This document shows, one piece after another, positions 1 to 64,000 of a stretch of DNA of 64,000 nucleotides. Below the pieces are notes generated by a model that was given only the letters and a program-made list of their open reading frames with translations, was not told the origin of the DNA and searched no databases. Within the stretch, counting starts at the first letter, position 1; every line of letters begins with the position of its first letter. The position numbers and the translations under genes were made by a program. Origin of the DNA: an uncultured archaeon (GTDB lineage Archaea; Iainarchaeota; Iainarchaeia; Iainarchaeales; 1-14-0-10-31-34); contig CAZSOZ010000001.1 in the NCBI GenBank assembly GCA_964608675.1, forward strand, positions 1 to 64,000, written 5' to 3'.

Positions 1-73
1 AAAAAACAAAAACAAAAAATTTAAAGAAAAAAAGCATATAATTTAGAAAGTTAAACAATTAAAAAAGGGAAGG

Positions 74-772
74 TTAAAAGTTTTTGATTTCAACTATTTC
101 AAAAAAAGGTTCAAGCAAAAGTTTTAGTTCTTCCATTTGTTTAATACTAAAAGGTTTTTTGTTTTGAAATTCAGAATCAACCAAAGGAACATCAGGATTA
201 AACTGCTGTAAAGAAAAAATTCTGCTGTCTTTAAGCCATTCAGCAATCTTTAAGGCATCTTCTTTTGAAAAGAATTCAGGAACAACAGTTGAACGAAATT
301 CATATTCTAAACCTGAATTCTTAATTAATTGAACGCTTTCCTTTATTTTTTCAACATTAATTTTTACTCCGCATAAATCAGAATACTTTTCAGGAGAAGT
401 TTTAATATCCATGGCAATAAAATCAACTAAGTTTTCTTCAATTAATTTTTTTAGCATTTCAGGATTTGAACCATTTGTATCAAGTTTTACTTCAAAACCC
501 ATTTCTTTAATTTTTTTGCAGAAAACAGGAAGGTCTTTATGTAAAGTTGGTTCTCCTCCAGTAATGCATACTCCTTGAAGCCAGTTCTTTCTTTCTTCAA
601 GAAACAAAAAAAATTCTTTTTCATGCAGAACAGGCAAATTAGAATCAGCTTTAATTAAATCAGGGTTCTGACAGAACCCGCATCTGAAATTGCATCCTGC
701 AGTAAAAACCGTGCACGCAATTCTTTCAGGAAAATCAATTAAAGTTGTTTTTTGAAGTCCTTTTAAAATCAT
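74..772 (-). CDS. nrdG: Anaerobic ribonucleoside-triphosphate reductase activating protein (radical SAM)
   Basis: CNFRCGFC radical-SAM motif, ITGGEPTL, KLDTNGS; directly downstream of nrdD. Start moved to ATG at 772 (MILKGLQKT); the upstream extension in the ORF track is T-rich intergenic sequence. Confidence 0.93.
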   Translation of the reverse strand: MILKGLQKTTLIDFPERIACTVFTAGCNFRCGFCQNPDLIKADSNLPVLHEKEFFLFLEERKNWLQGVCITGGEPTLHKDLPVFCKKIKEMGFEVKLDTNGSNPEMLKKLIEENLVDFIAMDIKTSPEKYSDLCGVKINVEKIKESVQLIKNSGLEYEFRSTVVPEFFSKEDALKIAEWLKDSRIFSLQQFNPDVPLVDSEFQNKKPFSIKQMEELKLLLEPFFEIVEIKNF

Positions 773-814
773 GTTTAATTCCTCTAAAAAAAAAAGAAAA
801 AAAAGAAAAAACAA

Positions 815-979
815 TTAAATTTTTTTTTCTGCTTTAATTAAATTTGACATTGTTTTTTGTTCATGGTATTCAAGTCTGTCTTTGAATTCTTCTGTTTTTC
901 CTTGATTCCAGTTTTGGACCGGCCTGAAATAACCGACAATCCTTGAATAAGTTTCGCATTGAGTATTGCATTTAGCCAT
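815..979 (-). CDS. Stand-alone NrdD glycyl-radical domain (54 aa; not in ORF track)
   Basis: Translates MAKCNTQCETYSRIVGYFRPVQNWNQGKTEEFKDRLEYHEQKTMSNLIKAEKKI*, containing the NrdD glycyl-radical motif YSRIVGY-RP...WN.GK..EF.DR. SD GGAGGT (993-988) lies 8 nt before the ATG; the ORF overlaps the end of nrdD. Confidence 0.88.
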   Translation of the reverse strand: MAKCNTQCETYSRIVGYFRPVQNWNQGKTEEFKDRLEYHEQKTMSNLIKAEKKI

Positions 980-3011
980 TTTTTATTACCTCCTTTTCTG
1001 GTTCTTTGCCTTTAAGCTGAGGGCTTTCAGCAGTATTTCCTTCAGAAACCTCTAAAGGACAATTAAAATGTTCTCCTTTAATGTATCCGTGAACAGGACA
1101 AACACTAAAAGTAGGAGTAATTGAATAATAAGGCAGTCTAGTGTTTTCTGCAATTTTTTTAACTAATTCTTTGCAGGTTTTTCCATCACTTATTTTTTCT
1201 CCTAAAAAAGTATGAAAAATTGTTCCGCCTGTATACAAAGGCTGAATTTCATTTTGATGCATTACTGCAGTGATTGCATCATCTGTATGATTAACAGGAA
1301 GCTGAGTTGAATTAGTTAAATAAGGTGTTTCTGTTCCTGCAGTATGAATTTCCGGATGATACTTTTTGTCAAGCATTGCTAATCTGAAAGAAGCTGATTC
1401 AGCAGGAGTTGCCTCCAAATTATATAAATTCTTTGTTTCTTTTTGGAAATCAAAACACTTTTGTCTCATAAAAGACAAAGTTTCAATTGCAAACTGTTTT
1501 CCTTCTTCAGAAGCAATGTCTTTATCTAAAAAATTTACACACGCTTCATTCATTCCAACCAATCCAATAGTAGAAAAATGATTATTGAAAGTTCCAAGAT
1601 AAGCTTTAGTGTAAGGCATTAAACCGTTCTCTAAATTCCTGTTAATTATTTTTCTTTTTATTTCCAAAGCATCTTTTCCTAAATTCATGTAATACTCTAC
1701 TTTTTTAAAAAATTCATCTTTTGTTTTTGATTCAAATGCAATTCTGTTTACATTAAGAGTTATTACTCCAATGCTTCCTGTTGCATCTCCAGGACCCCAC
1801 ATTCCTCCAGGACGGTTAATTAACTGAGAGGTATCCATGTTCAATCTGCAGCACATTGCCCTGATGCTTCTTGGATCCAAATTTGAACCAATATAATTCT
1901 GAAAATACGGGATGCCGTATTTTGCTGTTACATCAAATAATAATTCTGCGTTCTCTGAATTCCAGTTAAAATCTTTTGTAAGGTTGTAAGTAGGAATAGG
2001 AAAAGTAAAAATTCTTCCATTTGCATCTCCTTCCCTCATTACCTCCAAAAACGCTTTGTTAATCATATTCATTTCTTTCTGGCAGTCCCCGTAAGTAAAA
2101 TCCTGCTCTTTTCCTCCGACAACTGCTTTTTCTTTTTTCATGTCTTCAGGAACAGTCCAGTCAAAAGTCAGATTAGAAAAAGGATATTGGCTTCCCCATC
2201 TGCTAGGAATATTCAAAGAATACACTAATTCCTGCATGCACTGTTTTGTCTGCTTATAATTAAGGTTGTCTGCTTTGACAAAAGGAGCCAGTAAAGTATC
2301 AACAGAAGAAAAAGCCTGTGCGCCTGCAAACTCCATTTGCAGGCAACCAATAAAATTAACCATTTGATGAACTACAACATCCAAATGCTTTGCAGGTTTT
2401 GCATCAACTTTGTTTGCTACTCCTCCAAAACCCTTAACCAACAAGTCTTTTAAAGCCCAGCCGGCACAATAACCAATAAAACCATGGCTTAAGTCATGAA
2501 TATGAATGTGTCCTTTCTTGTATGCTTCGCTTACTTCTTTTGGATAAATTTTAGTTAAAGCATAAGAAGCAATAACTTTTCCAGCAGTATGCAGAAGCAA
2601 ACCAGAAAAAGAATAAGCTTCGTTGGAGTTTTCTTTGACACGCCAGTCGTCCTGCTGAAGGTATTCATTAATTGTATCCTCTACATCAATAAAAGTGTCC
2701 TTCATTTCTCTTATTTTAGCATGCTGTTCTCTGTACAAAATAAAAGCTTTAGCTGTTTTTGCATGGCCTTCTTCAATTAAAACTTTTTCAACTATGTCCT
2801 GAATTTGTTCAACTGAAGGAACATCAGTAGGAGAATCAAATTTAATTCTTAAAACAAAAACAACTTTGTCAGCTAGTTTTCCTGAAGTTTCTAAATCACT
2901 TCCGCCAACACTTTGAGCGGCTTTAAAAATAGCTTTAACGATTTTTTCTTTATCAAATTCAGCTATTTCGCCGTTTCTTTTTTTAATTTTTTTAAAATAT
3001 TTTTCTCCCAT
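972..3011 (-). CDS. nrdD: Class III ribonucleoside-triphosphate reductase catalytic subunit with N-terminal ATP cone, lacking the C-terminal glycyl-radical domain
   Basis: ATP cone (IKKRNG..FD..KI...VEQIQDIVE), HIHDL, GYC, AMCCRL finger loop, EATPAES, YTGGTIFH, CPVHG..CP. Ends without RxxGY. Start ATG 3011, or GTG 3044. Confidence 0.93.
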   Translation of the reverse strand: MGEKYFKKIKKRNGEIAEFDKEKIVKAIFKAAQSVGGSDLETSGKLADKVVFVLRIKFDSPTDVPSVEQIQDIVEKVLIEEGHAKTAKAFILYREQHAKIREMKDTFIDVEDTINEYLQQDDWRVKENSNEAYSFSGLLLHTAGKVIASYALTKIYPKEVSEAYKKGHIHIHDLSHGFIGYCAGWALKDLLVKGFGGVANKVDAKPAKHLDVVVHQMVNFIGCLQMEFAGAQAFSSVDTLLAPFVKADNLNYKQTKQCMQELVYSLNIPSRWGSQYPFSNLTFDWTVPEDMKKEKAVVGGKEQDFTYGDCQKEMNMINKAFLEVMREGDANGRIFTFPIPTYNLTKDFNWNSENAELLFDVTAKYGIPYFQNYIGSNLDPRSIRAMCCRLNMDTSQLINRPGGMWGPGDATGSIGVITLNVNRIAFESKTKDEFFKKVEYYMNLGKDALEIKRKIINRNLENGLMPYTKAYLGTFNNHFSTIGLVGMNEACVNFLDKDIASEEGKQFAIETLSFMRQKCFDFQKETKNLYNLEATPAESASFRLAMLDKKYHPEIHTAGTETPYLTNSTQLPVNHTDDAITAVMHQNEIQPLYTGGTIFHTFLGEKISDGKTCKELVKKIAENTRLPYYSITPTFSVCPVHGYIKGEHFNCPLEVSEGNTAESPQLKGKEPEKEVIKNG

Positions 3012-3283
3012 GCCCAACTCCTCTTTTTTTTCTTTTTTTTGCACAAAGAAAAAAGTAAAAAGATGTATTTAAATCTTTTCCAGACAAACAAACAAGTAAA
3101 TAATCCAAAGAAAAAAACCAATTTATTTTTGATTTATGAACTTTAAATTTTTGGTTTCTTCATTTAATTTAGTTTTTTTAACCAAAATATTTGAATTTCT
3201 TTTACATAACCTTTTTTTCTTGTCTTTTCAATAAAATTTTTACTGAAAAAAGCTTTTAAAGAGAATTAATTGTTTTTTAGTAT

Positions 3284-3862
3284 ATGAAAGGAAGGCACCA
3301 TATTCCAAGAAACCTGCAGGAAGTAAAAAAAATTAAATCAAAAACTCCTCCTAAAAGCCACAGAATAAATACAATTAAAAAAAGAATAAAAGCAATTAAA
3401 GAAAAATACAACACGCATTCTTATTTCAGAATAATAAAAAAATATTTTAATAAAATCCCTCTTGAAGAATGGAAACAAACTGGTTTTGGAAAAGAAAGCC
3501 TTAAAGAAATAATCCGGCTTAAAAAAAAATTTAATCCGGATACATTAATAAAATCTAATTTAATCATAATTATAATTGATAAAATAGGAATAACAATATC
3601 AGAAGAAATAAAAGCATTAACCAAAGAAATGAATTCAACAGAAAAAAAAATAAACAAAATAAAAAGAAACAACCCTCTTAAATCAAATGAATACAAAAAA
3701 TATATCCTGCCGTATATTGAACAAAAAAGAAGCATTCTTCTTGAAATAAAACAAAAAGAATTATTCAAAGCATTTATTTACGGAAAAGATAAAAAAACAG
3801 AAGAATTAAGAAAAGAAATAAAAAGAATAAAAAGCAACGAATTTGTTGAAAGACACCTTTAG
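3284..3862 (+). CDS. Hypothetical Lys-rich protein
   Basis: 192-aa ORF with typical A-rich coding-strand composition; no recognisable motif. Confidence 0.6.
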   Translation: MKGRHHIPRNLQEVKKIKSKTPPKSHRINTIKKRIKAIKEKYNTHSYFRIIKKYFNKIPLEEWKQTGFGKESLKEIIRLKKKFNPDTLIKSNLIIIIIDKIGITISEEIKALTKEMNSTEKKINKIKRNNPLKSNEYKKYILPYIEQKRSILLEIKQKELFKAFIYGKDKKTEELRKEIKRIKSNEFVERHL

Positions 3863-4021
3863 TTTGGTTTCCTAACTGTTAAAGGTTAATAAAATCCGAA
3901 TCGTATTAAATATAACAAAAAAAAATCCTTTTAATGCCGTTTTTCCCAATACTATTTTTTCATCGGCAGACAACCCTCTAAACTTACTTAAAGGAAAAAA
4001 AAAAGAATTTTATGGGAAAAT

Positions 4022-6124
4022 ATGAGAGAAGAAAAAACTGAAACTTTAACTGAAACAGAAGAAAATCCTTTTGTAATAAAATTTGAGCAATTCTTTGACC
4101 AGCAATACAAAAAAAAAATAGAAAAGCTTGCTGCTTCTTATCCCGAAAAAAAATCGCTTGAAATAGACTTCAAAGAATTAGAAGAATTTGATTTTGAGTT
4201 AGCTGATTCCCTGCTTGATAACCCTGATTACTTAATTGAAGCAGCAGAACTTGCAATAAAAAACATTGATGTACCTATTCTTGAAACAGAAAAATTTGAG
4301 CCATTCATCAGATTTTATAATCTTCTAAAAGAACAACAGCCTTTGCTAAAAAACATTGGTTCACTGCATTTAGGAAAATTAATTGCAGTAGAAGGAGTAA
4401 TAAGACAGATAACCGAAGTTCTTCCAAGACTCAAAACAGCTAAATGGGAATGCAAAAGCTGCGGCAACACATACAAAACACATCAAGGCGGAACAATGCC
4501 AAAACCTCCAACAATGTGTGAATGCAAAAGAAGAGACTTCAGATTAATAGCAGAATCAAGTGAATTTATAGACAGTCAAAAAATTGAAATACAAGAACCC
4601 TTAGAACACTTAAAAGGCTCAGAACAGGCAGTAAACCTTGAAGTGTATGCAACAAACGATTTAGTGAATAAAGTTGCAGCAGGAGACAGAACAAAAATCA
4701 CCGGAATACTCAGATTAAGGCCTCCAAAAGACAAAAAATTAGTTTTTACAAGATTTCTCGAAGTAGTTCATTTAGAAGAAACTGCAAGAGAATTTGAAGA
4801 AGTTGAAATCACAAACGAAGAAGAAAAAGCAATAAAAGAATTAGCAAAAAAACCTGACATTTATGACATGCTTACTCAAAGCATTGCGCCCGCAATTTAC
4901 GGTCACGAAAAAGTAAAAGAAGCAATAGTGCTTCAATTATTTGGAGGAGTCAAAAAAAATCTTCCAGGAAAAGCAACTGTAAGAGGAAATGTTCACGTGC
5001 TTTTAGTTGGAGACCCAGGAGTAGCAAAATCACAGATTTTAATGGCGGTCAACAAAATTGCTCCAAAAGCAATTTATGTTGCAGGAAAAACTTCTTCTGG
5101 CGTAGGATTAACTGCAAGCGCAGTTAAAGATGATTTTGGAGAAGGAGGATGGACTCTTAAAGCAGGCGCATTAGTTTTAGCAAGCGGAGGATTAAGTTGT
5201 ATTGATGAATTCGACAAAATGGACAAAGAAGACAGAAGCGCAATGCACGAAGCAATGGAACAACAAATGGTTTCAATTGCAAAAGCAGGAATAGTAACAA
5301 GATTTAGAACAGAAACATCAATTCTTGCAGCAGCCAACCCAAAACTTTCAAGATTTGATCCATACGAGCCATTCATTAAACAAATTGATTTGCCTTCAAC
5401 CTTAATTTCAAGATTTGATTTATTTTTCATGATAAGAGATGTTTTAGACAAAGTAAAAGACGAAGAAATTACTTCAAGCATCTTAAAAACACATAAAGCC
5501 GGAGAAATGATGCTTCAAGAAGGAAAAAAAGGAAAAAAAGAAAGCAAAGAAATGCAGGAACTAAAAAAACTTATTACTCCATTAGTAGACAATGAATTGC
5601 TAAAAAAATATATTTCTTATGCAAGACAAAAAATTTCTCCTGTATTAAGCGATGACGCAATAAAAACATTAAGCGAATTTTACTTGAATTTAAGGGAAAT
5701 GGGAAAAAAAGAAGGAAGTTATGCTGCAACCCACAGGCAGTTAGAAGGACTAGTAAGATTAAGTGAAGCAAGCGCAAGAGTAAGGTTAAGCGATACGGTT
5801 GAAAAAAGCGATGCAGAAAAAGCCATAAAACTACTTAAAAATTCATTGCAGGACGTAGTCACTGACCCTGAAACAGGCAGAATAGATATGGATATAATTA
5901 ATATTGGAACAACACACTCAAAGCTGACTGCAATAAGAAATGTATTGAATATTATAAGACAAAAATCAAAAGAACAAGATTTAGTTCCAATAATTGAAGT
6001 AATAGAAGAAGCAAAAAGTATTGGATTAGAAAAAGACAAAGTAAACGAAATTATCTCTGAATTAAAAAGAAAAGGAGAATTATATGAAAAAAAACATGGG
6101 TTTATTTCTCCTGTAGAAAAATAA
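4022..6124 (+). CDS. mcm: MCM replicative helicase
   Basis: Zn finger CKSC..CEC, Walker A GDPGVAKS, IDEFDKM, SRFDL arginine finger, C-terminal wHTH. Confidence 0.97.
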   Translation: MREEKTETLTETEENPFVIKFEQFFDQQYKKKIEKLAASYPEKKSLEIDFKELEEFDFELADSLLDNPDYLIEAAELAIKNIDVPILETEKFEPFIRFYNLLKEQQPLLKNIGSLHLGKLIAVEGVIRQITEVLPRLKTAKWECKSCGNTYKTHQGGTMPKPPTMCECKRRDFRLIAESSEFIDSQKIEIQEPLEHLKGSEQAVNLEVYATNDLVNKVAAGDRTKITGILRLRPPKDKKLVFTRFLEVVHLEETAREFEEVEITNEEEKAIKELAKKPDIYDMLTQSIAPAIYGHEKVKEAIVLQLFGGVKKNLPGKATVRGNVHVLLVGDPGVAKSQILMAVNKIAPKAIYVAGKTSSGVGLTASAVKDDFGEGGWTLKAGALVLASGGLSCIDEFDKMDKEDRSAMHEAMEQQMVSIAKAGIVTRFRTETSILAAANPKLSRFDPYEPFIKQIDLPSTLISRFDLFFMIRDVLDKVKDEEITSSILKTHKAGEMMLQEGKKGKKESKEMQELKKLITPLVDNELLKKYISYARQKISPVLSDDAIKTLSEFYLNLREMGKKEGSYAATHRQLEGLVRLSEASARVRLSDTVEKSDAEKAIKLLKNSLQDVVTDPETGRIDMDIINIGTTHSKLTAIRNVLNIIRQKSKEQDLVPIIEVIEEAKSIGLEKDKVNEIISELKRKGELYEKKHGFISPVEK

Positions 6125-6164
6125 TTGAATTAATTTTTATTTTCTTTCCTTCTTTTTTTATTAA

Positions 6165-6998
6165 ATGAACAAAAAATTAATGATTCAATTAACTGCGATT
6201 TTTTTGATTACACAATTGCTTGGATTATTTGTTGGATTAAACCTGATTGCATCAGGCTTAGAAAGAGAAGGAATAATAAACAATAATCCTGACGACCCAA
6301 TTAATTCAATTGCATTATTTTTATATATTCTGGTTTTTACAGGAATCCTTTTGGTTGTACTAAAATTTTATAAAGGAGACATGCTGTTTAAATTACTTGA
6401 ATCAATGCTTGTTTTTTTGACTTCATTAATTGTATTCAGTTTTCTTGTCCCTAAAGAATTCGAGTTAATTGCCTTAATTTTGCCTTTAGCAATTGTAATT
6501 GCAAGATTTGTATTCAGAAAAAACATCTGGCTGAGAAATCTTGCTTCAATTCTGGCTGCATCAGGAGCAGGAGCATTAATCGGCTACAATTTTGGAATAA
6601 TTCCGGTAACTTTGTTTTTAGTGCTTCTTGCAGTATATGACCTTATCGCAGTTTTTTACACTAAACACATGGTTACACTTGCAAAATCAATTACAAAAAA
6701 AAATCTGGCTTTCACTTTTGCACTGCCTACAAAAGAACACCAATTTGAATTAGGAACAGGAGACCTAGTTATTCCTTTAGTGTTTGCAGTAAGTGTTTTA
6801 GTTGAAACATCAAAGCATTTTTCGTTTCCTTTTGCTTTAATTTCGCCTGCAATAATTTTATGGGGTTCATTAGTTGGATTGATTTTAACTGTTCATTACA
6901 GTTCACAAAATATTGGAAAAGCTTTGCCTGCACTGCCCTTACAGACAATTTTAATGATTTTAATGCTTGCATTAAGTTATGCTTTAAAAGTTTTTTAA
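6165..6998 (+). CDS. Presenilin/signal-peptide-peptidase family intramembrane aspartyl protease
   Basis: Multiple TM segments with YD, LGTGD and PALP motifs. Confidence 0.9.
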   Translation: MNKKLMIQLTAIFLITQLLGLFVGLNLIASGLEREGIINNNPDDPINSIALFLYILVFTGILLVVLKFYKGDMLFKLLESMLVFLTSLIVFSFLVPKEFELIALILPLAIVIARFVFRKNIWLRNLASILAASGAGALIGYNFGIIPVTLFLVLLAVYDLIAVFYTKHMVTLAKSITKKNLAFTFALPTKEHQFELGTGDLVIPLVFAVSVLVETSKHFSFPFALISPAIILWGSLVGLILTVHYSSQNIGKALPALPLQTILMILMLALSYALKVF

Positions 6999-7000
6999 AA

Positions 7001-7498
7001 TTAAAAAGAAAAAAATTTCAGGATTAATTCCATTACAGAAATCCCAAAAAAAGCCAGCAAAGAATAACGAAAAAATCTCCCCAAAAAAACTGCAGGATAA
7101 AATTTTTTTAAGTCATACTGAAGCATTCCTGCAATCACAGAAATTAAATCAAAAAGCAAAGGAACAAAAGACATTAAAACAATAAAACCAAAACCCCATT
7201 TGGACAGCCTGTCAGACAAATAATCAATTTTATCAAGTTTGTCATGAAATTTTTTTTCTACTACACTTCTTCCTCCTCTTCCAACAAAATATCCTGTTGA
7301 CTCCCCTATTGCTGCACCCAACGCAGCCATTAATGCAACCAAAAAAGGATTAAAAATATTTGCAGAAGAAACCAAAAGAATAACTGCATCAATAGGAACA
7401 ACCAAAAAAAGAGTTGCATTAGCAATCAAAGAAGCCAGAAAAATTCCAATTAAACCATAAGAATTAACCAAAGACTGAAGCAAAGCTGAAATATCCAT
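7001..7498 (-). CDS. DedA/VTT (YqaA-like) membrane protein
   Basis: GAAIGE.TGYFVGR and F.GRFFRY motifs; hydrophobic. Confidence 0.85.
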   Translation of the reverse strand: MDISALLQSLVNSYGLIGIFLASLIANATLFLVVPIDAVILLVSSANIFNPFLVALMAALGAAIGESTGYFVGRGGRSVVEKKFHDKLDKIDYLSDRLSKWGFGFIVLMSFVPLLFDLISVIAGMLQYDLKKFYPAVFLGRFFRYSLLAFFGISVMELILKFFSF

Positions 7499-7567
7499 AA
7501 AAAAAACCTTTAAAGGGGATTTACTGCAAAAGTATTATTATACTTTTTTTATTTAAATAATAAGTGG

Positions 7568-7978
7568 TTGACAATGGAATACAAAAAAATGCTTGACAGA
7601 CTTTATTTAAGTCTTCCTGAACAAACAAAAACACAGGAAAGATTTGAAATGCCAAAAGTAGAAAGTTTTGTTCAAGGACAAAAAACAATAATAAAAAATT
7701 CTTCTGCTCTGCTTAAATCAATTAACAGAGAAGAAAAACATTTAATGAAATTTTTAACTAAAGATTTAGCGGTTCCTGCAAGCTCCTCTGAAGGAAGAAT
7801 TATTTTAACAGGAAAATTTTCTGAATCACACATAAGAAATTCAATTCAAAATTACATTAAAGAATATGTGTTATGCAAAGAATGCAAAAAACCTGACACA
7901 AAATTCAAAGAAATGCAGGGAATTAAAATGCTTAAATGCGAGGCTTGTGGAGCCATGACTCCAGTAAAGCAGTTATAG
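7568..7978 (+). CDS. eif2b: Translation initiation factor aIF-2 beta
   Basis: ERFEMP, EYVLCKECKKPDT...CEACGA Zn ribbon. Start TTG 7568 or ATG 7574. Confidence 0.95.
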   Translation: MTMEYKKMLDRLYLSLPEQTKTQERFEMPKVESFVQGQKTIIKNSSALLKSINREEKHLMKFLTKDLAVPASSSEGRIILTGKFSESHIRNSIQNYIKEYVLCKECKKPDTKFKEMQGIKMLKCEACGAMTPVKQL

Positions 7979-7989
7979 AGGGATAAACT

Positions 7990-8307
7990 ATTTTTCATAA
8001 AATTCATTTAATTAACCAGCAAAAAATTCTTGCAGTATGCGACAAAAAATTAAGCGGAAAAACGCTTGACAAAAAAATTGAATTCAAAGTAAACCCTGAG
8101 TTTTACGGAACACAACCAATAACAGAAAAAGAACTTAAAAAAAAAATCAGGGAAGCAAATTCAGCAAACTTGATTGGAAAAAAATGCATTGAAATTGCAT
8201 TAAAAGAAAAAATTATTTTAAAAGAAAACATAATTAAAATAAATGATGTCCCGCACATTCAAATTTATTTCATGGAGGGAATAAATGAAACCACAAAAAC
8301 AGTATAA
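7990..8307 (+). CDS. DUF424-family protein (not in ORF track; no canonical start codon)
   Basis: Stop-free frame IFHKIHLINQQKILAVCDKKLSGKTL...FKVNPEFYG...ANSANLIGKKCIEIA...INDVPHIQIY, matching the DUF424 pattern. It fills the gap between eif2b and eif1a. Confidence 0.75.
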   Translation: MFHKIHLINQQKILAVCDKKLSGKTLDKKIEFKVNPEFYGTQPITEKELKKKIREANSANLIGKKCIEIALKEKIILKENIIKINDVPHIQIYFMEGINETTKTV

Positions 8308-8620
8308 AAGCGAAGAAGAACTAATAAGCAGAATAAGAATGCCTAAAAGAAAAGAACTTGAAATGTTTGCAATAGCAATCCAATTAGTTGGAGGAGACAA
8401 AATAAAGGCTTTATGCGAAGACAAAAAAGAAAGAATCTGCAGGATTCCCGGAAAAATGAGAAAAAGAGTCTGGATAAGAGAAGGAGATTTAATTATAGTA
8501 AAATTATGGGATTTCCAGCCTGAAAAAGCAGATGTTGTATGGAGATACATTAAAGTTCAGACAAATCATTTAAAGAAAAAAGGAGTATTAGACAAACTCC
8601 CAATAGAAGACTGGATTTAA
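8285..8620 (+). CDS. eif1a: Translation initiation factor aIF-1A
   Basis: RICRIPGKMRKRVWIREGD...WDFQ..KADVVWRY; SD GGAGG upstream. Confidence 0.97.
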   Translation: MKPQKQYKSEEELISRIRMPKRKELEMFAIAIQLVGGDKIKALCEDKKERICRIPGKMRKRVWIREGDLIIVKLWDFQPEKADVVWRYIKVQTNHLKKKGVLDKLPIEDWI

Positions 8621-9382
8621 ATGAAAAAAGAAAACCAAGAAAAAAAAATCAAAAGATTTCCCCAAAAAAAAAATCCAAAAACATTTGACAAAGTTTTTGA
8701 CGAAGACACTCTGAACACTATTTACAGGACTGCTTCAGCCGGATTAATAGATAAACTTGAATTCATTATTTCAACAGGAAAAGAAGCATATGTTTTCAGG
8801 GCAACCGACAAAACAGGAAACTTTCGTGCAGTAAAAATATACAAAACAATAACCTCTGATTTTCATAATATGACAAAATACATAGAAGGCGACAAACGCT
8901 TTAAAAATATTCCAAAAGAAAAAAAAGAAATAGTAAAAGAATGGACAAAAAAAGAATTTAAAAACCTAGAAAAGCTATCAAAAGCAGGAGCATCAGTGCC
9001 TTATCCAATTGACTACAAAAACAATGTTCTGGTAATGGAATTCATCGGAGAAAACGGAAAAGCAAGCAAAACTCTGAAAGAAACCGAAATAAAAGACCTT
9101 GAAAATGCTTACAAACAAATAACTGAATTCATTGCAAGAAGCTTTTATATTTCAAATTTAGTTCACGCAGACTTAAGTGAATACAATATTTTAGTAAAAG
9201 AAAACGAAAAACTTGTTGTTATTGACACAGGACAAGCAGTATTAAAAAGCCACCCTCACGCGCAAGAGTTTCTTGAACGGGATTTAAAAAATATTTCAAA
9301 TTATTTTACAAAACAAGGCCTCAAAAAAACAGAAAAAGAACTCAGAAAAGACATAAGAAAATTAAAAGAAAAATTGAATTAA
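8621..9382 (+). CDS. rio1: RIO1 serine/threonine kinase
   Basis: ISTGKEAYVF, AVKIY, LVHADLSEYNIL, IDTGQAV; aIF1A-RIO1-Dim2 synteny. Confidence 0.95.
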   Translation: MKKENQEKKIKRFPQKKNPKTFDKVFDEDTLNTIYRTASAGLIDKLEFIISTGKEAYVFRATDKTGNFRAVKIYKTITSDFHNMTKYIEGDKRFKNIPKEKKEIVKEWTKKEFKNLEKLSKAGASVPYPIDYKNNVLVMEFIGENGKASKTLKETEIKDLENAYKQITEFIARSFYISNLVHADLSEYNILVKENEKLVVIDTGQAVLKSHPHAQEFLERDLKNISNYFTKQGLKKTEKELRKDIRKLKEKLN

Positions 9383-9484
9383 ATGAACAAATAAAAAGGT
9401 TTTCCAACAATAACTTATTATCCTCGCCAAATAAAAAACACTGTCTTTTAGTTGGCTAATTTTAATTTATTAAGTTGATAAAAA

Positions 9485-10003
9485 ATGAAAGAATATTTTA
9501 AGGCACCTAAAGACAGAATAGCTGTTTTAATAGGAAAAAAAGGAGAAACAAAAACAGAAATAGAAAAACTCACAAAAACAAAAATTGAAGTTGACTCCCA
9601 AACAGGAGAAGTGGATGTTCAAGGAGAAAATGCATTAAATTTTTATATTTCACTAAACATAATAAAAGCTATTGCAAGAGGTTTTTCTCCTGAGCACGCT
9701 TTTGCTTTAAAAAACGAAAATTATTTCTTAGAAATAATTGACTTAAAAGAAAAGCTTGGAAAAAACGAAAAAGTAATCCACCAAAAAAAAGGAAGAGTAA
9801 TAGGAAAAAAAGGAAAAACCCGAAAAGAAATAGAAGAAAAAACTGATACTTTTATTTCAGTTTACGGAAAAACAATAAGCATAATCGGAAAATCTGAAGG
9901 AATAGAAAAAGCAAGGCATGCAATTGAAATGCTTTTAGAAGGAGCATCCCATTCAAATACTGAATCATTTTTATACAAAAAAGAAAAAGACTTTGAAATC
10001 TGA
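9485..10003 (+). CDS. KH-domain rRNA-processing protein (Dim2/Pno1)
   Basis: Two KH GxxG motifs (LIGKKG, VIGKKG), AIARGFSPE. Confidence 0.92.
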   Translation: MKEYFKAPKDRIAVLIGKKGETKTEIEKLTKTKIEVDSQTGEVDVQGENALNFYISLNIIKAIARGFSPEHAFALKNENYFLEIIDLKEKLGKNEKVIHQKKGRVIGKKGKTRKEIEEKTDTFISVYGKTISIIGKSEGIEKARHAIEMLLEGASHSNTESFLYKKEKDFEI

Positions 10004-10011
10004 GGGAAAAA

Positions 10012-11754
10012 ATGGATGAAAAAATAAACGGAGAACTAAAAAAAATCAAACACAAAGAAATTTCTGCAGATGTTCTTGCAAAAGAATTCAAAGAACATTC
10101 AGTAGCAGAATTCTTCAAAAAAAACCAGCAAATGCTTGGATTAAGCGGAAAAATAAGAAGTTTAACAACAATAATCCACGAATATGTAACTAATTCAATT
10201 GATGCATGCGAATCAGCAAACATTCTGCCGGAAATAGAGATTAAAATACAAGAACTAGGAAACGAATACTATGAAATCACAGTAAAAGACAACGGTCCAG
10301 GATTAACTAAAGACACTGTGGGAAAAGCATTAGGACAGCTTTTAGCAGGAACAAAATTTCATAGAATGGTTCAATCAAGAGGGCAACAAGGAATTGGAGC
10401 CGCAGGAGCAACCATGTATGCTCAAACTACAACAGGAAAACCAGTTAAAGTTATTTCAGGAACAGGAAAAGGAAAAGCTTTTTCTTTAGAATTAACAATT
10501 GACCCAAAAAAAAACCAGCCAAAAATAGAAAATTTACAGGAAATAGACAAAGAATTCAGAGGGCTTGCAATAAAAGCAAAAGTAAAAGATGTTTTATTTA
10601 GAATTTCAGAACAAGGACCATTGGAATACATTAGAAGAACAGCAATATCAAACCCGCACGTACAAATAAGTTTAACTGACCCTGCAGGAGAAAAAACTTT
10701 ATTTGAAAGAAGTTCAAAAAAAATTCCTGATGCCCCAAAAGAAATGAAGCCTCATCCAAAAGGAATAACAGTAGATGAATTAATTACTTTAGCAAAATAT
10801 TCAGATGCAAGAAAAGTCAGCTCTTTTTTAAAAAGTTCATTTGACAGAATGGGAGACAAATCAATTCAGGAAATAAGCAAAATAATTTCGTTTGACGTGA
10901 ACACAGACCCAAAAAAAATGGAATGGAATGACGCAGAAGAAATAATCAAAGCATTCAAAACAATAAAGTTTATTGCTCCAACAACAGAAGGATTAAGTCC
11001 AATAGGAGACGAACAAATAGAAAAATCTTTGAAAACAATAGTTGAACCAGAATTCCTGAAAGTAATTACAAGAAAAGCACAAGTATACAAAGGAGGTTTT
11101 CCCTTTCAAGTAGAAGTAGCAGTTGCATTCGGAGGAAACGCAGGGAGAATTATTTCAAACGGAAAAGAAGAAGGACCAAACAAAAGAATGGAAATAATGA
11201 GATTTGCAAACAAAGTTCCTTTATTATTTGACGGAGGAGGCTGTGCAATAACCAAAGCAGTACAAACAATTGACTGGAAAAGATACGGAATACAAAACAT
11301 TGATGATGCTCCATTAACTGTATTCATAAACGTGATTTCTGTTCATATTCCTTATACTTCAGCCGGAAAACAAGCCATTTCAGATGAACCAGAAGTATTA
11401 GAAGAAATTCGTTTGGCTTTAATGGATTCAGGAAGAAAAATTGCAAGACACATTATAGGCAAAAAAAAATTAAAAGAAAAAGAAGCAAAAAAAAGAACTT
11501 ACATGAAATATGCAGTTGAAGTTGCAATAGCATTAAGTGAATTAACAAAAAAGAAAAAAGAAGACATAGAAAAAAAACTGCATAAAATTGTACTAAAAAG
11601 ACTTAAATTAGACGAAGAAAAAGAAAAAAAACAAGAAGATTTAAGCGACGAAGAAGTAGACAAAGAAATAGAAAAAGAAACAAAAAAACAAGAAAAAACT
11701 GAAGCAAAAAAGAAAGAAAAAGGCAAAATAAAAGGATTAAAAAAGGTGAAATGA
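10012..11754 (+). CDS. top6B: DNA topoisomerase VI subunit B
   Basis: GHKL motifs EYVTNSIDA, DNGPG, SRGQQGIG; RFANKVPL. Confidence 0.97.
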   Translation: MDEKINGELKKIKHKEISADVLAKEFKEHSVAEFFKKNQQMLGLSGKIRSLTTIIHEYVTNSIDACESANILPEIEIKIQELGNEYYEITVKDNGPGLTKDTVGKALGQLLAGTKFHRMVQSRGQQGIGAAGATMYAQTTTGKPVKVISGTGKGKAFSLELTIDPKKNQPKIENLQEIDKEFRGLAIKAKVKDVLFRISEQGPLEYIRRTAISNPHVQISLTDPAGEKTLFERSSKKIPDAPKEMKPHPKGITVDELITLAKYSDARKVSSFLKSSFDRMGDKSIQEISKIISFDVNTDPKKMEWNDAEEIIKAFKTIKFIAPTTEGLSPIGDEQIEKSLKTIVEPEFLKVITRKAQVYKGGFPFQVEVAVAFGGNAGRIISNGKEEGPNKRMEIMRFANKVPLLFDGGGCAITKAVQTIDWKRYGIQNIDDAPLTVFINVISVHIPYTSAGKQAISDEPEVLEEIRLALMDSGRKIARHIIGKKKLKEKEAKKRTYMKYAVEVAIALSELTKKKKEDIEKKLHKIVLKRLKLDEEKEKKQEDLSDEEVDKEIEKETKKQEKTEAKKKEKGKIKGLKKVK

Positions 11755-11755
11755 A

Positions 11756-12853
11756 ATGACTTCAAAAAAAGACAAAGAAGTAATTCAAAAACTAAAAGAA
11801 GCAGGAATTGAAATCACAAAACAAATAGACAAAGGAAACGATCCCACTTATGATTTGCCTGTAAGGACTTTAAACAATGTTTTCTTTGACCAAAAAACAA
11901 AAACAATCAAATTAGGGGATAGAACCAGTACAAGAAATTTTTTGAATATTGCTCACACAAGAAAATTCATGCAGACAATGCTGGTTGCAGCAGAACTAAA
12001 AAAAGTAATAGAAGAAGAAGCAACAGTTTCAATCAGAGACTTGTATTATGCATTAAAACACACCATTGAAGGAACAGAAGAAAACACATTTGAAAACCAA
12101 AGTGAATCAGACCCAATAATTGAAGACCTTGAATCATCTCTAAATTTATTAAGAGAAGAACTGCATTTAGCTGCATCAAGCAAAGGAGTTATTTCAGGAA
12201 AAATGAAAATCAAAGACGGAAAAGATACAATTGACCTAGCAAAAATGGGTTCAGGAGGATGGGGTGTTCCCTCAAATGTAGAACCAGATAAAATTGAAAT
12301 AAAAGACTTGGATGCAGAATACGTTTTGTTTATAGAAAAAGATGCTGTCTGGAAAAGATTCAACGAAGACAAGTACTGGCAGAAACACAAATGCATTATT
12401 ATTACAGGAAGAGGACAGCCTTCAAGAGCAGAAAGAAGGTTTGTCCAAAGATTAAACAAAGAACATAAACTGCCTGTTTTTGCTTTAATGGATGCAGACC
12501 CGTGGGGAATGTACATTTATTCAGTAATAAAACAAGGAAGTATTTCTTTAAGTTATTCAGAGGAAAAGCTTGCTACTCCTCAAACAAAATATATTGGCTT
12601 AACTGTAAGCGATGTTGAAACATTTAAGATTCCAAAAGAAGTCACAATTAAATTAAATAAACTGGATGTCAAAAGATTAAGTGAAATGAAAAAATATGAA
12701 TGGTTCAAGAAAAAAGAATGGCAGGAAGAATTTTCTTTAATGAAAGACAAGGCAATTAAACTGGAATTAGAAGCCTTAAGCAAAAAAGGAATCAGATTCA
12801 TAACAGAAAAATATTTACCGGAAAAAATTAAATCCCAAGATTTTTTGCCTTAA
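11756..12853 (+). CDS. top6A: DNA topoisomerase VI subunit A
   Basis: RDLYY catalytic Tyr, EKDA, DADPWG TOPRIM motif. Confidence 0.97.
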   Translation: MTSKKDKEVIQKLKEAGIEITKQIDKGNDPTYDLPVRTLNNVFFDQKTKTIKLGDRTSTRNFLNIAHTRKFMQTMLVAAELKKVIEEEATVSIRDLYYALKHTIEGTEENTFENQSESDPIIEDLESSLNLLREELHLAASSKGVISGKMKIKDGKDTIDLAKMGSGGWGVPSNVEPDKIEIKDLDAEYVLFIEKDAVWKRFNEDKYWQKHKCIIITGRGQPSRAERRFVQRLNKEHKLPVFALMDADPWGMYIYSVIKQGSISLSYSEEKLATPQTKYIGLTVSDVETFKIPKEVTIKLNKLDVKRLSEMKKYEWFKKKEWQEEFSLMKDKAIKLELEALSKKGIRFITEKYLPEKIKSQDFLP

Positions 12854-12912
12854 AAAATGCAGATTAATAAAACTATAAGCTTTTAAATTTCGGTTTCCTA
12901 TTTTAGTGCAAT

Positions 12913-13158
12913 ATGATTATTTACGGAATAAACTTTTTTTCCCTGAGCAAGGTAAAAATGGCTTTATTTGCATTCTTTGTAATAGGGTATGCGATTTTAT
13001 CTTATGTAAGGGTAATGCAAAACGAATTCGTTGAATGGGCGCCAATAGAACAAATGATTCCTGCAGTAATTTTTGTTTTAGTGGTTTCATATGTTTTTGC
13101 TGCGTTTTTGGAGTACGCTTTTTATAAGGTGAGAAGAAAATGGCCTCGGTTATTTTAG
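12913..13158 (+). CDS. Small two-TM membrane protein
   Basis: 81 aa with two hydrophobic helices; TATA-like TTTTAAAT about 30 nt upstream. Confidence 0.6.
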   Translation: MIIYGINFFSLSKVKMALFAFFVIGYAILSYVRVMQNEFVEWAPIEQMIPAVIFVLVVSYVFAAFLEYAFYKVRRKWPRLF

Positions 13159-13469
13159 GTTATATTCCATGCAAAAACAAAAAAGAAGCAAAAAAAATTT
13201 CTCAGATTTTGCTTGAAAAAAAATTGATTGCATGCTCTAATATTATTCCTGCAATAGAATCATGCTATGAATGGAAAGGAAAAATTTGCAACGAAACAGA
13301 ATCACTGCTTTTAATAAAAACAATTGAATCAAAAAAAAACCTTGTTAAAGCAGTAATTAAAAAAAATCATTCATACAGCCTTCCATGCATTGCTTTCATT
13401 AAATTCAACGAAATAAACAAAGAATACGAGTTATGGGTAAAAAAACAAGTAATAAGGGGTTTATTATGA
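13140..13469 (+). CDS. cutA: Divalent-cation tolerance protein CutA
   Basis: LIAC.NI, YEWKG, E..LLIKT, HSY..PCI. Start is GTG/ATG near 13140. Confidence 0.92.
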   Translation: MASVILGYIPCKNKKEAKKISQILLEKKLIACSNIIPAIESCYEWKGKICNETESLLLIKTIESKKNLVKAVIKKNHSYSLPCIAFIKFNEINKEYELWVKKQVIRGLL

Positions 13470-14854
13470 AAGAACTTGATTACTTTTTTTATCCAAAAAA
13501 AACTGCAGTAATTGGAGCATCAGAAAAAGAAAACAAAATAGGACACGTAATAATGAAAAACATGATTAAAGCAGGCTTTAAAGGAAAATTAATTCCTGTA
13601 AATCCTCATTCAAAAAAAATTTTCAGTAAAAAATGCGTTAAATCAGTTAAAGAAATAAAAAACTTGGATTTAGCAGTAATTGCTGTTCCTGCAAAAATTG
13701 TTCCAAAAATAATCAAAGAATGCGGAGAAGCTAAAACAAAAACAGCAATAATTGTTTCAGCAGGATTCAACGAAATAGGAAACATGGAATTAACAAAAGA
13801 ATTATTCAAAGCAATGCAGGAATACCCTGAATTAAGGATAATAGGCCCAAACTGTTTGGGAGTACTTCACATAAAAAAAGGAATTGACACCTTGTTTCTG
13901 CCTTATGAACGACTTGGAAGAACTCCACACGGAAAAATTAGTTTTGCGTCGCAATCAGGCGCAGTAGGAAGCACTTTAATTGACTGGGCAAGCATGAAAT
14001 CCTATGGAATAAACAAATTCATTTCATTTGGAAACGCATTAGATGTAAATGTAACTGAATTGCTTGAATACTTAAATCAAGACAAAGAAACCAAAGTCAT
14101 TTGTTTATACATTGAAGGATTAGAAGAAGGAAGAAAATTAATGGAAACAGCAAAAAAAGTAAGCAAAAAAACTCCTATTGTAGTATTAAAAGGAGGATTA
14201 ACTGAAGAAGGAAAAAAAGCAGCGGTTTCACATACAGGAAGCATTGCAGGAAACGCAAAAATAGTTCAAGCTGCATTCAGACAGTCAGGAATGATTCAAG
14301 CAAACAGCTTTGAACAATTATTTAATTATGCAAGAGTTCTGGCAAACGAACCATTAACAAAAGGAAAAAAAGTGCAAATTATAACAGACGGAGGAGGATA
14401 TGCTGTTCTAGCAGCAGACGCATTAATAGAAAACAAAATGGAATTAAGTTTAATGAACAAAAAAAATTTAAGAGAACTAAAAAAAATCACGCCAAAACAC
14501 GCTGAATTAAAAAAAGTAATAGATTTAACCGGAGACGCAACAACAGAAATGTACAAAAAAGCAATTGAGTTGGCATTAAAAGACAAAAACGTTGACATGA
14601 TTTTATTGATTGTATTGTTTCCTCCGCCTTTATTAGACAAAAATATTGTGTATGAAATAATTAAAGCACACGACAAACAAATAAAGCCGATAATAGTTGT
14701 TTCCGCTTCAGGGAATTACACTGAAAGCCAAAAAAAAATAATGGAAAAAAAATTTGTGCCTACTTTTACTTTTCCAAAAGATGCAGCAGAAGCACTCAAA
14801 GCATTATATGATTACTCAAAATTCAAAGGAAAAATAAGAGGTGAAAAAAAATGA
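13466..14854 (+). CDS. acdA: ADP-forming acetate--CoA ligase alpha subunit
   Basis: VIGAS CoA-binding fold, IIGPNCLG, SQSGA, SHTG phospho-His motif. Start moved to ATG 13466. Confidence 0.88.
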   Translation: MKELDYFFYPKKTAVIGASEKENKIGHVIMKNMIKAGFKGKLIPVNPHSKKIFSKKCVKSVKEIKNLDLAVIAVPAKIVPKIIKECGEAKTKTAIIVSAGFNEIGNMELTKELFKAMQEYPELRIIGPNCLGVLHIKKGIDTLFLPYERLGRTPHGKISFASQSGAVGSTLIDWASMKSYGINKFISFGNALDVNVTELLEYLNQDKETKVICLYIEGLEEGRKLMETAKKVSKKTPIVVLKGGLTEEGKKAAVSHTGSIAGNAKIVQAAFRQSGMIQANSFEQLFNYARVLANEPLTKGKKVQIITDGGGYAVLAADALIENKMELSLMNKKNLRELKKITPKHAELKKVIDLTGDATTEMYKKAIELALKDKNVDMILLIVLFPPPLLDKNIVYEIIKAHDKQIKPIIVVSASGNYTESQKKIMEKKFVPTFTFPKDAAEALKALYDYSKFKGKIRGEKK

Positions 14855-16797
14855 AAGAAAACCTTGAAGTTTTATTAAAAGAAAAAAGAGTTTTTAATCC
14901 ATCAAAAGAATTAATTGAAAACTCTAATGTAAAAAAATGGATGAACAAAAAAGGAATAAAAACATATGAAGAACTGCTTGAAAAAGGAAAAGATATTGAA
15001 TGGTTTTGGAATGAAGCAGCAAAAGAAATAGTTGAATGGAAAAAACCCTTCAAAAAAGTTTTGGAATGGAAAAACCATTACGCTAACTGGTTTGTTGGAG
15101 CAGAATACAATATTGTTTTTGATGCATTAGACAAACACAAAAATTCAAATAAAACTGCATTTATATGGGAAGGCGAACCAGAAAAAGAAACACAAAAAAT
15201 TTCCTTTAAAGAATTAAACAAGCAAGTATGCAGGCTTGCAAATGCATTAAAAAAACTTGGAATAAAAAAAGGAGACAAAATAGGAATTTATCTGCCGATG
15301 ATTCCTGCTCTGCCAATTTCAATGCTTGCTTGTGCAAAAATAGGAGCAGTGCATTCAGTGGTTTTTTCAGGTTTCAGTGCTTTAGGCTTCAGGGAAAGAG
15401 TCAATGACGGAGAAGCAAAAATAGCAATAACCTGTGACGGATTTTACAGAAGAGGAAAAATAATTCCCTTAAAAGAAGCAACAGATGAAGCATTAAAGGA
15501 AGCGCCAACAATAAAAAAATGCATTGTTTTTAAAAGAACTGGAAAAAAAGTTTCATGGAATCCAAAAAGAGATTTATGGTGGCATGAAATAACAAAAAAA
15601 GAATCAGAAGAATGCAAAACAGAATCCTTGGATGCAAACGATACCTTGTTTATTTTGTATACTTCAGGAACAACAGGAAAACCAAAAGGAATAATTCACG
15701 CACACGGAGGGTATGCAGTAGGAACAGGAATAACCTTAAAATGGGTTTTTGATTTAAAAGAAAACGATGTATGGTGGTGTGCAGCAGATATTGGATGGAT
15801 TACAGGACACAGCTATATTGTTTATGCTCCGTTAATTTTAGGGATTACTTCAGTAATGTATGAAGGCTCCCCTGATTTCCCAGAAAAAGACAGATGGTGG
15901 AAAATAGTTGACAAACACAAAGTTTCAGTTTTGTATACTTCTCCAACTGCAGTGAGAATGTTCATGCATTTCGGAGAAGAATGGGTTGAAAAACACGATT
16001 TAAGTTCATTAAGATTGCTGGGAAGTGTTGGAGAGCCAATTAACCCTGAAGCATGGATATGGTATTATACAAAAATAGGAAAAGAAAAATGCCAGATAAT
16101 GGATACCTGGTGGCAGACAGAAACCGGACACCACTGCATTACGCCTCTGCCGATTACTCCATTAAAGCCTGGTTCAGCAACAAAACCTTTTCCAGGAATA
16201 CATGCAAGCGTTTACGGAAAAAACGGAAAAGAAATAATTGACGCAGGAGGAGAACTGGTTTTATTAAAACCGTGGCCTGGAATGCTGAGAGGAATCTACA
16301 AGAACCCAAAAAAATACAAAAAAACTTACTGGGAAACCTATAAAGACGTTTACCTTGCAGGAGACGTTGCAAGAATAGACAAAAACGGCTATTTTTGGGT
16401 TCAAGGAAGAGATTCAGATGTATTAAAAGTTGCAGGACACAGAATAGGAAACTCAGAAGTTGAATCAGCTTTAGTGTCGCATCCAAAAATAGTTGAAGCA
16501 GCAGTAATAGGCAAACCCCATGAAATCAAAGGAGAATTCATTGCAGCATATGTTATCTTAAAACACGGAGTAAAAATTTCAGATGAACTAAGAAAAGAAT
16601 TAAGAGAACATGTTGCAAAAGAAATAGGAAAACTTGCTAGACCGGATGAAATAAAATTCGTAGAAGATTTGCCTAAAACAAGAAGTGGAAAAATAATGCG
16701 AAGAGTAATTAAAGCAAAAGTTTTAGGAAAAGACACAGGAAACATTTCCACTCTGCAAAACCCGGAAGCAGTAGAAGAATTACTGAAAGCAAAATAA
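14851..16797 (+). CDS. acs: AMP-forming acetyl-CoA synthetase
   Basis: YTSGTTGKPKG, DTWWQTETG, PKTRSGKIMRR; ATGA overlap with acdA. Confidence 0.96.
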   Translation: MKENLEVLLKEKRVFNPSKELIENSNVKKWMNKKGIKTYEELLEKGKDIEWFWNEAAKEIVEWKKPFKKVLEWKNHYANWFVGAEYNIVFDALDKHKNSNKTAFIWEGEPEKETQKISFKELNKQVCRLANALKKLGIKKGDKIGIYLPMIPALPISMLACAKIGAVHSVVFSGFSALGFRERVNDGEAKIAITCDGFYRRGKIIPLKEATDEALKEAPTIKKCIVFKRTGKKVSWNPKRDLWWHEITKKESEECKTESLDANDTLFILYTSGTTGKPKGIIHAHGGYAVGTGITLKWVFDLKENDVWWCAADIGWITGHSYIVYAPLILGITSVMYEGSPDFPEKDRWWKIVDKHKVSVLYTSPTAVRMFMHFGEEWVEKHDLSSLRLLGSVGEPINPEAWIWYYTKIGKEKCQIMDTWWQTETGHHCITPLPITPLKPGSATKPFPGIHASVYGKNGKEIIDAGGELVLLKPWPGMLRGIYKNPKKYKKTYWETYKDVYLAGDVARIDKNGYFWVQGRDSDVLKVAGHRIGNSEVESALVSHPKIVEAAVIGKPHEIKGEFIAAYVILKHGVKISDELRKELREHVAKEIGKLARPDEIKFVEDLPKTRSGKIMRRVIKAKVLGKDTGNISTLQNPEAVEELLKAK

Positions 16798-16807
16798 CTT
16801 TTTGCTT

Positions 16808-18034
16808 TCATTCTTTTTCTTTGTTCATTAAAAAATTTATTGCTTTGTCTGAATCCTGTTCAATCAATAACTCAAAAAATCTTTGAACATCAAAAACATT
16901 GCCAAAAGAAGTTTCAGAAAGATTTTTTTCTAGAATTTCTAAGCCTAAAGCAGAAACAGATTTCTTTGTTTTATGTATTTCCCTTAATTCCTGAATTCTT
17001 TTCTTGAATTCAACAGAAGAAAAATTTTTGTTAATTGAAAAAAAAGCTTTTCCCTGAAATTCCTCCAAAATTTTATTTATGTCTACATCAGACTGATTTA
17101 ATCCTTTGGCTAAAGTCCCGTTTAATTTAATTCTGATTAAAGGAATTAAATCAGAATTATTTTCAGAAAGAAATTCAGTTATTTTCTGCTTTAATTTTTC
17201 AAGCACTTCTTCAGGAAAAACTTCATTAAAAGAAATTTTTTCATAAAAAAGCTTTCTTTGATTTTTTAAGGGAAGAAAGTCTGTTTTCATTGAATCAGAG
17301 TCAATTAATATAATTCCTTTTTGTTTTTCTGATTCAAGTTTTTTCATTTGTGTTGTAATAGTGGAGCCCGGCATTAAAAGTTTTCCTTCTTCAAAAAATT
17401 TTTCTGCATGCCAATGCAAATGCCCGTTAATAATTAAATCAAATCCTTTAGGAAGATTAGAAATAGAAAGAGTTGCACTCATTTCATCTGAAGTAGGAAG
17501 AAATTCTTTAATGGATTGATGCAATAACAAAAAATTTTTTGCGCCTTCAATCGGTTTAGGGTTAAAAAGTTTTAATACATCCAAAGCCTTTATTTCAGGA
17601 ACTCCCCCAAGACCGTGTACAGCAATTTTTTCGTTTTCCTTTAATACAATTAAATGATTTGCATGAACATAAAACAAAAAACCTGCTTTTTCCAGTACCT
17701 CCAAAGGATTCCTAAAATCTTTTGAACGCAGTTCATGCGTGCCATGAATTGCAATAACAGGAATTCCTTCAAATAAAATTTCTTCTTCTTTTCTTAAAAC
17801 TTTTACTCTGCTTTTTTCTGTGTTTCTAGAAACACTGAACAACTCAAAAGCATCATGCCAAGTTTCAATTAAAGGAATTTTTGAATCAAAAATATCTCCA
17901 GGAAGAAGAATTAAATCAGCTTTGTTTTCAACTGCAAGAGAAAAAGCCTGCAAAGCATTATTTAAAGCTTCATTTTTTCTTTCAGATTTTCCAGAAAACC
18001 CCAAATGAGTATCAGAAACAACTGCTATTTTCAT
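16808..18034 (-). CDS. mre11: Mre11/SbcD-like DNA repair nuclease
   Basis: Metallophosphoesterase motifs DTHLG, GDIFD, GTHE, HQ, GHLH, PGS. Confidence 0.8.
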   Translation of the reverse strand: MKIAVVSDTHLGFSGKSERKNEALNNALQAFSLAVENKADLILLPGDIFDSKIPLIETWHDAFELFSVSRNTEKSRVKVLRKEEEILFEGIPVIAIHGTHELRSKDFRNPLEVLEKAGFLFYVHANHLIVLKENEKIAVHGLGGVPEIKALDVLKLFNPKPIEGAKNFLLLHQSIKEFLPTSDEMSATLSISNLPKGFDLIINGHLHWHAEKFFEEGKLLMPGSTITTQMKKLESEKQKGIILIDSDSMKTDFLPLKNQRKLFYEKISFNEVFPEEVLEKLKQKITEFLSENNSDLIPLIRIKLNGTLAKGLNQSDVDINKILEEFQGKAFFSINKNFSSVEFKKRIQELREIHKTKKSVSALGLEILEKNLSETSFGNVFDVQRFFELLIEQDSDKAINFLMNKEKE

Positions 18035-18921
18035 TGAATCACTTCCAGCACTTCATTAAATAACGAGTCAGGAAAAAAAGTTAAAGGAGAAAAAACTACA
18101 AAACCCGTTTGTTTTTTTAGTTCCTGTATTTCACTTAAAGCTTTTTTTTCGTTTCTTTGGCTTAAAACCAAAGCAGAAAGAAAGTTTTTTTCTTTTTGTA
18201 AATCAGAAAAAAAAACCGGTTTAAATTCCCTAAAAGAATTAAATTTTGATAATAAACCCAGATTTTGAGTTATTTTTTTATCGTTTTTTTTAAGTACAGG
18301 AAAAATACTGCACCCTCTTTTTAACATTAAAAAACCTGAAACCAGCTCTTCTTTTTTTCCAGTCATAATTAAGCCGATTTTTCCTTCAACTCCCACAGGA
18401 AGACCTTTTCCTCCATAAAATTTTTCTGAATACAAAAAAACTTTTTTGTTGATTATGTCTGCAAAAATTTCTTTTTTTGGATTAGACAAATCCACTTTCA
18501 AGCCTTTAATTGAATCCATTATTTTTTGTCCTGCCTGAACTGCAGCATCTTGCGAAGAAAAATCCTGTTTTCCGTTTCTTGAAATCCGCAGAGCAAAAGA
18601 ATCTCCAAAAAAAAGATTTTTTTGTGCAAAAACAAGAATTATTTCATTCAAATCATCAAGAGAAGAAAAAGAAAATTGTTCTGCAACAGAAAAAGAATGC
18701 ACTCCAAAAACATTTTTAATTAAAGGAACTGCTTTAAAAGGAAAATTAGATTTTGCTGTAATAATTCCTGAAAATTTTCCTTGAACCGTAAAATTGATTC
18801 CTTTATTTTTAAGGCAGATCTTAATGTTTGATAAAAGTTTTTTAATAAAAAAACTTCTTACAAAAGAAGACTTTAAATGAATTTCAGAAGAAGGCCTCAA
18901 AACAAAAAAAATGTTTTCCAT
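18031..18921 (-). CDS. ThiI-like THUMP-domain protein with degenerate PP-loop domain
   Basis: SEIHLKS..VR, VFGVHSFS, SFALRISR.G, KVDLSNP, GLPVGVEGK. The SGGxDS position reads TGKKEE, followed by MLKRGC. Confidence 0.8.
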   Translation of the reverse strand: MENIFFVLRPSSEIHLKSSFVRSFFIKKLLSNIKICLKNKGINFTVQGKFSGIITAKSNFPFKAVPLIKNVFGVHSFSVAEQFSFSSLDDLNEIILVFAQKNLFFGDSFALRISRNGKQDFSSQDAAVQAGQKIMDSIKGLKVDLSNPKKEIFADIINKKVFLYSEKFYGGKGLPVGVEGKIGLIMTGKKEELVSGFLMLKRGCSIFPVLKKNDKKITQNLGLLSKFNSFREFKPVFFSDLQKEKNFLSALVLSQRNEKKALSEIQELKKQTGFVVFSPLTFFPDSLFNEVLEVIQ

Positions 18922-19006
18922 AAAAATAAATAAAAAGAGAAAAAAATAAAACAAGCATTATAATTATACATAAAAAAAAACTTTTTTTGGAAAAAAAAAG
19001 AAAAAA

Positions 19007-19171
19007 CTAATTGCTGTATTTTGACACACTATAACCTAATGCTCCTATTCCAAACCACATTAAAGCAAGAGCGCCCCAGTTTGCGGCATAAGGTTTAACC
19101 ACCCAGGCAACCCCTATTGCAAAAACAATTAATCCAAAAATTATGCTGCCTTTTTTTGTTAACTCACTCAT
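19007..19171 (-). CDS. Small two-TM membrane protein (54 aa; not in ORF track)
   Basis: MSELTKKGSIIFGLIVFAIGVAWVVKPYAANWGALALMWFGIGALGYSVSKYSN*; SD GGAGGG upstream, T-rich tract downstream. Confidence 0.7.
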   Translation of the reverse strand: MSELTKKGSIIFGLIVFAIGVAWVVKPYAANWGALALMWFGIGALGYSVSKYSN

Positions 19172-19240
19172 AAAATCCCTCCAAAAAACTAAAACAACAG
19201 TATAAATAACCTGCAGTAATTAATAAATGTTTGGGTTTTT

Positions 19241-19864
19241 TTAATAAAAAAATTGTGTTGTCTGGTGTTTTTTGAATTCCAAGACAAGAAAATTAATTAA
19301 TTTAGAAAAACCTGCTTTTTTTTCTTCTTCAAGTACTTTCTGCTTGAATGACTTTGTTGCAGGTTTTTTTGGCCCTAAAACATCACAGGTTTCAGGACCT
19401 ATTGAAATATCATAAGTACCTAACTTTTTTGCTAAATCAATTATTTCCTGTTTGTCTAATCCAAGCAAAGGCCTTAAAACAGGTTTTTTTAAACCAAAAG
19501 AAATTGAAACAAGGTTTTCAAGTGTCTGAGAAGAAACCTGTCCTAAATTTTCTCCTGTAATAATAAAATCAAAATTGTTTTTTTCGCAGATTTTTTCGGC
19601 TGTTTTAAGCATTAATCTTTTCATTAAAATAAAATAATATTTTCTGTTGGTTTTGTTTACTATTTCCTGCAAAGCAAAAGAAAAATCTATGGAAACAAGT
19701 TTTGAATTCATTTTTTCTGCAATTTTCTTGCTTTTTTCAATTGAATTAACTCCAGTAATTTTTTTTGAAGAAAAATGAAGGCATACAATTTCAGCTTTAT
19801 TTTTAGCCATAAAGCCTGCAACAGGGCTGTCAATGCCTCCGCTTAACAACAATAATCCTTTCAT
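19241..19864 (-). CDS. thiI: Stand-alone ThiI PP-loop (tRNA 4-thiouridine synthase catalytic) domain
   Basis: LLSGGIDSPVA, TGENLGQVSSQTL, RPL, DKQEII..A..GTYDIS, ETC; no THUMP domain. Confidence 0.85.
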   Translation of the reverse strand: MKGLLLLSGGIDSPVAGFMAKNKAEIVCLHFSSKKITGVNSIEKSKKIAEKMNSKLVSIDFSFALQEIVNKTNRKYYFILMKRLMLKTAEKICEKNNFDFIITGENLGQVSSQTLENLVSISFGLKKPVLRPLLGLDKQEIIDLAKKLGTYDISIGPETCDVLGPKKPATKSFKQKVLEEEKKAGFSKLINFLVLEFKKHQTTQFFY

Positions 19865-19918
19865 AAAAAAAAGTGGATTAGATTAACTTAAAAAACCAAT
19901 TTAATTATTGATTATTAA

Positions 19919-21094
19919 ATGAACGAAATATTTGATTTAATTGTAATAGGCGGAGGACCTGCAGGATGTTTTACTGCATTAAATTCAGCTGAAAAAAAAC
20001 TGAAAACGGTTTTGCTTGAAGAAAATTCAATTATAGGCGAACCCGTGCATTGCGGAGAATGCCTTTCAGGAATGGCTGCAGGAAGGCTTGGATTAGAACT
20101 GCCGGAAAAAATTATTTCAAAAAAAGTAAACGGAGTAAAAATAATTTTTCCAAACAAAAAAAGCTCTTTTATTAAAGAAGAAGGATTTGTATTAAAAAAA
20201 AACAAATTCGAGCAATGGATTGCTGAAAAAGCAGAAAAAAAAGGCGCAAAAATTGAATTAAACTGCAAAGCAGAAGAAATTAAAAGAAAAAACAAGTTAT
20301 GGGAAATAAAATGTTCTAATGGAAAAATTTTTAACGGAAAAATGCTAGTTGATGCTTCAGGAGTTTTTTCTTTTGCTTCAAGAAAACTTAAATTAAATTC
20401 AATGCCTGAAACAGTTGTTGGAATGCAATACAGATTAAAAGAAATTCCTGAAACAGACTACCTTAATTTTTATTTATGGCCGGAACTTTCTTCTGAAGGA
20501 TATTTATGGATGATTCCAAAAGAAAACAGCAAAGCCAACGTAGGATTAGTTACAAAAGAAAAACAGAAAGCAAAAACTTATCTGGATGAATTCATTAAAA
20601 GAAAAAAATGGGAAAACAAAAAAAAAGAAAAAAGTTTTGGAGGCTTAATTCCTGTTTCAGGACCCCACAAAAACACTGTAGCAGAAGGGCTTATTTTAGT
20701 AGGAGATGCTGCAGGTTTTGCTTCCCCTTTATTTGAAGGAGGAACTTCTCTTGCTTTAACTTCAGGAAAATTTGCTTCAAAAATAACAGCAAAAGCCGTA
20801 AAAGAAAACAATTTTTCAAAAGAATTTCTTGAAGAATACAATAAATTATGGAAAAACGAGTTTCCAGACTACAATAAAATAATCAAAGGAAAAAAAGCGC
20901 TTTATGCTTTAAATGAAGATGAATTAAATTATTTTGCAGAAGTTTTGCCTGAAGATTTAACTAAAATAAGTTTAATTAAAAGAATTGAAATAGGACTTAA
21001 AATCTGGTTTGTAAAACCCCAATTAATGTGGAAAGGCATCAGTCATGTTGCAAGAGCTTTTTCTTACAGTACAGCAAAACATTACGGATGGTAA
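19919..21094 (+). CDS. Geranylgeranyl reductase family flavoprotein
   Basis: GGGPAG, P..CGE, GYLWMIPK, LVGDAAG..P..GG. Confidence 0.88.
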   Translation: MNEIFDLIVIGGGPAGCFTALNSAEKKLKTVLLEENSIIGEPVHCGECLSGMAAGRLGLELPEKIISKKVNGVKIIFPNKKSSFIKEEGFVLKKNKFEQWIAEKAEKKGAKIELNCKAEEIKRKNKLWEIKCSNGKIFNGKMLVDASGVFSFASRKLKLNSMPETVVGMQYRLKEIPETDYLNFYLWPELSSEGYLWMIPKENSKANVGLVTKEKQKAKTYLDEFIKRKKWENKKKEKSFGGLIPVSGPHKNTVAEGLILVGDAAGFASPLFEGGTSLALTSGKFASKITAKAVKENNFSKEFLEEYNKLWKNEFPDYNKIIKGKKALYALNEDELNYFAEVLPEDLTKISLIKRIEIGLKIWFVKPQLMWKGISHVARAFSYSTAKHYGW

Positions 21095-21100
21095 AAAAAA

Positions 21101-21799
21101 ATGAATGTCGAAAAAATTTTAGTTGAACTAAAAAAGCATTCAAATGAAGAAAACAGAAAAGGAATGAACCGGTTTGGAATAAACATAAAAAATGCTTTAG
21201 GAGTAAATGTCTACAAAACCAGAGAAATCGCAAAAAAAACAGGAAAAAATCATTCTCTTGCATTAAATTTATGGAAAACAAAAATTCATGAAGCAAGAAT
21301 GCTTGCATGCTTCATTGATGAACCAAAAAAAGTTTCAGAAAAACAAATGGAAAAATGGATTAAAGACTTTAATTCATGGGATTTATGTGATCAAGTCTGC
21401 AGTAATTTATTTGATAAAACTCCTTTTGCATGGAAAAAAGCAGTTGAATGGACGAAAAGAAAAAATGAATTCGAAAAAAGAGCAGGTTTTGTTTTAATGT
21501 GCGCTTTAGCTGTTCATGACAAAAAAGCAGAAGACAAAAAATTTGAAGAATTTTTTCCGTTAATTAAAAAGCATTCAACTGATGAAAGAAATTTTGTAAA
21601 AAAAGCAGTGAACTGGAGTTTAAAACAGATAGGAAAAAGAAACTTAAAATTAAACAAAAAAGCGGTTGCTTTAACAAAAGAAATAAAAAAAATTGATTCA
21701 AAGACAGCCAAATGGATTGCATCCAATGCATTAAGGGAACTGGAAAACAAAAAAACCCTAAAAAGACTGAAAAAAAAGGTGAAAAAAAAATGTTTGTAA
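21101..21799 (+). CDS. DNA alkylation repair protein (AlkD-like)
   Basis: HEAR, SWDLCD, DERNFVKKAVNW.L..IGKR. Confidence 0.88.
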   Translation: MNVEKILVELKKHSNEENRKGMNRFGINIKNALGVNVYKTREIAKKTGKNHSLALNLWKTKIHEARMLACFIDEPKKVSEKQMEKWIKDFNSWDLCDQVCSNLFDKTPFAWKKAVEWTKRKNEFEKRAGFVLMCALAVHDKKAEDKKFEEFFPLIKKHSTDERNFVKKAVNWSLKQIGKRNLKLNKKAVALTKEIKKIDSKTAKWIASNALRELENKKTLKRLKKKVKKKCL

Positions 21800-22158
21800 G
21801 AAAGTTTAAGGATTTAAATGAATTTACTGCAGGAGACCATTCAATTTTAAGAGAATATTTTAATCCCTTAAAAGAAGAAATGAAATTAAATTACAGTCTG
21901 GCTCATGCAAGAGTTCCAAAAAGAAAAACTACAACAAAACACAAATTAAAAAGTTCAGAAGTTTATTTTATTTTAAAAGGAAAAGGATTAATGGGAATAG
22001 AAAAAGAAAAAAAAGAAGTGGAAAAAGGCGATGTAATTTATATTCCCCCTAAATCCATTCAATGGATTCAGAATACAGGAAAAGAAGATTTAGAAATATT
22101 ATGCATGGTTGAACCCGCATGGAAGCCTGAAGACGAAAAATTACTGGAAAAAGATTAA
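21790..22158 (+). CDS. Cupin-domain protein
   Basis: H.L..SEVYFILKGKG...GDVIYIPP...Q.I.NTG. Start moved to ATG 21790. Confidence 0.85.
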   Translation: MFVRKFKDLNEFTAGDHSILREYFNPLKEEMKLNYSLAHARVPKRKTTTKHKLKSSEVYFILKGKGLMGIEKEKKEVEKGDVIYIPPKSIQWIQNTGKEDLEILCMVEPAWKPEDEKLLEKD

Positions 22159-22189
22159 ATAAAACAAAAGCCTTTTTTTTATTGAAAAC

Positions 22190-22915
22190 ATGGGAAAAAT
22201 ATTAAATAAAAACAGGATTAAAAGCCTGAATTTTTTCAGAACAAAAATGAAAAAAGCAGTTCAAGAAATGATTAAACATGAAAGTAATTCAGCTCTTAAA
22301 ACTGCATATGAAAAAGTTTTAATTAACCTTGAAAATGTTCCAATTAATTTTTATCCAAAAAACTCTTTAATGAGAACAGTATTCAAAATAGGAGAACATT
22401 TTATTGCTTCTGAAATTTTAGGAGAACACAAACAAAACCTTAAAATAATAAAAAAAAACGGAAAAGTTGTTGGAGTCGTTCCTGAAGGAAGATTAATTGA
22501 AATTCCAGCAGGCCACTTTTTTCACGGAGATAAAGCTTCATGGAAAGGAGTGCATACTTTAATGCACGAACTCTGTCATAATCCTTCAAGAAATGTATTT
22601 GAATTTTCAAAAGAAATTCATTTGAATCCAACTCAAACAGAAGAATTAATTGCAGATTTACTGAGTGCAAGAATTGCAATTAAAATGGGTTTTCCCAGAA
22701 AAAGAATTTATGAATTATATAAAGGAAGGCAGTCAGTTTACGGAAGATTTCCTTTCAGGAAAGCATTAGAAAAAGCTGTTTCACCAAAAAAAGAACCAAA
22801 AAAAACAGAAATAATCAGCGTAAAAAAATTAAGAGAAAAAAGGGAAAGAGAAAAAAGAAAAAGAATTGAAAGACTTAAAAAACAAAGAATGCCCTTAAGA
22901 AGAAGAGCCGCATAA
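22190..22915 (+). CDS. Hypothetical protein with zincin-like HExxH motif and basic C-terminal tail
   Basis: TLMHELCH followed by EELIAD; Arg/Lys-rich tail. Confidence 0.55.
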   Translation: MGKILNKNRIKSLNFFRTKMKKAVQEMIKHESNSALKTAYEKVLINLENVPINFYPKNSLMRTVFKIGEHFIASEILGEHKQNLKIIKKNGKVVGVVPEGRLIEIPAGHFFHGDKASWKGVHTLMHELCHNPSRNVFEFSKEIHLNPTQTEELIADLLSARIAIKMGFPRKRIYELYKGRQSVYGRFPFRKALEKAVSPKKEPKKTEIISVKKLREKREREKRKRIERLKKQRMPLRRRAA

Positions 22916-22919
22916 AAAA

Positions 22920-23093
22920 AGCTGAGAGAGGGATTCGAACCCTCGATCTTCCGCTGGCCGTGCAAACCCTTTTCTAATGAAAATAATGTGCAGATTCCTT
23001 TTTTCTTTTTGGGCAACCTGCACTTTTTCTTTTTCGGAAAAAAGAAAAAGGGCGGCGCTGCAGGCGGATGCATAGCCTCTCTGCCACCTCAGC
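22920..23093 (-). tRNA. tRNA-Cys(GCA) with 102-nt intron at position 37/38 (intron 22956-23057)
   Basis: Acceptor GCTGAGG/TCTCAGC, D arm GCA..TGC, anticodon stem TCCGC/GCGGA, spliced loop CT-GCA-GA, T arm GAGGG-TTCGAAT-CCCTC, U73 discriminator typical of tRNA-Cys; CCA not encoded. Confidence 0.9.
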
Positions 23094-23221
23094 ATCTAAA
23101 TAAAAAGGCTTGAAAAACCTTTTAAAAAGGGAGTTTTAAAAGATTTTCTTTTAAGAAAATATTAAGTAAAAAAGCTAATTCTTTAAAGCTTTTAAATTAA
23201 TTTTGTATTAGAGTGATTTAA

Positions 23222-23932
23222 ATGGGTTTAAGACCAGGAAGATGTTACAGGCTTCAAAACAAGCCTTCATATACAAGGGTAGCCGTTAAAGTGCATAAAA
23301 GAAATTATATTGGAGCTACTCCTGGCGTAAGAACAAGGCAATTTAATACAGGGAACCCATTAAAAAAATACTCTCATATTCTTGATTTAATTGCAGAAGA
23401 AAAAGTTCAAATAAGAGATAATTCCCTTGAATCCACAAGAGTAGGAGTAAACAGAGATTTAACTAAAGCAATAGGGAAAGAAAATTATTTTTTGAGGATA
23501 AGAATTTATCCTTATCATATTTTAAGAGAAAACAAGCAGGCACAAGGAGCAGGAGCAGACCGTGTAACCAAAGGAATGAGTCATCCTTTTGGAAAACCTA
23601 TTGGAAGAGCAGCAAGAGTAAGGAAAGGACAAAAAATTTTAAGTATTTTGGTCAGCGAAGAGCATTTAAAGCCTGCTAAAACAGCATTAAATAAAGTTAA
23701 ATCAAAACTTTCATGTAAAATTTCAGTCAGAGTATCTCAAGACATTAAAAGTATAGGGACATTGCCTAAAAAAATAAGAAAAATTGCTGAAAAGAAAGAA
23801 GAAAAAGAAAAAACAGAAGCCAAAGAAGAAAAAGGAAAGAAAACAGAAAAAGGCAAAAAAGAAGAACCAGAAAAAGGAAAAGAAAAAGAAGAAAAAAAGG
23901 AAGAAAAAGGTAAGGGAGCAAAAAAAAAGTAA
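23222..23932 (+). CDS. rpl10e: 50S ribosomal protein uL16 (L10e) with K/E-rich C-terminal extension
   Basis: RPGRCYR, YPYHILRENK.A.GAGADR...GM...FGKPIG.AARV. Confidence 0.96.
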   Translation: MGLRPGRCYRLQNKPSYTRVAVKVHKRNYIGATPGVRTRQFNTGNPLKKYSHILDLIAEEKVQIRDNSLESTRVGVNRDLTKAIGKENYFLRIRIYPYHILRENKQAQGAGADRVTKGMSHPFGKPIGRAARVRKGQKILSILVSEEHLKPAKTALNKVKSKLSCKISVRVSQDIKSIGTLPKKIRKIAEKKEEKEKTEAKEEKGKKTEKGKKEEPEKGKEKEEKKEEKGKGAKKK

Positions 23933-23960
23933 TTTAAGTTAATTCTTCCACTATTTTTTA

Positions 23961-25151
23961 ATGAAAAAATACGTTTTTGTTTTAGGGCGCGATCCTGCAT
24001 TATCTTTAGCTGAAATCTACTGTTATTTAAATGCAAGAAAAATTGAATTTAAGTTAACAGAAAAAGAAGAAAACACAATTTTAATTGAATCAAATGAATT
24101 AAATCCAAAAAAATTAATGCATGATTTAGGGGGAACAATAAAAATTGTTTCAGTTTTGTTTCAGGAAAAAAAATTCAGGGAAATAAAAGAAAAAATCAAA
24201 GAAAAAGAATTACTGGAATGGATGAACGAAAAATTCAATTTTTCGTTAAATTTTTATGGAAAAGAATTCCAAGAAAAAAATGAAGCAGAAAACTTTTTTA
24301 AAAGCAGATTTAAGAAACTCAAAAAAAAAGCTTTTTACCGGAAACCAAAAAAACATAAAATTAAAGGCTTTAATAGTTCACCTTCACAGGTTCATTCATG
24401 GAATTTAATTGAAGAAGAAAGCGATTTTGTTTTCTTTAAATCAAAAGAATTGTTTTTTGGAAAAACAATTGAATGCTTTAATCCAAAAAAATTAAGAGAA
24501 AGAGACATTAAAAGACCTGAACAAAAAAATCTTCATTCAATTTCATTAAGGCTTGCAAGAATTCTGATTAATTTAAGTGAAATAAAAGAAAACCAAATTT
24601 TATTGGATCCTTTTTGCGGAATAGGAACAGTGCTTCAGGAAGGCCTGTATAACGGATTAAATGTAATTGGAATTGAATTAGATGACAAGACTGCAGGAAT
24701 GGCAAGAAAAAATTTAACTTGGTTTCAAAAAAAATATAAAACTAAAAACAATTGGCTGATAATTCAGGGAGATTCAAGTTTTGTAAAAGAAACTCTTAAA
24801 GGAAAAAAATTTGACGGAATTGCAACAGAACCCTTTTTAGGGCCGTTTCTGAAAAAAAAACCCAAAGAAAAAGAAGCCAAAAAAATCATTGAAGAATTAG
24901 GAAAACTTTATTTTGCTTTTTTTAAGAAGCTGGCTTTGATTGTAAAAAAACAAAAAATTGCAATTGTACTGCCTGAAATTGAGTCTTCTAACGGAAAAAA
25001 ATTTCCTTTAACAGAAAAAGTTTTTTCTCAGCATTTTAATTCTGTTAATCCAATTAAAAAAATTGAAGGAAAAGCTTTTCCTTATAATTACATGGAAAAA
25101 CAAAGTATAATTACAAGAAAAATTTATTTACTGGAAAGGAAACCAAATTAA
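23961..25151 (+). CDS. THUMP + SAM-dependent tRNA methyltransferase (Trm11/TrmG10-like)
   Basis: LARILINL, LLDPFCGIGT, ATEPFLG. Confidence 0.75.
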   Translation: MKKYVFVLGRDPALSLAEIYCYLNARKIEFKLTEKEENTILIESNELNPKKLMHDLGGTIKIVSVLFQEKKFREIKEKIKEKELLEWMNEKFNFSLNFYGKEFQEKNEAENFFKSRFKKLKKKAFYRKPKKHKIKGFNSSPSQVHSWNLIEEESDFVFFKSKELFFGKTIECFNPKKLRERDIKRPEQKNLHSISLRLARILINLSEIKENQILLDPFCGIGTVLQEGLYNGLNVIGIELDDKTAGMARKNLTWFQKKYKTKNNWLIIQGDSSFVKETLKGKKFDGIATEPFLGPFLKKKPKEKEAKKIIEELGKLYFAFFKKLALIVKKQKIAIVLPEIESSNGKKFPLTEKVFSQHFNSVNPIKKIEGKAFPYNYMEKQSIITRKIYLLERKPN

Positions 25152-25198
25152 GCATTAGAATTAATAATAAGTTTCTACTTCTTTTTAACTGATTCAAA

Positions 25199-28100
25199 AT
25201 GAAAAATATTTTATGGTTCAGGGAAATAAAAAAAGAAGACATTCCTTCAGTAGGCGGAAAAGGAGCTAATTTAGGTGAAATGGTTAACGAAGCTTTTCCT
25301 GTTCCGCAAGGTTTTGTGGTTACCGCACAAGCATACTTCAGGTTTATTAAAGAAAAAGGAATAGAAGAAGAAATAATCAGCAAAATTGATGCAATTAATG
25401 TTGAAAAAACAGAAGAATTAGAAGAAAAAAGCAGGGAAATAAGGCAGTTAATTTTAAAGACTCCAATGAACAGAAGGCTTGAAGGAGAAATAAAAGATTC
25501 TTATTCAAAAATGAGTGAAAGAAAAATTGCTTTTTTGTCTACAAGAGAAGAAGAATTTGTTGCAGTGAGAAGTTCTGCTACCGCAGAAGATTTGCCAAGC
25601 ATTTCTGAAAACGAACATGTTTTGCTTAAAGTTGACGGAAAACCGGTTTACAACAAAATAAGCGAAATCTATAAAAAAATTGGCGAAGGAAAAAATTTGT
25701 GTCTTGAAGTTCCTGCAATGAAAGGAAATAAAATAGAATGGATTAAAGCAGAAAGCTTATTTAGGCATAAAGCAAACAATGAAAACTTATACAAAATAAA
25801 AACAAGTACAGGAAGAGAAATAGTGATTTCACCTAATCACACGCTAATTGCATTAGATGAAGACAAACTTGAACCAAAAACACTGCATATTTCTGAAATG
25901 AAAAAAGGAATGAAAGTTCCTGTAACTGCCTTTGTTCCTGAAATAAACTATGAAAAAGTAATTGAAATAAGAGATTATTTAAATGGAGAAAAAGTTGTTG
26001 AAGAAAACGGAAAAATGATGATAAAAAAAAATTCAACTAATTGGAAAATACAAAAAGGCTTTCCAAAAACAATTGAAATAACAGAAGATTTTGCATACTT
26101 TTTAGGTTTTTATTTAGCTGAAGGTTCAACATACAAAAACAGCATGGTTTCATTAACAAACTCAAATAATAAGCTATTGGATAAAGCTAAAATATTCTTA
26201 AAAGAAACAGGAATCTATAAAAAGCAAAAAATAAACAAGGGCAGCATAAGAGTTTACTGCCCTTTATTAGTAAGATTCTTGCATGAAACAAGTGGAAAAC
26301 CCACAGAAAAAAAAGGGAAAGGAAAACTTTGTTCAGTTAAAAAAATTCCTGATTTTGTTTTTGGATGGAAAAAAGAAAATATTGCTGCTTTACTTAGAGG
26401 GTGCTTTGACGGAGATGGAACAGTAAGCAAAACAGGGGTTTCATACTGCACTACTTCAAAAATGCTTGCAGGCGGAATGCTAAAATTATTAGAAATACTG
26501 CAAATAAATTTTTATATTAATCAAAAAAGAAATGCGTTTAATATTAATATAGCAAGCCAGGACATGCAAAAATTTAGTGAATTGATTGGGTTTGAACATG
26601 AAAAAAAACAACACAAATTAAATAAACTAATAAAAGAATACAAAAAAAAAGAAAAACATCCTGAATTCAAATACAACTTAAATGTTTCAGAAGAACTTTC
26701 AAAAAAGATTATGCAAGAAATAGAAAAAAAGCTTCCAAAAGAAGAATTTGAAATATTGTTATGCAAAAAATGCGGAAACAAAACAGAACAGACAAGCTAT
26801 TACAAAAACAAAAAAAGATATTTTTGTAAGAACTGCAAAAAAGCATTTTATGAGGAAGAAGTAAAAAAAGAAAAAACTGAAAAACATATTTATTTTGATG
26901 AAAAAGGAAGATTTATAAAAGGAGCAACGCCGTGGAATTATGGAAGCATGCTCGGAAAACACACATTAAATGCGCTTGAAAAAAAAGCAAAAAAATATGG
27001 CATAGAAAATATGTTCGAAATATTTAAAGGAACAGTCAAATGGGATGAAGTAAAAGAAATTACACCAGTAAAATATGCAGGATGGGTATATGATTTTACT
27101 GTTCCAGGAGTAGAAAACTTTGCATCAGGCTTAGGAGGAATAATAACCCATAATTCTGCAAGTTTTGCAGGACAACAGGAAACTTTTTTAAATGTAAAAG
27201 GAAGAACTGAAGTACTGGAAGCAGTCAAAAGATGCTGGGCTTCTTTATTTACTGCAAGAGCAGTTTATTACAGAAAAAGACAGGGATTCAGAACAGAACA
27301 AGTTGGAATTGCTGTTGTAGTGCAAAAAATGGTTGACTCTGAAACCGCAGGAATAATGTTTACTGCAGAACCAACCGGAGACCCAAGCAAAATGGTTATT
27401 GAAGCAGGATACGGATTAGGCGAAGCTGTTGTTTCAGGAAGCATTACTCCTGATACATACACAATAGAAAAAGGAACATTTAAAATAATTGAAAAAAAGA
27501 TTGCAAAACAGGAATGGAGCATTGAAAGAAGCGGAACAGGAAACAAAAAAGTTGATGTGCCTAAAGCAAAACAAATGAAACAAAAATTAGATGATAAACA
27601 CATTATTCAGCTGGCAAAAATTGGAAGGCAAATTGAAAACCATTACAAAAAAGCAATGGATATAGAATGGGCATTAGAAAATAATCATTTGTATATTGTG
27701 CAAGCAAGACCGATTACTACTATGGGAATCAAAAAAATGATTGACAAAAGAAAAGAAATTAAAACAACAGAAAAACCAATTGCTTCAGGATTAAAGGCTT
27801 CCCCTGGAATTGCTTCAGCTAAAGCAGTAATTATTCCTGACGTAAAAAATGCAGGGAAAGTAAAAGAAGGAGACATAATTGTAACTGAAATGACTAACCC
27901 TGACTGGGTTCCAATAATGGAAAAAGCAAAAGCAATAATAACAGAAGAAGGAGGCAGAACCTGTCATGCTGCAATAGTTTCAAGAGAATTGGGAATTCCA
28001 TGTGTAGTTGGAGTTGAAAACGCAATGCAGAAAATAAAAGACAGAGAACTGATTACAGTTGACGGATTTAATGGATTAATTTACAGAGGAAAAATTGAAT

Positions 28101-29137
28101 TAGAAGAACCAGAAAAAATAGAAGAAAAATTGTTTGATGACCAAAACGAAATAGAAGAAATAAAAGATGAATTTGAAGAAGAAGGAAAAAAATTCGGAAA
28201 AGAAAAAAACGGAATTCTTTTAGGGCACTTGGAAAAACTTTTAGAAGAAAGAGCAATAAAAGTTAAAGTGAATGTTGCTTTGCCTGAAGCAGCAGAAAAA
28301 GCAGCAGCAACAAACGCAGACGGAGTAGGGTTATTAAGAGCAGAGCATATGATTACGCAGTCAGGAATGCATCCTGCAGAATTCATAAGAGAAAACAAAA
28401 AAGAAGAATTAATTCAGGCAGTAAAAAAAGGAATAAAAAAAGTTGCAGAATTATTTAAAGGAAAACCAGTGTGGTATAGAACTTTTGATGCAAGAAGCGA
28501 TGAATTCAGAAACCTTAAAGGCGGAGAAAAAGAACCAGAAGAAGACAATCCAATGATTGGATGGCATGGAATAAGAAGAAGTTTGGATGAACCTGAAATA
28601 ATTAAAGCAGAATTCACTGCAATAAAAGAATTAACAGAAGAAGGATTTAATAATTTAGGAGTAATGCTTCCTTTTGTAATCAGTGCCTCAGAATTAAAAA
28701 AAGCAAAAGAATTAGCAAAAGAAACAGGATTAATTCCAGGAAAAGACGTGCGGTTTGGAGTAATGATTGAAACTCCTGCTTCAGTATGGGGAATAGACGA
28801 ATTAATAGAAGAAGGAATTGATTTTGTTTCATTCGGAACAAATGATTTAACTCAATTGACTTTAGGGATTGATAGAAACAACGAACACATTCAAAAAATG
28901 TTTAATGAACTGCATCCTGCAGTATTAAGAAGCTGTGAACACGTAATAAAAAAATGCAGTAAAGCAGGAGTAATGACTTCAATCTGCGGACAGGCGGCAT
29001 CCAACGAAGAAATGGTTGAAAAACTAGTGAAATATGGCATCAAATCTGTTTCAGCTAATATTGATGCAGTAGAAAACATTAAAAGACATGTATTGATATT
29101 AGAAAAAGAAGAATTACTGGAAAAACTTAAAAAATAA
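25199..29137 (+). CDS. ppsA: Phosphoenolpyruvate synthase precursor (intein-containing; about 793 aa mature)
   Basis: VGGKGANLGE, VAVRSSATAED|intein|SASFAGQ, GGRTCHAAIVSRELG phospho-His, GVGLLRAE, SFGTNDLTQ, SICGQA. Confidence 0.95.
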   Translation: MKNILWFREIKKEDIPSVGGKGANLGEMVNEAFPVPQGFVVTAQAYFRFIKEKGIEEEIISKIDAINVEKTEELEEKSREIRQLILKTPMNRRLEGEIKDSYSKMSERKIAFLSTREEEFVAVRSSATAEDLPSISENEHVLLKVDGKPVYNKISEIYKKIGEGKNLCLEVPAMKGNKIEWIKAESLFRHKANNENLYKIKTSTGREIVISPNHTLIALDEDKLEPKTLHISEMKKGMKVPVTAFVPEINYEKVIEIRDYLNGEKVVEENGKMMIKKNSTNWKIQKGFPKTIEITEDFAYFLGFYLAEGSTYKNSMVSLTNSNNKLLDKAKIFLKETGIYKKQKINKGSIRVYCPLLVRFLHETSGKPTEKKGKGKLCSVKKIPDFVFGWKKENIAALLRGCFDGDGTVSKTGVSYCTTSKMLAGGMLKLLEILQINFYINQKRNAFNINIASQDMQKFSELIGFEHEKKQHKLNKLIKEYKKKEKHPEFKYNLNVSEELSKKIMQEIEKKLPKEEFEILLCKKCGNKTEQTSYYKNKKRYFCKNCKKAFYEEEVKKEKTEKHIYFDEKGRFIKGATPWNYGSMLGKHTLNALEKKAKKYGIENMFEIFKGTVKWDEVKEITPVKYAGWVYDFTVPGVENFASGLGGIITHNSASFAGQQETFLNVKGRTEVLEAVKRCWASLFTARAVYYRKRQGFRTEQVGIAVVVQKMVDSETAGIMFTAEPTGDPSKMVIEAGYGLGEAVVSGSITPDTYTIEKGTFKIIEKKIAKQEWSIERSGTGNKKVDVPKAKQMKQKLDDKHIIQLAKIGRQIENHYKKAMDIEWALENNHLYIVQARPITTMGIKKMIDKRKEIKTTEKPIASGLKASPGIASAKAVIIPDVKNAGKVKEGDIIVTEMTNPDWVPIMEKAKAIITEEGGRTCHAAIVSRELGIPCVVGVENAMQKIKDRELITVDGFNGLIYRGKIELEEPEKIEEKLFDDQNEIEEIKDEFEEEGKKFGKEKNGILLGHLEKLLEERAIKVKVNVALPEAAEKAAATNADGVGLLRAEHMITQSGMHPAEFIRENKKEELIQAVKKGIKKVAELFKGKPVWYRTFDARSDEFRNLKGGEKEPEEDNPMIGWHGIRRSLDEPEIIKAEFTAIKELTEEGFNNLGVMLPFVISASELKKAKELAKETGLIPGKDVRFGVMIETPASVWGIDELIEEGIDFVSFGTNDLTQLTLGIDRNNEHIQKMFNELHPAVLRSCEHVIKKCSKAGVMTSICGQAASNEEMVEKLVKYGIKSVSANIDAVENIKRHVLILEKEELLEKLKK
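25598..27154 (+). mobile_element. Intein (519 aa) with LAGLIDADG homing endonuclease in ppsA
   Basis: Starts SISENEHV after AEDLP; block B SPNH; FLGFYLAEGS and LLRGCFDGDG; block F VYDFTVPGVENF; ends THN followed by +1 Ser. Excision restores AEDLP-SASFAGQ. Confidence 0.93.
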
Positions 29138-29189
29138 AGAATTTAAGTTTTTGGCTAAATTTAAATAGTTAATTTTACCTTATTCTGTA

Positions 29190-30143
29190 ATGCTTAAACT
29201 GGATATAAAGAAAGCAATAAATGAAATCAAAAAGAAAAAAGCAAAAACTGTTGTTCTTCAATTGCCTGAAGGCTTAAAAGGAAAAACACTTGAAATAATT
29301 GAAAGAATTGAAGGAAAAACAAAAGCAAAAGTTATAACAGTAATGGATCCTGTTTGGGGGGCATGCGATTTAGCTGAACAAGAAATGAAAAAATTTAATG
29401 CAGATTTATTGATTCATTTAGGGCACGAAAAATACTGTGATTCAAAAATAAAAACAGTTTATGTGCCTTTAGAGTATTCAGTGAAAGAAATTGATTTTAA
29501 TAAACTAAAAAGAATGCTGGAAAACGAAAAAATAAAAAAAATTGGTTTAGTTTGTGCAGTACAATTTTATAATATAATGAAAGAAACAGAAAAAGGATTA
29601 AAAAACAAAAAATTCAAAGTTTTTATTGGAGAAGGCGGAGAAAGAATTGCAGTTAAAGGACAAGTTTTAGGATGCGATCAGAGTTCAGCAAAAAAAATAG
29701 AAAAAAAAGTTGACGGATTCCTGTATATAGGAGACGGATTATTTCATGCTTTAGGAGTGGGAATTGCAACCGACAAAAAAGTTTTGATTTTTAATCCGTT
29801 AACAAAAGAAATAAAAGACATAAAAGAAGAAAAAGAAGTTTATATCAGGAAAAGATATGGAAGCATTGCAAGAGCAATGAAAGCAAAAATCTTTGGAATA
29901 CTGGTAAGCAGAAAAAAAGGGCAATTCAAAAAAGAAATTGCTTTGGATTTAAAGAAAAAAATTGAAAAAAAAGGATTAAAAGCATTTGTTTTTTCAATGG
30001 ATTTCATTAAATCAGAATATTTAATGGGAGTAAATGTTGACTGTTATATTAATACTGCGTGTCCAAGAATAGTCGAAGACAATTTAAACAACAAGCCTGT
30101 ATTGAATCCAGAAGAAGCATATGAAGTATTGGAAAAAATTTAA
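29190..30143 (+). CDS. dph2: Diphthamide biosynthesis protein Dph2
   Basis: QLPEGL, WGACD, GQVLGC, GDGLFH, TACPR (three Fe-S Cys). Confidence 0.95.
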   Translation: MLKLDIKKAINEIKKKKAKTVVLQLPEGLKGKTLEIIERIEGKTKAKVITVMDPVWGACDLAEQEMKKFNADLLIHLGHEKYCDSKIKTVYVPLEYSVKEIDFNKLKRMLENEKIKKIGLVCAVQFYNIMKETEKGLKNKKFKVFIGEGGERIAVKGQVLGCDQSSAKKIEKKVDGFLYIGDGLFHALGVGIATDKKVLIFNPLTKEIKDIKEEKEVYIRKRYGSIARAMKAKIFGILVSRKKGQFKKEIALDLKKKIEKKGLKAFVFSMDFIKSEYLMGVNVDCYINTACPRIVEDNLNNKPVLNPEEAYEVLEKI

Positions 30144-30916
30144 TTTTCTTCTGATTCATCAACTGATTCAATTATTGTTCCTGTGAATTCATTTCCTTTA
30201 ACTGCATTCTCAAAATTCATTAAATCGTCCATATTTAAAACAAAAGTAGTTATTTTGCTTCGGTTTAAAATCATGCATGTAAAAGCATCCAAAATCATGT
30301 TTTCTCCTGGATTTCTTGAATCATGTTTTGTTATTAATCTCATTAATTTTTCGTGGTTCATTCTAGGAATTAATTTTGCGTTCTTTGAATGCTTGGGGTC
30401 AACATTATAAACTCCGTTCTGATTAGATAAATTAATAAAAATGCCTCCAATGTATTCTGCAATGCTTGCAGCAACCGTGTCAGTAGTAAAACCAGGAATA
30501 AGGCCTCCAAAAACAGGGATTTTTTTTGTTTCAAGAAGGTCGTGAATTTTTTTTACGTCAGTTAACACGTCAGGAAAAGCGTCATCAAAAGCCTGAATTA
30601 ACATTAAAGCATTCAATCGTGTAACAGTTATTGCTATTTCATCTAATACAAAATTGTTTTCTACTCCAAGAGTTTTAGCTGTAGCAATATAATCTCTTGC
30701 AATTTTTCCGCCTCCTGCAACCAAAACAAATTCAAAGCCTTCTTTTTTTAATTGATTCACAGAATTAGCAAATTTTGCAATCAAAGTAGCATTTAATTTT
30801 TCTTGTGCAATCATTGAACCGCCAACAGAAACAACGATTACTGGTTTTTCTACTTCCTCTGAAGAAGAATTTTGAGTTTGATTTTCTTCATGAAAATTTT
30901 CAAACATGTCAAACAT
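30140..30916 (-). CDS. pyrH: UMP kinase
   Basis: VGGS, GGGKIAR.YI, PGFTTDTVAA, GVY..DPK. Confidence 0.92.
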   Translation of the reverse strand: MFDMFENFHEENQTQNSSSEEVEKPVIVVSVGGSMIAQEKLNATLIAKFANSVNQLKKEGFEFVLVAGGGKIARDYIATAKTLGVENNFVLDEIAITVTRLNALMLIQAFDDAFPDVLTDVKKIHDLLETKKIPVFGGLIPGFTTDTVAASIAEYIGGIFINLSNQNGVYNVDPKHSKNAKLIPRMNHEKLMRLITKHDSRNPGENMILDAFTCMILNRSKITTFVLNMDDLMNFENAVKGNEFTGTIIESVDESEEN

Positions 30917-31009
30917 TCAAATCAATATAAAGTAAAGAGAACAAGTATAAAAAGATATTTTTTCTTAAGTATTAATGAAACTGCTTTTTATTTTTGAAAG
31001 TGATTTATT

Positions 31010-32233
31010 ATGAGTGAAGTAAATGATTCAATAGAAATATTCAGAAAAAAACTAAAAAAATTAAAGAAATTTAAAGGAAGAGGAACAGAATTAATCAGCC
31101 TTTATATTCCAGAAGACGCAGACAGAAGCCAGGTAATGGGTCAAATCACAGAAGAATTAAGTCAAAGCGCAAACATAAAAAGCCCGCAGACAAGAAAAAA
31201 CGTTCAGGGAGCACTAAGAAAAATTGATACTTTTTTGAAAAACATTAATTTTAATATTCCAAAAAACGGGTTAGTGTTATTTTGTGGAAACATAAGCGAA
31301 ACAGAAGGAAAAACAGACTTAAAAATGTTTCCTGTTAATCCTGTCAAACAATTAAAAACAAAATTGTATTGGTGTGATTCAAGTTTTCATTTGAATCCAT
31401 TGGAAGAAATGCAGAAAACAAAAGAAGTTTATGCATTAATCGTTTTGGATAAAAGAGAAGCAACAGTTGCAATTCTAAAAGGAAAAAGCTATGAAATTGC
31501 AGGGCATTTTACTTCCAATGTTGCAGGAAAAACCCGTGCAGGAGGACAAAGTTCTGTAAGATTTGAAAGACTAAGAGAAGAAGCAACACAAGATTTCTTT
31601 AAAAAAACAAGCGAAAAAATCAACAGGATTTTTGAAGAATACGGAGAAAACCTTAAAGGAGTAATTATCGGAGGCCCGGGAATAACAAAAAACAAGTTTT
31701 TAGAAAAAGGCGCATTGGATTACAGAATGAAAGAAAAAATAATTGGAACACTTGATACTTCTTATACAGATGAATCAGGAATAAGAGAAATGATTCAAAA
31801 ATCAGAAGAACTATTAAAAGATACTGCTTTAATGAAAGAAAAAAGTTTATTGAATAAATTCATGGAAGAAATAGTAAAAGACGGTCTTGTAGCTTACGGA
31901 GAAAAAGAAGTAATGGAAGCCTTAAAAATAGGAAAAGCAGAAACAATAATTCTTTCAGAAGGAATTGAATGGACTGCAGTAAAATTCAAATGCCTTGCCT
32001 GTAATAATATCGAAGAATTAATCATAAAAAAAGGAAAAAAACCTAAACTGGAATGCACTAAATGTGATTCAAGCAAAGTAGAAGAACTAGAAGAATTAGA
32101 GTACGCAGAATTCATAGAAGAAAAAGCAAAAAATACAAGCGCTAAACTGAAAATAATTTCTTTGGAAACCCCTGAAGGAGAACAATTCTTTAAAGGTTTT
32201 GGAGGAATCGGCGCATTTTTAAGATACAAATAA
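31010..32233 (+). CDS. prf1: Peptide chain release factor aRF1
   Basis: GTELISLYIP, NIKS, YxCD..F, GGQS, GFGGIGAFLRY. Confidence 0.97.
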   Translation: MSEVNDSIEIFRKKLKKLKKFKGRGTELISLYIPEDADRSQVMGQITEELSQSANIKSPQTRKNVQGALRKIDTFLKNINFNIPKNGLVLFCGNISETEGKTDLKMFPVNPVKQLKTKLYWCDSSFHLNPLEEMQKTKEVYALIVLDKREATVAILKGKSYEIAGHFTSNVAGKTRAGGQSSVRFERLREEATQDFFKKTSEKINRIFEEYGENLKGVIIGGPGITKNKFLEKGALDYRMKEKIIGTLDTSYTDESGIREMIQKSEELLKDTALMKEKSLLNKFMEEIVKDGLVAYGEKEVMEALKIGKAETIILSEGIEWTAVKFKCLACNNIEELIIKKGKKPKLECTKCDSSKVEELEELEYAEFIEEKAKNTSAKLKIISLETPEGEQFFKGFGGIGAFLRYK

Positions 32234-32248
32234 AAAAAATGATTTTTA

Positions 32249-33490
32249 ATGGAAAACGAATTCTATTCAACCAAAACAAAAGGAATAAACGGAAGAATAA
32301 AAGAAAGAATAAAAGACTTCAAAGTAATTGAAGCAGATGAAAAAGGAAAAGACTGCATTTTATGGCTTAACGAAGAAAACTTGGATAAACATGAAGAATT
32401 AATTGTTCCTGAAAATGAAAACCAATGCAAGTTTTTATGGATGGAAATGCAGAAATTTAATTTAGATATAAATGAAGCAATAAGAAGGATTGCAAGATTT
32501 AACAGGGTTTCAAAAAAAAGAATTACTTTTGCAGGAGTAAAAGACAAAAGAGCAGTTACTTCGCAAAAAATCTGTTTTTTTAAGCCTGAAACCGCAAGAC
32601 TGAAAGAATTCAAAAGCAAATTCATAAAATTATCTAATGCTGAATGGAAAAAAGAAAAACTAAGAATTGGAATGCTGAAAGGAAACAAATTTGAAATAAC
32701 AATAAGGCAGATTGAATTAACAAAAAATGAAACACAAAAAAGAATAAAAGACTGCTTTAAAGAAATGGAAAAAGGAATAGCAAATTATTTCGGAGAACAA
32801 AGATTCGGAGGAATAAGAAAAGTAAGCCATTTAGTGGGCAAAGAATTCATTAAAGGAAATTTTGAGAAAGCAGTAATGCTTTATTTGACTGCAACAAATG
32901 AATTAGAAGAAAAAGAAATTCAAAAAGCAAGAAAAGAATTGAAAGAAACAAAAGATTTTAGAAAAGCAATTAAAGATTTTCCTGGAAAATTTCGGTACGA
33001 AAGAGGAATCTTAAACCAATTAATAAAAGAACCTGATGACTTCATTAAAGCTTTCAGAGTACTTCCAAAAAATTTAAGGTATTTGTTTGTGCATGCTTAT
33101 CAAAGCTATTTATTTAACAAAATAATAAAAGAAAGAATAAAACAGGGAATAGGACTAAAAAAAACAAAAGAAGATATTCTGATTAATGGGATTCCATCTG
33201 CTCCTTTAATAGGATTTCAAACGGTTTTTGCAGAAGGAAAAATAGGAAAAATAGAAAAAGAAATACTTGAAAAAGAAAAAATTGAATTAAAGCAGTTTTA
33301 TGTTAAAGACATGAAAGAAATGTCTTCAAAAGGAACAAGAAAAGAAATTGTTTTGTTTCCTGAAAACCTGAAATTAAAGGAGATTTCAGAAGATGAATTC
33401 AGTCAAGGAAAATTAAAAACGTGCATAAGCTTTTATTTAAGTAAAGGCAATTATGGTACTACTGTATTAAAAGAAATAATGAAGGATTAA
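32249..33490 (+). CDS. truD: tRNA pseudouridine(13) synthase
   Basis: AGVKDKRAVTSQ, GNKFEI, NYFGEQRFG, HAYQSYLFN. Confidence 0.95.
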   Translation: MENEFYSTKTKGINGRIKERIKDFKVIEADEKGKDCILWLNEENLDKHEELIVPENENQCKFLWMEMQKFNLDINEAIRRIARFNRVSKKRITFAGVKDKRAVTSQKICFFKPETARLKEFKSKFIKLSNAEWKKEKLRIGMLKGNKFEITIRQIELTKNETQKRIKDCFKEMEKGIANYFGEQRFGGIRKVSHLVGKEFIKGNFEKAVMLYLTATNELEEKEIQKARKELKETKDFRKAIKDFPGKFRYERGILNQLIKEPDDFIKAFRVLPKNLRYLFVHAYQSYLFNKIIKERIKQGIGLKKTKEDILINGIPSAPLIGFQTVFAEGKIGKIEKEILEKEKIELKQFYVKDMKEMSSKGTRKEIVLFPENLKLKEISEDEFSQGKLKTCISFYLSKGNYGTTVLKEIMKD

Positions 33491-33491
33491 C

Positions 33492-34445
33492 ATGAATGAA
33501 TTAATTTACTTTGGTTTTTCTCTTGGTTTAAGCTTGATTGGAATTCATTTTTTTGAAAAATACAGCAGAAAAAAAGATTTTTTTTTAGGAATAGACATAA
33601 ACAAAAAACACCAAAATAAAACCCCTGAAGCAACAGGAATAATTTTATTGTTTGTTTTATGGGTTTCCGTTCTTGCAGTAAATTTAATTGAAGGAATTAA
33701 AATTGAAAGCTTTTATTGGATGGCATTAATAACTGTTTTTTCTTTAGTCGGATTTGTGGATGACACTGCAAGCAAATGGAAAAAAAATCCTTTAGGATGG
33801 AAAGAAAGAGCTTTGCCTGTAATACTTGCATCAATTGCTTTTGGCTGGCTTGTTTCAGGAGAAATTATTTCAGCTGTAATAATTGGATTATTTGCAGGAG
33901 TTTTTTCTTCTTTTCATAACAGTTTTGCTGGATTAAACGGATGGGAAGTTGGCTCAAGTTATTTGATAGCGTTATTCACTGCGTTTTTATTAATAGGTTC
34001 AGGTTTGTTTATTTATTCAATTATAGTTTTAGGAATAATACTTGGATTACTTATATTTAATGTTTATCCTGCACGGGTTTTTCCCGGCGATTCAGGAACA
34101 CTTTTAATAGGAAGTTCTTTAAGTGGATTAATTGCATTAACTTTGCAGAAAGAATTGTTGGTTGTTTTTGCTTTATTTTATGTTCCTCATTTAATTGATT
34201 TTTTACTTAAATTAATCACAAATCCAAAAGATATGACTCAAGCCAAAACCAAACCATACAAAGTGCTTGAAAATGAAAGACTTGGAATTCCAGATTACCC
34301 AAAAAAAACAAAATACGATTTTGCAAAATTAATCATAAAATTTTTTGGACCCTTAAAAGAATGGAAAATTGTTTTAATTATTTGGATTTTAACTGCATTA
34401 AATTCAATAATTTGGTTGATTGCATTCAATAAACTTGTTCTTTGA
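33492..34445 (+). CDS. Glycosyltransferase family 4 (UDP-GlcNAc:polyprenol-P GlcNAc-1-P transferase, AglH/MraY-like)
   Basis: GIDINK..PEATG, GFVDD, AGLNG.E, FNVYPARVFPGDSG. Confidence 0.85.
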   Translation: MNELIYFGFSLGLSLIGIHFFEKYSRKKDFFLGIDINKKHQNKTPEATGIILLFVLWVSVLAVNLIEGIKIESFYWMALITVFSLVGFVDDTASKWKKNPLGWKERALPVILASIAFGWLVSGEIISAVIIGLFAGVFSSFHNSFAGLNGWEVGSSYLIALFTAFLLIGSGLFIYSIIVLGIILGLLIFNVYPARVFPGDSGTLLIGSSLSGLIALTLQKELLVVFALFYVPHLIDFLLKLITNPKDMTQAKTKPYKVLENERLGIPDYPKKTKYDFAKLIIKFFGPLKEWKIVLIIWILTALNSIIWLIAFNKLVL

Positions 34446-35430
34446 TTTCAATTCTGAATACAGCAGCAATCAGCAAACTGAAAACTGTGGGAATAACCAG
34501 CCTTACAAAATCAAATATAATTAATACTGCACCTATTTCAGGCAAAGAAAGAGTTTCATTTACAAACCAAGGAATAGAAAGAAACGTTAATCCAGCAAAT
34601 TCAACTAAACCAATGCCTCTAGGAAGAAAAGGAGTTCTTTCCAAAACAGAAATAATAATAAACAAAACAATTAAAGGAACAAAATCCAAAGAAATTTTAA
34701 CAGAAAAAAAACTGAACTGAAAAGCAAGAAATTCAAAACAATAAGAAATCAAAGAAATTAATAATACAAGGAAAAAAGACTTTAAAGTTAAATTCTTGAG
34801 GTTGCAGGAATAAGCAGTAAAAAATTTTTCAATTGAAGCAAACAAACTAATGTCTTTGGAAAAAAAATTCAAAAAAGAAATAATAATTGAACCGCATTTA
34901 TTGTTTAAAGGCAAAACAAAAAAAAGGATTGCAATAGTTATCACAAAAAAACCGCTTAATAAAGCAAAAAAAGTTGTGGAATCCAGTTCAGCTTTAGAAA
35001 TAAAAAAAATTAAAATAAAAACAAAAAAAATTGCAAGAATAATAAATTTTGTGCCTTTTGCAATCATAGAAGAAGAAATTGATTCATCATAAGGAACTTT
35101 AAAAAAACTCTTTAATTTCATTGAACGCAAAGCTTCTGCTCCAAGCTGAACAGGAGTTAACGCTCCATACAAGGAACTGAAACCAACAATAAAAAGATTA
35201 GAATAAGAAACACTTGATTTTTTTCTTATTAAAAAAGCCCAAGAAATAAGCCAAACAAAAACTGAAATAAGAAAAAAAAAGGCAGACAAAAAAAATAACA
35301 GCCAGTCAATTTTAAGGAGTTCCAAATGAGCATTAGTCCACCATAAAACAATTGAAATTACTGCAACAAAAAAAACCAGAGAAAAAATACTTTTTCTTAT
35401 GAAATTTTTCATCAAAAAAAACCTTTTCAA
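34426..35430 (-). CDS. UPF0104/flippase-like (lysylphosphatidylglycerol synthase TM-domain) membrane protein
   Basis: LTP...G.E..R, P..P.GIGLVE, R.....P motifs; multiple TM segments. Confidence 0.75.
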   Translation of the reverse strand: MKRFFLMKNFIRKSIFSLVFFVAVISIVLWWTNAHLELLKIDWLLFFLSAFFFLISVFVWLISWAFLIRKKSSVSYSNLFIVGFSSLYGALTPVQLGAEALRSMKLKSFFKVPYDESISSSMIAKGTKFIILAIFFVFILIFFISKAELDSTTFFALLSGFFVITIAILFFVLPLNNKCGSIIISFLNFFSKDISLFASIEKFFTAYSCNLKNLTLKSFFLVLLISLISYCFEFLAFQFSFFSVKISLDFVPLIVLFIIISVLERTPFLPRGIGLVEFAGLTFLSIPWFVNETLSLPEIGAVLIIFDFVRLVIPTVFSLLIAAVFRIEIKEQVY

Positions 35431-36044
35431 GAAGTAACAGAATGCAGTATTTCATTAATTTTGTTGATTATTTGATCTGAATCAGAATACATTGCAACAA
35501 ACAACTGCTGTAAAACAAGTGTTCCATCTTCAGATTTGGTTGTATTAATTACAAAAGAATTATTATACATTTCAACAGAAGGCTTAGATGAATTTTCTTC
35601 CGGAAATTTAACTACAAATTTAAAATCACTGGAATTTTCAAGAAAACTTTTGCATTGCCTTTTAGTTAACTGCTCGTTTTTTGATTTGTCTCCAAAATTA
35701 GTCTGACAATAATCTAAATTATTATTTTCATTCAAAACATAAACAACAGAAGAAATGTTTTTGTTTGTTGCAGAAAGAATTCCTGAAACCAAAGCAATCT
35801 GCTTTGAAACTTCAACTAAATTGCTTTTATCTGCATTAGTTTCAGAAACAAAAATAAATGAATTTCTTTCTTTAACTGTTTCAGAAAAATATTTTTGAGG
35901 AGAAGAAAAAGAATCAGAATAAAAAATTATTCCGTTTATTTCCTCTGAATAAACAAACTCTTGTTCAGGATAAAAAAAATAAATGCCTGCAAAAACAAAA
36001 ATAAAAAAAATCAAAATTAATGCAATTAAATTATTTTTTTCCAT
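35427..36044 (-). CDS. Hypothetical membrane-anchored exported protein
   Basis: Single N-terminal TM, polar domain with a Cys pair. Confidence 0.6.
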   Translation of the reverse strand: MEKNNLIALILIFFIFVFAGIYFFYPEQEFVYSEEINGIIFYSDSFSSPQKYFSETVKERNSFIFVSETNADKSNLVEVSKQIALVSGILSATNKNISSVVYVLNENNNLDYCQTNFGDKSKNEQLTKRQCKSFLENSSDFKFVVKFPEENSSKPSVEMYNNSFVINTTKSEDGTLVLQQLFVAMYSDSDQIINKINEILHSVTS

Positions 36045-36140
36045 AAAAATAAAATTCAACAAAAAAGATTTAAATCAATTGAATTAAAAAACAAAAAAAC
36101 TAAATAAGTTTAAAAAAAATTAAAAAAAAAAGAAAAAGAA

Positions 36141-36158
36141 AGTAGGGTAAACCCTACT
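36141..36158 (-). terminator. Stem-loop plus U-tract terminator of the S-layer gene
   Basis: AGTAGGGT-AA-ACCCTACT perfect inverted repeat 7 nt past the stop, followed on the minus strand by a long T-rich run. Confidence 0.7.
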
Positions 36159-36165
36159 GTTTTAT

Positions 36166-38988
36166 TTACAGGTTTTCTATTTCGTTGATTAACATTTGTG
36201 CTGCTGTAGATGTGTCTGCTGCCTTGTATCCTGCAACTACAATGTCTCCTGTATCTGCTTCTTCAAGTACGTAGTCTCCGTTTTTGGTCAGCAAGTCCTG
36301 CAAAGTTTGTCCGCCTACTGTGACTTCTCCTGCCAAAGCATTGACTTTCCATCCACCCACAATAATGTGTTTGGCTGCTGAAGCTCCGTCGTCGTACTTT
36401 ACTAAGTTTCCTGCAGGCTGTAAAGCCTTATAGGTTGTTGGAGAAACTGTACATGTTCCTGTTGCATCTCCTCCACCAGTACAAGTTGCATTATAGGTGA
36501 CTGCGTTAACAGTTACTTTTGTTCCACCTGTAGTGCTTCCTGTGTCTCCTTCAGCGATTGTTAAGTCTTCTCCGCCTGTGACTTCAGTTGAAGTTCCTGC
36601 TCCTGAAACCAAGACTTCCATTTGAGGTCTGTTTTCAGGCAAGGTTATTTTGAATTCGTGGTTGTCTAAGACAATTTTTGAACCAAAGTCAGTGTATACC
36701 CATGAAGGATAAGTTGAAGTACTGCTTTCGCTTAATGCATAGGCACCGTAGTTGTAGTCGGCTTCATAACTGTAGTTGCTTAACTGTGTGTTAGGCAATG
36801 CAATTAAGTTGCCTGTTCCTGTATCAACAAACCAGTTTCCATCGTAAGTTGAGTCTTCGTCTTCGTCAAACTGGAATCTTGCAACAAAGTATTCGTTTGC
36901 GTTGTAGTTTGTGTCACCTTCCATTTTAACTGGCAAGTACTGGCTGTGCGGTACATAGAAAGGATAAGCTGATGTTCCTGCTGGAATATGTGTTAATACT
37001 CCTCCGCTTGCGTTCATGTCCTCTGTAGTGTCTGTTCCAACTAATTTAATGTGTTTAGTGTATTGTGTGGTTAATGCCTGTGCATCAAAGAACAACCATA
37101 AGTGTCCTGTTGCACCGTCTGCTGCTTCGTCTAGCATGAACTCATAGTCGTGTGTTATTCCGCTTGCTCCTTCAAATGAAATCGGGGCGTCAGCTGTAAA
37201 GTTCTGGTCTACATAGTATATTTCTTGTATTAAGGTTCCGCTTGAAGTGTCTTTCTTGAAGGTAACGTTTCCGTCAGCTGTCAAGTAAACACAGACGTTT
37301 CCGTCTCCCATTCCAGAGAAAGTAAACTGCATTCCGTTGATGTCAACGTTGGCGTCTCCTACTCTATAGTAGTCGTTTCCAATGAATGCATTAAAGTCTC
37401 CTCCGTCATAAAAAACAGAATGCAAATTGATTGGCTGTCCGTTAATGTAGTTTCCGTCACCAATACAGTCATATCTTGTTCCAGAACCGTCTGCTGAAGT
37501 AGTTGCTCTTACGTTTACATCAGCTGCATTCAATCTATACCAGATTGTTTGGGAATCAATACTTAAAGTACCGCTTCCATTACTTCCTGAAACAGACTGT
37601 GCCATTTTATATAAAGGAACAGTGTGTTCTGCTTCATAAGTTGAATCCTTGTAAGTTAATTCTCCGTCTTTGAATTCAACTACTGTTGTTCTTTCTGTTT
37701 TGCTTACTCCGTTGAATTCAGGCAGCTGCAATCCAAGCAATTCCAAAGTGCCTATGTCTTCTAGGAAACCTGCTTCTTCTCCTACCAGTAATGCATCTGT
37801 TCCAACAAAATCATAAGTTGACTTGTTCTGGATGTTAACGTCTTTCAGGTAGTTTCCGTCAAAGTTTAATTTTACTTCCCAGTCATAATCTTCATCCTGC
37901 AGGGTTGCATCATAAGGATATCCTTTATCGTTGTATAATTTGACTCTTGCATTTCCTACAAGAATTGTTGGAGTAAAGATTTCTGCATCTGAAACAACTG
38001 TTTTCAGGATTTCACTGATGTTAACCAAAGTGTTTAAAACTGGTTCTCCTGTGTTGTCATCGTAGAATACAACATCTCCTGTTGAAAACAAGTCTGTTTT
38101 AACCAGGGTTCCATCTTCTTTGTACAAAGACAAAGTTATTTTTTGTGTTGAACCTGAAGTTCCTCCTGGTCCGACTTCAATGTAGTAGGTTTCTCCGTCA
38201 TATCCTTCTAAGTCAGGTATTCTGTCTCCTTCACTGTACTGTGTTTCACCTGATGTTTTAATTAATTCAACATAAGTTGTAGTGACTGTTTTGACTAAGT
38301 AGTCGTCTCCAAATAAAGGAATTCTTACGTTGTCGTTTCCGTCGTCAGAAAAGTTTACTGTTGAACTCAAAGATTCATACCTGGGAATTCCTGAACCTAA
38401 ATTTAAATTATACTTTAGGTTTCCTGCAGTTATTACTCCAACTAAGTCTTTAACTGTTATTCTGTCAAATTTTGCGTCAACAGTAAAAAACAGTCTTTCC
38501 TGAATTGAAGTAGTATAGGAAGTTCCGTTGTATGTGTATGTGTCTGCTCCATTATAATACAATGATGGAAGATTTGAGTTAGTTACTGACTTACTGTTAA
38601 AATTGGCTTCTTGTCCTGATGTTTCTGAATTCAAATTGTTATAGAAAGTTTTTCCTCCTGTAACACTGGTTGTTCCGCCGACAGTTAAATCAACTGTTAA
38701 GTCTGTGACTGAAGGGGTTGCTCCTCCTGAACAATCTGCAGGACCAACTGCAACTTCACTGGTTGTATAGGCTTTTTGTCCGACTGCTACTGCAATGTTT
38801 CCTGCCCATACTGCATCGCTTACAGCTGCTTGTTTTCCAACAACAACATCAACCAAAGGACTTCCAGAACTTGAAATTAAGTCTGATTTTGTCAGGTCGA
38901 TTGCTGAAGCCATTGGAGCCAAAGCAGAACCAACTAAAGCTGCTCCTGCGGCAACTGCCACGAGCTTCTTTATGTTCAAATTTCTCAT
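36166..38988 (-). CDS. S-layer protein (Methanococcales/Thermococcales-like N- and C-terminal domains)
   Basis: Signal IKKLVAVAAGAALVG, VVVGK.AA.SD...A..IA, C-terminal IIVGG..VN.L and VVAG..A.DT..AA; T/D/G-rich, higher GC, SD GAGGTGA. Confidence 0.88.
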   Translation of the reverse strand: MRNLNIKKLVAVAAGAALVGSALAPMASAIDLTKSDLISSSGSPLVDVVVGKQAAVSDAVWAGNIAVAVGQKAYTTSEVAVGPADCSGGATPSVTDLTVDLTVGGTTSVTGGKTFYNNLNSETSGQEANFNSKSVTNSNLPSLYYNGADTYTYNGTSYTTSIQERLFFTVDAKFDRITVKDLVGVITAGNLKYNLNLGSGIPRYESLSSTVNFSDDGNDNVRIPLFGDDYLVKTVTTTYVELIKTSGETQYSEGDRIPDLEGYDGETYYIEVGPGGTSGSTQKITLSLYKEDGTLVKTDLFSTGDVVFYDDNTGEPVLNTLVNISEILKTVVSDAEIFTPTILVGNARVKLYNDKGYPYDATLQDEDYDWEVKLNFDGNYLKDVNIQNKSTYDFVGTDALLVGEEAGFLEDIGTLELLGLQLPEFNGVSKTERTTVVEFKDGELTYKDSTYEAEHTVPLYKMAQSVSGSNGSGTLSIDSQTIWYRLNAADVNVRATTSADGSGTRYDCIGDGNYINGQPINLHSVFYDGGDFNAFIGNDYYRVGDANVDINGMQFTFSGMGDGNVCVYLTADGNVTFKKDTSSGTLIQEIYYVDQNFTADAPISFEGASGITHDYEFMLDEAADGATGHLWLFFDAQALTTQYTKHIKLVGTDTTEDMNASGGVLTHIPAGTSAYPFYVPHSQYLPVKMEGDTNYNANEYFVARFQFDEDEDSTYDGNWFVDTGTGNLIALPNTQLSNYSYEADYNYGAYALSESSTSTYPSWVYTDFGSKIVLDNHEFKITLPENRPQMEVLVSGAGTSTEVTGGEDLTIAEGDTGSTTGGTKVTVNAVTYNATCTGGGDATGTCTVSPTTYKALQPAGNLVKYDDGASAAKHIIVGGWKVNALAGEVTVGGQTLQDLLTKNGDYVLEEADTGDIVVAGYKAADTSTAAQMLINEIENL

Positions 38989-39021
38989 ATTTTATTTCAC
39001 CTCACGTGTTTATCAAAAATA

Positions 39022-39118
39022 AGAACCTCTTAAATGAAAGCGCTTTCCATACAAAGGAAGCAGTCTCATAAGTAAAGGCTCTAATATTGAATATAATGTT
39101 TTGTTTAAATATGTTTCT
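39022..39118 (-). promoter_or_regulatory. S-layer promoter (BRE/TATA ATATTTAAA at about 39112-39104) and hairpin-forming 5' UTR
   Basis: TATA about 22-25 nt upstream of a long imperfect stem (39082-39022); SD at 39003-38997. Confidence 0.55.
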
Positions 39119-39244
39119 ATTTTGGAAAACAAAGAAAATGCTTTAAAACTGCAAAATAAGGGGTTTTTTTGATGAATTGTTGAATTTTGATTCGTGATTT
39201 GTCGAAGCAGTTTTTTTGTGTTGTTCAGGAAAATTCCCCTTTAA

Positions 39245-39880
39245 TTATTCATATAATTTTTTGTTGAATTCAGCGAGTTCTTCTTTGTTTAAATGAGCTG
39301 CTATGAATTCGGTGTAAGAGTGAACAATGTCTGAAATTAAAATTAGTCCGTCCTGCATTTCTCTTGCTGAAAATTCTATTTTGTCAGGGCGGATTACTTC
39401 AAGTGAAGCAGGACCATATAAAAACATTAATTTCATTAAACCATGAAAGTCTTTAACTGACAGGTTTACATCCAAATAAGAAGAGTAGTGTTCGCCTTGC
39501 TGGATTGGTTCTGCTTTAATTATTTCATAAATAGTGAAATCTTTTTCTTTTCTTATTGTTTCATCTATTTCTTTTAATTGTTTGTGCAAAAGGCTTTCTT
39601 CTATTGCCTGAACTTCAATGTTTGCCCTTAATCTTATTTTGTTTTTGTCTTTTTCTGCAATCATTTTTCTTTTCCTCACTGCATCAGATATTTCTTTTTT
39701 AAGCCAGTATTTTGTAGGATAACCTTCTTTTGAAATTAATTCAAGCTTTAACATTAACCTTAATTCTTTCATTAAAGAATCATACGGAATATTTAATTGT
39801 TCTCTTAATTCTTCTGCAGTTTTTGGTTCATGCAAAAGCAAAACAGCTATTCTTTTCTGGCTTTCATTAAACCTCGGCAT
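39245..39880 (-). CDS. N-terminal wHTH-domain hypothetical protein
   Basis: PKTAEELREQLNIPYDSLMKELRLMLKLELI HTH-like segment; C-terminal YGP.SLEVI.P. Confidence 0.6.
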   Translation of the reverse strand: MPRFNESQKRIAVLLLHEPKTAEELREQLNIPYDSLMKELRLMLKLELISKEGYPTKYWLKKEISDAVRKRKMIAEKDKNKIRLRANIEVQAIEESLLHKQLKEIDETIRKEKDFTIYEIIKAEPIQQGEHYSSYLDVNLSVKDFHGLMKLMFLYGPASLEVIRPDKIEFSAREMQDGLILISDIVHSYTEFIAAHLNKEELAEFNKKLYE

Positions 39881-39961
39881 TAAACATTAAAACAAAAAAT
39901 GGTTTAAAAAGCTTTAGTTAAAGCAAAAGGTTTTAAATAGAAAGAAAAGTAGTTTTTAAGA

Positions 39962-40255
39962 ATGGCTTTAGAAAATGTTGCAGGCACTGCAGGACAAACT
40001 GCAGGAAACTTTATTGGAGACCCTTCTCTTTTAATTGCAGGAATTGCATTAATTATTGCAGCAGTAATTATTTTTACAGTAATAAAAAAAGTAATAGTTA
40101 ATTCTATTGCAGGATTAATTGTATTTGGAATAATAAAATTTGTAGTTGGAATAAACCTTCCTTTTATTCCCACTCTGATTGTAACAGCAATTTTTGGTTT
40201 AGCGGGAATCGGAGCAATGCTTGTACTTCATTTTTTAGGAGTTCTTGCTGTCTAA
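39962..40255 (+). CDS. Small membrane protein (BofA-like)
   Basis: KKVIVNSIAGL...GINLP...TLIVTAIFGLAG pattern; three TM segments. Confidence 0.65.
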   Translation: MALENVAGTAGQTAGNFIGDPSLLIAGIALIIAAVIIFTVIKKVIVNSIAGLIVFGIIKFVVGINLPFIPTLIVTAIFGLAGIGAMLVLHFLGVLAV

Positions 40256-41248
40256 AACAAAATCAGCTTTTCTTCCGCACTCAGAACATTTTCCTTTTTC
40301 AATCCCCTTTATTTTTGAATCAAAATAAATCCTTGAAACCAAAAGATTATTGCAGGAAGGACAATAAGTGTTTTCTTCTTCCCTTAAATTTCCTGCATAC
40401 ACATATTTTATTCCTTTTTTTTCTGCTGTCTGTTTTGCTTCATTTACAACAGAAGAAGATGTTCTTGGAAGATAATCAAGTTTGTAGGCAGGATGAAAAG
40501 CAGTGAAATGCAAAGGAATTGAATCAGACAAAAACAAAACAAAATCTGCTGTCTCTTCAAAAAACTTTTTTTTGTCATTAAAAGAAGGAACAATCAAATA
40601 AGTTAACTCCAAATGAATTTTGTTTTTATGAACCCATTCAATACTTTCTTTTACTTTTTGTATGTCAATGTTTCCACACAATTTTTTATAGAATTCAGAG
40701 TTTCCCTTTAAGTCAATGTTTACTGCATTCAGATATTTTTTGGTTTCCTTTAAAACTTCTTCTGTCATGTAGCCGTTGGAAACAAAAACATTAAACAAAT
40801 TGTTTTTTTTTGCCAGCTTCATTATATCCAAAGCATATTCAATAAAAACAGTGGGTTCAGTGTAAGTGTAAGCAATTCCGTCAGCATTGTTTTCCAAAGC
40901 ATTTTCAATTATTTTTTCAGGAGCAGTAAAAGGAATTGAATCAAGCATTTCAGTAGTCCATTCTTTTGAAATATCATAATTTTGGCAGTGCTGGCAAAAA
41001 AAATTGCATCCAAAAGTACTTACTCCTAAAACTTTTGAACCAGGATGAAAATGAAACAAAGGCTTTTTTTCAATTGAATCAATTGAATCAGTAAGATTTT
41101 TTCCATAAGACAAAGAAAAAAGTTTTCCTTTAATGTTTTTTCTTACTTTGCATAAACCAAAAGAATTTTCAGGAATAACACAGTTTCTTCTGCAGGCATT
41201 GCATTTAACTGCATTTTTTTCTTTCTGCCAGAATAATGCTCTTTTCAT
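40235..41248 (-). CDS. amrS: AmmeMemoRadiSam system radical SAM enzyme
   Basis: C..C...C, IEKKPLFHFHPG, CNFFCQHCQN, YTYTEP, YVYAGN, T.CP.C. Confidence 0.92.
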   Translation of the reverse strand: MKRALFWQKEKNAVKCNACRRNCVIPENSFGLCKVRKNIKGKLFSLSYGKNLTDSIDSIEKKPLFHFHPGSKVLGVSTFGCNFFCQHCQNYDISKEWTTEMLDSIPFTAPEKIIENALENNADGIAYTYTEPTVFIEYALDIMKLAKKNNLFNVFVSNGYMTEEVLKETKKYLNAVNIDLKGNSEFYKKLCGNIDIQKVKESIEWVHKNKIHLELTYLIVPSFNDKKKFFEETADFVLFLSDSIPLHFTAFHPAYKLDYLPRTSSSVVNEAKQTAEKKGIKYVYAGNLREEENTYCPSCNNLLVSRIYFDSKIKGIEKGKCSECGRKADFVLDSKNS

Positions 41249-41303
41249 AAAAAAAAAATATGATTGAATTGAATTAAAATCATTTCTGTGTTTTTATTGT
41301 TTC

Positions 41304-42575
41304 ATGAAAGAATTTGATGCTGATTTGCATTATCATGGGCCTTATTCAGGGGGGGTAAGCAAAAACATGCTTATTCCAATTATAGCAGAGCAGGCAGAAT
41401 TAAAAGGATTAAATTTATTGAGTTCAGCTGACTGCCTGAACGGAGTATGGCTAAAACACTTAAAACAAAATTTAATTGAAGAAGAAAACAAGATTCTGAA
41501 AGCAAAAGAAAAAAACATTTTTTTTGTTCTGGGAACAGAAGTGCAGTGCCGAAACAAAATTCACCACATAATTTTTTTGCCTGACTTTAATGCAGTTGAA
41601 CAAATAAGAAAAAAATTTAGAAATTACACTAATGAACTGGATTCAGTTATGGGGGGGCGCCCAAGACTAAAATTAAACGCAGAACAAATTGCAGAAATCG
41701 TATTTGATGCAAAAGGAATTATTGGGCCAGCGCATGCTTTTACTCCTTACTTTGGAGTTTACGCTTACTTTGATTCAATTAAACAGGCTTACGGAGAACA
41801 AGGAAAAAACATTTCTTTTCTGGAATTAGGGTTAAGCGCTGATTCATTTCTTGCAGACATGATTCCTGAAAACAGAGAATACGTTTTTCTTTCAAATTCT
41901 GATTCACATTCGCCTTGGCCGTTCAGATTAGGAAGAGAATTCAACAGAATTAAATTAAAAGCACCTTCATTCAAAGAACTAAAAAAAGCATTAGAAAAAA
42001 AAGAAGAAAAAAGAATTTTGTTGAATGTAGGCTTGGATCCACGGGAAGGAAAATATCACAGGACAGCCTGCCAGACTTGCTATACAAAATATTCAATTAA
42101 AGAAGCAGTGAACTTAAACTGGAAATGCATTGAATGCAAAAAAGAAATTAAACGAGGAGTCCTTGAAAGAATTAAAATGCTGTCAGACGGAAAAAGCAAA
42201 AGCCCTGAATTCAGACCGGATTATCTGCGTTTGCTTCCATTGCAGGAAATAATTCAAAGTTCAATTAAAATCAAATTAATTACTTCTCCAAAAATACAGT
42301 TTTTATGGAAAAAATTTGTTGAAAGATTTGGTTCAGAAATAAATGTTTTGGTTGACGTTCCAATTGAAGAACTAAAAAAAATCGACCAAGGAATTGCCGA
42401 AAAAATTAACTGTTTCAGAAAAGGGCTTGTTTTGTTTGAAGAAGGCGGGGGTGGAAATTACGGAAAACCAGTTATTTGTTTAAATGAAAAAGAATTTGAA
42501 CAAAAAAAATTTGAATTAGAAGAAAAACAAAAAAAACAATTTAAAGCCAGACAAAAAAAATTATTTGATTTTTAG
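41304..42575 (+). CDS. TIGR00375 / endonuclease Q family PHP-domain nuclease
   Basis: DLHYHG.YS, PAHAFTP, ELGLSAD, SNSDSHSP, GREFN, GKYH.TAC..C, GGGG.YG; C-terminal PIP-like QKKLFDF. Confidence 0.88.
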   Translation: MKEFDADLHYHGPYSGGVSKNMLIPIIAEQAELKGLNLLSSADCLNGVWLKHLKQNLIEEENKILKAKEKNIFFVLGTEVQCRNKIHHIIFLPDFNAVEQIRKKFRNYTNELDSVMGGRPRLKLNAEQIAEIVFDAKGIIGPAHAFTPYFGVYAYFDSIKQAYGEQGKNISFLELGLSADSFLADMIPENREYVFLSNSDSHSPWPFRLGREFNRIKLKAPSFKELKKALEKKEEKRILLNVGLDPREGKYHRTACQTCYTKYSIKEAVNLNWKCIECKKEIKRGVLERIKMLSDGKSKSPEFRPDYLRLLPLQEIIQSSIKIKLITSPKIQFLWKKFVERFGSEINVLVDVPIEELKKIDQGIAEKINCFRKGLVLFEEGGGGNYGKPVICLNEKEFEQKKFELEEKQKKQFKARQKKLFDF

Positions 42576-43345
42576 CGCACATAAGGAAGTCCTTTTTCAG
42601 GCATGTCTTCCTGTTGTTCTTCTAACTGCTTGCTTAACTGCTGAAAAGCTTTTTCTATTTCTTTTGATTCTTTTTCTATTTGATTCATGTTAACTTTGAA
42701 TCCAAATTTAGCAGACAAAACTTCAATTAATTTTTTTGCTGAACCATGGTCTCCATACACAAGCCTTGCATTAGTTTCGCCCATCAAACAGGCGCCTTTT
42801 ATTTTGTGTTCTGCCGCCAAACCAATAATTAATCCTGCTGCCCCAGAAATCAATCCTTCCTGGTGTTCTTCAACACCGTTTAATTTAATGAACTCTGAAA
42901 GCATTTTTTTGTCTGTTGAAGCAACAATCACTCTGGGTTCTACAGCCATCCTTTTTTCTCCTACATTTATTCCTGCCAGAGTATAAATTTCCTTTACCCC
43001 TAATTCATTTGCAGCCAAAACAATTTCTTTTGCAAACTCATAATGTTCTTTTGCAGAAGAAGTTGAAGCATCCAAAGCAGGCTGAACAGGACCGGCCAAA
43101 AAAATGTAATCATTTCCTTTAAACTTAAAATGATGCAAGTCATCTTTAATTAATTCAATCAAAGATTTTTTTGTGTGAACACTCGGCGGAAAAGAAGCAG
43201 AAGTGATTTCAGCAATTTTTTCTGCCTTAAAATGCTTCAATAAATAATCAACTGCAATCTTTCCAACCAAACCTATTCCCGGCAGACCTGAAAACAGCAC
43301 TGCATTCTTGAATTTCACTTTTTTTAAAAATTTTACTTCAGTCAT
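42572..43345 (-). CDS. PAC2-family proteasome assembly chaperone
   Basis: GLPGIGLVGKIA, ISGAAGL, CLMGET; follows aIF2a. Start moved to ATG 43345 (SD AGGTG). Confidence 0.88.
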   Translation of the reverse strand: MTEVKFLKKVKFKNAVLFSGLPGIGLVGKIAVDYLLKHFKAEKIAEITSASFPPSVHTKKSLIELIKDDLHHFKFKGNDYIFLAGPVQPALDASTSSAKEHYEFAKEIVLAANELGVKEIYTLAGINVGEKRMAVEPRVIVASTDKKMLSEFIKLNGVEEHQEGLISGAAGLIIGLAAEHKIKGACLMGETNARLVYGDHGSAKKLIEVLSAKFGFKVNMNQIEKESKEIEKAFQQLSKQLEEQQEDMPEKGLPYVR

Positions 43346-43355
43346 CAAAACACCT

Positions 43356-44126
43356 TTATTCTTCAATTTTTTTGAATTCTCCTTTTCCGTTTGAACCAGA
43401 AATTACTTGTATTGCTTTATCAGAAGAAAGCCTTAATTTTTTTTCAGCTGACTTGTAATCAGCAGAAACCACTTTAATTTGATATCTGCCTGAACCAAAA
43501 TAAACAATGCTTGAATCGTTTCCTGCAGTTTTTTCTGCCTGACTTAAAGCTTTCTTGATTACTTCAATTCCATTAGATTCAAAACAAGTTAATTCAAGTA
43601 TTCCTTTAACTGTCTTTTTTGGAATAGAAATATTTTTTTTCACTAATTCTAAAAGTTCTTTGTTCCATGGAGGCTTAATTGAAAAAGAAACTTCTCCTGA
43701 CAAAGAAATTTCGTTGAATGCTTCAGACAAAGATTCAAATTTTTCAAGCAAAGGCTCTGCAGTATTTTCCCAGGCTTCATCAAAAGAAACATTTCTTTTT
43801 TTTGCTAAAACTTCAATTAATTTTTTTGCTCTAACCAGCCTGTTATAGTCTTCAATTTTTCTTCTTTGAACTCCTGAAGAAACTTTAGTTAAACTCAAAT
43901 CAATCTGGTTTTTGCTTTTATCTATTGCCAAAACCTGTGCTGCACGAATCTGGTTTTCCTTAACAAAATTTCTTATGTTTTTAACCCATCCTGAAGTAAC
44001 CTGAGAAATATGCACAAAGCCTTTCTGGCCTTCATATTCCAGTAATTCAACAAATGCTCCATAAGGGAGAACTTTTGTGATTCTTACAACCACAATTTCA
44101 TTTACTTCAGGCAAATCTTTTTCCAT
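43356..44126 (-). CDS. eif2a: Translation initiation factor aIF-2 alpha
   Basis: S1 domain YGAFVELLEY..GFVHISQV..GWVKNIR, IDLSL. Confidence 0.95.
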   Translation of the reverse strand: MEKDLPEVNEIVVVRITKVLPYGAFVELLEYEGQKGFVHISQVTSGWVKNIRNFVKENQIRAAQVLAIDKSKNQIDLSLTKVSSGVQRRKIEDYNRLVRAKKLIEVLAKKRNVSFDEAWENTAEPLLEKFESLSEAFNEISLSGEVSFSIKPPWNKELLELVKKNISIPKKTVKGILELTCFESNGIEVIKKALSQAEKTAGNDSSIVYFGSGRYQIKVVSADYKSAEKKLRLSSDKAIQVISGSNGKGEFKKIEE

Positions 44127-44143
44127 TAAAAAAAAACCTTTTT

Positions 44144-44335
44144 TTATTCTAAAACTTTAATTATTTTTGCTTCAATCACTGCTTTTGAAGCAGAAGGATA
44201 AACAAGCGTTTGACCACACTCGCATTTAATTTCTTTTGTGGAAGCAGAAAAAACTTTTCTTTCTTTTCCGCATTTAATGCATTTAACCTGCAAAAACTTT
44301 GTTTTGGGGTTTGGAATAATTTTAGTTTTAGTCAT
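44144..44335 (-). CDS. rps27e: 30S ribosomal protein eS27
   Basis: P.TKFLQVKC..C...VFS.....C.CG..L..P...KA; SD AGGTGA. Confidence 0.92.
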   Translation of the reverse strand: MTKTKIIPNPKTKFLQVKCIKCGKERKVFSASTKEIKCECGQTLVYPSASKAVIEAKIIKVLE

Positions 44336-44343
44336 TTTTTCAC

Positions 44344-44889
44344 CTATTCTTTTTTGCCTATTTTTCTTGAAACAAAAAGTTTTGCTATTTTAGGAGGCAG
44401 TTCAATTTTTTCGTCTTTTTTGAACGGCCCGTATTCTTTCATGTCTGTTCCTATAAAAGAAGGCACATCTGAAAGAATTTTTACTAAAACTTTATTTAAA
44501 CCCTTTTCTTTTGGTTTAGTTTTTCCAATAAAAATTGATTCAACAAAATCATTATAAGACTTCAAAATTTTAAGGATTTCCTTAAACATTTTTTTTTCTT
44601 CTTCAGCCATTAATTCATTGTTTTCTTCTGAAGTCTTTGAAGAAATCAAAGCCTTGCTTAAAATTTTTTTCTGCCTTAAACTCAGAATTTCTTCAACCAT
44701 TTTTTTTAAGTTAGTGAAATTTCTTGCTTTTGCAAAATCCAAGTCTTTGATTGAATTAAAATAATTTTGTTTTTCTTCTGAAATGAATTCATTTAAAGAA
44801 TCAAAAAAAGTCTCTTTTACTTCAACAAGTTTTGAAGTATTTTTCTCAAGCCGGTAAATTTTTCTTATTTCATCGTAATCCAAATCCAT
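44344..44889 (-). CDS. GINS subunit (Gins15/Gins51)
   Basis: R..KI helical A domain; B domain VPSFIG.DMKEYGPF...LP...A; follows priS. Confidence 0.85.
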   Translation of the reverse strand: MDLDYDEIRKIYRLEKNTSKLVEVKETFFDSLNEFISEEKQNYFNSIKDLDFAKARNFTNLKKMVEEILSLRQKKILSKALISSKTSEENNELMAEEEKKMFKEILKILKSYNDFVESIFIGKTKPKEKGLNKVLVKILSDVPSFIGTDMKEYGPFKKDEKIELPPKIAKLFVSRKIGKKE

Positions 44890-46110
44890 TTAAATCAACT
44901 CAGCTGAATTTCTTGACATCAAATAAATTCCTGCAAATTCCGGCAGTTCAGTTTCCTGTTCATTGAACGGCCCGAATTTTTCTCCCCCCAAAAAAAATTT
45001 TGGTGCTTTTCTGACAAATACTTTTAGAGGATTATTTGAAAAGATTATGCATTCCTTTAACGGAACAAAATCCTTTAATTTTTCTCTTGAAAATTGTTTT
45101 GCAGGCATTCCTGTAGAACCATGAATTGAATCAGGGACACGAATTATTTTAGCTAAATCAACTGATGTTTGCCTGTCCAAAAACAGTTTTTGTTTTTCCA
45201 CTAAATTAAAAAGAAGGCCTTCCCAGAATTTTCTGGGATTTCTTGTAACCGGAAAAAGAAAACCGTTCTTCATTCCCTTTAATACAGTTTCTTTTTTTTC
45301 AAGAATTTTTTTTATAGTTGAAACCCTTGCGTTTCCTAAAGCCGCAATTTTTTCTGCTTCATTGTTTTCAATCAAAAAAATCAAAGAAGAAAGAATTTTT
45401 TTGCTCCAGCCAAAAGCCAGAAATTCTTTTGGGCAAAGCATTTTTCTGTTTGCATAAACAAAACCCAATTGTTCTAAATCAATTTCATGAGCAGTCAAAA
45501 AATCAACTAATTCAATTCTGGAATTTGCATTCAAAGACTGAATTTTTTCGTTCCTGACATGCAAATGAAATCCTTTTGAACCAGAAAAATTAACTGAAAG
45601 ACCGTCAAAAAAACCAAAATCTGTTTCAAGAACATCAATTAATTTTAAAGTTTGTTTTTTTGTTGCTTCAAGGCATTCTTCACAAACCCATTCTTCTGTT
45701 TGGACAGACGCTCCGCACGAAGGACACTTTTCAATCAATCCTTTTCCTTCTGTTTCACATTCAGTGCATTTCCAAGAATCATGCTTTTGCTTGCATTCAG
45801 TTTTAATGTCATCTGCATCAAATTCATAAATTAAATCAGATTTCAAGTAAAGCTTTTTTTTCATTGGTCGCCTGTCAGGAAATTCATAAAAAGCAGGAGA
45901 ATAAGAAACAAAAAAAGGAGCTGTTTCCCTTAAAAAAGAATTAAATTCTTTTGAAGAAGAAAAAGAATAATGCCTTGCAATAATTTTTTTTCCGAATTCT
46001 CCGTAACCGAATTCCCTTTTCTCGGGTTCAGGAACAGAATCAATAAAATTTTCTTTATAAAAAGAACGAAATTTTTTTCTTAAAAAATTAATTGTTTTCT
46101 GTTCAGCCAT
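44890..46110 (-). CDS. priS: DNA primase catalytic subunit with extra Zn ribbon
   Basis: REFG, EFDADD, FSGSKGFHL, D...S.D...IIRVP.SIHG.TG. Confidence 0.93.
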   Translation of the reverse strand: MAEQKTINFLRKKFRSFYKENFIDSVPEPEKREFGYGEFGKKIIARHYSFSSSKEFNSFLRETAPFFVSYSPAFYEFPDRRPMKKKLYLKSDLIYEFDADDIKTECKQKHDSWKCTECETEGKGLIEKCPSCGASVQTEEWVCEECLEATKKQTLKLIDVLETDFGFFDGLSVNFSGSKGFHLHVRNEKIQSLNANSRIELVDFLTAHEIDLEQLGFVYANRKMLCPKEFLAFGWSKKILSSLIFLIENNEAEKIAALGNARVSTIKKILEKKETVLKGMKNGFLFPVTRNPRKFWEGLLFNLVEKQKLFLDRQTSVDLAKIIRVPDSIHGSTGMPAKQFSREKLKDFVPLKECIIFSNNPLKVFVRKAPKFFLGGEKFGPFNEQETELPEFAGIYLMSRNSAELI

Positions 46111-46114
46111 AAAA

Positions 46115-46300
46115 TTACTACTGAACAGAAATAATTAAAAGTTTCAACCAGTCAGGCCAGCCATAAAATAAACAGGAATTGAAATTAAAATAAAAACCAT
46201 CAACATAGACAAAAAAACTGTTAAAAAAGATTTAATTCTTGTAAAACCATAAATTTCCTGAACAGCCAATACAAGAAGATAAAAAAAATAAATAAAAAAT
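46115..46300 (-). pseudogene. Remnant of a Yip1-like membrane protein C-terminus
   Basis: Reads YLLVLAVQEIYGFTRIKSFLTVFLSMLMVFILISIPVYF, then apparently shifts frame to WPDWLKLLIISVQ**; no intact 5' part. Confidence 0.35.
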
Positions 46301-46306
46301 AAAGAA

Positions 46307-46329
46307 CAGTCTTTTTTTAAAAAAGACTG
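46307..46329 (-). terminator. Inverted repeat, putative terminator
   Basis: CAGTCTTTTTT-T-AAAAAAGACTG, followed on the minus strand by a T-rich tract; 30 nt after the acidic microprotein stop. Confidence 0.5.
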
Positions 46330-46359
46330 AAAAAAAAATAAACAAAATTAGTAGGAGTC

Positions 46360-46467
46360 TTAAACTTCATCTGATGTTTCTTCTTCTGAGTCTTCTGAAT
46401 CCTCGTCAGATGAATCTTCTTCCCAGTCATCTTCTTCTTGGAATTTATACAAATCTAATTCAACCAT
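46360..46467 (-). CDS. Hyper-acidic microprotein (35 aa; not in ORF track)
   Basis: MVELDLYKFQEEDDWEEDSSDEDSEDSEEETSDEV*; SD AAGGAGG upstream; purine-rich GAA/GAT codons. Confidence 0.65.
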   Translation of the reverse strand: MVELDLYKFQEEDDWEEDSSDEDSEDSEEETSDEV

Positions 46468-46515
46468 TTTCACGGCCTCCTTAAAATAATAAATTAACAG
46501 TAAAACGTAATCTAT

Positions 46516-47565
46516 TTATTTGTTTTCGGTTGCTTTTTTTTCTGGTTTTTTTTCTTTTTTCAGGTTTTTTAAGTTTCTGATGTAATAACCTAAAGGGCTT
46601 TTGATTCCTTCACAGGATTTGTTTCTCAAACACAAAGCATGGTCAACTACTTTACTGCAGGAAGGAGAAGAATACCTTGGCTTTTCTTTTTCTCCTTTAA
46701 TGTTTTTATAATGATACAAAACAAGCTTTTCTTTGAAATTGGGAGCGCGAGAAAAAAGTTTTACGAAATCTTCTCTGGAAATTCTTGCATTAATCAAAAA
46801 GCAGGCTAAATCAAAGTTTGCTATATGCTGTAATTGTGTTCCTGAAGAAAGTTTTTCGTAAAGGGAAGCCATGCAGGGAGGAAACAAGTCAATCCTTAAG
46901 TTTCCTGAAAACTTGAATTCAGGCAAAGTTTTTCTGATAAAAAACAATTCTTTTTTCAGTTGTTTAGCGTTTTCTTTGAATTTTTTTGGAATATGCTTTG
47001 TTTCAACAGGCAGAGACAAAAAAATTTTATTGTAAACTAAAGCCGATACAAATCTGATTGCATCATTTTTGGTTAAAAAAACTTTTCCTTTGAAAACATT
47101 ATGGTTAACAAGCTTTAAATTATTAAAATAAGGAAGAGAAAGAAAACTCATTAAATCAACTGAAACCAGAAAATCTTTTTGTTCAGGTATAGAAAAATTT
47201 ATTTGAAAATCATCAAGCAATTCAAATAATTTTTCATGGTCTTTTTCTTTTTCCAAAAACTTAAATGCATTAAAAGAAAACATTGCAGAAAACTTTCTGT
47301 TTAATTCAATTAAACGAATTTCAGACAACAAAATTTTTGCTACAGGAAAAGCATAAATTTCATTCAGCATTAAATCAGAAGAAAAAGAAATGCCATTCAA
47401 AAAATAAGGTTTTTTTCTGAATGCATTCAAAATCATTACTTTTGCTCGGTGCATTATTTCTTCTGAAACATCATCAAGCAAAAATTTTTCGTCTTTAATT
47501 ATTTTCTTTGCTTTATTTGAAAAAGGAAATTTTTGCGCAAAAACTAATTCGGTTTTGGCAGGCAT
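46516..47565 (-). CDS. priL: DNA primase large subunit
   Basis: KFPF, KLVN..V..G.V.L, FPPCM, P.F....YHY..I.G, Y..PSC...LC...C....PL.YY Fe-S domain. Confidence 0.9.
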   Translation of the reverse strand: MPAKTELVFAQKFPFSNKAKKIIKDEKFLLDDVSEEIMHRAKVMILNAFRKKPYFLNGISFSSDLMLNEIYAFPVAKILLSEIRLIELNRKFSAMFSFNAFKFLEKEKDHEKLFELLDDFQINFSIPEQKDFLVSVDLMSFLSLPYFNNLKLVNHNVFKGKVFLTKNDAIRFVSALVYNKIFLSLPVETKHIPKKFKENAKQLKKELFFIRKTLPEFKFSGNLRIDLFPPCMASLYEKLSSGTQLQHIANFDLACFLINARISREDFVKLFSRAPNFKEKLVLYHYKNIKGEKEKPRYSSPSCSKVVDHALCLRNKSCEGIKSPLGYYIRNLKNLKKEKKPEKKATENK

Positions 47566-47621
47566 ACAATACTTTGAAAAATAAAAGAAATAAAAATAGA
47601 AGGCAAACAAAACGCAGGCAA

Positions 47622-48347
47622 TTATAAAATCATGTGGGCTAAATGGAATTCAATCCTGCTTCCTCCGATTGAATAAGAAACTTTCATAGGTGCATCGCCT
47701 TTTAATTCCAATTTGATTTTTGAATCAGAGTCTGCTTCTTTTACGATGTTGGCCAGAAAATTCAAGGAGTATTTGCTTACTACCTCTGAATTAGTTTTAA
47801 CTATAACTTTTTTTGCTTCTTTTGCAACAGTTTTTAAGGTTCCGGAAGAACCTCTGGCTTCAATCATAAACTGATTAGATTTGGCTCTCAATATAACTGA
47901 ACTGCCAAATAATGAAGCATCTTTTAATGCTTCTTTGAACATTTTTGCATTAATTTCAATTACTGCATCAAATTTTGTTGAGGGAACATTGATTTCCTGC
48001 TCAGAAACATCAATTAAAGGAAGCTTAAAGTTTCTGGAAAGCTCTCCTGAAAAATGAATTGACATTTCGTTTTCAGTTAAATCCAAAACCATTTTGTCAT
48101 TAGGAAGAATCCTTGACATGATTTTATTTAATTCAACTAAATCCACTCCAATATAAGTGGGTTCAATTAAAAACTTGTCAAAAGAACTTTTTGCAATAGA
48201 ATAATCCACTAAAACTATTTGGGATGGATCGATTGCCTTAAAGCTTATTCCTGAATCATTAAAACGAAAATTTCCCTCTGAAATAAAAGTTGAAATAGCA
48301 TTAATCGCTTTAGCCCAGGATTCTGTTTTTTTTAATTCAATTGCCAT
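47622..48347 (-). CDS. pcn: PCNA sliding clamp, paralog 1 (divergent C-terminus HLAHMIL)
   Basis: GISFKAIDPSQIVLVD, IGVDL..L.KI, F.LPLID, SKYSLNFL, P.K.SY. Start moved to ATG 48347. Confidence 0.88.
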   Translation of the reverse strand: MAIELKKTESWAKAINAISTFISEGNFRFNDSGISFKAIDPSQIVLVDYSIAKSSFDKFLIEPTYIGVDLVELNKIMSRILPNDKMVLDLTENEMSIHFSGELSRNFKLPLIDVSEQEINVPSTKFDAVIEINAKMFKEALKDASLFGSSVILRAKSNQFMIEARGSSGTLKTVAKEAKKVIVKTNSEVVSKYSLNFLANIVKEADSDSKIKLELKGDAPMKVSYSIGGSRIEFHLAHMIL

Positions 48348-48423
48348 TAAATCCCCCCGTAGACTGCAAAAAAGTCCTTCCAAGCATATTATACTTCATT
48401 AATCCTTTTAAATTATTCTAAAT

Positions 48424-48804
48424 TTATAATGGTTTCTTTTTTTTCGGTATTCTTTTGGGTTTCTTTGGCTTAACCTGTTTTCGTTTAAATAAAGAGTTTT
48501 TTCTTAAATTTTGCATTATTTCCTGCATTCTTAAAAGATTTTCTTTCCACCTGAACATGTTTTGTTTCATTTTAGCCATGTTCTTTTTTGTTTTTCCTTC
48601 AAACAAATTTGTTTTTATTTCAGGAAACAATCTTATTTCCTTTTCAAGTTTTATTGAAGAATTAATCAAATCAATAACCGCTTTTTCGAAATAAGTTTTA
48701 TTTTTGTTTGCATTTCTAAGAATATTTATTTCAGCCAAAATAAGTTTCCGGTATTCTTTCAATATTTCGTTATATTGTTCATTCAAACTTTTCTTTTTAT
48801 TCAT
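48424..48804 (-). CDS. Hypothetical basic protein
   Basis: 126 aa; C-terminal KPKKPKRIPKKKKPL. Confidence 0.5.
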   Translation of the reverse strand: MNKKKSLNEQYNEILKEYRKLILAEINILRNANKNKTYFEKAVIDLINSSIKLEKEIRLFPEIKTNLFEGKTKKNMAKMKQNMFRWKENLLRMQEIMQNLRKNSLFKRKQVKPKKPKRIPKKKKPL

Positions 48805-48870
48805 ACAAAAAAAAATGTTTTGTTTTTTTATAAACTTTACTGTTAATATTTTTTGAATGAGGAAAAAAAA

Positions 48871-49479
48871 ATGATTAAAGCAGTATTGTTTGATGTCGAC
48901 GGAGTTTTAGTTGATTCTCTGACAGCAAACAGAAAATTCGTTAATGATTTGCTAAAAGAACAAGGAAAAAAAGAATTAAATGAAAAAGAATTTTTTGCGA
49001 TAAGGTTTATGACCATAAAACAAGTAATTGAAACATTCTGCCCTGAACTAAAAGAAAAAGAAATAAACAGAATAAGAAAAAAATGGTCATATGAATACAA
49101 AAATTATTTGAAGCTGACAGTATTGAATAACGGAGCAAAAGAAATACTCAAAGAATTAAAAGAAAAAGTAAAATTAGGAATTATAACAAACAGAAGTAAA
49201 ACAAGCGTTTTAATGCACCATAAAATAATTAATTTTTTTGATTCAATAATTACTTCAAGCGACGTCAAAAACCCAAAGCCTTCCCCTGAAGGCATTCTCA
49301 AAGCCTTAAAAGAATTAAAAATAAAACCTGAAGAAGCAATTTTTATAGGGGATGCAGAAACAGACATTAAAGCAGGAAATTCTGCAGGAGTAAAAACACT
49401 TTCATATAAAATCAAATTGGATGACAAAACAAAAAAAATCAACAGCTTTAAAGAAATAAAAAAATTTTTTGGTGATTAA
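48871..49479 (+). CDS. HAD-superfamily phosphatase
   Basis: FDVDGVLVDS, ITN, KPSPE, IGDAETD. Confidence 0.9.
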   Translation: MIKAVLFDVDGVLVDSLTANRKFVNDLLKEQGKKELNEKEFFAIRFMTIKQVIETFCPELKEKEINRIRKKWSYEYKNYLKLTVLNNGAKEILKELKEKVKLGIITNRSKTSVLMHHKIINFFDSIITSSDVKNPKPSPEGILKALKELKIKPEEAIFIGDAETDIKAGNSAGVKTLSYKIKLDDKTKKINSFKEIKKFFGD

Positions 49480-50019
49480 ATGGAAGAAAAAAATTTTGTT
49501 AAATTATTGAGTCCAAGAATTTCGACTCTGATTATGTCAAAGGATTCAGAAAGCAAAATTAATGCAGCGCCATATTCTTTTGTTTTTCCTTTAAGTTTTG
49601 AACCGCCTTTAATCGGAGTCGGAGTAGGAAACAAAAAAATGACTTACAAAAACATAATACAAACAAAAGAGTTTACAGTGAATATTATTTCAGAAGAGTT
49701 TGCACAGCAGGCAGTGAATTGTGAAGAAAAAATTGAATTTGACAAAAGACTGAAAAAAAATGAACTGGAAACAGAAAAAGCAGAAAAAGTTCGGGTTCCA
49801 AGACTAAAAAAAGCTAAAGCAGTTTTAGAATGCCAATTAAATGAAACCATTGAATTAAAGACAGCCGACCATGGAATTATAGTGGGAAAAGTCATTGCCG
49901 TCAAATGCATTGAAAAAGAAGGCAAAGCTGATTTAGATGCAATGAACTATTTAATGCATGAGTCAGCAGGCATTTTCAGGAAACTAGGAGAAAAAATTTT
50001 ATTAGAAAGAAAAAAATAA
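49480..50019 (+). CDS. Flavin reductase-like FMN-binding protein
   Basis: INAAPYS...LSFEPP, TYKNI..TKEFTVN, LEC, DH.IIVG.V. Confidence 0.88.
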   Translation: MEEKNFVKLLSPRISTLIMSKDSESKINAAPYSFVFPLSFEPPLIGVGVGNKKMTYKNIIQTKEFTVNIISEEFAQQAVNCEEKIEFDKRLKKNELETEKAEKVRVPRLKKAKAVLECQLNETIELKTADHGIIVGKVIAVKCIEKEGKADLDAMNYLMHESAGIFRKLGEKILLERKK

Positions 50020-50071
50020 ACAAGAATTCAAATAAAATAATAGAAATAAAAAAAGAAAAAAAATGTTTTTC

Positions 50072-50254
50072 TTAATAAATTTGGTTTTCTGAATAACGAA
50101 AAGTTATTGCAAAAAAAATTACTGCAATCAGCAAAGCAGTCAAAAAAGCTTCAAGAAAATTAATTGAATTCCGTAAAAAAAACTGAACCAAAGAATTAGA
50201 AAAAAAAGCAATTAATCCTGCAATCAGACCTGCAATAACATTAGATAAATTCAT
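50072..50254 (-). CDS. Small two-TM membrane protein
   Basis: 60 aa, hydrophobic; ATGA overlap with the upstream ORF. Confidence 0.55.
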   Translation of the reverse strand: MNLSNVIAGLIAGLIAFFSNSLVQFFLRNSINFLEAFLTALLIAVIFFAITFRYSENQIY

Positions 50255-50445
50255 TCAGGAACATCTTTTTTCGGTTTATTCAATACTACTAAAGAAAAAA
50301 ACCACCCGCCAACAAAAACTATTGTCATCTGCATGAATTGACTTGAATTATAATAAAAAGCAATAAACACTAAAAACCAAATTAAAGTTAATGCAGCAGT
50401 TCTCTTTTCATAGTTTGAGCGAACAAAAGGAATCCTTAAATTCAT
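50251..50445 (-). CDS. Small two-TM membrane protein
   Basis: About 64 aa, two hydrophobic helices. Confidence 0.55.
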   Translation of the reverse strand: MNLRIPFVRSNYEKRTAALTLIWFLVFIAFYYNSSQFMQMTIVFVGGWFFSLVVLNKPKKDVPE

Positions 50446-50481
50446 GCTAAAATAAAGGAACAAACTGATTAATAAATTTAT

Positions 50482-51471
50482 TCAAGCTCCTTTTGGAAGA
50501 ACCATAACCAAAAAAAACAAGTATAATAAAATCAGAGCAATTCCTTCTGATTTTTTTATCTGCAAATCACTCCAAGCAAACAATAAAAAAATTGCAGTCA
50601 AAATCAAAAGAAAGGGGCCGAGCAAAAAAATAGTGTACTCTGAAACAATTAAAGGACTAACCAAAGAAGAAAATCCTCCTACAAAAAGAATATTTAAAAT
50701 ATTGCTTCCAACAATGTTTCCTATTAACATGTTATGAAAGCCTTTGTTTAAGGAAATTATTGAAACCACTAATTCAGGAAGAGAAGTTCCTAAAGCAATC
50801 AAAGTTAATCCCACAAAAGTTTCAGTTAAACCAAAAAAGCCTGCAATATTCAACGCAGAATCCAAAACAAAATTTGCTCCAAAATACAATCCTGCAATAG
50901 AAATCAAAAAAACAAGAGTTTCTCCAATTAAAATTTTCTTAAAGTTTTCTTTTACTAAATGAAGAAAATGCCTGAAATTAGATAAATGCTCTGTATATAA
51001 TTTTACTTTAAATAATTCCTTGAACTGCATTCTAAACCTGAACATAAAAAAAATGTAAGCCAAAAACAAAAAAATCAGCAGAAGGGAATCAGAAAAAGAA
51101 ATAATAAAGTCAGACAAAAGAATATAAAAAAGAATTGTTGTTCCCATCAAAACATAGCATTCTCTTTCAAACAATCTTTTTTCTATTTTAAGAGTATGAA
51201 AAATTGCAGAAATCCCCAAAACCAAAGCAAGGTTGGAAATATTGCTTCCAATAATGTTTCCAATAACAATTCCCGGATTATTGTTCCAGGAAGCAACTAA
51301 GCCTGAAGCAAACTCCGGCAGAGAAGTTCCCACAGAAACAATAGTTAACCCAATAACTAATTCTGATACCCCAAAAATTTTAGCTAAACGGGAAGCAGAA
51401 ACAACAAACAAATCGCTGGATTTCACTAACAAAAAAACTCCTAAAATAAACAAAGCAAAAAATTCAATCAT
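50482..51471 (-). CDS. Ca2+/Na+ antiporter (CaCA/YrbG family)
   Basis: Two alpha repeats, GTSLPE and GNI(I/V)GSNI.N. Confidence 0.93.
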   Translation of the reverse strand: MIEFFALFILGVFLLVKSSDLFVVSASRLAKIFGVSELVIGLTIVSVGTSLPEFASGLVASWNNNPGIVIGNIIGSNISNLALVLGISAIFHTLKIEKRLFERECYVLMGTTILFYILLSDFIISFSDSLLLIFLFLAYIFFMFRFRMQFKELFKVKLYTEHLSNFRHFLHLVKENFKKILIGETLVFLISIAGLYFGANFVLDSALNIAGFFGLTETFVGLTLIALGTSLPELVVSIISLNKGFHNMLIGNIVGSNILNILFVGGFSSLVSPLIVSEYTIFLLGPFLLILTAIFLLFAWSDLQIKKSEGIALILLYLFFLVMVLPKGA

Positions 51472-51514
51472 GCTTTAATAAAAACAGCAAAGAAATATAA
51501 AAGCATTAAGTTAA

Positions 51515-52261
51515 TTAACTTGATTCAATTCTTGGAGCCAAAAAATATTCTAAAACTGCTTTGCCTATTCCATAAGTTATTTTAACAGGAGCATTGCTCT
51601 TCAAAGACAATTCAACTTCAGTGTCAGCTGAAGCAGACTTCATCATATCCTGCAGGTAATCTAAAGGAAACATTGCAAAGCATTCTTTTTTTGCATTTAA
51701 TTCCTTTAAGTTTTTGTCGTCTTTGGTTATTTCATTAACTGATTCTCCTTTAGATGAACTTGATTTAATAAAAAAGTTTTTTGAAGTAACCCCTAAAGTG
51801 ACATGAGTTGAAACCAAAGAAGAATCCTTTAATCCGTCCTGAATTAAATTTGCTTTTGCTTTAATTACTGCATCAAATTCAACTTTTGGAGTAGGCAGGT
51901 CAGCAGAAGAAACATCAATTAAAGGAACAGAAAAATTTCTGATTGAACCAGCCTGAAACTGAATTTTAAGTCTTGATTCTTTTTCATTTAATTCCAATAA
52001 AAGTTTTTCTCCTGACTTGCTTCTGTTCATTACCTGGCTTAAATAATCCAAATCAATTCCAATTTTGGTTTCTGATTCAATTTCATATTCAGAAAAAGCT
52101 TCCTTTGGCATTTTAAAATCAATCATTGAAATCTGGCTTGGATCAGTTGCCTTTAATTTTAATCCGTCTTTTGAAATAATTAATTCTGCTTCATCAATTA
52201 AAACAGAAATAGCATCAACTGCTTTCTTGAATTCTACTGCATTATCTAAAACTAACTTCAT
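51515..52261 (-). CDS. pcn: PCNA sliding clamp, paralog 2 (canonical YFLAPRIE end)
   Basis: GLKLKATDPSQISMIDF, IGIDL, FSVPLID, YFLAPR; SD AGGTGA. Confidence 0.93.
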   Translation of the reverse strand: MKLVLDNAVEFKKAVDAISVLIDEAELIISKDGLKLKATDPSQISMIDFKMPKEAFSEYEIESETKIGIDLDYLSQVMNRSKSGEKLLLELNEKESRLKIQFQAGSIRNFSVPLIDVSSADLPTPKVEFDAVIKAKANLIQDGLKDSSLVSTHVTLGVTSKNFFIKSSSSKGESVNEITKDDKNLKELNAKKECFAMFPLDYLQDMMKSASADTEVELSLKSNAPVKITYGIGKAVLEYFLAPRIESS

Positions 52262-52336
52262 TTATTCACCTTTCATTTTTTTTTCTTTTAAAAAACTAAG
52301 AAGAGAATATAATTTAAATATTATGAGCAGTAAAAG

Positions 52337-53155
52337 CTAACACAAACCATAAAAATCAGAAGGAAGGCTGCCGGTTAAAATAAGAGAAGGAAGATTATCA
52401 AAAACCCAGATTTTAAGGCATCCTACTGCAGGAATTCTTAAAATTTGTTTTCCTATCACTTGGTTTTCAGGAACAGGTTTCTTTGTAATGCAGGCAACAT
52501 AAATTGTCTGGCCTGAAGGAAGATTCAAAGGAACACACTGCTGGTCAATTGAAGGATTAGCGTCTCCTTTAGTTAAAAGAAATACTCCGTCAACAGCAAT
52601 AATTCTTGCTATTGCACGATGAATTATTTCTTTATTTGAATACTCAGAATAATAAACAATAATGTCTCCTTCTTCAGCCACAGGAATTATTTGATTGTTT
52701 ATTTCCAGTTGTTCTGCTTTATTTATTTCAACTACAATTTGGCTGGTTAAAGGATCAATATATTTTTCCACTGGCTCAGGAAAAGTTTCTCCATACTCTA
52801 AATACATTTTTCCTTGAAGGCTTTTGTCGTAATTTACTTCAACTGCATTAATTTTTTCTGCACCATACAAAACAATTATGTCTCCTCGAAAAATTTCAGG
52901 AACCATTGAAGCACTGGAAACAATCACCATAGGAGAACTAGTGTTTAATAAAAAACCTAAAATTGAATACAAAAGAAAAGCAAAAATTAAAGCAGAAAAA
53001 ATGTAAACAATTGAATCAATTGCTTCATCAGCAAAACTTGAATTAGGTTTTTTTGGATGAACTTTGTTTAAAACAATATCAACATAAGTGAAAGGGTCAA
53101 TCCATTTCAAAAAAGAAAGTTTTTTTTTAAAAGAATTATATTTTTCTTTTATCAT
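52337..53155 (-). CDS. Signal peptidase I (Sec11-type S26)
   Basis: TM segment, then SSASMVP...GD, IIHR, TKGDAN..D, G......IP..G. Confidence 0.85.
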   Translation of the reverse strand: MIKEKYNSFKKKLSFLKWIDPFTYVDIVLNKVHPKKPNSSFADEAIDSIVYIFSALIFAFLLYSILGFLLNTSSPMVIVSSASMVPEIFRGDIIVLYGAEKINAVEVNYDKSLQGKMYLEYGETFPEPVEKYIDPLTSQIVVEINKAEQLEINNQIIPVAEEGDIIVYYSEYSNKEIIHRAIARIIAVDGVFLLTKGDANPSIDQQCVPLNLPSGQTIYVACITKKPVPENQVIGKQILRIPAVGCLKIWVFDNLPSLILTGSLPSDFYGLC

Positions 53156-53165
53156 TTAAACCAAA

Positions 53166-53441
53166 TCATTTAAGGGTTTTTTTTACTGCTTTAGTGAATT
53201 CATCTAAATCCAAGTCAATTGATTTTAATGCATCCAATAAAACTTTTCTTGGGTTCTTTGATTTGGTTCTTAAAACAAAAACTGAATCCTGATCCATAGG
53301 ATGATTTAATTTGTATGCAACAAATTCTGCTTCTTTTTCTTCCAACAACTTTGATTTCAGTAAATTAGGAAGAGTGTGCCTTTCTCCTTTAATTATGAAT
53401 TCAAACAAATTCTTTTCTTCTTTTAATACTTCTATCTCCAT
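53166..53441 (-). CDS. rpoL: RNA polymerase subunit Rpo11 (L)
   Basis: GERHTL.NLL, AY...HP; downstream of csl4. Confidence 0.93.
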   Translation of the reverse strand: MEIEVLKEEKNLFEFIIKGERHTLPNLLKSKLLEEKEAEFVAYKLNHPMDQDSVFVLRTKSKNPRKVLLDALKSIDLDLDEFTKAVKKTLK

Positions 53442-53450
53442 TCAAGCACC

Positions 53451-54005
53451 TCATTTAAATTCTCTTGAAAGCTTTCTTCTTTCAACTGAACCACATTTAG
53501 GGCATTTTAAAGTTCTTTCATATAATTCAAGAGGATTTCTGCATTTAGAGCAAAAAGCCTTTATAACACCTAATTCAGGATACTGTGTTGTTACATCAAT
53601 TCCAAATTTATTTAATTTAATTACTTTGGCTTTAACTATGTCTCCTATTTTGAACATGTCTCTTAAAAATTTAATGTGCTCTCTTGCAACATTTGCAATC
53701 ATTAACTGAGCATTAGAAAAAGCCGCAATCTGCTCTTTTCCGTTTTTTTCAATTGCAAGAATATTCAAGACAACAACAGGGTCTTTAATTAAAAAAACCT
53801 GTGCAGTTATAATGCTTCCTAATTCAATTTTGTTCATTGAAATAAGAGAGTTAACTGAAACCACTCTTTCTTTTTCATCTAATTCCTTTAATCCCACAAC
53901 AGCAGAATAAATGTTTCCTTCATTGTCCTCGAAAGTATTTTTTCCAGACATGAATTCTTCTTCAACGCTTAAAAAATCTCCTGGCACAACAGTTTCTTTG
54001 CTCAA
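53451..54005 (-). CDS. csl4: Exosome subunit Csl4
   Basis: VVPGD.L...EEF..G, GDIVKAKV, LGVIKA.CS.C....C..CG..E.RK; TTG start. Confidence 0.93.
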   Translation of the reverse strand: MSKETVVPGDFLSVEEEFMSGKNTFEDNEGNIYSAVVGLKELDEKERVVSVNSLISMNKIELGSIITAQVFLIKDPVVVLNILAIEKNGKEQIAAFSNAQLMIANVAREHIKFLRDMFKIGDIVKAKVIKLNKFGIDVTTQYPELGVIKAFCSKCRNPLELYERTLKCPKCGSVERRKLSREFK

Positions 54006-54090
54006 TCAAATCACTTCAAAAAATAAAAAAAGAGTTATATTAATAAAGAAAGAAAACCTATTTAAAACAGTAAGAAAAGAGGCTTTATTT

Positions 54091-54969
54091 ATGGTTTTAG
54101 AGTCAATTGTAAGCGGAACTGAAGCAAGAAAACATCCTTTAGTTATGATGTTTCTGGCAGCAATTCTTGCAAGCATTGGAATATGGGCAAGCTATATTCT
54201 TTTTCCTTCAAGTGCAAGCATTTTAAGCATAGGGTTTATTACAATAGGAATTGTTCCAATTTTGTATACTGTTTTTATTTTAGAGGAAGCAGAAGAAGCA
54301 GCAGAAGAAAAAAACTGTATTTCATTTATTTCACGGCATTTTGATGTAATAAAAATTTATTCATGGTTTTTTATTGGATTAGTTTTAACTTACAGTTTGT
54401 GGTATGTTGCTCTTCCAATAGAAGAAAGAAACACTGTATTCAAAGAACAAAACAAAGTAATAAACGATATTAGCAACTTAAGAGAAAATTTAACTGGAAA
54501 TTTTGCCGGACCAAATATTGTCTGCGGACAAAAAATTGAATGCTGGTTCAACGTAATCTTTCAAAACAACCTTCAAGTACTGTTTTGGGCAGTTGTTTTA
54601 TCCTTGGTTTACGGAGTAGGAGCAATGTTTTTAATTGCATGGAATGCTTCAGTAATAGGCGCATTAATCGGCCAAACAACTTTAGAGTTAGTGGGAAACT
54701 ATATTTCTTTATGGCCGTTTGAATACATTATAGCTTATTTTCATGCATTAATTAAATCCTTTGGATTAATTCCTCACGGCTTATTCGAAGTAATAGGATA
54801 CTTTATTGGAGCAATAGCAGGAGCATTAATTTCAATTGTTGTAACCAAAGGCCATTACAGAAAACACGAAATACAGCAGTTGGTAAAAGATTCAATTGCA
54901 TTGGTTTTTCTTGCAGTAATACTGCTTTTTATTGGAGCAGTAATTGAAGCATTACTGATTGCAGGATAA
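54091..54969 (+). CDS. Stage II sporulation protein M (DUF95) family membrane protein
   Basis: IF.NN..V, WNASV.G, IPHG..E..GY, GA.IE. Start moved to ATG 54091. Confidence 0.8.
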   Translation: MVLESIVSGTEARKHPLVMMFLAAILASIGIWASYILFPSSASILSIGFITIGIVPILYTVFILEEAEEAAEEKNCISFISRHFDVIKIYSWFFIGLVLTYSLWYVALPIEERNTVFKEQNKVINDISNLRENLTGNFAGPNIVCGQKIECWFNVIFQNNLQVLFWAVVLSLVYGVGAMFLIAWNASVIGALIGQTTLELVGNYISLWPFEYIIAYFHALIKSFGLIPHGLFEVIGYFIGAIAGALISIVVTKGHYRKHEIQQLVKDSIALVFLAVILLFIGAVIEALLIAG

Positions 54970-54973
54970 AAAA

Positions 54974-55954
54974 TTATTTTTTTTTGTTTTTCTTTTTTGA
55001 TTTTCCCTTTAAATAAGAATCAATCATGTCAGGAGTAACTCCAATAGAAGAAAAATCAATTGAATCTTTTTTTCCTGAAACTCTTTGACTTAAAGATTCA
55101 GCAAACTTTGAAAGTTCCATGGGAAAAATAATTTTAGTGCTTTTTCCGTCAGCCATTTTTTCCAAAGCAGTAATATAATAATAAGCAAGAGTTTTATCGC
55201 TTAATTTATCTGAAGCAGACTTAATTGCTTCAATACGATATTTTGTTCCTTCTGCTTGTTCAAATTCTCCTAATTTCATTTGCTCTGCTGCTTTTTGTGC
55301 ATGCATTGCCTCAATTATTTCTTTAGGAATAACAATGTTAGTTATTTCAACTGCTTCAACTTTAACTCCCCATTCAATTGCAACTTCCTCTAATTTTCTT
55401 TTTACTTCTGCATTCAACAAAGCAATATTTGAAATAACACTGGATAAATCCATTGAACCAATTACATCCCTGATTGTTGCCCTGACATACAGTCTTGCAG
55501 CATTCTTATAGTCGTCAATTTCAATAACAGAATTAATCACAGAATTCTTGGATTTATCAATAAACAAATAAATAACTGCATCAACTGTAAGCCTGATTTT
55601 ATCTGTAGTGATTACTTCCTGAGGAGGAATATCAATTGTTTGAGTTCTTAAATCAACTAAAACATAAGATTGAATTAAAGGAACCACAAAAGTCCAGCCA
55701 GGTCCTCCAACCCTTGTAACTCTTCCTAAAGTAAAAATTACTGCTCTTTCATATTCCTTTAAAGTCAGCAAAAAATCATACTGTCTTACAAGAAAAGCCA
55801 GCAAAAGAAAAACAAACAATACTCCCAACCAAATAAGAAATTCATCTTGTTGAGTATAAGCCAGCCAGATTAAAGCAACAAAAATTATGAAAACAAAAAG
55901 AAAAACATACTGTTTTATTTTATAGCTTTCAGTTTTTCCGAATCTTTTAGCCAT
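54974..55954 (-). CDS. SPFH/band-7 (stomatin-like) protein
   Basis: EYERAVIF.LGR, VDLRT...D.PPQEVIT.D, WGVKV..VEI. Confidence 0.92.
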   Translation of the reverse strand: MAKRFGKTESYKIKQYVFLFVFIIFVALIWLAYTQQDEFLIWLGVLFVFLLLAFLVRQYDFLLTLKEYERAVIFTLGRVTRVGGPGWTFVVPLIQSYVLVDLRTQTIDIPPQEVITTDKIRLTVDAVIYLFIDKSKNSVINSVIEIDDYKNAARLYVRATIRDVIGSMDLSSVISNIALLNAEVKRKLEEVAIEWGVKVEAVEITNIVIPKEIIEAMHAQKAAEQMKLGEFEQAEGTKYRIEAIKSASDKLSDKTLAYYYITALEKMADGKSTKIIFPMELSKFAESLSQRVSGKKDSIDFSSIGVTPDMIDSYLKGKSKKKNKKK

Positions 55955-56063
55955 TATAAAACCTTAAATTGCTTTTTATATATAAATATAGACAGTAAAG
56001 ACATATATTAAACTTAGGCATATTTTTAAATATAAAACAATCAAATTAAAGGGAAACAAAAAA

Positions 56064-57284
56064 ATGAAAGCAAAAAAAGTAATGGTTGTCTGTGTAGACA
56101 GAGACAATGACTTAGGAAGAAAAGCACAAGTTAACGGTCCAATCATAGGAAGAAAAAATAATTTGAATGCTGCAGCAAAACTTGGAATAGCTGACCCAGG
56201 AGAAAGCGATGTAAACTGCATTTTTGGTGCAATAAGAAAATTTGATGAAATAAAAAAATTTTATTCAGAAGTAGAAATTGTAACTCTTACAGGAATAGGA
56301 AAACAAGAATTTGAATCAGACAAAGAAATAAACGAACAATTAGATAAAGTTTTAGAAGACTTTCCTGCTGACGCTTTTGTTTTGGTTACAGACGGAGCAG
56401 AAGACGATCAAGTAATTCCAATTCTTCAGTCAAGAGCAAAAATAATGTCAAAAGAAACAATAATAGTAAAACAAGCTTCACAGGTTGAAAGCACTTACTA
56501 TACAATAAAAGAAGCATTAAAGGATCCTTTTCTTGCAAGAATTGTTTTTGGTGTTCCGGGAATAATTTTAATTTTGTTTTATTTGTTTGGAGGATTCAGT
56601 TTCCAAATAATTTCTTTAGTTTTAGGCTTTTATCTTTTATTAAAAGGATTTGGAATAGAAGAAAAAATTATTTCAACTACAAGAGATTTCATAAAAAATA
56701 TTTCTATTTCAAGAGCAAGCTTTATTTTTTATATTGGAAGCCTTTTCATTTTTTCTTTTGGCTTGTATCAAGTTTATAATGCATTCATTGAAAGCATGCA
56801 GACAGACTTGTTTTTGAAAAGCATTTCTGCAGTACAACAAGCATACTTTGTTTTCTTGTTTTTGTTTCCTGTTTCGTTTTTAATTGGAAAAAGCATTGAC
56901 GCAGTTCACTTCAAAAAAGCATTTAATTTAAGGAATTATTTTTTGTATGCAATATCAACTGTTTTGTTATGGTTTATTTTAGATTCAGGGACATTGGTTT
57001 TAACAGGACAGGCTGACCTGCTTTGGTTTATTTTAAGCATGGGAACAAGCTTTATTATATTAATGATTGCCTACAAGTTGAGTTCAGTTTTTGATGTAAG
57101 AAAAAAAGTCAGTGAATTATTATTAGGGCTTCCTGTTTACTCTCAGGGAAAATTTGTAGGCAGAGTTGAAAAAGTTAATGCAAAAGAAAAAAGCATTTTC
57201 TTTAAAGGAAAAACTGCAGAAGAACTAAATAAACTTACTAAAACAAAATTCAAAATAAAAAAAGGAAAAATAATAGTAAGTTAA
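56064..57284 (+). CDS. DUF373-family membrane protein
   Basis: VCVDRDNDLG.K, DP.ESDVN, VTDGAED, VKQ...VESTYY. Confidence 0.88.
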   Translation: MKAKKVMVVCVDRDNDLGRKAQVNGPIIGRKNNLNAAAKLGIADPGESDVNCIFGAIRKFDEIKKFYSEVEIVTLTGIGKQEFESDKEINEQLDKVLEDFPADAFVLVTDGAEDDQVIPILQSRAKIMSKETIIVKQASQVESTYYTIKEALKDPFLARIVFGVPGIILILFYLFGGFSFQIISLVLGFYLLLKGFGIEEKIISTTRDFIKNISISRASFIFYIGSLFIFSFGLYQVYNAFIESMQTDLFLKSISAVQQAYFVFLFLFPVSFLIGKSIDAVHFKKAFNLRNYFLYAISTVLLWFILDSGTLVLTGQADLLWFILSMGTSFIILMIAYKLSSVFDVRKKVSELLLGLPVYSQGKFVGRVEKVNAKEKSIFFKGKTAEELNKLTKTKFKIKKGKIIVS

Positions 57285-57328
57285 CCAGTTTTTTATTGCT
57301 TTTTTGAATCCCTTTCTTTAAAAAGTTA

Positions 57329-59272
57329 TTATTTCAATTTCGTTTTTGATACAACTTTTTTTAAAAATTGTTTTGGCAGTTCCAAATTCAATATTCTTTC
57401 CAAATCTTTCAGCATCTTATTTTTTCCGTAACCTTTTTCAAAAGCATTATTTAATACATCGCTTAAAGTTGAAACAGGAATTATTTGAATTTTACTTTTT
57501 TCTTTTTTTGTTAAAATTATATCAGGAAAATTTGCTTTTGGAACAATAACCTGCTTGAAGCCTGCAGTGATTGCAGCAGAAATTTTTGCTGTCACGCCTC
57601 CTATAGGAAGGACTTCTCCTCTGACACTTAAAGAACCAGTCATTGCAAGAGATTGCTTGATTGGAATTTTTTCTAAAGCAGAAATTACTGCAGTGGCAAC
57701 TGAAACAGAAGCAGAATCCCCTTCAACGCCGGAATAAGTCTGCAAAAACTGAATATGCAAATCATAAGTGGAAATGTCTTTTCCGCTTATTCTTTTAATT
57801 ATTGCAGAAACATTTTGTACGGCTTCTTTTGCTATTTCTCCCAGTTTTCCTGTTGCAATAATTCTTCCTTCAGCAGAACTTTGTGCAGGAGCAACTTCTG
57901 CTTCAATTGGCAGAATCATTCCTGCGTCTCCGTCAGCAGAAACCGCCAAACCATTAACTCTTCCGATTGCTGAACCTTCATTTAAGAAAACATCATAACC
58001 TTTTCTTTCTTCAAGCATTTGCTTTACCATCTGCTGTTCCAGAGTTTTTGCACTGGTTTTTGCTTCAAAAACATCTTCTTCTTCAACTAATTTGTGGCTT
58101 TTTTCTATTGCAATATCTCCTGCTGCACGAATTAATCCCCCTAAATCCCTTAACTTTAAAGTTAAATTATTTTTTTTTCCTGCCCTTCTTTTTGCTTCAA
58201 AAATAATTACTTCAACTGCCTTCTTGGAAAAATGAGGTATTTTTGCGTCTTTTTTTACTTCCTGTGCAACAAACTGAACGATTTTGTTTCTGTTTTCCTG
58301 TGTATCAGGCATATCAAGATTCATATAAAGTTCATAACCATAACCCCTTATTCTTGAACGCAAAGCAGGATGAACTTTCTGAAGATCCTCGTAATTTCCT
58401 GCTGCAACCAAAACAAAATTAGTTGGACTTGCTTCAGTTCTTGTCATTGCCCCAGAACTTAATTCACTTTGACCTGTAATTGAATATTTTTTTTCCTGCA
58501 TTGCAGTCAATAATTCCTGCTGGGATTTCTGTGAAAGAGTTGCAATTTCATCTATAAACAAAACGCCTTCGTTAGTTTTATGAATATAACCAGGTTCAAC
58601 ACGCAGATGAGGAGGGGTTCCAAGACCGCCTGACTGAAGAGGATCATGCCTTACATCCCCCAATAAAGCTCCTGCTCTTGCTCCTGTTGCTTCAACAAAA
58701 GGAGCAATTTTTTTTACTGAATTGTTAATCAAAAGTTTTGGGACATCGTTTTCGCTTTTAGTTCTGATTTGAGAGCCTAAAGCAAAGCCCACTAAAATGA
58801 ATCCTCCTAAAATCAATAAAGCAGCAAAAGTTATTTCTCCAATAAAACCAAAATGAAACATGATTGAAGCTAAAATAAACCAGCCTAAAGGAAGAATGAA
58901 TCCAAGCATTCTTGAACCGCTTTCTTTCTGATTCTGATTTAATGTTGCTTGTTCAACAATTTTTGTTCCTTCTCCTGCACGAACAACCCTTATTTTTGGA
59001 TTATTTGGATCAGATTTATTTGGATAAACAAGTATATCACTTAATTTTCCTATTGGAAGAATTTCAGACAAAGCTTGTGCAAGCATTGATTTTCCTGTCC
59101 CAGGAAGCCCTACTAAAAGAATGTTTCTTTTTTGTGCTGCTGCTTTCTTTATTATTTGAACTGATTTTTCCTGTCCTATTACTTGTTCAATAAGCTTTTT
59201 TGGGACATCAATTTCTTCAGTTGACTTAAAATTCAATTCTTTTGATTTATTTTTAACTGCTTTTTTTTTCAT
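57329..59272 (-). CDS. lonB: Membrane-bound ATP-dependent protease LonB
   Basis: G.PGTGKS, two TM helices, LFIDEI, EGDSAS catalytic Ser, PIGGVTAKI. Confidence 0.96.
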
Positions 59273-59360
59273 AAAAAAAACCTTTTTTAAAAAACTCTCT
59301 TTAATAAATTATTGGAGTGTCATGTATTAAAATATTAATTACTTTATTAGGTTTTTTAGT

Positions 59361-60263
59361 ATGAAATTAATTATATTAGGAACAAGCGCTTCAACGCCTT
59401 CAAAGGAAAGAAATTTAAGTGCAGTAATGATAAATTTTGACGGATTAAATTATTTGTTTGACTGTCCAGAAGGAACTCAAAGGCAGTTAATGAAAGCAAA
59501 AGCATCTTATATGAAAATTCATGCGATTTTTTTGAGTCATTATCATGGAGACCACATTTTAGGTTTGCCTGGATTGCTGGCTACAATGTCCATGCATCAA
59601 AGAGATTATCCTCTGATTGTATTCGGCCCCAAAGGAATAAAAGAAAAAATAAAACAGGCATTGGATTTAAGTTTACTAAAAGTAAATTTTGAAGTAAAAG
59701 GAATTGAAACAAGACAGGGAAAAATATTTGAAGAAGAAAAATTTTTTGTTGAAGCATTCAAGTTAAATCATGAAATTCCCTGTTATGGATATGTATTCAA
59801 AGAAAAAGATTCACTGGGAAAATTTCAAAGAGAAAAAGCATTAAAATTAGGCATTCCTGAAGGACCTTTATGGAGCGAACTCCAGAAAGGAAAAAAAATA
59901 AAAACAGGAAAAAAAGTTTTTAAGCCTGAAGATGTATTAGATGAAAGCAAAAAAAAAACAGGAAAAAAAATTTCAATTGTGTTTGACACTTTGCCGAATA
60001 AAAGTTATTTAAATAAAATAAAAGAATCAGATGTTTTAGTTCACGAAAGCACTTTTCTTGAAAAATTAAAGGAAAGAGCAAAAGAAACAAGGCATTCAAC
60101 TGCAAAACAAGCAGGAAGAACTGCAGAAAAAGCAAACGTAAAAAAACTGGTTTTATTTCATTTCAGTCCAAGACACAAAGAAACAGAAAAATTTGACATT
60201 GAAGCAAGAGAATTTTTTGGAAACGTGATTGCAGCAAAAGATTTAGATGAAATTGAAGTCTGA
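59361..60263 (+). CDS. rnz: Ribonuclease Z
   Basis: LGTSA..P..ERN, DCPEGTQ, SHYHGDHILG, GIPEGP exosite, HEST, HST, HFSPR. Confidence 0.95.
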   Translation: MKLIILGTSASTPSKERNLSAVMINFDGLNYLFDCPEGTQRQLMKAKASYMKIHAIFLSHYHGDHILGLPGLLATMSMHQRDYPLIVFGPKGIKEKIKQALDLSLLKVNFEVKGIETRQGKIFEEEKFFVEAFKLNHEIPCYGYVFKEKDSLGKFQREKALKLGIPEGPLWSELQKGKKIKTGKKVFKPEDVLDESKKKTGKKISIVFDTLPNKSYLNKIKESDVLVHESTFLEKLKERAKETRHSTAKQAGRTAEKANVKKLVLFHFSPRHKETEKFDIEAREFFGNVIAAKDLDEIEV

Positions 60264-60269
60264 TTTAAA

Positions 60270-61715
60270 ATGGAAAAAGAATTCTTTGATTTAATCGTAA
60301 TAGGAAGAGGTTTAGCAGGATTAAGTTCTGCAATTGAAACCCCAAAAAACAAAAACACTGCAGTTTTTTTCTGTGGAAAAGAATTCAAGGCAAACAGTTT
60401 TAAAGCACAAGGAGGAATTGCTTCAGCTATAGGAAAAAATGATTCAACAGAAAAACATTATCTGGATACAATTAAAACAGGAAACGGTTTAACAGACAAA
60501 AATTCTGCAAAATTTTTGGTTGAAAAAGGAAAACAAAAAGTTCTGGAATTAATTGAAGCAGGATTTGAATTTGATGAAAAAGAAAAAGAAATAAGTTTTG
60601 GATTGGAATCAGGCCATTCAGAGAAAAGAATTCTTCATGCAAAAGGAGATGAAATCGGAAAAGAGCTAACCAAATATTACCTTAAAATTGCAAAAGAAAA
60701 AAACGTGCATTTTTTTGAAGGAAAAGAATTAATCAAACTTCGTGCAGAAAAACAAAAAGCAGAACAAGCAGTTTTTAATGATTTTACAGTTGAATTCAAT
60801 TCAATTGTGTTTGCTTCAGGAGGCTATTCTGCATTATACTCAAAAAGCACTAATTTTGAAAGCACTAAAGGAGAAGCTATTGCAGTTGCATTAAAATCAG
60901 GAATTCATTTAATGGACTTAGAATTTGAACAATTCCATCCAACAACAGTAAAAGGACATAATTTTTTGTTAAGCGAAACACTGCGCGGAGAAGGCGCTTT
61001 TCTTGTCAATGATTTAAACGAAAAATTCATGAAAAAATTTTCTGCAAAAGATTTGGAGACAAGAGACACTGCTTCTCTTGAAATATTCAATCAAATTCAA
61101 AAAAAAAGAAAAGTTTTCTTGGACTGCAGTTTAATTGAAAACTTAAAGGAAAGATTTCCAAACATCTGGAAAAACACAAGAACTTTAGGATTAAAAATAG
61201 ACAAAGAAAGAATTGAAATAGAACCTGCAGCACATTATTCAATCGGAGGAATAAAAATTGATTTAAATGCAAGAACAAACTTAAAGAATGTTTTTGCAGC
61301 AGGAGAATGCTCCTGCTCCGGAGTCCACGGAGCAAACAGGCTGGCAAGCAATTCTCTGCTGGAAGCTGTTGTTTTCGGTTCAGTTGCAGGAAAAAACGCA
61401 TTAAAAGAAAAAAAAGAAATAAAAACAAAAAAAGAATTTAATTCAATTAAAGAAAAACAAAAAGAAAAAACAAAATTTAATTTGGTTGCATTACAGCATT
61501 TAATGTGGAATCATACAGGAATAAAAAGGAATTCAGCTGGATTAAAAAAAGCCTTGCATGAAATCAATAAAATGCCTGAAAACAACAAAACAGTTTTGTG
61601 CAAAAAAATAATTGAATCAGCATTAAAAAGAGAGGAAAGCAGAGGCTGTCATCACCGAACAGACTTCCAGGAAAAAAAGAAAGAATTCGAAAAGCATTCT
61701 CTGACTGAAAAATGA
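60270..61715 (+). CDS. nadB: L-aspartate oxidase
   Basis: S..AQGGI, E.GHS..RILH, QFHPT, SE.LRGEG, AHYSIGG, HGANRLASNSLLE, ESRG.H. Confidence 0.88.
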   Translation: MEKEFFDLIVIGRGLAGLSSAIETPKNKNTAVFFCGKEFKANSFKAQGGIASAIGKNDSTEKHYLDTIKTGNGLTDKNSAKFLVEKGKQKVLELIEAGFEFDEKEKEISFGLESGHSEKRILHAKGDEIGKELTKYYLKIAKEKNVHFFEGKELIKLRAEKQKAEQAVFNDFTVEFNSIVFASGGYSALYSKSTNFESTKGEAIAVALKSGIHLMDLEFEQFHPTTVKGHNFLLSETLRGEGAFLVNDLNEKFMKKFSAKDLETRDTASLEIFNQIQKKRKVFLDCSLIENLKERFPNIWKNTRTLGLKIDKERIEIEPAAHYSIGGIKIDLNARTNLKNVFAAGECSCSGVHGANRLASNSLLEAVVFGSVAGKNALKEKKEIKTKKEFNSIKEKQKEKTKFNLVALQHLMWNHTGIKRNSAGLKKALHEINKMPENNKTVLCKKIIESALKREESRGCHHRTDFQEKKKEFEKHSLTEK

Positions 61716-61749
61716 AAACATTAAAATTGATTGAAAACACTAATTGTTT

Positions 61750-62673
61750 ATGGCAAGAAGAAGAAAAATAAAAAAAATTCATTTTGAGTTTGAGGCTCAT
61801 GTTCCTGGACAAACTTATTCAATGCACACACCAAGAAAAAAAACAAAAACAATACTGGCAGAAAATTCGATGGGATCCCTAAAACCAATAACTATACAGG
61901 AACTTAAATCCATTCCAAGAGGAAACAAGTTTTACAAAAGCCTTGTTGAATATCTTGAAAAAGCAATAAAAAATGGGAAAAAAGTTGTTGGAGGAGAAAC
62001 CGCAAAAAGTGCATGGGAGTTAAATGAACTTAGAGAAAAATTAAACAAAGCAACTGTATTAGAATCAAAAATGAAAAACAATCCTTCGCTTGAAAACATA
62101 AAAAAATATTTTAGTGCAGAAGCTGAATTAGATAAATCCAGGCACAAGTTAATTATCAGAACAGTAAGGGAATCAGAAAAACCTGTTCAGGCAAGATATG
62201 GTTCGTTGCATTCAATTTTAACAAAAGAATTAAAAGAATCAGGAATTAATTCTTCCAGAAAATTAATGCCTCAGGTTTTTGACTTAAGTCTAACAGTTGT
62301 ACGAAAACTGTTGATGGGAAAAACTCCTTCTAATGCAGAATACAAAATGGCTTTTATAACTGAAAGATTCTAACCTGCCTCAACCAAAAAAGCTTCTGAA
62401 ATTACTTCCAAAGATTTTAGATTTTTTAATCTATTTCAAAGCACTTTGTTAAGAAAACTGACAGAACAGCAGCTTGACAGAATAATCAATGAAAAGAATT
62501 TTTCCCTTATTTTTACATTAAATGGTTTGCCTAACCCTTCAAAAGAAAAAATACCTAGAAAAATGATTGCAGATTTTTTGAACAAGCATTCTTCTGCATG
62601 GAGAAGACAACAAAGCATTGCAAAAAAGAGAAAAGAAATGAAAAACAAAAAAAAAGAAAAAAAAATTAAGTGA
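61750..62673 (+). pseudogene. Hypothetical basic protein interrupted by one in-frame TAA (62371-62373)
   Basis: The ORFs 61744..62373 and 62446..62673 share a frame, and 62374-62445 contains no stop. Confidence 0.55.
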
Positions 62674-63898
62674 ATAAAAGTTTCACGTAAAATAAAGGAG
62701 AAACAAATTCTTTTTTTGCTTCCTCGTTTGCAAGCATTCCTGAAATTACTTCCTGCACTTCTTTTTTTTTGGCTGCTTTGTCTACAATGAAATTTAAAAG
62801 AAATTTTATTTTGCCAAGCCTTTGAAGCATATAACTGGTTTTGATTTCTTGTTCAATTTCATTCCATAAATTTACTTCATACTCTTTGAGGAATTCAGCA
62901 GAAAAATTGTTTTCGTTTAATGATTTCAAAATTGTATTTGAAGCAATTTTTCCTGAAGTCATTGCGTTTCCTATTCCTTCTCCTGAAAAAGGGTCAATAA
63001 GAGAAGCTGCATCGCCTAAAAGCAAAAAACCGTTTCCTGAAATCTTCTTTTTTTTGCTTCCTAAAGGAAGAGTCCATCCTTTAACAGGAGAAACCATTTT
63101 TGCATCTTTGAATCTTTCTTTAAACAAAGGATGGGATTCAATTGCATCAAACATTGCTTTCTGCAAATTCATTTTATTTTTCTTTAAGTCTTGGGTAATT
63201 ATTCCTGCTCCAACATTCGCTAAACCTTTTTCTACAGGAAAAATCCAAAAGTAGCCTGGAAGCATTGAATCAATAAAATGAATTTCAATTGTGCCTTTTA
63301 AATGTTTTACTCCGGAATAATAAGTTCTCAAAGCCGTAATATGATGATTGAAATCAATTTTATTTAATCCAAGGCTTTTTGCTATATTTGAAGTTGCTCC
63401 GTCTGCTCCGACTGTTATTTTTGCTTTGAATTCCATTGAATTTCCTTTGGAGTCAGTTCCTTTTACTCCTAAAACTTTTTCGCCGTCTTTAATTAAGCCT
63501 TCAACAGTAAAGCCTTCAATTGTTTTTGCCCCAAAAAATTTTGCATTCTGAAACAAAAGGTTATCGTAATGAATTCTTTTTATGGCATAACCTGTTCTGC
63601 TTTTTGTTTTGCCTGATTCTTTTTTTGGAAAAGGAATATCCACCACTGTTCCTTTGGGGGAAGAAAAAGTTACTCCTGAAATTTTTCCGTAAGGAAGTTC
63701 TTCTACTTTTTCTTTTAACCCTAATTCCCTTAAAACCCTTAACGATTTCCCGCTTATTCCGTCTCCACAAGTTTTGTCTCTGGGAAAAAAAGCTTTATCT
63801 AAAAGCAAAACGTTTTTCTTGTTTTTTGCCAGAAAAGAAGCACAAGTTGAACCTGCAGGCCCTCCTCCAACAACAATTACATCAAATTCTTCTGCCAT
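62666..63898 (-). CDS. Geranylgeranyl reductase family flavoprotein
   Basis: GGGPAG, FPRDKTCGDG, GADG, GYFWIFP, GDAASLIDPFSGEGI. Confidence 0.9.
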   Translation of the reverse strand: MAEEFDVIVVGGGPAGSTCASFLAKNKKNVLLLDKAFFPRDKTCGDGISGKSLRVLRELGLKEKVEELPYGKISGVTFSSPKGTVVDIPFPKKESGKTKSRTGYAIKRIHYDNLLFQNAKFFGAKTIEGFTVEGLIKDGEKVLGVKGTDSKGNSMEFKAKITVGADGATSNIAKSLGLNKIDFNHHITALRTYYSGVKHLKGTIEIHFIDSMLPGYFWIFPVEKGLANVGAGIITQDLKKNKMNLQKAMFDAIESHPLFKERFKDAKMVSPVKGWTLPLGSKKKKISGNGFLLLGDAASLIDPFSGEGIGNAMTSGKIASNTILKSLNENNFSAEFLKEYEVNLWNEIEQEIKTSYMLQRLGKIKFLLNFIVDKAAKKKEVQEVISGMLANEEAKKEFVSPLFYVKLLFT

Positions 63899-63921
63899 AC
63901 AAAAAAACCTCTTTAAAATAT

Positions 63922-64000
63922 TTATTTATTGCTCCTTAAAAATTCGTTTGCATACAAAGCTGCCTTGCATCCTTCTCCTGCAGCAACAATAAGCTGATGA
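63922..64000 (-). CDS. C-terminal end of a thioredoxin reductase-like FAD oxidoreductase (partial, runs off the window)
   Basis: ...HQLIVAAGEGCKAALYANEFLRSNK* resembles the TrxB C-terminal Q...AAGEG..AA motif. Confidence 0.7.
   Translation of the reverse strand, partial: HQLIVAAGEGCKAALYANEFLRSNK

Follow-up and report, generated by a model that had tools for sequence, protein, structure and literature searches.

The window analysed here, that is, the whole stretch of 64,000 nucleotides, carries on its minus strand three neighbouring genes, read from the sequence and from profile scans: an NrdD core, an ORF of 54 aa and NrdG; all features described below lie on that strand. The core gene (972..3011; 679 aa counted from the ATG, plus TAA) matches NF006126 (E 5.6e-301) and comprises an ATP-cone (PF03477, aa 8-98, 2718..2990, E 5.1e-22), the catalytic barrel and the first half of the Zn ribbon (PF13597 positions 1-525 of 562, aa 127-652); the glycyl loop is absent. 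Its finger loop, M386-C387-C388-R389 (1845..1856, by sequence reading), is invariant in the core alignment and is of the double-cysteine type among the two NrdD motif classes, MGCR and MCCR, given in the accessible part of PMC9669993. The Zn half-site of the large chain, C638, H641 and C651 (CPVH-x9-C, 1059..1100), is invariant in 44 sequences. The 27 aa after C651-P652 (LEVSEG...KEVIKNG, 975..1055) form a variable tail beyond the Pfam match, whose final codons are the Shine-Dalgarno sequence and start of the small gene read in the frame of the large one; within the genus this tail measures 21-53 aa and its sequence is not conserved. The large ORF ends in ...SVCPVHGYIKGEHFNCPLEVSEGNTAESPQLKGKEPEKEVIKNG before its stop and has no R-x-x-G-Y motif, as the initial annotation had claimed and as the halt of the profile match at position 525 bears out.

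Overlapping the core ORF by 8 nt, the small gene (815..979; 54 aa plus TAA) begins MAKCNTQCETYSRIVGYFRPVQNWNQGKTEEFKDR... and takes up PF13597 at positions 526-562 of 562 (E 3.1e-11). It supplies C4 (970..968), the candidate fourth Zn ligand, and the radical G16 (934..932) within SRIVGYFRP. A Shine-Dalgarno motif, GGAGGT (988..993), stands 8 nt ahead of its ATG (979..977), in-frame TAA TAA stops end one codon before that ATG, and the last A of an A6 run (979..984) is the A of the start codon; the earlier description of an overlapping 54-aa ORF with its own GGAGGT, 8-nt spacing and upstream in-frame TAA is thus correct in every sequence detail. The third gene, nrdG (74..772; 232 aa), encodes the adjacent radical-SAM activase (PF04055; TIGR02495 NrdG2, E 4.5e-66, 221.9 bits with a cut-off of 131.15).

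Taken together, the two ORFs upstream of nrdG read as a single NrdD. The PF13597 matches abut, positions 1-525 on the large protein up to P652 and 526-562 on the small one from K3, so that the two genes hold one contiguous NrdD broken by 82 nt, and NF006126 and TIGR02487 divide the proteins in the same way; the break falls within the second zinc knuckle (C651-P652 | K3-C4). The barrel of the core scores well above the family cut-offs (559.9 bits against 26.2 for PF13597, 999.8 against 548 for NF006126), and the MCCR at 386-389 is a finger loop of the kind expected of NrdD, while the RxxGY loop, elsewhere on the same polypeptide, lies on the separate 54-aa ORF. The latter is a free-standing glycyl-radical domain and nothing else, with its own Shine-Dalgarno sequence and ATG and a match to the last 37 positions of the NrdD profile. 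The two-chain NrdD that had been suggested from the letters alone is therefore supported, both by the profile running contiguously across the two ORFs and by the conservation of the split in relatives.

The closest solved match of the core is the NrdD of T. maritima (E 1.1e-32), and the single-chain NrdD and NrdG proteins (T. maritima, 4U3E/4COI; phage T4, 1H78/1H79) belong to the same family and share its chemistry. Common to both arrangements are the ATP-cone, the barrel, the MCCR finger loop, SR(I/V)VGY, an adjacent nrdG and, judging by homology, a Zn ribbon placed after the last barrel strand and before the glycyl loop. As far as the part of PMC4493059 at hand goes, the T. maritima enzyme binds Zn through CxxxHx6CxxC, a Cys/His/Cys/Cys site. 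The single-chain NrdD, however, is one polypeptide, whereas here the chain stops partway through the second Zn knuckle, and a separate product covers the final 37 profile positions, the radical glycine among them.

Where does the fourth ligand come from? Three of the four ligands of the ribbon (C638, H641, C651) are on the core, and C4 of the small protein would be the fourth, judging by homology and modelled contacts. Fused relatives show CAEC, CPQC or CPIC at the break site (L016, L018 and L027 being of the CPxC type) or CP-insert-C (L021, L025). Prediction of a complex between core and small protein scored 0.73, a mark reached by 116/157 solved complexes and 2/215 mismatched pairs, and the best of three controls scored 0.00; at least 85% of the contacts agreed between runs, the pLDDT of the partner was at least 71, and the tightest modelled contacts joined small-protein residues 4-11 to core residues 635-651. 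This outcome, which the predictor may owe to the solved single-chain NrdDs, shows likeness to those structures rather than binding. Completion of the zinc site in trans, as first suggested, gains support from the contiguous profile at CP|KC, from CPxC and CP-insert-C in the fused relatives and from the modelled contacts, and we infer that the two chains assemble through a shared zinc site.

Is the split real, or does it stem from a miscounted homopolymer or a decaying pseudogene? The two frames lie one base apart at the A6 run, and in one relative (G005) the core is interrupted by an in-frame TAA. A contig from a second sample (X2) nevertheless spans 822-1500 with 0 differences and 0 gaps, the A6 included; this support comes from assembled contigs, the second sample belonging to the same study. 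The split is also general in the family: 25/30 relatives' loci carry the small piece as a separate gene and 5/30 are fused, and all five genomes of the same genus are split, whereas close relatives all fused with the same linker would have spoken against a two-chain enzyme. Since their relative frames are +1, +2 and 0, a one-base error fails to account for the family, and so does a conserved frameshift site. Order-wide, 107/196 genomes gave a match; by row count, 103 of the 117 matches in total lie in frames of 37-202 aa and 14/117 in open frames of at least 592 aa, figures which overstate the number of events, as kin are not independent. Purifying selection on the small ORF (dN/dS 0.05-0.21 in 15 same-genus pairs) and the failure to find another RNR in the genome point the same way, and among the explanations that we weighed, error or decay is the least credible.

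Hardly more credible is the view that one fused NrdD is produced, through programmed +1 frameshifting at the A run, stop read-through or loss of 82 nt from the mRNA, and that the small ORF is not translated alone. Dropping one A, or slipping by +1 at AAA-AAT, would indeed join the frames as ...KEVIKMAKC, and with the 82 nt excised C-P-K-C would be back in frame. Among the 23 split loci whose sequence includes the end of the core, though, all three relative frames occur (0 in 3, +1 in 9, +2 in 11), the junctions vary between an overlap of 41 nt and a gap of 58 nt (-41 to +58 nt), and a conserved slippery run is lacking. What is kept throughout is the initiation signal, an ATG in all split relatives' loci and, read by eye, a GGAGG/GAGGTG-like motif 6-9 nt upstream in about 24/25 of them; a single initiation signal accounts for every case, whereas recoding would take three different mechanisms, and the copies that stand alone or in phages lie behind no core to which they could be joined. 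One locus (L004) has an in-frame TAA within the core, its true junction being a single stop followed by one codon. The split is neither an assembly error nor a frameshift site. We also considered an archaeal intron of the bulge-helix-bulge type for the 82-nt insert and dropped it, given that junction length and frame vary while the Shine-Dalgarno sequence and ATG are kept.

The small protein itself is well conserved. An identical 54-aa protein (P0001) and 317 short homologs (29-95 aa) are present in the protein collection; in 52 small proteins S12, R13, V15, G16, Y17, R19, P20, W24, N25, G27, K28, E31, F32 and R35 are invariant, and C4 is conserved in at least 90%. A PDB search with the small protein alone returned only a chance-level row (E 0.36). 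Gene structure, conservation, independent initiation signals and purifying selection are all direct observations.

No route to DNA precursors other than class III RNR turned up in this genome: a search for class I/II RNR (PF02867) found none in the 94%-complete assembly, and the control search was positive in 12/14 named genomes. Both genes would consequently be needed, the core having no radical site and no other RNR having been found. The glycyl-radical domain is present in a single copy, inside the operon, so the small protein is here first of all an obligate subunit, and the genome holds no stress-linked spare copy of the small gene. A comparable case is NrdJa/NrdJb of Pseudomonas aeruginosa, likewise an RNR catalytic chain spread over two adjacent genes and termed a unique split RNR in a free-living organism, in which, according to the same excerpted source, the small C-terminal part performs an accessory step and neither part is dispensable (PMC4520616). 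That enzyme is of a different RNR class, and NrdJb bears a redox-active C-terminus, not the radical site. Adjacency and contiguity of the two parts are seen here too, and a requirement for both would follow the same pattern.

Small DPANN-type genomes often contain genes that have undergone fission, perhaps neutrally. The split could have produced a fixed heterodimer that acts as an ordinary NrdD, with no gain in repair or turnover, any extra copies being ordinary duplicates. This genome measures 1.2 Mb, split genes are described as a trait of such archaea in the consulted portions of PMC3655853 and PMC6349945, the one copy of the small gene sits inside the operon, and the split class II enzyme works as an obligate (NrdJa-NrdJb)2 complex (PMC4520616, as far as available). 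The same split nevertheless occurs in Victivallales on contigs of 5.6-5.7 Mb, as well as in Verrucomicrobia and other archaea, and a MAG labelled Victivallis vadensis (L113), a cultured species, shares the architecture. Its position within the Zn ribbon varies, with at least three different break points, and a second NrdD type is divided at another place in that ribbon. Triplicate copies, a copy accompanying a fused NrdD, copies in Fur-rubrerythrin clusters and copies in complete phages, all described below, are moreover not expected of a fixed subunit. We therefore regard neutral fission as unlikely on the whole, albeit a far more serious contender than recoding or error.

A scan of genomes yielded 80 loci, 19 split and 61 fused (L074, with a loop plus an extra domain, was counted as split). 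Among 120 core homologs, 32 are truncated before the radical loop, 87 possess the loop and one is a fragment, and in 30 of the 120 an extra C-terminal domain comes after the loop. A quick tree of 94 cores requires the split/fused label to change at least six times across well-supported branches; L004 (core piece below 300 aa) and loci without a core were left out. The number of independent fissions is uncertain, since the tree came from a quick search with midpoint rooting and some rows with inteins sit on long branches, and gene transfer could be part of the explanation for the repeated split.

Further copies of the small gene occur in other settings. In six genomes (G012, G051, G088, G090, G093, G094), stand-alone small genes lie directly after rubrerythrin, a Fur-family regulator was detected in 5/6 of these clusters, and peroxiredoxin, desulfoferrodoxin, MsrB, Ogg or CDGSH genes are found alongside. 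Three of the six (G051, G093, G094) have a second copy adjoining the core, and G088 combines the stand-alone gene with a fused NrdD of 710 aa. A Lentisphaeria chromosome has a core followed by three small genes in tandem, and at two Victivallales loci the small gene lies within a prophage-like replication module. Among the best 80 viral loci, 63 have the glycyl-radical domain in frames below 200 aa with no core match within 3 kb, and in all five whole viral records checked (three rated 100% complete) only profile positions 525/526-562 are present. GenBank phages gave only two tblastn records at E <= 1e-5, and PHROGs has no family for the stand-alone piece, its matches being only to the ends of NrdD families.

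The glycyl-radical protein is destroyed by O2 through cleavage at the radical glycine. Pyruvate formate-lyase is served by small proteins, GrcA/YfiD in E. coli and Y06I in phage T4, which likewise consist of the glycyl-radical end only of a large enzyme, with extra copies tied to oxidative stress and a phage-borne version; YfiD restores the O2-cleaved enzyme (parts of PMC8683613 and PMC13450708). The portion of the 2026 review at hand names formate-lyases as the only glycyl-radical enzyme class with known spare parts (PMC13450708). The small protein at our locus is not a homolog of these, as Pfam and NCBIfam scans gave only NrdD families (PF13597) and no PFL-type family; unlike GrcA/YfiD, it would also bear a zinc ligand, to judge from its sequence. 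The parent of GrcA/YfiD has its own radical domain, but the core of this genome has none, so that the small protein is required rather than spare; coexistence with a full-length parent bearing its own radical domain, absent from this genome, is found in the relative G088.

With these comparisons in mind, we consider it likely that the class III RNR encoded at this locus consists of two subunits, of which the radical-bearing one is detachable and probably replaceable in the manner of GrcA/YfiD. The core would contribute the ATP-cone, the MCCR-loop barrel and C638/H641/C651, and the 54-aa subunit C4 and the G16 loop; the latter would dock on the core, its loop entering the barrel and the zinc ribbon being completed across the two chains, and NrdG, the product of the neighbouring gene, would place the radical on G16. 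Damage by O2 would then cost only the 54-residue subunit; the 679-aa core would survive and could bind a newly made one, which would then be activated. After cleavage at G16, a 15-residue stub with the zinc ligand C4 would have to depart before a new subunit could bind. Renewal of the small subunit after O2 damage appears the likeliest benefit of the split, and replaceability draws circumstantial support from the stand-alone copies in peroxide-stress clusters, the tandem copies and the phage copies without a core. With one small gene here and no stress-linked spare, the repair idea rests on the relatives; the arrangement here could be an obligate heterodimer and nothing further.

More tentatively, and as a proposal we would advance without yet favouring it, NrdD-type glycyl-radical mini-proteins may be a widespread class of autonomous radical cofactors in three roles: an obligate subunit of split class III RNRs (in DPANN-type archaea, Methanosarcinales, Victivallales and Verrucomicrobia), a spare part encoded after rubrerythrin with a Fur/PerR-type regulator, and a phage auxiliary gene that re-arms the host core. 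If so, cells and viruses would restore the radical site of the anaerobic RNR after its destruction by O2, exchanging a subunit of about 50 residues that also closes an inter-chain zinc site. Many strict anaerobes depend on class III RNR for their DNA precursors, and traces of oxygen destroy its radical. The two-piece NrdD offers a simple test system, with a 6-kDa radical carrier open to labelling, exchange, EPR and mass spectrometry; of further value are the predicted inter-subunit zinc site and the phage genes that would act on host nucleotide supply.

Our literature search, mostly of main texts in non-subscription journals, found no description of a separately encoded NrdD radical domain. 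Phage nrdD was in pieces in 6/128 phage genomes surveyed (PMC3653736, in part); the interruptions covered there (introns, inteins, unexplained fragmentation) are mobile elements or single-phage breaks, none being described in that portion as a small radical subunit that is conserved and has a start of its own. The finding also bears on annotation, where such NrdD cores give the impression of being truncated and the small genes readily escape notice or receive the name of an entire reductase.

The gene at 3011..972 (minus strand) encodes a 679-aa protein that Pfam and NCBIfam both place in NrdD (NF006126, 999.8 bits), with an ATP-cone profile match at residues 8-98 and with residues 127-652 covering positions 1-525 of the 562 in PF13597. 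The last part of the same profiles is supplied by the 54-aa product of a small gene (979..815, minus strand; 8-nt overlap with the core gene), which matches PF13597 positions 526-562 from K3 onward. In the family model the two pieces join without gap or overlap, the core reaching C651-P652 and the small protein starting at K3-C4; the 82 nt that separate both profile matches comprise the core's 27-residue tail and stop codon together with the Shine-Dalgarno (SD) motif and ATG of the small gene. The gene for the radical-SAM activase NrdG follows at 772..74 (minus strand; 232 aa; TIGR02495, E 4.5e-66). The initial annotation had seen a separate 54-aa radical gene between nrdD and nrdG, an observation that the profiles, the relatives and the selection analysis confirmed; it had also correctly located the A6 run (984..979) at which the two frames might be joined, the 8-nt spacing of the SD motif (GGAGGT, 993..988, minus strand) and the in-frame TAA two codons upstream. 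A lysine-rich 192-aa ORF with no assigned function is found on the plus strand (window positions 3284-3862), opposite in direction to nrdD and immediately upstream of it.

Among 30 loci from relatives of the same order, 25 were split, carrying the glycyl loop on a separate short gene, and 5 were fused, carrying it on the same chain as the core; all five same-genus genomes were split and none was fused. Order-wide, matches were found in 107 of 196 genomes, and a count of rows put 14 of the 117 matches in open frames of at least 592 aa, the other 103 in ones 37-202 aa long. Every small ORF of the split relatives starts with ATG, and a GGAGG/GAGGTG-like motif stands 6-9 nt upstream in about 24 of 25 when read by eye, in line with the earlier claim of a separate gene with its own SD; the K-E-V that recurrently ends the tails of the cores is this SD in the core's reading frame. 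Programmed recoding, yielding one fused NrdD after all, is very unlikely given the kept start signals and the varied junctions: of the 23 split loci with a core end, 3 have the small gene in relative frame 0, where just a stop separates the genes, 9 in +1 and 11 in +2, and the two ORFs overlap by up to 41 nt or stand up to 58 nt apart. A sequencing or assembly error, such as A6 read for A5, is likewise very unlikely, since the split recurs in those 25 relatives, the small ORF evolves at a dN/dS of 0.05-0.21 (15 same-genus pairs), and contigs from two samples of one study, one of which may be the window's source, show zero differences from the window across the junction. Within the genus the tail of the core is unconstrained, being 21-53 aa long and variable in sequence. 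Additionally, one same-genus core (L004 in genome G005; protein P0127) has an in-frame TAA (...HTEDAIEAL*HQNEIQ) at the position of the window's Met, where a 582-aa collection protein ends; possible causes are an error, decay or another split.

The break falls within the zinc ribbon. The best solved relative of the core is the T. maritima NrdD (E 1.1e-32), whose ribbon is described as sitting after the final strand of the barrel, ahead of the glycyl loop, and binding zinc via CxxxHx6CxxC, the enzymes from T4 and E. coli using CxxCx14CxxC (PMC4493059). In our alignments C638, H641 and C651 all stand on the core and are invariant across 44 cores, and the small protein's C4 is shared by at least 90% of the 52 small proteins compared; its radical glycine, G16, lies within the invariant S-R-x-V-G-Y-x-R-P. 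Because fused relatives have CAEC, CPQC or CPIC at the break position, or in two cases a looped knuckle (CPNKINDHVC and CPIEVNGGQPSKC), the first cysteine of the small protein is, judged by homology, the counterpart of the fourth zinc ligand. The occurrence of such loops in uninterrupted genes suggests how the fission point may have arisen, via loop insertion within the zinc knuckle.

A complex prediction, of the kind proposed in the initial annotation, was run for core and small protein with custom alignments and a zinc ion. It scored 0.73, the best of three controls staying at 0.00; 116 of the 157 solved complexes reached that mark, as did 2 of the 215 mismatched pairs. Contact agreement between runs was 85% or more, partner pLDDT was at least 71, and the tightest predicted contacts join small residues 4-11 to core residues 635-651, the zinc ribbon. 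Since one-chain NrdDs are solved, this pass may do no more than reproduce those structures; it indicates that both pieces fit the known NrdD fold, a statement of fit and not of binding.

The arrangement extends beyond the lineage. Phylum-wide matches came from 112 of 215 genomes in the collection, and the nearest proteins bear the source names Micrarchaeota, Diapherotrites, Woesearchaeota, Nanoarchaeota or plain archaeon. Sorted by reading their tails, the best 120 core homologs in the protein collection comprise 32 that stop just past the first zinc half-site, 87 with the loop and 1 fragment. In a scan that took a single genome for each prokaryote species, 19 of the best 80 loci were split and 61 fused, the split ones including ten from Lentisphaerota/Victivallales (one of these in a MAG with the label Victivallis vadensis) and one from Verrucomicrobia, which share a common break (core end ...CPLE.., small protein start MAKCG.KTEVYSR), as well as loci from Nanoarchaeia, Bilamarchaeaceae and one Methanosarcinales MAG, whose small protein bears an extra C-terminal domain. 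Elsewhere the break lies past a complete CxxC (L007, L009, L028-L030, L081) or, in a second NrdD type that is distantly related (33% identity; L034 in G007, about 2600-2810, and L035 in G025), between both zinc knuckles, the core ending ..VCDDCNRVSPGY.. and the small ORF carrying CPHC and the glycyl loop. A tree built from 94 cores requires 11 changes between split and fused, and well-supported branches make at least 6 of them unavoidable; sequences from PVC bacteria group among archaeal ones as a single clade that is split throughout. Given the quick search, the midpoint root and the long branches of some intein-bearing rows (one row was left out), we read the tree as several events and/or transfers and nothing finer.

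Some genomes hold more than one small gene, and 20 such places were examined. In six genomes (G012, G051, G088, G090, G093, G094) a stand-alone small gene directly follows rubrerythrin, with a Fur-family regulator upstream in five, and peroxiredoxin, desulfoferrodoxin, MsrB, 8-oxoguanine glycosylase or CDGSH genes as neighbours; G088 also encodes an ordinary, fused 710-aa NrdD, and in G051, G093 and G094 a second copy adjoins the split core. The extra copies of G115 (L050, L051) instead adjoin an ArsR-type regulator and an FTR1 iron permease, not peroxide-stress genes. A Lentisphaeria chromosome (L119) carries three tandem small genes after the core (3589-3693, 3795-3899, 4001-4156), two with identical upstream regions, and two Victivallales loci have the small gene amid prophage-type replication genes (PDDEXK nuclease, AAA_24, DUF669, RusA, helicase, methylase) with no core nearby. 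Among the best 80 viral loci, 63 have the loop in frames shorter than 200 aa and show no core match in the flanking 3 kb (in a few, L155, L162, L165 and L186, within a longer ORF of 170-190 aa) and 17 have it in longer frames. Five whole viral records, of which three have a 100% completeness rating, were checked, and in each the sole NrdD match spans profile positions 525/526-562. Because it is found alone in phage and beside peroxide-defence genes where NrdD is complete, the small protein would most simply be a part working in trans on a core made elsewhere.

The two genes with their own start signals, the conservation and selection seen, the unbroken family model and the neighbouring activase are established; the contiguous profile, the relatives' splits and the separate start signals support the earlier reading of a two-chain NrdD. 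We propose that the small protein would bind the core so that the zinc ribbon is closed and the glycyl loop inserted, and that NrdG would place the radical on G16. By analogy with glycyl-radical enzymes, for which oxygen cleavage at the radical glycine is described (PMC12288474, PMC13450708), oxygen would cleave the small protein at G16, and a fresh copy could take its place, sparing the core. The window's genome has a single small-gene copy, and a search of this 94%-complete genome found no class I or II RNR; that the split here reflects neutral fission into a fixed complex is a less favoured though real chance. All features agree with class III RNR, the zinc ribbon by its predicted ligands, except that the radical loop, on the same chain by definition of the class, is separate here. 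In its proposed mode of working the small protein may be likened to GrcA/YfiD and T4 Y06I (PMC8683613, PMC13450708), of which it is no homolog and unlike which it would be obligatory here; a 2026 review states that formate-lyases alone are known to have spare parts (PMC13450708). The two-gene layout resembles NrdJa/NrdJb, a split class II RNR described as unique in a free-living organism (PMC4520616), whereas the phage nrdD genes reported as broken by introns or inteins (PMC3653736) are a different thing. Our literature search found no account of a separately encoded NrdD radical domain, and the repair role of the small subunit is a proposal.

Several relatives' cores contain inteins (PF14890/PF14528; P0126, P0172, P0195, L018, L006; 972-1110 aa). 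About 30 of the best 120 core homologs (P0131, P0137, P0142, P0149, P0153-P0156 and others; proteins of about 817 aa) have NrdD, the loop and an extra C-terminal thioredoxin/glutaredoxin-like domain with the motif YKIFTMPNCDKC (PF00462 in some), which in L074 sits on the small subunit; a thioredoxin-like CPNC ORF comes next after the split second-type NrdD of L034/L035. Furthermore, five of six same-genus small subunits (L002-L006) end in cysteine (..KIDC, ..KAVC, ..TNIC, ..KPKC, ..ECDC), as do many other small proteins (many P00xx; C, CxC or GCGCGGGGY), which may form a redox-active tail; the window's own small protein ends ..AEKKI.
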